From NCBI GenBank assembly GCA_964521935.1, contig CAZFSH010000005.1:1-25439 (forward strand): 25,439 bases of DNA, in the 5' to 3' direction. The position numbers and the translations under genes were made by a program. The notes under the pieces are model-generated. The model was given only the letters and a program-made list of their open reading frames with translations. It was not told where the DNA came from and searched no databases. Positions 1-25,439 of the stretch are shown here, piece after piece (position 1 is the first letter of the stretch; every line of letters begins with the position of its first letter). Source of the stretch: an uncultured Propionivibrio sp. (GTDB lineage: Bacteria; Pseudomonadota; Gammaproteobacteria; Burkholderiales; Rhodocyclaceae).

Positions 1-1472
1 CAGGATTCGTGGGCAAAAAAATGCGCAAAGTTGCGTGCCACCTCAAACATGTCACGCTGGCCGTTAAACACCATGAAGGCCCCGGCTGTGGGCAGGTCTT
101 CAAAGCCGAGGCGGCGATGGAATTCGTGAGCGGCCAGGCAAATGCCGGACGGGCCGGAAATCTGCACCGCCTGGACATCGCTGGCAGCGCCACAATCGGC
201 TAGCACTTGCGCGACGCTGACGCCGTAATCGTATTCGTAAATGCCGGGGCGGGCGCAATCACCGGATACCGAAAGCAGTTTGCTCCCCGCCGATTGCGCC
301 GTGCCGTGCTGTGCATAGGCGGCCCCGCCATCGTGGGCGATCAGGCAGGCGGCGGCGAGGGTTTCGACGTTATTGACCGTCGTTGGCTGATTGAGGTAAC
401 CGGACACGACGGGGAAGGGCGGGCGAATGCGCGGTCGGCCGGGCTTGCCTTCGAGCGACTCGATCAAGGCGGACTCTTCGCCACACACATAAGCGCCCGC
501 GCCGAGGTGAATCTCAATATCGAAACTCAAGCTGCTGCCGAGAATGTTTGCGCCAAGCAAACCTTCGTTGCGCCGTCTCACAGCGACTGACTTTAGGTGG
601 TCGAGCAGGTAGCGATATTCGCCGCGCAAATAGAGCAAGCCGCGGCTAGCACCGATGGCATGGGCGGCTATGGTCATGCCTTCCAGCACCAGATCGGCAT
701 AGCGGGTGAGCAAAACGCGGTCTTTGAAGGTGCCCGGCTCGCCTTCGTCGGCATTGCAGACAACGAAATGGTGAGCGCCTTCTGCGGCTCGGCAGGCGCG
801 CCATTTTTGCGCAGTGGAAAAGCCGGCGCCGCCGCGACCGCGCAGCTTGGCGATCTCGATTTCATTGAGCAAGTCATCCGGCGTCCGGCGTAGTGCGGCG
901 GCCAATGCGGCGCCGGGGGCGAGCGTGTTACCGAGTAGCAAGCCGCTGCGCTGGATGTTGTCGTGAATGGCAAACCAGTCGGCCGGCCACTGCGCGATGG
1001 GGGTTTGCGAACGAATCAGTTCGGCCATCTGGTCGATACGCGCGGCATCCAGCCGAGTGATCGCGCGGCCGTTGACCAAGGCCGCCGGCCCTTGGTCGCA
1101 CATGCCGGTGCAGGATGTCGTGCTCACGCAGACCAAGCCATCTTCCGAGACTTTGCCAGCTTCCAGCCACAGCGACTTGCAGAGCTGTTCGACCAAGGCA
1201 GCGTTGCCGGCCATCTGGTCGGTAATGTTGTTGCTGAACAGTACGCGGTATCGGCCGGCCGGTTGTACGTGCAGAAAGCTGTAAAACTCGGCTGTCGCTT
1301 CAACTTCTGCGCGCGAAAGGCGCAAGGTCTGGGCAACGTGGTTAAGCACGGGAGGCGGCAACCATCCGCCGAGCTCATCCAGCTCTTGGAGTTCGATGAG
1401 TATCTGCAGCAAGTGGCTGGCATCGTGCTGATGCCGACGCAAAATAAGGTCAAGCGCAGTGGTCGCGATCAT
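1..1472 (-). CDS. hoxF: NAD(H)-dependent (group 3d) hydrogenase diaphorase subunit HoxF (NuoE+NuoF-like fusion), 3' end outside the window
   Basis: Not in the ORF track because it has no stop in the window. Hand translation from ATG 1472 is open to the window edge: MIATTALDLILRRH...FYSF...CTGMCDQGP...LRGRGGAGFSTAQKW...VCNADEGEPGTFKDR...GAGAYVCGEESALIESLEGK...NNVET...ISGPSG...FFAHESC. Confidence 0.88.
   Translation of the reverse strand, partial: MIATTALDLILRRHQHDASHLLQILIELQELDELGGWLPPPVLNHVAQTLRLSRAEVEATAEFYSFLHVQPAGRYRVLFSNNITDQMAGNAALVEQLCKSLWLEAGKVSEDGLVCVSTTSCTGMCDQGPAALVNGRAITRLDAARIDQMAELIRSQTPIAQWPADWFAIHDNIQRSGLLLGNTLAPGAALAAALRRTPDDLLNEIEIAKLRGRGGAGFSTAQKWRACRAAEGAHHFVVCNADEGEPGTFKDRVLLTRYADLVLEGMTIAAHAIGASRGLLYLRGEYRYLLDHLKSVAVRRRNEGLLGANILGSSLSFDIEIHLGAGAYVCGEESALIESLEGKPGRPRIRPPFPVVSGYLNQPTTVNNVETLAAACLIAHDGGAAYAQHGTAQSAGSKLLSVSGDCARPGIYEYDYGVSVAQVLADCGAASDVQAVQISGPSGICLAAHEFHRRLGFEDLPTAGAFMVFNGQRDMFEVARNFAHFFAHES
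569..594 (-). repeat. Dispersed 26-bp motif, copy 1 (AAAGTCAGTCGCTGTGAGACGGCGCA on - strand), inside hoxF
   Basis: 25/26 identical to the copy at 4872-4897 and 24/26 to the copy at 14182-14207. Confidence 0.9.
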
Positions 1473-1478
1473 GGGCAC

Positions 1479-1520
1479 ATGCTAGAGCAAGAAAATAGCT
1501 TGCAGTTTGCGTTGCATCAA
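1479..1520 (-). promoter_or_regulatory. FNR/CRP-family box (TTGAT-GCAA-CGCAA, 1520-1507) plus -10 TAGCAT (1484-1479) for hoxF
   Basis: 8/10 match to TTGAT-N4-ATCAA. The centre lies 41.5 nt upstream of the hoxF ATG, and the -10 hexamer sits at -12..-7 relative to that ATG. Confidence 0.65.
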
Positions 1521-1555
1521 AGGACGCGTGGGTCGTGGCGTGACGGAAATAGGCG

Positions 1556-2863
1556 CTAATGACCATAAGACGTTATCTCGTGGGCAATTTTGTCCAGCGG
1601 CACGATCTTGTCCACGCCGCCCATGGAAATCGCCACTTTGGGCATGCCGAATACCACACAGCTGAATTCGTCCTGTGCAACCGTGCTGGCGCCGGCGTCG
1701 TGCATTTCTTTCATGCCGCGTGCGCCATCGTCGCCCATGCCGGTAAGAATGAAGCCGAGCGCGCTGGCACCGGCCGCTTGGGCGACCGAGCGAAACATCA
1801 AGTCGACCGAGGGTTTGTGTCGGTTGACCAGCGGGCCATCGGCGATTTCGAGGTGATAGCCGGCACCGCTGCGTTTGATCATCATATGTTTTCCGCCCGG
1901 CGCGATGAACACTTTGCCACGCTGGACTTTGTCGCCATGGGCCGCTTCTTTGACCTCAACCTTGCACATGTCGTTTAGCCGGGTGGCGAACATGGCGGTA
2001 AATTTTTCCGGCATGTGCTGAACGATAACGATGCCGGCACAGTTGGCAGGCAATTGGGTCAGAATGACTTCCAGCGCCTGCGTGCCGCCGGTGGAGGAGC
2101 CAATGGCAATGAGTTTGTCGCCGCCGGGCATGGCATGTATGCCGGGTTTGGCCGCAAGCATGGCATCGGCGGAGTTTTTCATACGAATGCCATCACTGGT
2201 AAATGATATTGCCGCATTTGCCTGGGTAGCCTGGGTAGCGTGACTAGATGGCAAGTGCGCAAAGCGTGGAGTCGAGACCAGATTTTGGCCGGGAGCTTGG
2301 CTCGTGGAGCGGATAGGGGTTGGGGTAGGGATTTTCGTTGTCGGGTGCAGCGGTGTTCTCGTCTGCGCACTGAGTGGCTGTGCGTGCGTGCGTGCATCCA
2401 GATGCAGACTGGTGGGGGCCGCATTGCGCGGTGCGCGAAAACTGGCGCGCGAGGCTTCGCGTATGGCGGCAGAGAGTTTCAGTCCGGCTTCCTGTAAGGA
2501 CGATAACAGGGTGGTCTGTGGTTTTTTTACCGTGGCGAGCGCCCCGGCAGACATGGCGTCTATCCCGAGCATGGCGGTGCGGCTGCTTAGCTGGGAAAAG
2601 ATGACCACCGGCGTGGGTTTGTCCGCCATGATCTGCTTGAGCAAGGCGAGACAATTGCCTCCCACACCACGCGAGTTTTCAATGTCTAGCACTACGACAT
2701 CGGGGTTTTCGGCCTTGATTCGGCGCAGTGCCGCGCCGGGATCGGCGAGGATCTCCAGTATCTGCAAATCGTTTTCGCGGGCCAAACGGTCGCCGCACAA
2801 TCGCTGGGTGGCGATGGTGTCGTCAACAAATAAGACGCGAACTTTCCCGCGTGTGGGAATCAT
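1556..2863 (-). CDS. cheB: Chemotaxis REC-methylesterase CheB with an unusually long linker
   Basis: N-terminal REC (VDD, D60, KKP) and methylesterase triad motifs IGSSTGG, VQHMP and GMGDDG; C-terminal VVFGMP. Confidence 0.95.
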   Translation of the reverse strand: MIPTRGKVRVLFVDDTIATQRLCGDRLARENDLQILEILADPGAALRRIKAENPDVVVLDIENSRGVGGNCLALLKQIMADKPTPVVIFSQLSSRTAMLGIDAMSAGALATVKKPQTTLLSSLQEAGLKLSAAIREASRASFRAPRNAAPTSLHLDARTHAQPLSAQTRTPLHPTTKIPTPTPIRSTSQAPGQNLVSTPRFAHLPSSHATQATQANAAISFTSDGIRMKNSADAMLAAKPGIHAMPGGDKLIAIGSSTGGTQALEVILTQLPANCAGIVIVQHMPEKFTAMFATRLNDMCKVEVKEAAHGDKVQRGKVFIAPGGKHMMIKRSGAGYHLEIADGPLVNRHKPSVDLMFRSVAQAAGASALGFILTGMGDDGARGMKEMHDAGASTVAQDEFSCVVFGMPKVAISMGGVDKIVPLDKIAHEITSYGH

Positions 2864-2873
2864 TTTCAGATCG

Positions 2874-3719
2874 TCAGACGGGCAACTGGTAGATCGTCGG
2901 TTTGATGTTTTTCAGTGTATCAGTCAGCCCGGTAAGGCTCTCAGAATGGCCAATAATCAGGTAGCCGCCGGGGTGCAGACGTTCGGCAATGCGTGCCACC
3001 ACACGGCGCTTGGTCTCCGCATCAAAATAAATCATGACATTGCGCAAAAATACCGCGTGGTACTTGCCGAGCGTTGACGGTAGTGGCATGTTCAGATTGA
3101 CCTGCAGAAATTTTGTGTGCTGCTTGATCTCGGGGCGAATGCTGAAGCTGCCGCTATCGGGGCTACTATTGAAGCCGCTTTCTTTGGTGCAGTATTTGCG
3201 CAGGTAGTCAGGTGGTAATCCGCGCGTGCGTTCGAGCTGATACGTACCGCGTTCGGCGGTCTCCAGCACCGTGGTGCATAGGTCCGAGCCGGTTACCGTC
3301 CATTTGCCACTGGTGCTGAGCTTGTCGGCGAGCACAAAGCTGATGGTATAAATTTCTTCTCCCGTCGACGAGGCGGCGCTCCAGATGTCGAGTGAGCTGC
3401 CTTTCGGGTGCTGCGCGATGACGGTGTTGGCGAGAAATTCAAAATGTCCCTGTTCGCGGAAAAAATAGGTCTCGTTGGTGGTGAGTAAATCCACCATGGT
3501 TTGCAACTCGCGCGTTTGCCCCGGCTGATTAACCAAACGGTAATAATCCTGAAACGTGGGCAGATTAAGTGTGCGCAAGCGCTTGCTTAGACGGCCAGCC
3601 AACAAAACTTTTTTTGAGTCAGCCATGCGAATGCCAGCGATTTTGTAAATCAGCGCTTGAAACAACGCGTATTCGGCATCAGTGAGCTGGGGCGGTGCAG
3701 TGGATGGTGTAAATAGCAT
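2874..3719 (-). CDS. cheR: Chemotaxis protein methyltransferase CheR
   Basis: TTNETYFFRE, WSAASSTGEE, LRNVMIYFD and GGYLIIGHSESL motifs. Confidence 0.95.
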   Translation of the reverse strand: MLFTPSTAPPQLTDAEYALFQALIYKIAGIRMADSKKVLLAGRLSKRLRTLNLPTFQDYYRLVNQPGQTRELQTMVDLLTTNETYFFREQGHFEFLANTVIAQHPKGSSLDIWSAASSTGEEIYTISFVLADKLSTSGKWTVTGSDLCTTVLETAERGTYQLERTRGLPPDYLRKYCTKESGFNSSPDSGSFSIRPEIKQHTKFLQVNLNMPLPSTLGKYHAVFLRNVMIYFDAETKRRVVARIAERLHPGGYLIIGHSESLTGLTDTLKNIKPTIYQLPV

Positions 3720-3806
3720 GGCGAAAATAGGCGATGGTGTCTGGTGATTGTAGGGGCTATCGACATGCTTTCCGCACTTCTTTCGGCAAGCGAGCGGCTG
3801 TAAACC

Positions 3807-3834
3807 TTGCCTCAGCTGATGGGTCTGTTACGAT
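3807..3834 (+). promoter_or_regulatory. Putative sigma70 promoter for the HD gene
   Basis: TTGCCT-N16-TACGAT with an extended TGn. It overlaps the track's TTG start, which supports the later ATG at 3876. Confidence 0.4.
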
Positions 3835-3875
3835 GCCGTCCGGCGTGGAATGAACCGCCTTTTTATTGCTGCGTG

Positions 3876-4829
3876 ATGACCAATACTCCTCCTTCGTTTG
3901 CGCTGGGTAATGTGACCGACTCGGAAGAGGTCGAGGCTCAGGTGTGCGCGATTGTGACGCGCTTTGCCCCGCACCATGATTTGGGGCACATTAAAGATAC
4001 CTTCTCACTGGTCCGTCAGTCATTTTCCGGCGATCTGAGCGGCTACGGCGACTTGAAGACGCTCTATCACAACCACTTACACACGAATGAAGTGGTGCTT
4101 TGTTCCGCCCGCATGCTGCATGGCTTGCAACTGGCTGGCCGTGGGTTGGCGAGTCACTATATTGATGCCGCCTTGATAGGCGCGCTGATGCACGATATCG
4201 GTTATTTGATGCGCGACAGCGAGCGCGAGGGTGCAACTGCGGGTGCCCCTGGTGGTGCCGCCGGCGCCGGCAGTACAGGCGCCCAGTTCACGGCCACCCA
4301 CGTCATGCGCGGTGTTGATTTTGCGCGCGACCACCTCAATACGTTGCCGCCGGATTTGCTCGAATCAACGGTCAAGGTGATACAGGTGACCGATCATCGG
4401 CAACATCCGGACTGGGTGAAATTCACCAATCCGCAGGAACAACTGGCCGCTTACGCGACAGCCACCGCTGATCTGGTGGGCCAGATGGCCAATCGCGAAT
4501 ACCTGGAACGCTTGTTGTATCTGTATTTTGAGTTTCAGGAAGCCAATCTTGGCGGTTTTGCCGATATTCATGATCTGTTGGAAAAAACCGCAAATTTCTA
4601 CAACATTACCCGGCAACGTCTGGATAAGGATTTGAACGGTCTGACCAGTCATTTGGCCGGCCACTTCGCCGACATGCGTGGCGAAGGGCGTAATTTTTAC
4701 GCCGAATCCATAGAGCGCAATCTGGCCTATCTTGAACGCCTGCTCGCGGAATCACGCGCGCGACGATTGGACATGCTTAAACGCGGCGGCGTCGTGGAGC
4801 AGGTACGCGGTGACTTGCCCGGGGGGTAA
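3876..4829 (+). CDS. HD-superfamily metal-dependent phosphohydrolase
   Basis: YHNHLHT...MHDIGY...H...TADL metal-ligand pattern. Start moved from TTG 3807 to ATG 3876 (GTG 3873 is an alternative). Confidence 0.8.
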   Translation: MTNTPPSFALGNVTDSEEVEAQVCAIVTRFAPHHDLGHIKDTFSLVRQSFSGDLSGYGDLKTLYHNHLHTNEVVLCSARMLHGLQLAGRGLASHYIDAALIGALMHDIGYLMRDSEREGATAGAPGGAAGAGSTGAQFTATHVMRGVDFARDHLNTLPPDLLESTVKVIQVTDHRQHPDWVKFTNPQEQLAAYATATADLVGQMANREYLERLLYLYFEFQEANLGGFADIHDLLEKTANFYNITRQRLDKDLNGLTSHLAGHFADMRGEGRNFYAESIERNLAYLERLLAESRARRLDMLKRGGVVEQVRGDLPGG

Positions 4830-4830
4830 T

Positions 4831-4865
4831 AAAAAGAATCGCCTACAGACTGACGTGCTGTAGGC
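4831..4865 (-). terminator. Intrinsic terminator for the DUF465-DUF2189-YhhN operon
   Basis: GCCTACAG/CTGTAGGC stem (4841-4865), followed on the - strand by GATTCTTTTT, between convergent genes. Confidence 0.65.
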
Positions 4866-4871
4866 ACGGGG

Positions 4872-4897
4872 AAAGTCAGTCGCTGTGGGACGGCGCA
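4872..4897 (+). repeat. Dispersed 26-bp motif, copy 2 (AAAGTCAGTCGCTGTGGGACGGCGCA), overlapping the YhhN stop codon
   Basis: 25/26 identical to copy 1. Confidence 0.9.
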
Positions 4898-5562
4898 CGC
4901 ACGATAGCACTCGCGGCAATCAGCCATTGGCCACCCCAGTAGGTCAGCATGATCGGAAACGCAGCGCCTGTGAGCGGTTGGGCAAAGCGGTTGATGCCGA
5001 TCAAGGTATCGGAAAACGCGAAGAGCAGAGCGCCAGCAAGCGGAAGCCAGCGTGCTGCACGACTAGGACTAGCCGTATGTGAGGGGGAAGGCGCCGCCAC
5101 CGCCGCTGCGCGCCAGAGCATGGCGCCAATGATGCTCATGTAGACAACGACTGGAATGGTCAGCTCGGCGGTTCCCGGTAGCATCAGCTGCAAGGCAAAC
5201 GCCAAGTAGATGACTACCGGCACAGCCAAGACTACGAAGAATGTTGCTTGCCAGCGCCAAAATGCCCAGACATAGAGGCTGTGACCAATGGCAAAGGCGA
5301 GCATGCCCAATACAAACGCACCCGGCGTATTGAGCAACACATCACCCATGGCACCGAAGATCAAACCGACGGCAATGCGTCGCTCTGCGCCCGGTTCTCG
5401 CCAAACCCAGGCCGCCATCGCCAGAACCGGAATGCCCTTGACCACGAACTGGACCGTCGCCAGATCAAGTGCCATGCCAACCAAGTAGATGCAGGCGGTG
5501 AGGCTGCCGATCAAGGTGATGAGGGGCAGGGTGATGGCAGATTTTTCGGCTGTGCTGGTCAT
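4876..5562 (-). CDS. YhhN / lysoplasmalogenase-like integral membrane protein
   Basis: Multi-TM protein with family motifs KGIP, GDVLL, F(A)IGHSLY, GALLFAFSD and TYWGGQ. Confidence 0.85.
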   Translation of the reverse strand: MTSTAEKSAITLPLITLIGSLTACIYLVGMALDLATVQFVVKGIPVLAMAAWVWREPGAERRIAVGLIFGAMGDVLLNTPGAFVLGMLAFAIGHSLYVWAFWRWQATFFVVLAVPVVIYLAFALQLMLPGTAELTIPVVVYMSIIGAMLWRAAAVAAPSPSHTASPSRAARWLPLAGALLFAFSDTLIGINRFAQPLTGAAFPIMLTYWGGQWLIAASAIVRAPSHSD

Positions 5563-5597
5563 TATTCGTACTCGTAGTGTGTGGCTATAGTATGTGG

Positions 5598-6458
5598 CTA
5601 TTGTGCGCTATGACTGGAAACGGGGAGATCAGCTTGCGGCTCAACGAGCGCCCGGAAGGCATGCCAAGTGGCATGACCCACCCAGGGGCCGGTAATGATC
5701 AGCCCGACAAAGCCGGTAAGCATGCCCAGTCCAATCAGCAGGAAAATCAGCGCCCCCCATACCAACACTGCCGGCAGGTTGCGTGACAAGGCGAGTACGC
5801 TAACGATCATGGCCGTGATGGCATCTTGATCTCGCTCAAGCATCAACGGGATGGATACCAGTGAAATGGCAAATACCAGTGCGGCAAAAAAACCGCCGAG
5901 CAGGAAGTAGGTCACCAGGAACTCCACATCCTCGAAGCGCACCACTTCGGCAATAAAGCCCGTCAGGCTCGGCATGCCGCCCTCGTAAAACAAAGCAAAA
6001 GCCACCATCGAGGCGCGCGCCCAGACCAGATAAATGATGATCAGAATGACCGAATAAATGCCAATAGCGCCGCGTGTGGTTTTCCATGCAGTCAAGGTTG
6101 GCAGCAGGCGTACCGTTTGCCCTGATTCGCGCTGACGGGAGAGTGCATACAGTCCAATTGCGAGGAAAGGGCCGACAAGCATGAAGCCGGCGGTCAGGCC
6201 GGAAACCAGGTGCACGGCGAAGTTGAAGACCAGCAACATCAGCCAGCCCATGACGGCAAAGCTGACGCCGTAAAACAGGCTGGCCACACCGCAATAGCGC
6301 AGGTCTTGCCAGCCGGCGGCCAGCCAGCGAAATGGTGCCGACAAGCCCAGGCCGGAACGGACAACCGGAAACGCAACCCGTGGCACCGGTGGTGGGACCA
6401 GGTGCGGGACGGCGGTGCGTGCTTCGGGTGGGGTGTTTGGCGGCTCAGGCGTATTCAT
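5598..6458 (-). CDS. DUF2189-family integral membrane protein
   Basis: WLAAGWQDL, GFMLVGPFLAIGLYALSR, SIPLMLER and GHATWHAFR motifs; multiple TM helices. Confidence 0.8.
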   Translation of the reverse strand: MNTPEPPNTPPEARTAVPHLVPPPVPRVAFPVVRSGLGLSAPFRWLAAGWQDLRYCGVASLFYGVSFAVMGWLMLLVFNFAVHLVSGLTAGFMLVGPFLAIGLYALSRQRESGQTVRLLPTLTAWKTTRGAIGIYSVILIIIYLVWARASMVAFALFYEGGMPSLTGFIAEVVRFEDVEFLVTYFLLGGFFAALVFAISLVSIPLMLERDQDAITAMIVSVLALSRNLPAVLVWGALIFLLIGLGMLTGFVGLIITGPWVGHATWHAFRALVEPQADLPVSSHSAQ

Positions 6459-6654
6459 CGGGATCGATCTGCCGTTCGAGTGTGGTGATGCGATCTTTGA
6501 GAATTAGCTTGCGCTTTTTCAGTCGGCGCAGGGCTAATTCGTCACCCGTTGGGTGATCAATCAACCGGGCAATGGCTTCATCAAGATCGCGATGTTCCAA
6601 GCGCAATTCGATCAGTTCGCGTTGCAGATTGTCGGCAGGCAAAATCGTGTCCAT
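6445..6654 (-). CDS. DUF465 (YdcH-like) small coiled-coil protein
   Basis: LRLEHRDLDEAI...LRRLKKRKLILKDRI signature. ATG 6654 is preferred over TTG 6660. Confidence 0.85.
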   Translation of the reverse strand: MDTILPADNLQRELIELRLEHRDLDEAIARLIDHPTGDELALRRLKKRKLILKDRITTLERQIDPDEYA

Positions 6655-6753
6655 GAGCAATCTTAAGTGGCTTGTGAAGCAGGTGGAATTCAGAATAGCG
6701 CGGTAATAGTAGCCTGTATGCGCCCATGGACATTTCCTGACTAGAATGGCTTG

Positions 6754-9207
6754 ATGAATTCAGTGAACAGATCTGTCGCAGGGCAGGATAACCAAATGAT
6801 CGGGCGCTTTCAGGTTCGTCGTGAACTGGGGCGTGGTGCGCAGAGTTCGGTGTATCTCGCTTTTGACCCGCAGTTGCAGCGCGAGGTCGCGATCAAAACC
6901 CTGCATTTCGGGCGTCCGGACGAGAAACGTAACAAGGCTTTGCTTGATGAAGCGCGCGCGGTGAGCAATCTTCGCCATCCGAACATTGTGCCGATCTTTG
7001 ATATGGGCGAGGAGGATGGTAACCCTTATCTGGTTTTTGAGTTGGTGCCGGGCCCGAATCTCGATCAGTACCTGAAAAAAGAAGGGCGTTTGTCGGCGGC
7101 AAAAGCGGCGGACATGATGCGACAAATACTCGATGCGCTGGCGCAAGCGCATGAGGACGGAATCATTCATCGCGATTTGAAACCCTCCAACATCCTGATT
7201 GATACCGCCGGCACACCGCGTGTGATGGATTTTGGCATCGCTACCCGGCTCGATCAGATTGATCCGGAGGGAACGGCGCTGGGGCTAACGGGTACGCCTG
7301 CTTATATGCCGCCGGAATACATTGACAAGCAGACGGTCAGTCCCTTGTTTGATGTCTATGCGGCAGGCTTGGTGCTGTACGAAATGGTGACGGGCAAGCG
7401 TGCGGTCACCGGCCAGTCCTTGCCGCAGCTGGCTTATCAAATTGTGAACACACCTGTCGCCCTGCCCGCTGATAGCGGTATTGATGACACGCTGGCCAGC
7501 ATCATCAGTCAAGCCTGTGCCAAAGATCCTTCGATGCGCATTGCGAGTATTGCGCAAATGAAGGAACGCCTGGATGATTACCTGGGCGCCGCCGCGTCAC
7601 CGATTGGTGGTAACGATGTCACAGAAGGCAAGAAACAGTCGACGCTCGATTTTTTGCTTAGGCGTATGCGGCACAAAACCGACTTTCCGGCGCTGTCGGA
7701 TTCGGTCGCCGCAATCAACCGATTGACCAGCTCCGACAAGGAGAGCATCAACAAGCTGTCCAACACCATCCTGAAAGATTTTGGCCTCACCAACAAAATC
7801 ATGCGCTTGGTGAATTCGGCGTTTTTTCGACAAGCGGGTGGCGGTAACATTTCCACGATTTCTCGGGCAGTCATTGTGCTTGGCTTTGATGCCGTACGTA
7901 ATGTGGCGATCACGGTGCTGTTGTTTGAACACCTGCAAGACAAAGCAAACGCTCGCGATCTGAAAGAGGCGTTTTTACGTGCCAATTTGGCTGGCATGCT
8001 GGCACGCGATGCCAGTAAAAAATTTATGGCCAAGGAAGCTGAGCAGGCCTATGTGTGCGCGCTGTTCCATAACTTAGGGCAGCTGCTTGCCCAGTACTAC
8101 TTTCCGGAAGAAGTGCAGGAAATTCGCAAGGTGATGGTATCGAAGTCCTGTACCGAGTCTCAGGCGGCAGTGCATGTGCTGGGGATCAGTTTTTCCGATA
8201 TGGGCATAGGGATCGCCAAGCAATGGGGGTTTCCTCAAGACGTCGTTTCCTCGCTGGTTCCGTTGCCGGCTGGAGCAGTTAGTAAGCCCGGTTCGCATGG
8301 TGAAACCTTGCGCGTGGTTGCCGGCTTTGCCAATGAGTTGTGCGAAGCAATTTCTGGCAATCAGGATCGTGGTCAGTCGGCCTTGGTCCACGCAATTCGC
8401 CAGCGCTTTGCTGGCGCCATGCCCGTCAGCGAGAAGCAGGTCGGTGAAGTGCTGGAAACCGCCTACGCCGAAGTTAAAGAGCTGGCTAGCGTTTTGCATG
8501 TGAACTTGAAGCAGAGCCCGTTTGCGCGCCAGGTAACGAAATGGATTACGCCAACCATCGGTGAGCTCGAGGGTAAAGATAAGCCTGGTGCGACCTTAAG
8601 CGGCGTGGCCAATGGTGGCACGGTGCTGGAAGATTCGCCACTGCTTGATCATAGAGATGAGGACGAGGTTGAGTCGCAAGAAAGTCGCTCTGAACATGCG
8701 CAGTCAACTTTGACTGCGGGTATTCAGGACATCAGTAATTCGCTGGTCGATGACTTTTCGCTGAATGACGTGTTGCGCATCATTCTGGAAACCATGTATC
8801 GCGCCATGGGCTTTGAGCGCGTGTTACTGTCGCTCAAGGACGCCCGCTCGGGGACAATGACTGGGCGTTTTGGCTTTGGCCAGAACATTAACGTGTTGGC
8901 CAAGTCGTTCCGGTTTAACTTGGGCAATGCACCAGACGTATTTCAATTGGCGACGGCTAAAGGAGTCGATATCATTATTACGGATATTGACGACCCCAAG
9001 ATTGCCGACAAAATCCCGTCGTGGTATCGCTCTGCGGTGACGGCAAAAACCTTTGTGCTCTTTCCGCTCACGATCAAAGGGAATCCAATTGCCCTAATTT
9101 ACGCAGACAAAGATAAAGCCAACAGCATTGTGATTCCGGAAAAAGAGCTTACGTTGCTGAAAACTTTGCGTAACCAAGCGGTGTTGGCTATCAAGCAGTC
9201 AATGTAA
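6754..9207 (+). CDS. Hanks-type Ser/Thr protein kinase with HDOD and C-terminal GAF-like domains
   Basis: GRGAQSSV, VAIK, HRDLKPSN, DFG and GTPAYMPPE kinase motifs; HDOD motifs (DFPAL, DFGLTNKIMRLVNS, LGFDAV, LFHNLG); GAF-like C-terminus (GFERV, LFPL, ALIYAD). Confidence 0.88.
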   Translation: MNSVNRSVAGQDNQMIGRFQVRRELGRGAQSSVYLAFDPQLQREVAIKTLHFGRPDEKRNKALLDEARAVSNLRHPNIVPIFDMGEEDGNPYLVFELVPGPNLDQYLKKEGRLSAAKAADMMRQILDALAQAHEDGIIHRDLKPSNILIDTAGTPRVMDFGIATRLDQIDPEGTALGLTGTPAYMPPEYIDKQTVSPLFDVYAAGLVLYEMVTGKRAVTGQSLPQLAYQIVNTPVALPADSGIDDTLASIISQACAKDPSMRIASIAQMKERLDDYLGAAASPIGGNDVTEGKKQSTLDFLLRRMRHKTDFPALSDSVAAINRLTSSDKESINKLSNTILKDFGLTNKIMRLVNSAFFRQAGGGNISTISRAVIVLGFDAVRNVAITVLLFEHLQDKANARDLKEAFLRANLAGMLARDASKKFMAKEAEQAYVCALFHNLGQLLAQYYFPEEVQEIRKVMVSKSCTESQAAVHVLGISFSDMGIGIAKQWGFPQDVVSSLVPLPAGAVSKPGSHGETLRVVAGFANELCEAISGNQDRGQSALVHAIRQRFAGAMPVSEKQVGEVLETAYAEVKELASVLHVNLKQSPFARQVTKWITPTIGELEGKDKPGATLSGVANGGTVLEDSPLLDHRDEDEVESQESRSEHAQSTLTAGIQDISNSLVDDFSLNDVLRIILETMYRAMGFERVLLSLKDARSGTMTGRFGFGQNINVLAKSFRFNLGNAPDVFQLATAKGVDIIITDIDDPKIADKIPSWYRSAVTAKTFVLFPLTIKGNPIALIYADKDKANSIVIPEKELTLLKTLRNQAVLAIKQSM

Positions 9208-9247
9208 TTTGCAGGTGCGTTAGCTCAACTACACTCAAACTTAGCTA

Positions 9248-9273
9248 AAACTCAGTCTCTGTGGCACGGCGCA
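9248..9273 (+). repeat. Dispersed 26-bp motif, copy 3 (AAACTCAGTCTCTGTGGCACGGCGCA), in a convergent intergenic gap
   Basis: 23/26 identical to copy 2. Confidence 0.85.
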
Positions 9274-9324
9274 AACGTCAATCGACACTTGCGCACCTGT
9301 TCAAACGTGCATGAACTTAGCTGC

Positions 9325-9753
9325 CTAGCTGCGAATGTAGTTCTCCAGTTGCTCGATCACAAAGGCTTGTTCGGAGATCGTTTCTTTTACCAAGTCGCCA
9401 ATAGAGACCATGCCAGTCACTGAATCGCCGACCATGACCGGCAGGTGACGAATCCGTTTTTCGGTCATCAAGGCCATGGCTTCGTCGACTGTTTGAGTAG
9501 GTTTGGCGAAAATTACCTTCGCTGTCATGATTTCGCCTACCGTCGTGTCTTTTGACGACTTGCCGTGCAATATGATTTTGCGCGCGTAGTCGCGTTCGCT
9601 GAAGATACCTGCGAGGCGATTTGCCTCCATCACCAGCAAGGCGCCCACGTCATGCTTGGCCATTACTTCCAAGGCGGTGATGACGGAGTCGCCAGGCGCG
9701 ACCGACAGGGGTTTGCGGGGATTGGCGCCGAGTAACTGTTGTAGGGTCTTCAC
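9325..9753 (-). CDS. CBS-pair domain protein
   Basis: Two CBS repeats (VGALLV...GIFSERDY; RIRHLPV...GMVSIGDLVK); GGAGGAG SD upstream of a GTG start. Confidence 0.9.
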   Translation of the reverse strand: MKTLQQLLGANPRKPLSVAPGDSVITALEVMAKHDVGALLVMEANRLAGIFSERDYARKIILHGKSSKDTTVGEIMTAKVIFAKPTQTVDEAMALMTEKRIRHLPVMVGDSVTGMVSIGDLVKETISEQAFVIEQLENYIRS

Positions 9754-9838
9754 TGCGATGCTCCTCCAGTCTAGTTAAGATTATTTTGCTATTTTTGTTG
9801 CGGCATTACGTTGGCGTAGCGTTGGCGTTGCGTCGCCA

Positions 9839-11614
9839 TTACGTCGGAACAACGCGATTCTTGCCTGATCGTTTGGCCAGATACATGGCACTGTCGGCGC
9901 GCTTGAGTGTTTCCATCGGGTCTTCACTAGCCCCCATTTCAGCTACGCCACAGCTGAAGGTTATCAGCACCTTGTCATTGTTGTGCAGGAAAAATTTACG
10001 GGTGAGTTCGCGTTGCACACGCACCATCGCATTCACGGCATCTTCCGTACTGGTGTTGGGTAGAAGCACGACAAACTCTTCACCACCGTAACGTGCCAGG
10101 GTATCGTGTGGCCGGATCGTTTCCTGCACCACGTTGGCTAAGTGAATCAGCGCCGCGTCACCCGCGTCGTGCCCCATGCTGTCGTTGAGTTTTTTGAAGT
10201 TATCGATATCGAGCAAAGCCAGACAAAGCGGGCCATTTTGCCGCCGGGCACGGGCTGCTTCGCGCTCAATGGCTTCATTCATGCCTTTGCGGTTAAGCAC
10301 GCCAGTCAAGGGGTCGGTCCGCACCAGATCGCTGGCCTGGGCGAGCTCGTCTTGCAGGCGCAGCACCTCTTTTTCGGCGTGATCGACACGCTGACGCATG
10401 TTGGTGAGCTCGTCTCGCGAGCGTTGGGCGTTGATCTGGACGACACGTGTCTCACGCATGACTTCGTCAAGTACGTCAGACAGTTCGGATATGTCGTTGG
10501 CGGTGCTAATGCGCTGGGCGCAGCGCTCAATTTTGTCGTGGTAGCCGCTAGTGGATTCGGAAAAGTCGGCGAGACGATCAACGAAGGTCGCCAGCATTTC
10601 CTTTAGGCGATCTTTTGCGTCATTCAAGCTGAGCTTGAGCGCACTTTGTTTGAAAATAACGTCTTTCATGCGTCGCTCGACGTCATCCAGTCGACGCAGC
10701 GACAGTGGCTCACTCATCAATTCGCGAACAATTGTTACCTGGCCGGATAGCCATTTGTCATCAACCACCAGTTCATTGATGTTGTCGACGATCAATTGCA
10801 GTAAATGCAGCAGCGCTGCTTTCAGCTCGATCTGGTCTTCTGCGATGAAATGCAGTTTGTAGCTGAATTTCTTGATCCGGTCAGTCAGCTGGTTGCATTC
10901 TTCGGCACCGCGGGCATTGCGGATGGCTTTTGCCAGCTCGCGCGCTTCGATCAGCAGTTCAGGCTCTTCAGTGAGCAACATGCCGATGGCGTTTTCCAGT
11001 AAACCTGCGACAAGCTCCTGCATCTCGGGTAAGGCCGCACGGGGTAAGGCGGCGCCGGTTGCTGCTGCAGCCATGGTGCTTGTGTTGGCATTGGTCGCCG
11101 ATGCCTCTAGCTCGTCTTCGTCGTGCATTGCATCACCGTCGGTGCCATGCTGATTCCAGCTGCGCAGAACTGATTGCAAGCGGGTGTACAAGGCGTCGGG
11201 CGTTGCGCTGACAGAGAGCACGTGTTCTATCGCTTCGCGCTTACCGGCGGCAGTCAGCCCTTTGTGACGTTTTTGTAGCTGCATCACCACGGTACGGATT
11301 AACTGGTTCCAGTCGCGCGGTTCTGCGGCCGTAGTTTCGACAAACTCACGGAGCGTGTCACCAATTTCTTTCCAGTTTTGCTTACCCAGTGCGGTATCGA
11401 ATCGTCGGGCCAGCTTTGCCTGTTCAGCGGTTTGACGGGGCAAGGCAGAAAAGATGGTTTTCAGCCGCGCTGCCGGGAACTCTTCTGCGATGGCCGTACC
11501 GGAAATTTCGTGATAAAGCTCACGATAGTTATCGGGCGTCGGTAGTTTGCGACGCATCGCCAACTGCCGAAGCGTCTCACGGGCGATTTCCGAGGGGTTC
11601 AGCTTGTTGCTCAC
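9839..11614 (-). CDS. Soluble diguanylate cyclase with a long helical N-terminus
   Basis: DPLTG, DIDNFK, RYGGEEF active site, RPHD I-site, AKRSGKNRV; no TM segments apparent. Confidence 0.92.
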   Translation of the reverse strand: MSNKLNPSEIARETLRQLAMRRKLPTPDNYRELYHEISGTAIAEEFPAARLKTIFSALPRQTAEQAKLARRFDTALGKQNWKEIGDTLREFVETTAAEPRDWNQLIRTVVMQLQKRHKGLTAAGKREAIEHVLSVSATPDALYTRLQSVLRSWNQHGTDGDAMHDEDELEASATNANTSTMAAAATGAALPRAALPEMQELVAGLLENAIGMLLTEEPELLIEARELAKAIRNARGAEECNQLTDRIKKFSYKLHFIAEDQIELKAALLHLLQLIVDNINELVVDDKWLSGQVTIVRELMSEPLSLRRLDDVERRMKDVIFKQSALKLSLNDAKDRLKEMLATFVDRLADFSESTSGYHDKIERCAQRISTANDISELSDVLDEVMRETRVVQINAQRSRDELTNMRQRVDHAEKEVLRLQDELAQASDLVRTDPLTGVLNRKGMNEAIEREAARARRQNGPLCLALLDIDNFKKLNDSMGHDAGDAALIHLANVVQETIRPHDTLARYGGEEFVVLLPNTSTEDAVNAMVRVQRELTRKFFLHNNDKVLITFSCGVAEMGASEDPMETLKRADSAMYLAKRSGKNRVVPT

Positions 11615-11633
11615 AATAGGTTCTCTCGTTAAA

Positions 11634-12266
11634 TCAATCGGTCAAGCCGTGCTCAAGGCCATAGCGAATCAATTCGGCCGTGTTTTTCAGGTTCATTTTT
11701 TCGAGTAGTCGAGCTCGGTAGGTGCTGACCGTAGCCACACCCAAATTGAGCGTATCGGCGATTTGCGTCAGCGTTTTGCCCGAGGCGATCAGGGTTAGTA
11801 CTTGATACTCTCTATCGGTAATGCGCTCATGTGGCGGCTTTTCGGTTGTGTCCGATATGGCCTCTGCAAGTTGTAATGCAACGGCAGGGCTAACATATTT
11901 GCGCCCATTGGCTACTTGCCGTATCGCCGTGACGAGTTGTTCTGGTGCGCTTTGCTTGGTCAGATAGCCGGAGGCGCCGGCTTTCAATGCGCGCACAGCG
12001 TAATGTTCTTCCGGATGCATGCTCAAAATCAGCACTGGCAAGCGCGGGAACTCTTTCTTCAATTGCTTTAAGGTGTCAATGCCATTGCGATTGGGCATGG
12101 AGACGTCAAGCAAAAATACGTCCCATTCGACTTGTCGCGCCAACTGAATGGCCTCAACACCATCTTCAGCTTCGCCGGTAATCAGCAAATCGTCGGTTTC
12201 AGACAGAATTTGCTTGAGTCCCTGACGGACGATAGCGTGGTCGTCGGCAATAAGAACACGAATCAT
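11634..12266 (-). CDS. NarL/UvrY-family response regulator (REC + LuxR HTH)
   Basis: IADDH, LLDVSMP, YLTK and TDREYQV...TVSTYRARLLEKM motifs. Confidence 0.93.
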   Translation of the reverse strand: MIRVLIADDHAIVRQGLKQILSETDDLLITGEAEDGVEAIQLARQVEWDVFLLDVSMPNRNGIDTLKQLKKEFPRLPVLILSMHPEEHYAVRALKAGASGYLTKQSAPEQLVTAIRQVANGRKYVSPAVALQLAEAISDTTEKPPHERITDREYQVLTLIASGKTLTQIADTLNLGVATVSTYRARLLEKMNLKNTAELIRYGLEHGLTD

Positions 12267-12283
12267 GGTGTCAGTCAGTTTTC

Positions 12284-13786
12284 TCAGAATAAGGTGCGCT
12301 GGGGTTCATCTTCAATGGGCATTACAGTATTGGCATGCTCCGGTACTTGCAACAATATGTAGGTGCCGCCTTGTTCGCCAAGTCCGATGGTGAATTCTCC
12401 CTTCAGACTGAGAATCCGTTCGCGAATTCCGCGTAGTCCGAATGATTTTGGCTTGCTCATGTCTGAAGAAGAAATGCCGCGTCCGTTATCGCGAATCTCG
12501 AAAAGGATGTTACCGCTTTCACGACGTAATCGCATGACAACCAGTGAAGCATGTGCATGTTTGGCAATATTGGTCAACGCTTCCTGAGCGATCCGGAAAA
12601 TTGCCAGCGAGGTTTCTGCATCAGGGTCAATCGTATCGTCATCACATTGCATCTTGCACGTGATACTAGATCGCTGCGCAAAGTCGTCCGCTTGGCACTC
12701 AAGGGCGGCAGCAAGCCCAAACTCTTTGAGGATGCCGGGGCGTAGCTCGCGTGCGACGCGGCTCGCCGTGCTCATTGCCTGATTCAGCAGCTCTTCCAGG
12801 GAATGTGCTTTGCTGCGCAAGGGAGCGATTGTGTCGGGCAATTTGCTTGCGAGCAAGGCTACTTCAATTTTCAGGCGCACCAGAATCGAGCCAAGTTCGT
12901 CGTGAATATCACGCGCAATCCGTTCGCGCTCCTCTTCCTTGACGGCCTCAAGGTGCGTGGACAGCTCGGCGAGTTGTTCCCGTGATTTGCGTAACTCGTC
13001 TTCAATGTCCTTGCTGTGAGAGATATTGGTTGCGATGCCTTGCCATTCGACACCGGTAACATCGTTTTGCGGCATGGAGCGCAGGTTGATCCATTTTGAG
13101 CGCGTACGCGTGCGGCCTTCCCAGTTCAAAAGCGTGTTATTAGCCGCTGAGCATGACAGTGCTTCATTGAGGCGGTGACGCTCCTCTGGTTCAAAGGCCT
13201 CGAAGAACAAACGCGCAGAGGCGCGCAGTTCTTGCTGCTTGCGTCCAAAAAGCTTTTGGCAACCTTCACTGACGTAGAGAAAGCGAAAGTCTCCATTTAC
13301 ATCACGGCGCAGGTGAAATAGCATGCCGGGCAGATTGGTCACCATGGCACGAAAACGCGATTCGCTATCGCGCAACATTTCAAGTGCTGCGCGGTGTTCA
13401 GCACGGTGGCGAGCTTCGCGTGTCTCTCGCTCAATCGCCGGGCGCAGGCGGTGAAGTCGGTCGCCTTCAATCACATCACGAACGCCCATGCGCATAGTCG
13501 TCAATGTGCTGGTGTGGTCATCTGTTGGCGTAATCAGAATGACCGGCAGATCCAGCCCTACCTCTTCGATGATCTTTAGGGTCGTCTGAATGGAGAAGGA
13601 TGCGCCGGCGTGGTAGATGGCAACGTCCCAGGGCGGCAAAGATAAGGCGTGACGCAAGCCATTGGCCGATGCGACAGAATGAATGTCGATCTCGCAATCA
13701 CTGCCGAGTGCTTGGCGAATGATCTGTTGATCTGTGCCAGCTGAGGCGAGGTGCAGTAAGCGAATAGTTGTTGCCGCAACGGTCAT
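12284..13786 (-). CDS. HisKA_3 sensor histidine kinase with a degenerate N-terminal REC and a PAS domain
   Basis: IARDIHDELG H-box, QEALTNIAKHA N-box, DNGRG, GLRGIRER; PAS (FLYVSEG...LFG). Confidence 0.9.
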   Translation of the reverse strand: MTVAATTIRLLHLASAGTDQQIIRQALGSDCEIDIHSVASANGLRHALSLPPWDVAIYHAGASFSIQTTLKIIEEVGLDLPVILITPTDDHTSTLTTMRMGVRDVIEGDRLHRLRPAIERETREARHRAEHRAALEMLRDSESRFRAMVTNLPGMLFHLRRDVNGDFRFLYVSEGCQKLFGRKQQELRASARLFFEAFEPEERHRLNEALSCSAANNTLLNWEGRTRTRSKWINLRSMPQNDVTGVEWQGIATNISHSKDIEDELRKSREQLAELSTHLEAVKEEERERIARDIHDELGSILVRLKIEVALLASKLPDTIAPLRSKAHSLEELLNQAMSTASRVARELRPGILKEFGLAAALECQADDFAQRSSITCKMQCDDDTIDPDAETSLAIFRIAQEALTNIAKHAHASLVVMRLRRESGNILFEIRDNGRGISSSDMSKPKSFGLRGIRERILSLKGEFTIGLGEQGGTYILLQVPEHANTVMPIEDEPQRTLF

Positions 13787-13948
13787 GCAGAATGCTAATT
13801 ATTGGAGTTAATTCGACCAGTCTATCGCTAACTCTCCCCCCAGTTGTCGCTTATGAGGAGTTCAAGATGTGCCTCTTCTAAACGTGATGACCATCGATTC
13901 GGCTAAGTGCTCGCTGGATATGAGTCATGACAAAATAGCTGGTAAATC

Positions 13949-13977
13949 TTGCCTCGAAGAGCCAACACACTTATACT
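13949..13977 (+). promoter_or_regulatory. sigma70 promoter for tRNA-Thr
   Basis: TTGCCT-N17-TATACT ending 35 nt upstream of the tRNA. Confidence 0.65.
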
Positions 13978-14012
13978 CTCCGCTCCCTTGCGATGAGGGA
14001 TTGACGCAAATT

Positions 14013-14088
14013 GCCGCCTTAGCTCAGTTGGTAGAGCACCGCACTTGTAATGCGGGGGTCGTCAGTTCGATTCCGACAGGCGGCACCA
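14013..14088 (+). tRNA. tRNA-Thr (anticodon UGU)
   Basis: 76-nt cloverleaf: GCCGCCT/AGGCGGC acceptor stem, CCGCA-CT-TGT-AA-TGCGG anticodon arm, TTCGATT T-loop, encoded CCA. Confidence 0.97.
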
Positions 14089-14136
14089 GAAAATATGCTC
14101 ATGTGAATCATATCGTTTGCATCTGAGCTAGCCCAG

Positions 14137-14179
14137 ACCCCGAAGTTCTTGCGATGCAAGACTTCGGGGTTTTGCTTTT
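14137..14179 (+). terminator. Intrinsic terminator downstream of tRNA-Thr
   Basis: ACCCCGAAGT/ACTTCGGGGT plus CTTGC/GCAAG stem, followed by TTTGCTTTT. Confidence 0.85.
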
Positions 14180-14181
14180 GA

Positions 14182-14207
14182 AAAGTCAGTTGCTGTGAGA
14201 CGGCGAA
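14182..14207 (+). repeat. Dispersed 26-bp motif, copy 4 (AAAGTCAGTTGCTGTGAGACGGCGAA), between the tRNA terminator and the ssrA promoter
   Basis: 24/26 identical to copy 1. Confidence 0.88.
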
Positions 14208-14229
14208 AATTTTATTTGCTATAGCTTGG

Positions 14230-14258
14230 TTGAATATTCACCAATGCCACCCCATAAT
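14230..14258 (+). promoter_or_regulatory. sigma70 promoter for permuted ssrA
   Basis: TTGAAT-N17-CATAAT directly upstream of the acceptor piece. Confidence 0.7.
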
Positions 14259-14264
14259 GAACGT

Positions 14265-14495
14265 ACGGTCGTAATTCCGGCAAACTGGAAACGTTCTGGA
14301 CGGCGGTTCGATTCCGCCCACCTCCACCACAGGGGGGGTGACCTGGTCTCGACAGGGTGATAGAAGGCGAGCAGGCGGCCCGAGAGGCGACGGACGTAAT
14401 CCGCGCAAATCTATAAACGCAAACGATGAGCGTTTCGCACTGGCCGCTTAAGGCCTGCTGAGGACATAGCCGTCCAATAAACAGAATGGCTATCG
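14265..14495 (+). ncRNA. ssrA: Circularly permuted (two-piece) tmRNA gene; outer ends approximate
   Basis: The T-arm GGCGG-TTCGATT-CCGCC and CACCTCC-A-CCA (14302-14329) come before the 5' acceptor strand GGGGGTG-ACCTGGTCTCGAC (from 14334). G3:U70 Ala identity pair is present. Tag frame 14419-14451 encodes ANDERFALAA*. Confidence 0.93.
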
Positions 14496-14496
14496 G

Positions 14497-14520
14497 AGGG
14501 GACACAGAAATGTGTCCCCT
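14497..14520. terminator. Hairpin between convergent ssrA and ubiG (probable terminator)
   Basis: Perfect 10-bp stem AGGGGACACA/TGTGTCCCCT with a GAAA loop; the U-tract is weak. Confidence 0.7.
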
Positions 14521-14527
14521 TCGTCAT

Positions 14528-15238
14528 TTATTGACCTAGCTTGCGTGCGCGTAGCAGATAGTTGACGTCAGTGTCTTTGGTTAAAGTACATTGATGATTG
14601 AACGGGTTGTAGCGCAGTCCCGTGATCTCCTCAACATGCAGTCCGGCCTGGCGGCACCACTGCGCCAACTCTGCTGGGCGAATAAAACGCGCGTAATCGT
14701 GAGTGCCTTTGGGTAGTAGCCCAAGGACATATTCGGCGCCGACAACCGCGAGTGCGTAGGCTTTAGGGTTGCGGTTAATTGTCGAAAAAAAGACATGGCC
14801 GCCATCTTTAACTAATTGCGCACAGGCGGTGATTACACTTTTGGGGTCGGGTACGTGTTCAAGCATTTCCATGCAGGTAACGGCGTCAAAGTGTGACGGC
14901 ATTTCCATTGCGCATTGTTCAACCGAAACTTGCCGATAATCAATGGTGTAACCACTCTCGTGCAGGTGCAGTTTGGCAACACCCAGTGGGCGCTCTGAGA
15001 GATCAATGCCGGTGACATTCGCGCCGCGGCTGGCCATGGCCTCAGTGAGCAAGCCGCCACCACAGCCCACATCAAGGACTGATTTTCCTTTGATCATCGC
15101 GTGTTGGTCTATCCAATCGAGGCGAATGGGGTTCAGGTCATGAAGTGGGCGGAATTCAGATGTGGGGTCCCACCAGCGGTGGGCGAGGGCACCAAATTTT
15201 TCCAATTCCGCTGGGTCGGCATTCACTGTGCTAGTCAT
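14528..15238 (-). CDS. ubiG: Ubiquinone biosynthesis O-methyltransferase UbiG
   Basis: NADPAELEKF, WWDP..EFRPLHDLNP, LDVGCGGG, CMEMLEHVPDP and STINRN motifs. ATG 15238 is preferred. Confidence 0.95.
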   Translation of the reverse strand: MTSTVNADPAELEKFGALAHRWWDPTSEFRPLHDLNPIRLDWIDQHAMIKGKSVLDVGCGGGLLTEAMASRGANVTGIDLSERPLGVAKLHLHESGYTIDYRQVSVEQCAMEMPSHFDAVTCMEMLEHVPDPKSVITACAQLVKDGGHVFFSTINRNPKAYALAVVGAEYVLGLLPKGTHDYARFIRPAELAQWCRQAGLHVEEITGLRYNPFNHQCTLTKDTDVNYLLRARKLGQ

Positions 15239-15259
15239 AGTCGCTTTCTGTAAGGGCAT

Positions 15260-15287
15260 AAAAAAAGCCCTGCAAAGCAGGGCTTTT
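15260..15287 (-). terminator. Intrinsic terminator of ompA
   Basis: GCCCTGC/GCAGGGC stem with a 7-U tract on the - strand (T4 on +). Confidence 0.85.
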
Positions 15288-15303
15288 ACTAGGCAGAGCC
15301 AGA

Positions 15304-15954
15304 TTACATCGTGGTGCCGATAACTTCGATATCAACGCGGCGATCTGGTTGCAGGCAGTCGATAACTTTCTTGCTCTTGGCTCCTTTGCACTGATCGGCC
15401 TTGGTTACAGGCTGCTTCTCGCCTTTGCCTTCGGCATACACACGGTTAGCTTCAACACCTTTGCTCACCAAAAATGCCTTGACAGCAGCAGCACGTTTTT
15501 CAGAGAGCTTCTGGTTGTACGCATCTGAGCCCAAGCGATCAGCATGGCCAACAGCAATGATCACTTCCAATTTCATGTTCTTGAGGTCAGTGACCAGTTT
15601 GGTCAGTTTTTCTTGACCTTCGGGACGCAGGTTGGCTTTATTGAAGTCAAACAAGGCATCAGCCGAAAGTGTTACCTTTTTACCAGCGGGCTTGGGAGTA
15701 GCTACCGGAGCAGCAGCTTTAGCAGGTTCATCCTTTTTGACGAGATCGGGATCACACTCGGCAATTGCCATAGCGGGCGTCCAGTAACCGGTGCGCCAGC
15801 ACAGGCCGGTACCGCTCTTGGCGACATATCCACGCTGATCAATGACGTAGCCAACAGTTCCTTTCAGATCAATGCCAGCGGTCTGAGCTTGTGCAGTAAT
15901 GGCGGTACCCAACAGGGTAGCGAGAAGAAGTGAGGTTTTGATCGATACTTTCAT
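15304..15954 (-). CDS. ompA: Betaproteobacterial OmpA-family protein
   Basis: Signal peptide MKVSIKTSLLLA...AQA, CWRTGYWTP, ADALFDF, GHADRLGSDAYNQKLSEKRA, DRRVDIEV; AAGGA SD upstream of ATG 15954. Confidence 0.92.
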   Translation of the reverse strand: MKVSIKTSLLLATLLGTAITAQAQTAGIDLKGTVGYVIDQRGYVAKSGTGLCWRTGYWTPAMAIAECDPDLVKKDEPAKAAAPVATPKPAGKKVTLSADALFDFNKANLRPEGQEKLTKLVTDLKNMKLEVIIAVGHADRLGSDAYNQKLSEKRAAAVKAFLVSKGVEANRVYAEGKGEKQPVTKADQCKGAKSKKVIDCLQPDRRVDIEVIGTTM

Positions 15955-16007
15955 TTGGAGGTTCCTTGACAGCGAAGATAAACAATGGAGTAGAGCATGG
16001 GAAGATT

Positions 16008-17372
16008 CTAACGGGAATTTATTGATGTCGGGGATGCATTTTGTGTTAAACGGCTGCGCCATTCGGCAGTTTTTGCCTTCAGCGTTAATAAATCCGTATA
16101 CGTGGGTATTCCGTGCTGTTGCAACAATTTACCCTGTACCCAAGTGTGGGTAACTTGCTCGCGCCCACAGACGTGAACCAAGTGGGAGGTGGGATCAAAG
16201 CAGGGCTGAGTACTCCAATCATCCAAGGTGACGGCGATGAAGTCGGCCGATTTCCCCGGTTCAAGGCTGCCAATGTGCTGATCTAACCCTAACGCCGTGG
16301 CGCCCCCCAGGGTTCCGGCATACAGGGCTTGGTGTGCATTAAAAACACCTGCATCTCCCGTTTTTGCTTTCGCCAACAGGGCAGCCTGGCGCATTTCTTG
16401 CCATATATCCAAACGGTTATTTGATGCGGCACCATCTGTGCCCAGGCCAAAGCTTATGCCATGACTCAGCCACTTTGCTGAATCGGCTATGCCACTCCCC
16501 AATTTGAGGTTGGAGGTAGGGCAGTGGGCAATGTTGGTTTTCGTGGCCGCGAGCAGTTCAATTTCTGCGTCATCAAGATGGACGGCGTGAGCGATGATTG
16601 TGCGCTTGTCTAAAACGCCGTGCGCATGCAGACGCGCCAGTGGTCTGGTACCGTAGCGTGCTTGATCACCGGCAATTTCAGCGGTCGTTTCGTGCGCGTG
16701 AATGTGCAGGGGAATGGCCAGATCAAAGGCCTGTTCCCTTGCTGCGTCGAGACTGTTGTCTGAAACGGTGTAAGGTGCGTGGGGGGCTAGGCAGAAACTG
16801 AGGCGTGACTCAGTGCGGTAACGTGCGTGTAACGATGCGCCCTTTTCGAGATAGTCTTGCAAGTTATTTGCATAGCGGGTGGGAAAGTCGATGACCACCA
16901 TGCCAAGCGCCGCGCGCATCCCCGTTTCAAGCACGGCTTGAGCGGTGGCCTCTGGATAGAAATACATATCGTTAAAGCAGGTGATACCGCCGCGAATCAT
17001 TTCGAGGCAGGCTAATAAGCTACCAATATGCACAAAGTCAGGGCCAACAAAGGCTTGTTCGGTTGGCCAGATTTTCTCTTCGAGCCAGCGCATCAGCGGC
17101 AAGTCATCGGCGAATCCGCGCATCAGTGTCATTGCGGCATGGCAGTGAAGATTTACCAGACCAGGTAATACCACTTCACCAGGTAAAGGCAGATGGGTTT
17201 TAGCGCGATATTTTTTTCGTGCCTGCGATGCGGGTAGCAGGTCAACAATTAGACCTTGGTCGATCAGTAAAGCTTGCTGCTGAAGGATGACGCCTTGCGG
17301 ATTGATCGGAATAAGCCATTCTGGCTCAATCATTAAATCAACGAGGACGGGGGGCGAAGGGGCTTGGGTCAT
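16008..17372 (-). CDS. TRZ/ATZ-family amidohydrolase (MTA/SAH deaminase-like)
   Basis: NLHCH, PHAPYT, HIHAHET, HCPTSNLKLGSG and GTDGAASNN motifs; a common neighbour of gyrA/ubiG. Confidence 0.88.
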   Translation of the reverse strand: MTQAPSPPVLVDLMIEPEWLIPINPQGVILQQQALLIDQGLIVDLLPASQARKKYRAKTHLPLPGEVVLPGLVNLHCHAAMTLMRGFADDLPLMRWLEEKIWPTEQAFVGPDFVHIGSLLACLEMIRGGITCFNDMYFYPEATAQAVLETGMRAALGMVVIDFPTRYANNLQDYLEKGASLHARYRTESRLSFCLAPHAPYTVSDNSLDAAREQAFDLAIPLHIHAHETTAEIAGDQARYGTRPLARLHAHGVLDKRTIIAHAVHLDDAEIELLAATKTNIAHCPTSNLKLGSGIADSAKWLSHGISFGLGTDGAASNNRLDIWQEMRQAALLAKAKTGDAGVFNAHQALYAGTLGGATALGLDQHIGSLEPGKSADFIAVTLDDWSTQPCFDPTSHLVHVCGREQVTHTWVQGKLLQQHGIPTYTDLLTLKAKTAEWRSRLTQNASPTSINSR

Positions 17373-17609
17373 CAAATTGGCTCAGTAATTGATTTCTCGA
17401 CTAGTGTTTCGGCGCCCTAATTACTAGCCAAATAGCCCTGCTTTCCTGCCTTTGCAGCGCTTGTTAGCGAGGCAAGTCGAGTGTCTGACGCATGTTAGAC
17501 TACAAAATTCTGGTGCAAGCAGGGTGCTACGCGGTTGCTTGCATTGTTAATTGCTTAATTCATTATGCAAATGTCGGCTTTTTGCCCGATTTTGCCGACC
17601 TAGCCTGAC

Positions 17610-20240
17610 ATGACCTCATTCGCTAAAGAAACGCTCCCGATCAGCCTGGAAGAGGAGATGCGTCACTCGTACCTGGATTACGCCATGAGCGTGATTGTAG
17701 GACGAGCGCTGCCTGATGTACGCGATGGACTCAAGCCCGTGCATCGGCGAGTCCTCTTTGCCATGCACGAATTGGGTAACGACTGGAATAAAGCCTACAA
17801 AAAATCAGCGCGTATTGTCGGTGACGTGATCGGTAAATATCACCCGCATGGCGATACCGCCGTATATGACACGATTGTCCGTATGGCGCAGGACTTCTCA
17901 CTGCGTTACATGCTGGTTGATGGGCAGGGTAACTTCGGTTCGGTCGATGGTGATAACGCTGCGGCAATGCGATATACCGAGGTGCGCATGGCGCGCATTG
18001 GTCACGAACTCCTTGCCGATATCGACAAGGAAACCTGCGATTTTGGCCCTAACTACGACGGTTCTGAGCAAGAGCCGCTCATCATGCCGGCGCGTATTCC
18101 CAACCTGCTGATTAATGGCTCGTCGGGTATTGCCGTGGGTATGGCGACCAATATTCCCCCGCACAATTTGAATGAAGTGATCGATGGCTGTTTGACCTTG
18201 CTTAACGCGCCCGAAACGACCATCGAAGAGCTGATTGAAATTATTCCGGCGCCAGATTTTCCGACTGCCGCCTTGATTTATGGCACTTCAGGGGTTCGCG
18301 ATGGCTACCTGACCGGCCGTGGGCGCGTCATCATGCGGGCTCGCACGCATATTGAAGACATTGCACGTAGTAATAACCGTCAGGCAATCATCGTCGACGA
18401 ACTGCCTTATCAGGTCAACAAGAAGACCTTGCAGGAAAAAATTGCTGAACTGGTGCGTGACAAGAAGATTGATGGCATTGCGCATATTCAGGATGAGTCC
18501 GATAAGTCCGGTATGCGTTTGGTGATCGAGCTGAAAACGGGTGAAGTTCCTGAAGTCGTGCTTAATCACCTCTATAAACAGACGCAGCTGCAAGATACCT
18601 TTGGTATGAACATGGTGGCGCTGGTTGATGGCCGTCCAAAGCTGCTCAACTTGAAGGAAATGCTCGACTGCTTCTTGGCGCACCGCCGTGAAGTGATTAC
18701 CCGCCGCACGGTGTTTGAGTTGCGCAAGGCGCGGGATCGTGGGCATATTCTTGAAGGCTTGGCGGTTGCGCTGTCGAATGTTGACGAGATCATCGCTCTG
18801 ATCAAAGCCGCGCCAACGCCTGCTGATGCCAAACGTGGCTTGATGGGCCGTACCTGGCGCTCACCGCTGGTCGAAGAAATGCTCAATCGTGCCAGCGCCG
18901 ACAGTTCGCGTCCTGCCGGTTTGGCGCCCGATTTTGGCATGTCCAGCCAAGGCTATTTGCTCTCAGATGTGCAAGCGCAAGCCATTCTTGAGCTACGCTT
19001 GCAGCGCCTGACCGGCCTGGAGCAAGACAAAATCGTTGCCGAATACAAGGAAGTCATGGCGCAGATCGCTGACTTGCTCGATATTCTGGCTCGCCCGGAG
19101 CGCGTGACGGCCATCATCGGCGAAGAGTTGTCGGCCATCAAAGCCCAATACGGCGATGCACGCCGCTCGGAAATCGTTCTCAACACCACCGACATCAATA
19201 TTGAAGACCTGATTGCCCGTGAAGACATGGTAGTGACGTTGTCGCACACTGGCTATATCAAGCGGCAACCTTTGGCTGACTATCGGGCACAACGCCGTGG
19301 TGGCCGCGGCAAGCAGGCGGCTCAGATCAAAGATGATGATTTTGTCGATCGCTTGTTTGTGGCCAATACCCACGATTACATTTTGTGTTTCTCCAGCCGC
19401 GGTCGTGTCTATTGGTTGAAAGTTTACGAGGCGCCGGAAGGCACACGGACCTCACGCGGTAAGCCAATTGTTAACCTCTTCCCATTGGAAGAGGGCGAGA
19501 AGATCACCGCCATTTTGCCCACCGCTACCTTTGATGAAGAGCATTTCATCTTCATGGCGACAGCCATGGGAACGGTGAAAAAGACGGCACTAACGGCATT
19601 TGCCAACCCGCGCAAGGCCGGCATCATTGCCGTTGGCTTGGACGAAGGCGACCATCTGATTGGCGTGGCGATTACCAACGGCAAGTGTGACGTGATGTTG
19701 TTCTCCGACTCGGGTAAAGCTGTGCGCTTTGACGAGGACGATGTGCGCCCGATGGGCCGCGAAGCCAGAGGTGTACGCGGCATGATGCTTGAAGATGGCC
19801 AGCGCGTTATTTCCATGCTCGTCGCCGATAGCGAAAACTATTCGGTGCTGACCGCCGTAGAAAATGGTTATGGCAAACGTACCCCCATTGCCGAATATAC
19901 CCGCCACGGCCGTGGTACCAAGGGCATGATCGCTATCCAGACCTCCGAGCGTAATGGCCGTGTGATTGGTGCGGTATTGGCTGGGCAGGGCGATACCCGT
20001 GAGGAAATCATGCTGATTTCTACCGGTGGTGTATTGATCCGTACGCGTGTTGCTGACATTCGTGAAATGAGCCGTTCGACACAAGGTGTGCGTCTGATTA
20101 ATTTGGATGAAGGCACCACGCTGGCGGGTTTGGAAAAAGTCGTCGAGACGGAAGAAGAAGTCTTGAATGACGACGAGATTGATAGCGAAATCAGCCCAGA
20201 CTCATCCGGCGAGGGCTCCGCAGCGGACGGTGAGGCGTGA
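17610..20240 (+). CDS. gyrA: DNA gyrase subunit A
   Basis: [15 protein letters not shown] catalytic Tyr, GyrA-box QRRGGRG, beta-pinwheel repeats, acidic tail. Confidence 0.99.
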
Positions 20241-20250
20241 AAGTTCACCT

Positions 20251-21342
20251 ATGACGCGCGCCTTTAATTTCAGCGCCGGACCGGCGGCGCTGCCCGAGGA
20301 AGTCTTGCGTCAGGCTGCAGACGAAATGCTTGACTGGCATGGCTCGGGTATGTCGGTGATGGAAATGAGTCACCGGGGTAAAGAGTTCATGAGCATCGCG
20401 GAGGCGGCCGAGCGTGACCTGCGCGAGTTGCTGGCTGTGCCCGCCAACTACAAAATTCTGTTTATGCAGGGCGGGGCGATTGCCGCCAATGCCATTATTC
20501 CGCTGAACTTGTTGGGTGATAAGGATGAAGCCGATTATGTGATTACCGGCTCATGGTCGGCCAAATCGTTCAAGGAAGCCAAGAAGTACTGCACGCCCTA
20601 TATTTCGGGCGGCACGCTCGCGGGTCCCTATGGCGCCGTGCCACAGCAGCTGACTTTTTCCGCTGATCCGGCTTACCTGTTTATTTGCACCAACGAAACC
20701 ATTGACGGGGTCGAATACAACGAATTGCCCGACCTCGCTGCCATGGGGCGCGACGATTTGCCCTTGGTGGCCGATGTGTCCTCGCACATTTTGTCCCGGG
20801 TGATCGATGTGTCGCGTTATGGCCTGATTTTTGGTGGTGCGCAAAAAAATATCGGCCCCGCTGGTTTGACGCTGATGATCGTGCGCGATGATTTGCTTGA
20901 TCGTGCTTTGCCGATATGCCCGTCAGCGTTCGAGTTCAAGACCGTGGCGGCGAATAATTCGATGTACAACACCCCGCCTACCTATGGTATTTACATTGCG
21001 GGCTTGGTGTTTCAATGGCTCAAGCGTCAAGGTGGTCTGGCCGCTATCGAGGCTCAAAACATCGCCAAGGCTGAGCTGCTGTACCAGCGTATTGACGCCA
21101 ATGAGTTTTATGAAAATCGGGTGGAAAAACCCTATCGCTCGCGCATGAACGTACCATTTTTCCTGCGTGACGAGTCCTTGAATGAGGCGTTTTTAGCGGA
21201 CGCCAAAGAGGCTGGTCTACTGCAGCTCAAAGGGCATAAATCGGTGGGTGGTATGCGCGCTTCGATCTACAACGCGATGCCCCTCGCCGGTGTGCAGGCC
21301 TTAGTCGATTACATGACGGAGTTTGAACGCACTCATGGCTAA
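20251..21342 (+). CDS. serC: Phosphoserine aminotransferase
   Basis: [24 protein letters not shown]-lysine, [21 protein letters not shown]; ATG at 20251. Confidence 0.97.
20632..20657 (-). repeat. Dispersed 26-bp motif, copy 5 (AAAGTCAGCTGCTGTGGCACGGCGCC on - strand), inside serC
   Basis: 22/26 identical to copy 2; all 18 invariant positions are conserved. Confidence 0.82.
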
Positions 21343-21347
21343 TAATC

Positions 21348-22466
21348 ATGGCTGACAACATCGCGCAACCCACTAAAAACGAGGAAGCGGAGCTGCTGAC
21401 GCTGCGTGATGGCATTGATGCCATTGACAACGAATTATTGCGGCTGATTAACGAACGCGCCAAGCTCGCTCAACGTGTCGGCGAGATCAAGCACGGCAAT
21501 ATTTATCGGCCGGAACGCGAAGCGCAGGTGCTGCGTCGTATCGCTGAGCAGAACCGTGGGCCATTGGCGAATGAGACCGTGCAGCGTATCAGTCGCGAAA
21601 TCATGTCGGCGTGTTTAGCGCTCGAACAGCCGCTGACGGTCGCCTACCTTGGCCCTGCTGGCACGTTTTCCGAGAGTGCGGCGCGCAAGCATTTCGGCAG
21701 TGCGCCGACTTTGTCGCCCTATCCGGCGATTGATGATGTGTTTCGCGCCGTCGAGGCGGGAAATGTCGATTACGCCGTGGTGCCGGTGGAAAACTCTACT
21801 GAAGGGGCAATCGGCCGAACACTGGATTTGTTGCTCGCCTCGCCGGTACAAATTTGCGGCGAAGTGAATTTGCGTGTGCATCAGAATCTTCTCTCGCAAG
21901 CTGCCAGCGTGAGTGAGATAACGACTATTTATGGGCATGCCCAGTCATTGGCGCAGTGTCACGAATGGCTCAATCGCTCCATGCCCGGCATTGCGCGTGT
22001 TGCGGTCGCGAGTAATGCCGAAGGTGCGCGCCTGGCCGCGGAGCAATCTGGTACGGCGGCCATTGCGGGCGAAGCCGCCGCAGCACGTTATGGTCTGGCC
22101 ATTCTTGCCGCCAACATCGAAGACGAGCCAGATAACACCACGCGCTTTCTGATTTTGGGCAAACACGATGCGGGCCCGTCTGGCATCGACAAAACGTCAC
22201 TGGTGTGTTCAGCCCAGAATCGCCCGGGAGCCATGCATGACTTGCTCGCGCCGCTTGCGCTCAATGGTGTATCCATGAGCAAGTTTGAGTCTCGTCCCGC
22301 CCGTTCGGGTAGCGTTAACTTTGGTGCGGGTCGCTGGGAATATGTATTTTTTGTTGATGTCGAAGGGCATCAACGCGATCCTGCCGTGGCAAAAGCCCTC
22401 GCTGAACTCACTGAGCGTGCCGGCTTCGTCAAACTACTTGGCTCATACCCCGCAGCCCCCCTGTAA
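21348..22466 (+). CDS. pheA: Chorismate mutase / prephenate dehydratase (P-protein)
   Basis: LRDGIDAID, YRPERE, YLGPAGTFS, PVENSTEG, NTTRF and ESRP motifs. Confidence 0.96.
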   Translation: MADNIAQPTKNEEAELLTLRDGIDAIDNELLRLINERAKLAQRVGEIKHGNIYRPEREAQVLRRIAEQNRGPLANETVQRISREIMSACLALEQPLTVAYLGPAGTFSESAARKHFGSAPTLSPYPAIDDVFRAVEAGNVDYAVVPVENSTEGAIGRTLDLLLASPVQICGEVNLRVHQNLLSQAASVSEITTIYGHAQSLAQCHEWLNRSMPGIARVAVASNAEGARLAAEQSGTAAIAGEAAAARYGLAILAANIEDEPDNTTRFLILGKHDAGPSGIDKTSLVCSAQNRPGAMHDLLAPLALNGVSMSKFESRPARSGSVNFGAGRWEYVFFVDVEGHQRDPAVAKALAELTERAGFVKLLGSYPAAPL

Positions 22467-22476
22467 GACTGTTGCT

Positions 22477-23580
22477 ATGACATTGATTGATCAGGTTGCC
22501 GAGCACATTCGTGCCATATCCCCCTATATACCGGGAAAGCCCATTACCCAGCTGGCTCGTGAGTTGAACTTGGAGCCAGCGACCATCGTCAAGCTGGCAT
22601 CAAACGAAAATCCTTTGGGCATGAGTCCACTGGCTAAAGCGGCTGTGCAGCAGGCCATTGATGGCTTGGAGCGTTATCCGGATCAATTCGAACTCATCAG
22701 CAAGTTGGCCGAACGTTTCGGTGTGGCCTCCGCGCAGATTGTTCTGGGCAATGGTTCGAACGATGTGCTGGATTTAGCTGCGCGGGTTTTCCTGGATTCC
22801 GGCAAGGCGTCGCTTTTCTCTCAGTATGCCTTCGCGGTTTACCCGATTGCCACCATGTCTGCCGGGGGGCGTTGTATCGAAGTGCCGGCCAAACATTTTG
22901 GTCATGATCTCGACGCCATGTTGGCGGCGATTACGCCCGATACCGGCTTGATCTGGCTGGCGAATCCCAACAATCCAACAGGCACTTTCCTCCCTTACGA
23001 TGCCGTGCGCGCCTTCCTTGCCAAGGTACCTGCACACATTGCGGTGGTCTTGGATGAGGCCTATAACGAATATCTGGCACCGAATGATCGCGTCGATACC
23101 GCGGCCTGGGTCAGCGATTTCCCCAACCTGATCGTGACCCGTAGTTTTTCCAAAGTGTACGGGCTTGCCGGTTTACGTATTGGCTATGCCATTGCGTCGA
23201 CCGAGGTAGCGGATTTGCTGAATCGCGTACGTCAGCCATTCAATGTCAATAATTTGGCATTGGCGGCGGCCAGCGCCGCACTCGATGACCATGTCTTTAT
23301 TGCGGAAACCTATGCGCTGAATCGCCAAGGGATGGCTCAACTGGTTGCTGGCTTTAAAGCGCTTGGGCTTGGCCACATTCCTTCCCATGGCAATTTTGTG
23401 ACCGTTGCCGTGCCGGATGGTATGACGGGTGCTGAGATCAATATGCGTCTGCTTAAACAAGGCGTGATCGTGCGCCCGATTGGTGGTTACGGATTGCCGA
23501 ACCACTTGCGCGTCACCATTGGCTTAGCCAAGGAAAATCAGCGCCTTCTTGATGCGCTGGCTGTGGCCATCAAGAGCTGA
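22477..23580 (+). CDS. hisC: Histidinol-phosphate / aromatic aminotransferase
   Basis: YIPGKP, KLASNENP, NPNNPTG, DEAY, RSFSKVYGLAGLRIG; ATG at 22477. Confidence 0.93.
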   Translation: MTLIDQVAEHIRAISPYIPGKPITQLARELNLEPATIVKLASNENPLGMSPLAKAAVQQAIDGLERYPDQFELISKLAERFGVASAQIVLGNGSNDVLDLAARVFLDSGKASLFSQYAFAVYPIATMSAGGRCIEVPAKHFGHDLDAMLAAITPDTGLIWLANPNNPTGTFLPYDAVRAFLAKVPAHIAVVLDEAYNEYLAPNDRVDTAAWVSDFPNLIVTRSFSKVYGLAGLRIGYAIASTEVADLLNRVRQPFNVNNLALAAASAALDDHVFIAETYALNRQGMAQLVAGFKALGLGHIPSHGNFVTVAVPDGMTGAEINMRLLKQGVIVRPIGGYGLPNHLRVTIGLAKENQRLLDALAVAIKS

Positions 23581-23587
23581 GTTTTTC

Positions 23588-24463
23588 GTGGTTGATTTCG
23601 TGTTTCAGCGCGTGGTGATTTGCGGCGTAGGGCTTATTGGCGGCTCATTCGCGCTGGCCTTGCGCAAGGCGGGTGTCGTCAAGGAAATTGTTGGCATGGG
23701 TAGAACTCGCGCGCCGCTTGAGTGGGCGAGGGACGCCGGCGTCATCGATACGGTCGCGACCGAATGGCGCGAAGCCTTGGCCGGTGCTGATCTCGTGCTG
23801 CTCGGGATGCCGGTAGGGCAAATGCCCGCCGTGATGCAAGCCCTGGTCGCGCATTTGGAGCCGGGTACAGTGGTTACTGATGCCGGCAGTACGAAAACGG
23901 ATGTCGTGGCGGCGGCACGTGCGGCGTTTGGTGCGCGGATTGGTCAGTTTGTCCCCGGACACCCGATTGCCGGGGCGGAAAAAAGTGGTGTTGAGGCGGC
24001 CCATGCCGAGTTGTATCACGGCCGGCGTGTGGTGCTGGCCCCCTTGCCGGAAAACTCCGCCGAGCAGGTAGCCTGTGTTCGTCGTGCCTGGGAAGCCTGT
24101 GGGACTACGGTCTCTGAACTCAGTGCGACAGAGCATGACCAAGTTTTTGCGGCCGTTAGTCATTTGCCGCATTTGCTGGCGTTTTCCTTGGTGCATGAAT
24201 TCCTTAATCGCCCGAATGCTGACCAATTGTTTGGCTTTGCGGCGAGTGGCTTTCGCGATTTCACACGCATTGCCAGCAGTCACCCGGAAATGTGGCGAGA
24301 TATTTGTCTGGCCAATCGCACAGCCTTGCTCGGCGAACTGGATGCCTACCTTGCCGAGCTGATGCGTGCGCGCTTGCTGCTCGCACGTGCCGACGGCCCC
24401 GGGCTGGAAGCGATGTTCGCAAATGCCCGCGAGCGTCGGGATGCCTGGCTGCAAACCCTCTAG
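23588..24463 (+). CDS. tyrA: Prephenate/arogenate dehydrogenase
   Basis: GVGLIGGS, TDAGSTK, GHPIAGAEKSG, HD...SHLPH, GFRDFTRIASS; GTG start at 23588 or 23600. Confidence 0.92.
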   Translation: MVDFVFQRVVICGVGLIGGSFALALRKAGVVKEIVGMGRTRAPLEWARDAGVIDTVATEWREALAGADLVLLGMPVGQMPAVMQALVAHLEPGTVVTDAGSTKTDVVAAARAAFGARIGQFVPGHPIAGAEKSGVEAAHAELYHGRRVVLAPLPENSAEQVACVRRAWEACGTTVSELSATEHDQVFAAVSHLPHLLAFSLVHEFLNRPNADQLFGFAASGFRDFTRIASSHPEMWRDICLANRTALLGELDAYLAELMRARLLLARADGPGLEAMFANARERRDAWLQTL

Positions 24464-24484
24464 TAATTTATTCATAGGTTGATC

Positions 24485-25439
24485 ATGGACGCACTGACGC
24501 TGCCACCGCTGCATTCTGCTAATGGCGTCGTTCGCCTGCCGGGTTCGAAGAGCATTTCCAATCGTATGCTCCTGCTCGCCGCTTTATCCCAAGGCGAAAC
24601 TGAGATCCGCGACTTGCTTGATTCGGATGACACACGCGTGATGCTCGCTGCGCTTCGCCAGTTGGGCGTCGTGATTGAAGATTGTGGTGCGCAATCCGTT
24701 CGCGTTTCCGGTTGTGCCGGCAAGTTCCCAGAGAAGCAGGCGGACTTGTTCATGGGCAATGCCGGTACCGCGATTCGACCGCTCACGGCGGCGCTGGCGC
24801 TTTCTGGCGGCTCCTACCGGTTGTCTGGCGTTCCGCGGATGCACGAACGGCCGATTGGTGACCTCGTCGATGGCTTGCGCCAGTTGGGCGCCGACATCAC
24901 GTATAGCGGCAGCGAAGGCTTTCCGCCGCTGGCCATTGCCTCGGCAAATATCACTGTGCCTGAAATCATACGGGTGCGCGGTGATGTGTCGTCACAGTTT
25001 TTGACCGCGTTGTTGATGGCCTTGCCCTTGTGTGGCCAGACGGCTGTGATTGAACTGACGACCGAGTTGATTTCCAAACCCTACATCGAGATTACGCTCA
25101 ACCTGATGGCGCGCTTTGGCGTAGTTGTTGAGCGTCAGGAGTGGTCGCGGTTCAGTATTCCGGGTGATCAGCACTATCGCAGCCCCGGCGTGGTTCACGT
25201 AGAGGGTGATGCCTCGTCAGCCTCCTATTTTCTCGCGGCGGGCGCCATTGGCGGTGGGCCGGTACGTGTTGAGGGCGTTGGCAAAGCTAGTATTCAAGGC
25301 GATGTGCGTTTTTCTGATGCGCTGGAAACGATGGGCGCGCAGATCACTTACGGCGATAACTGGATCGAAGCCAGCGCACCGCCCAGTGGACGTCTGAAAG
25401 CCTTTGATCTTGACCTGAATCACATCCCCGACGCGGCCA
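24485..25439 (+). CDS. aroA: EPSP synthase, 3' end outside the window
   Basis: Not in the ORF track because it has no stop in the window. Hand translation gives MDALTLPPL...[10 protein letters not shown]...GNAGT...RMHERP...SSQF...[11 protein letters not shown]...DLNHIPDAA. Confidence 0.96.

Follow-up and report, generated by a model that had tools for sequence, protein, structure and literature searches.

A dispersed bipartite 26-nt word with species dialects in Propionivibrio and other Rhodocyclaceae: a putative DNA-uptake-signal-like self tag

The locus described here raises the question of why one short DNA word recurs within a single stretch of sequence, being read in a different frame in each of the genes that hold it. 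The stretch (hereafter the window) comprises 25,439 nt of an uncultured Propionivibrio sp. and corresponds to contig C5 of the genome referred to here as G000 (2.74 Mb in 351 contigs, 83% complete, 57.7% GC). A sequence-only reading of the window had proposed that (i) copies of the word lie in three genes (hoxF, yhhN and serC) in three frames, (ii) the hoxF copy is spelled with the rare codons CTA, TCA and AGA, (iii) a shared peptide cannot explain the repeat, and (iv) selection therefore acts on the DNA itself, the uptake sequences of Pasteurellaceae (USS) and Neisseriaceae (DUS) likewise accumulating at permissive coding positions.

The 25-mer at positions 570-594 (+) of the window is repeated at 4872-4896 (-) with one mismatch and at 14182-14206 (-) with two mismatches, and no match to it was obtained in 100 dinucleotide shuffles. 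A repeat search identified two further, more diverged copies at 9248-9274 (-) and 20633-20658 (+). Using a position matrix calculated over the genome copies, the word was defined as GCGCCGT[C/G][C/T]CACAGCG[A/G]CTGACTTTT, which is 26 nt long and of which the window holds five copies, against none in shuffled sequences. The information in the matrix drops to background at both edges of the word, the flanking sequences being unrelated and none of them conserved; the total of approximately 40 bits is inflated by the way in which the copies were selected. Three positions of the word are variable, two of them by transition (C/T and A/G) and one, position 8, by transversion (C/G).

Three of the five copies are associated with genes. 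The first (570-595, +) lies within a HoxF-like NuoE/NuoF fusion gene (3-1478, -; PF01257 and PF01512; truncated by the start of the window), where it is read from the opposite strand in the codons CTA AAG TCA GTC GCT GTG AGA CGG CGC (LKSVAVRRR). The second (4871-4896, -) forms the 3' end of yhhN, a YhhN-family gene (4876-5562, -; PF07947), encoding APSHSD and providing the TGA stop codon at 4876-4878; the protein ends in IVRAPSHSD, and in the alignment of orthologues the copy corresponds to a six-residue C-terminal extension. The fifth copy (20633-20658, +) is located within serC, encoding phosphoserine aminotransferase (20167-21342, +; NF003764 SerC), and is read in sense as GGC GCC GTG CCA CAG CAG CTG ACT TTT (GAVPQQLTF) in a variable loop that contains a two-codon gap in the orthologue alignment. 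Since the family match of this gene begins only at residue 29, its true start is probably later. The two remaining copies are intergenic: the third (9247-9272, -; four mismatches) lies between a Ser/Thr kinase gene (6751-9207) and a small ORF (9325-9753), and the fourth (14181-14206, -) between the genes for tRNA-Thr (14013-14088) and tmRNA (14216-14526; Rfam beta_tmRNA), ending approximately 10 nt upstream of the tmRNA 5' end. The kinase gene itself encodes an 818-aa protein in which the kinase domain spans residues 16-281 and the long C-terminal portion is uncharacterised. The three genes, the three frames and the translations proposed initially were thus confirmed exactly. The genome's own codon usage likewise confirmed the second claim: CTA accounts for 4.1% of leucine, TCA for 10% of serine and AGA for 1.2% of arginine codons in the whole genome, and the HoxF copy therefore spells the word with rare codons.

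Genome-wide searches of G000 retrieved 144 exact matches to the degenerate 25-mer (0 for the reversed-pattern control), 375 copies of the bipartite form CGCCGT-N10-CTGACTTT, and 487 copies of the 26-mer at up to four mismatches, which amounts to one copy per 5-6 kb. Placement of the 487 copies was based on gene calls from a crude codon log-odds model covering 92% of the genome. By these calls, 148 copies (30%) are intergenic, compared with approximately 8% of the genome being intergenic, 63 (13%) extend across a gene end and 276 (57%) are intragenic; the density of intergenic copies peaks between convergent genes. The intragenic copies use all five stop-free frames and never the frame that holds the TGA, giving the peptides KVSRCGTA (103 copies), AVPQRLTF (76), RRxTATDF (60), KSVAVGRR (27) and KSQSLWDG (10), and are oriented almost equally relative to the gene (136 sense, 140 antisense). 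The TGA within the word serves as stop codon of 29 genes, among them yhhN. Use of five frames together with an intergenic share of 30% upheld the claim that a shared peptide cannot explain the repeat.

Copies in G000 are at least 204 nt apart, and neither inverted-repeat pairs nor terminator hairpins were found among them. They are spread more evenly than expected at random, being under-dispersed relative to a Poisson distribution in 10-kb bins (mean 1.82, variance 0.93), and 73 contigs lack a site where 111 were expected; this evenness was not significant in the samples from two other carriers, G002 and G014, and is not relied on here. No strand polarity was detected in G000, in which adjacent copies have the same orientation in 79 cases and different orientations in 61, and copy orientation showed no link to GC skew (178 of 375 agree). 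In the complete genome G014, the initial 400 kb hold 28 copies in forward and 25 in reverse orientation and show no replichore polarity, and the carriers G014 (231/231) and G066 (270/267) are strand-balanced. The 20 contigs of G002 contain 401 forward and 309 reverse matches, which may reflect contig orientation and a mild bias.

Copies of the word arise by point substitution and not by insertion. When the HoxF copy is aligned with four orthologues, each of its codons has a counterpart, the frame is kept and there is no indel, and many other orthologous motif sites align free of gaps. The intragenic copies sit at poorly conserved, permissive protein positions, amino acid identity in the motif regions being 0.41 compared with 0.69 for the whole protein in G002, and 0.27 compared with 0.61 in G014. 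The density of the word in G000 also correlates with GC content (Spearman 0.30, p = 1e-7): the 5% of 5-kb intervals with the lowest GC contain 0.043 sites/kb, a fourfold reduction, compared with 0.16-0.25 sites/kb in intervals outside the lowest GC decile. In the G014 sample, the longest stretch devoid of the word corresponds to a cluster of 28 kb for polysaccharide synthesis, with a GC content of 59.5%, against 66.7% overall.

The taxonomic distribution of the word was determined in a carrier scan of one genome per species and in a sample of 201 genomes of the family. The strict pattern has no copies in 40 relatives, and the motif could on this basis have been regarded as species-specific; this was rejected when looser patterns and de novo k-mer counts revealed related dialects. 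In the scan of one genome per species, a looser form of the word was found in many metagenome-assembled genomes (MAGs) of Rhodocyclaceae and Rhodocyclales and in Ca. Desulfobacillus denitrificans (AP021857.1), in which the bipartite form is present in 433 copies; the named MAGs among the carriers share only about 70% identity with G000. Within the family sample, the pattern CGCCGT-N10-CYGACTT occurs in at least 50 copies in 18 of the 201 genomes (controls 0-4), and the left half alone adds one further carrier, G001 (625 copies, control 56), so that 19 of the 201 genomes, from approximately 11 of the 89 genera, carry the word. De novo k-mer counts gave the dialect AATCGCCGT..C.CCAGCGCCGACTTGCGGAA for G002 (67 copies in 400 kb) and CGCCGT..C.CCACSACTGTAGTTT, i.e., CGCCGT..C.CCAC[C/G]ACTGTAGTTT, for G001 (52 copies in 266 kb). 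The three species of the same genus (G000, G001 and G002) have in common the left half CGCCGT and the spacing and differ in the right half; in G014, the central part of the motif is almost unconstrained.

When the coding sites of G000 were mapped onto their orthologues in the genome samples, the same codons were found to be spelled in the dialect of the species compared; this was the case for about 9 of 15 comparable sites in G002, 4-5 of 13 in G001 and 3 of about 24 in G014. At the HoxF site the same nine codons spell the dialects of G000, G002 and G014 in the three genomes, giving LKSVAVRRR, LKSALARRR and LKSVLAGRR, respectively, with the residues SVAV, SALA and SVLA following the dialect. 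HoxF orthologues from motif-free taxa carrying the same residues and codons would have refuted the proposal of selection on the DNA; the orthologues were found to encode a similar peptide with different codons, each in its own dialect, and the refutation failed. One correction to the comparison originally envisaged is required, namely that the same-genus genomes compared are not motif-free taxa, each having its own dialect. The HoxF site of G003 holds a copy one mismatch from the G002 spelling. A separate observation concerns yhhN in the same genome (G003:C121; L062), where an own-dialect copy (ATCGCCGTATCGCCAGCGCCGACT) is found approximately 20 nt past the stop codon that the G000 copy overlaps.

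Rhodocyclaceae bacterium QR_Bin.30 (JADFDU01; L001, L007, L016, L020) uses the same spelling as G000, CGCCGT..CACAGCGRCTGACTTT, at only approximately 70% nucleotide identity, and dialect therefore does not simply track relatedness. Small clusters of copies were observed in two genomes otherwise lacking the word: in G121 (C1:911240-920848), 10 kb contain five matches to the left half, and in G094 (C104) three full G002-type copies lie within 6 kb. These clusters could possibly represent DNA imported from a carrier or contamination of the bins. Viral contigs yielded only single matches to the bipartite pattern, and none of the 81 matches inspected had a motif-like middle and flanks, which is the level expected by chance.

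On balance, and by a modest margin, we favor the interpretation of the word as a DNA-uptake-signal-like 'self' tag that is spread by biased uptake and recombination; the preference in uptake, the protein reading the word and the recombination step are all inferred. Demonstrated here are the over-representation of the word, its sharp edges, its neutrality of orientation, coding in multiple frames, origin by substitution, permissive placement, depletion from atypical DNA and dialects at conserved positions. All of these properties other than the sharp edges are ones described for DUS and USS, and biased uptake followed by recombination is thus the most likely mechanism. The proposal that selection acts on the DNA, in the manner of USS and DUS, is accordingly supported, the analogy fitting all features that can be computed, although uptake itself has not been shown.

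The putative mechanism would consist of four steps: (i) a sequence-specific part of the competence or type IV pilus machinery would bind double-stranded DNA bearing the word, (ii) such DNA would be preferentially imported and then recombined into the chromosome, (iii) substitutions that create or improve the word would spread in the population by molecular drive, and (iv) selection on proteins would limit the word to harmless places, i.e., the 3' ends of genes, poorly conserved loops and the five stop-free frames. Drift in the specificity of the reader would then lead to existing sites being respelled in place and hence to species-specific dialects at conserved positions.

Genes for ComEC, a ComEA-like protein, secretins and pilins were identified in G000. 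Competence genes are near-universal in bacteria and no proof of uptake. The ComP_DUS family (PF16732) was considered as a candidate reader; it is near-universal in the family, being present in 182 of the 201 genomes with or without the motif, and does not track the word. It was not found in the 83%-complete assembly of G000, whose pilin genes are fragmentary. A very short prepilin-type gene of G000 (C273:102-425), encoding approximately 50 residues after G|F(T/S)LIE, is situated beside two large ORFs; it resembles short pilins that have been reported in Azoarcus.

The DUS of Neisseriaceae (AT-GCCGTCTGAA and dialect forms, with the minor pilin ComP as reader) resembles the word in being non-palindromic, in excess genome-wide and present in both orientations, in occurring within genes in several frames, in its enrichment at gene ends and in having lineage-specific dialects at conserved positions; the carriers of both are betaproteobacteria. 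The DUS core begins with the seven bases GCCGTCT, which are also present in the left half of the word; we regard this as a resemblance only. The USS of Pasteurellaceae, for which the minor pilin ComN is the predicted receptor, consists of a 9-nt core within a motif of approximately 30 bp (PMC12616744). Like the word, it extends over a considerable length, is found mostly within genes, occupies poorly conserved protein positions and arises by substitution. For H. influenzae, DNA recovered after uptake has been sequenced (PMC7811141). The two are unrelated in sequence and differ in architecture, the word being composed of two GC-rich conserved blocks and the USS of a core and AT tracts.

Several points speak against the uptake reading. 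The carriers are all uncultured or enrichment organisms, and for none of them are data on uptake or transformation available; the receptor of the word is unidentified, and neither uptake bias nor the function of the word has been tested. At 24-26 nt the bipartite word is far longer than DUS (10-12 nt) and than the cores of DUS and USS (9-12 nt). It is also less dense than either, DUS and USS occurring at approximately one per kb, and it differs from DUS in lacking inverted-repeat pairs and terminator hairpins and in that its CTG core is not invariant (CCG in G002).

The most serious rival, which remains possible, is that the word is bound within the cell by a protein that recognises this DNA sequence specifically, for example one with a role in organising the nucleoid, in marking the chromosome or in the self/non-self discrimination of a defence or repair system, with each site being under selection. 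Two conserved halves at fixed spacing (CGCCGT-N10-CYGACTT) would suit a two-domain or dimeric binder, the copies in G000 are more even than random both in 10-kb bins and in the number of site-free contigs, and the terminator pairs known from DUS are missing. Against this explanation, regional or replichore bias is absent, the evenness of the copies does not reach significance in G002 or G014, and approximately 40 bits is far above the specificity that a binding site needs. In addition, rapid respelling of hundreds of sites within a genus is so far known only for uptake sequences, and as any one of the roughly 500 sites is dispensable by itself, it would be under weak selection only. The over-represented oligomers Chi and KOPS are likewise tolerated within genes, but they are 8-mers with a strong replichore skew, whereas the word has no polarity.

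A second rival would retain the self tag but have it read or written by base pairing with a nucleic-acid guide or template, through guided recognition or templated gene conversion, and not by a pilin; mutation of the guide would give rise to a new dialect. We regard this as unlikely, without being able to exclude it. Pairing over the length of a guide would fit a word of 24-26 nt that is sharply bounded and has been respelled in place, and in concert, at many sites; transitions, moreover, account for two of the three variable positions. Arguing against it, no guide or template locus was found (no systematic search was made), the C/G variation at position 8 is a transversion, and the nearly free middle in G014 looks like bipartite reading of the protein type. 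To our knowledge, no system with guide- or template-read genome-wide words has been described.

That the word is an inserted miniature mobile element or a REP/MITE-like repeat is very unlikely and already contradicted. High copy number, dispersal and intergenic enrichment would fit such an element. However, the HoxF copy is in frame and free of indels relative to four orthologues, and a 26-nt insertion, not being a multiple of three, would cause a frameshift, yet the genes that hold the 276 intragenic copies are open. Conserved flanks, terminal repeats and duplications are all absent, and neither an Rfam family nor an RNA fold was found at the motif (fold z-scores approximately 0, ranging from -0.3 to 1.2). 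REP elements and the NTS/SRM repeats of Neisseria, which are read by Ssn nucleases and have been linked to transformation (PMC11893778), likewise number hundreds of copies scattered over the genome. They are palindromes that form hairpins and lie between genes, whereas the word has neither dyad symmetry nor a fold and is 57% intragenic. Identity with Ssn/NTS-type repeats was considered and rejected, as those are hairpin repeats (PMC11893778). The weakest alternative, a recurrent peptide or a transcript-level RNA signal, can draw on the recurrence of some peptides (e.g., SAVPQRLTF, 12 times) but is all but excluded, being contradicted at the peptide and the RNA level alike by the frame, orientation and intergenic counts given above and by the rare codons that spell the word.

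No paper describing the motif, and none linking uptake sequences to Rhodocyclaceae or their genera, was found in the literature searched; the right-half string retrieved only unrelated titles among the small fraction of results that was inspected. The 2025 papers found treat sequence-specific DNA uptake only in Neisseriaceae and Pasteurellaceae (bioRxiv 10.1101/2025.10.24.684340). New here are the series of three dialects in one genus, the HoxF site in three spellings, the genome-wide frame counts, and the observation that PF16732 does not separate carriers from non-carriers.

Should the word be something other than an uptake signal, its presence points to a system, as yet unknown, that reads DNA across the genome. 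Reading or rewriting through a guide or template would account for a length similar to that of guides, for the sharply defined edges and for the way in which hundreds of fixed sites are respelled in place, and in concert, from one species to another within a genus. If the favored interpretation of an uptake-signal-like self tag is true, the environmental and wastewater Rhodocyclaceae would represent a third uptake-sequence lineage, with a much longer, bipartite word and a fast turnover of dialects within a genus, and the phenomenon of uptake sequences would be broadened. Such words would be shown to reshape proteins, as the HoxF residues follow the dialect, and the Rhodocyclaceae would offer a natural series for studying the co-evolution of a reader with hundreds of genomic sites.
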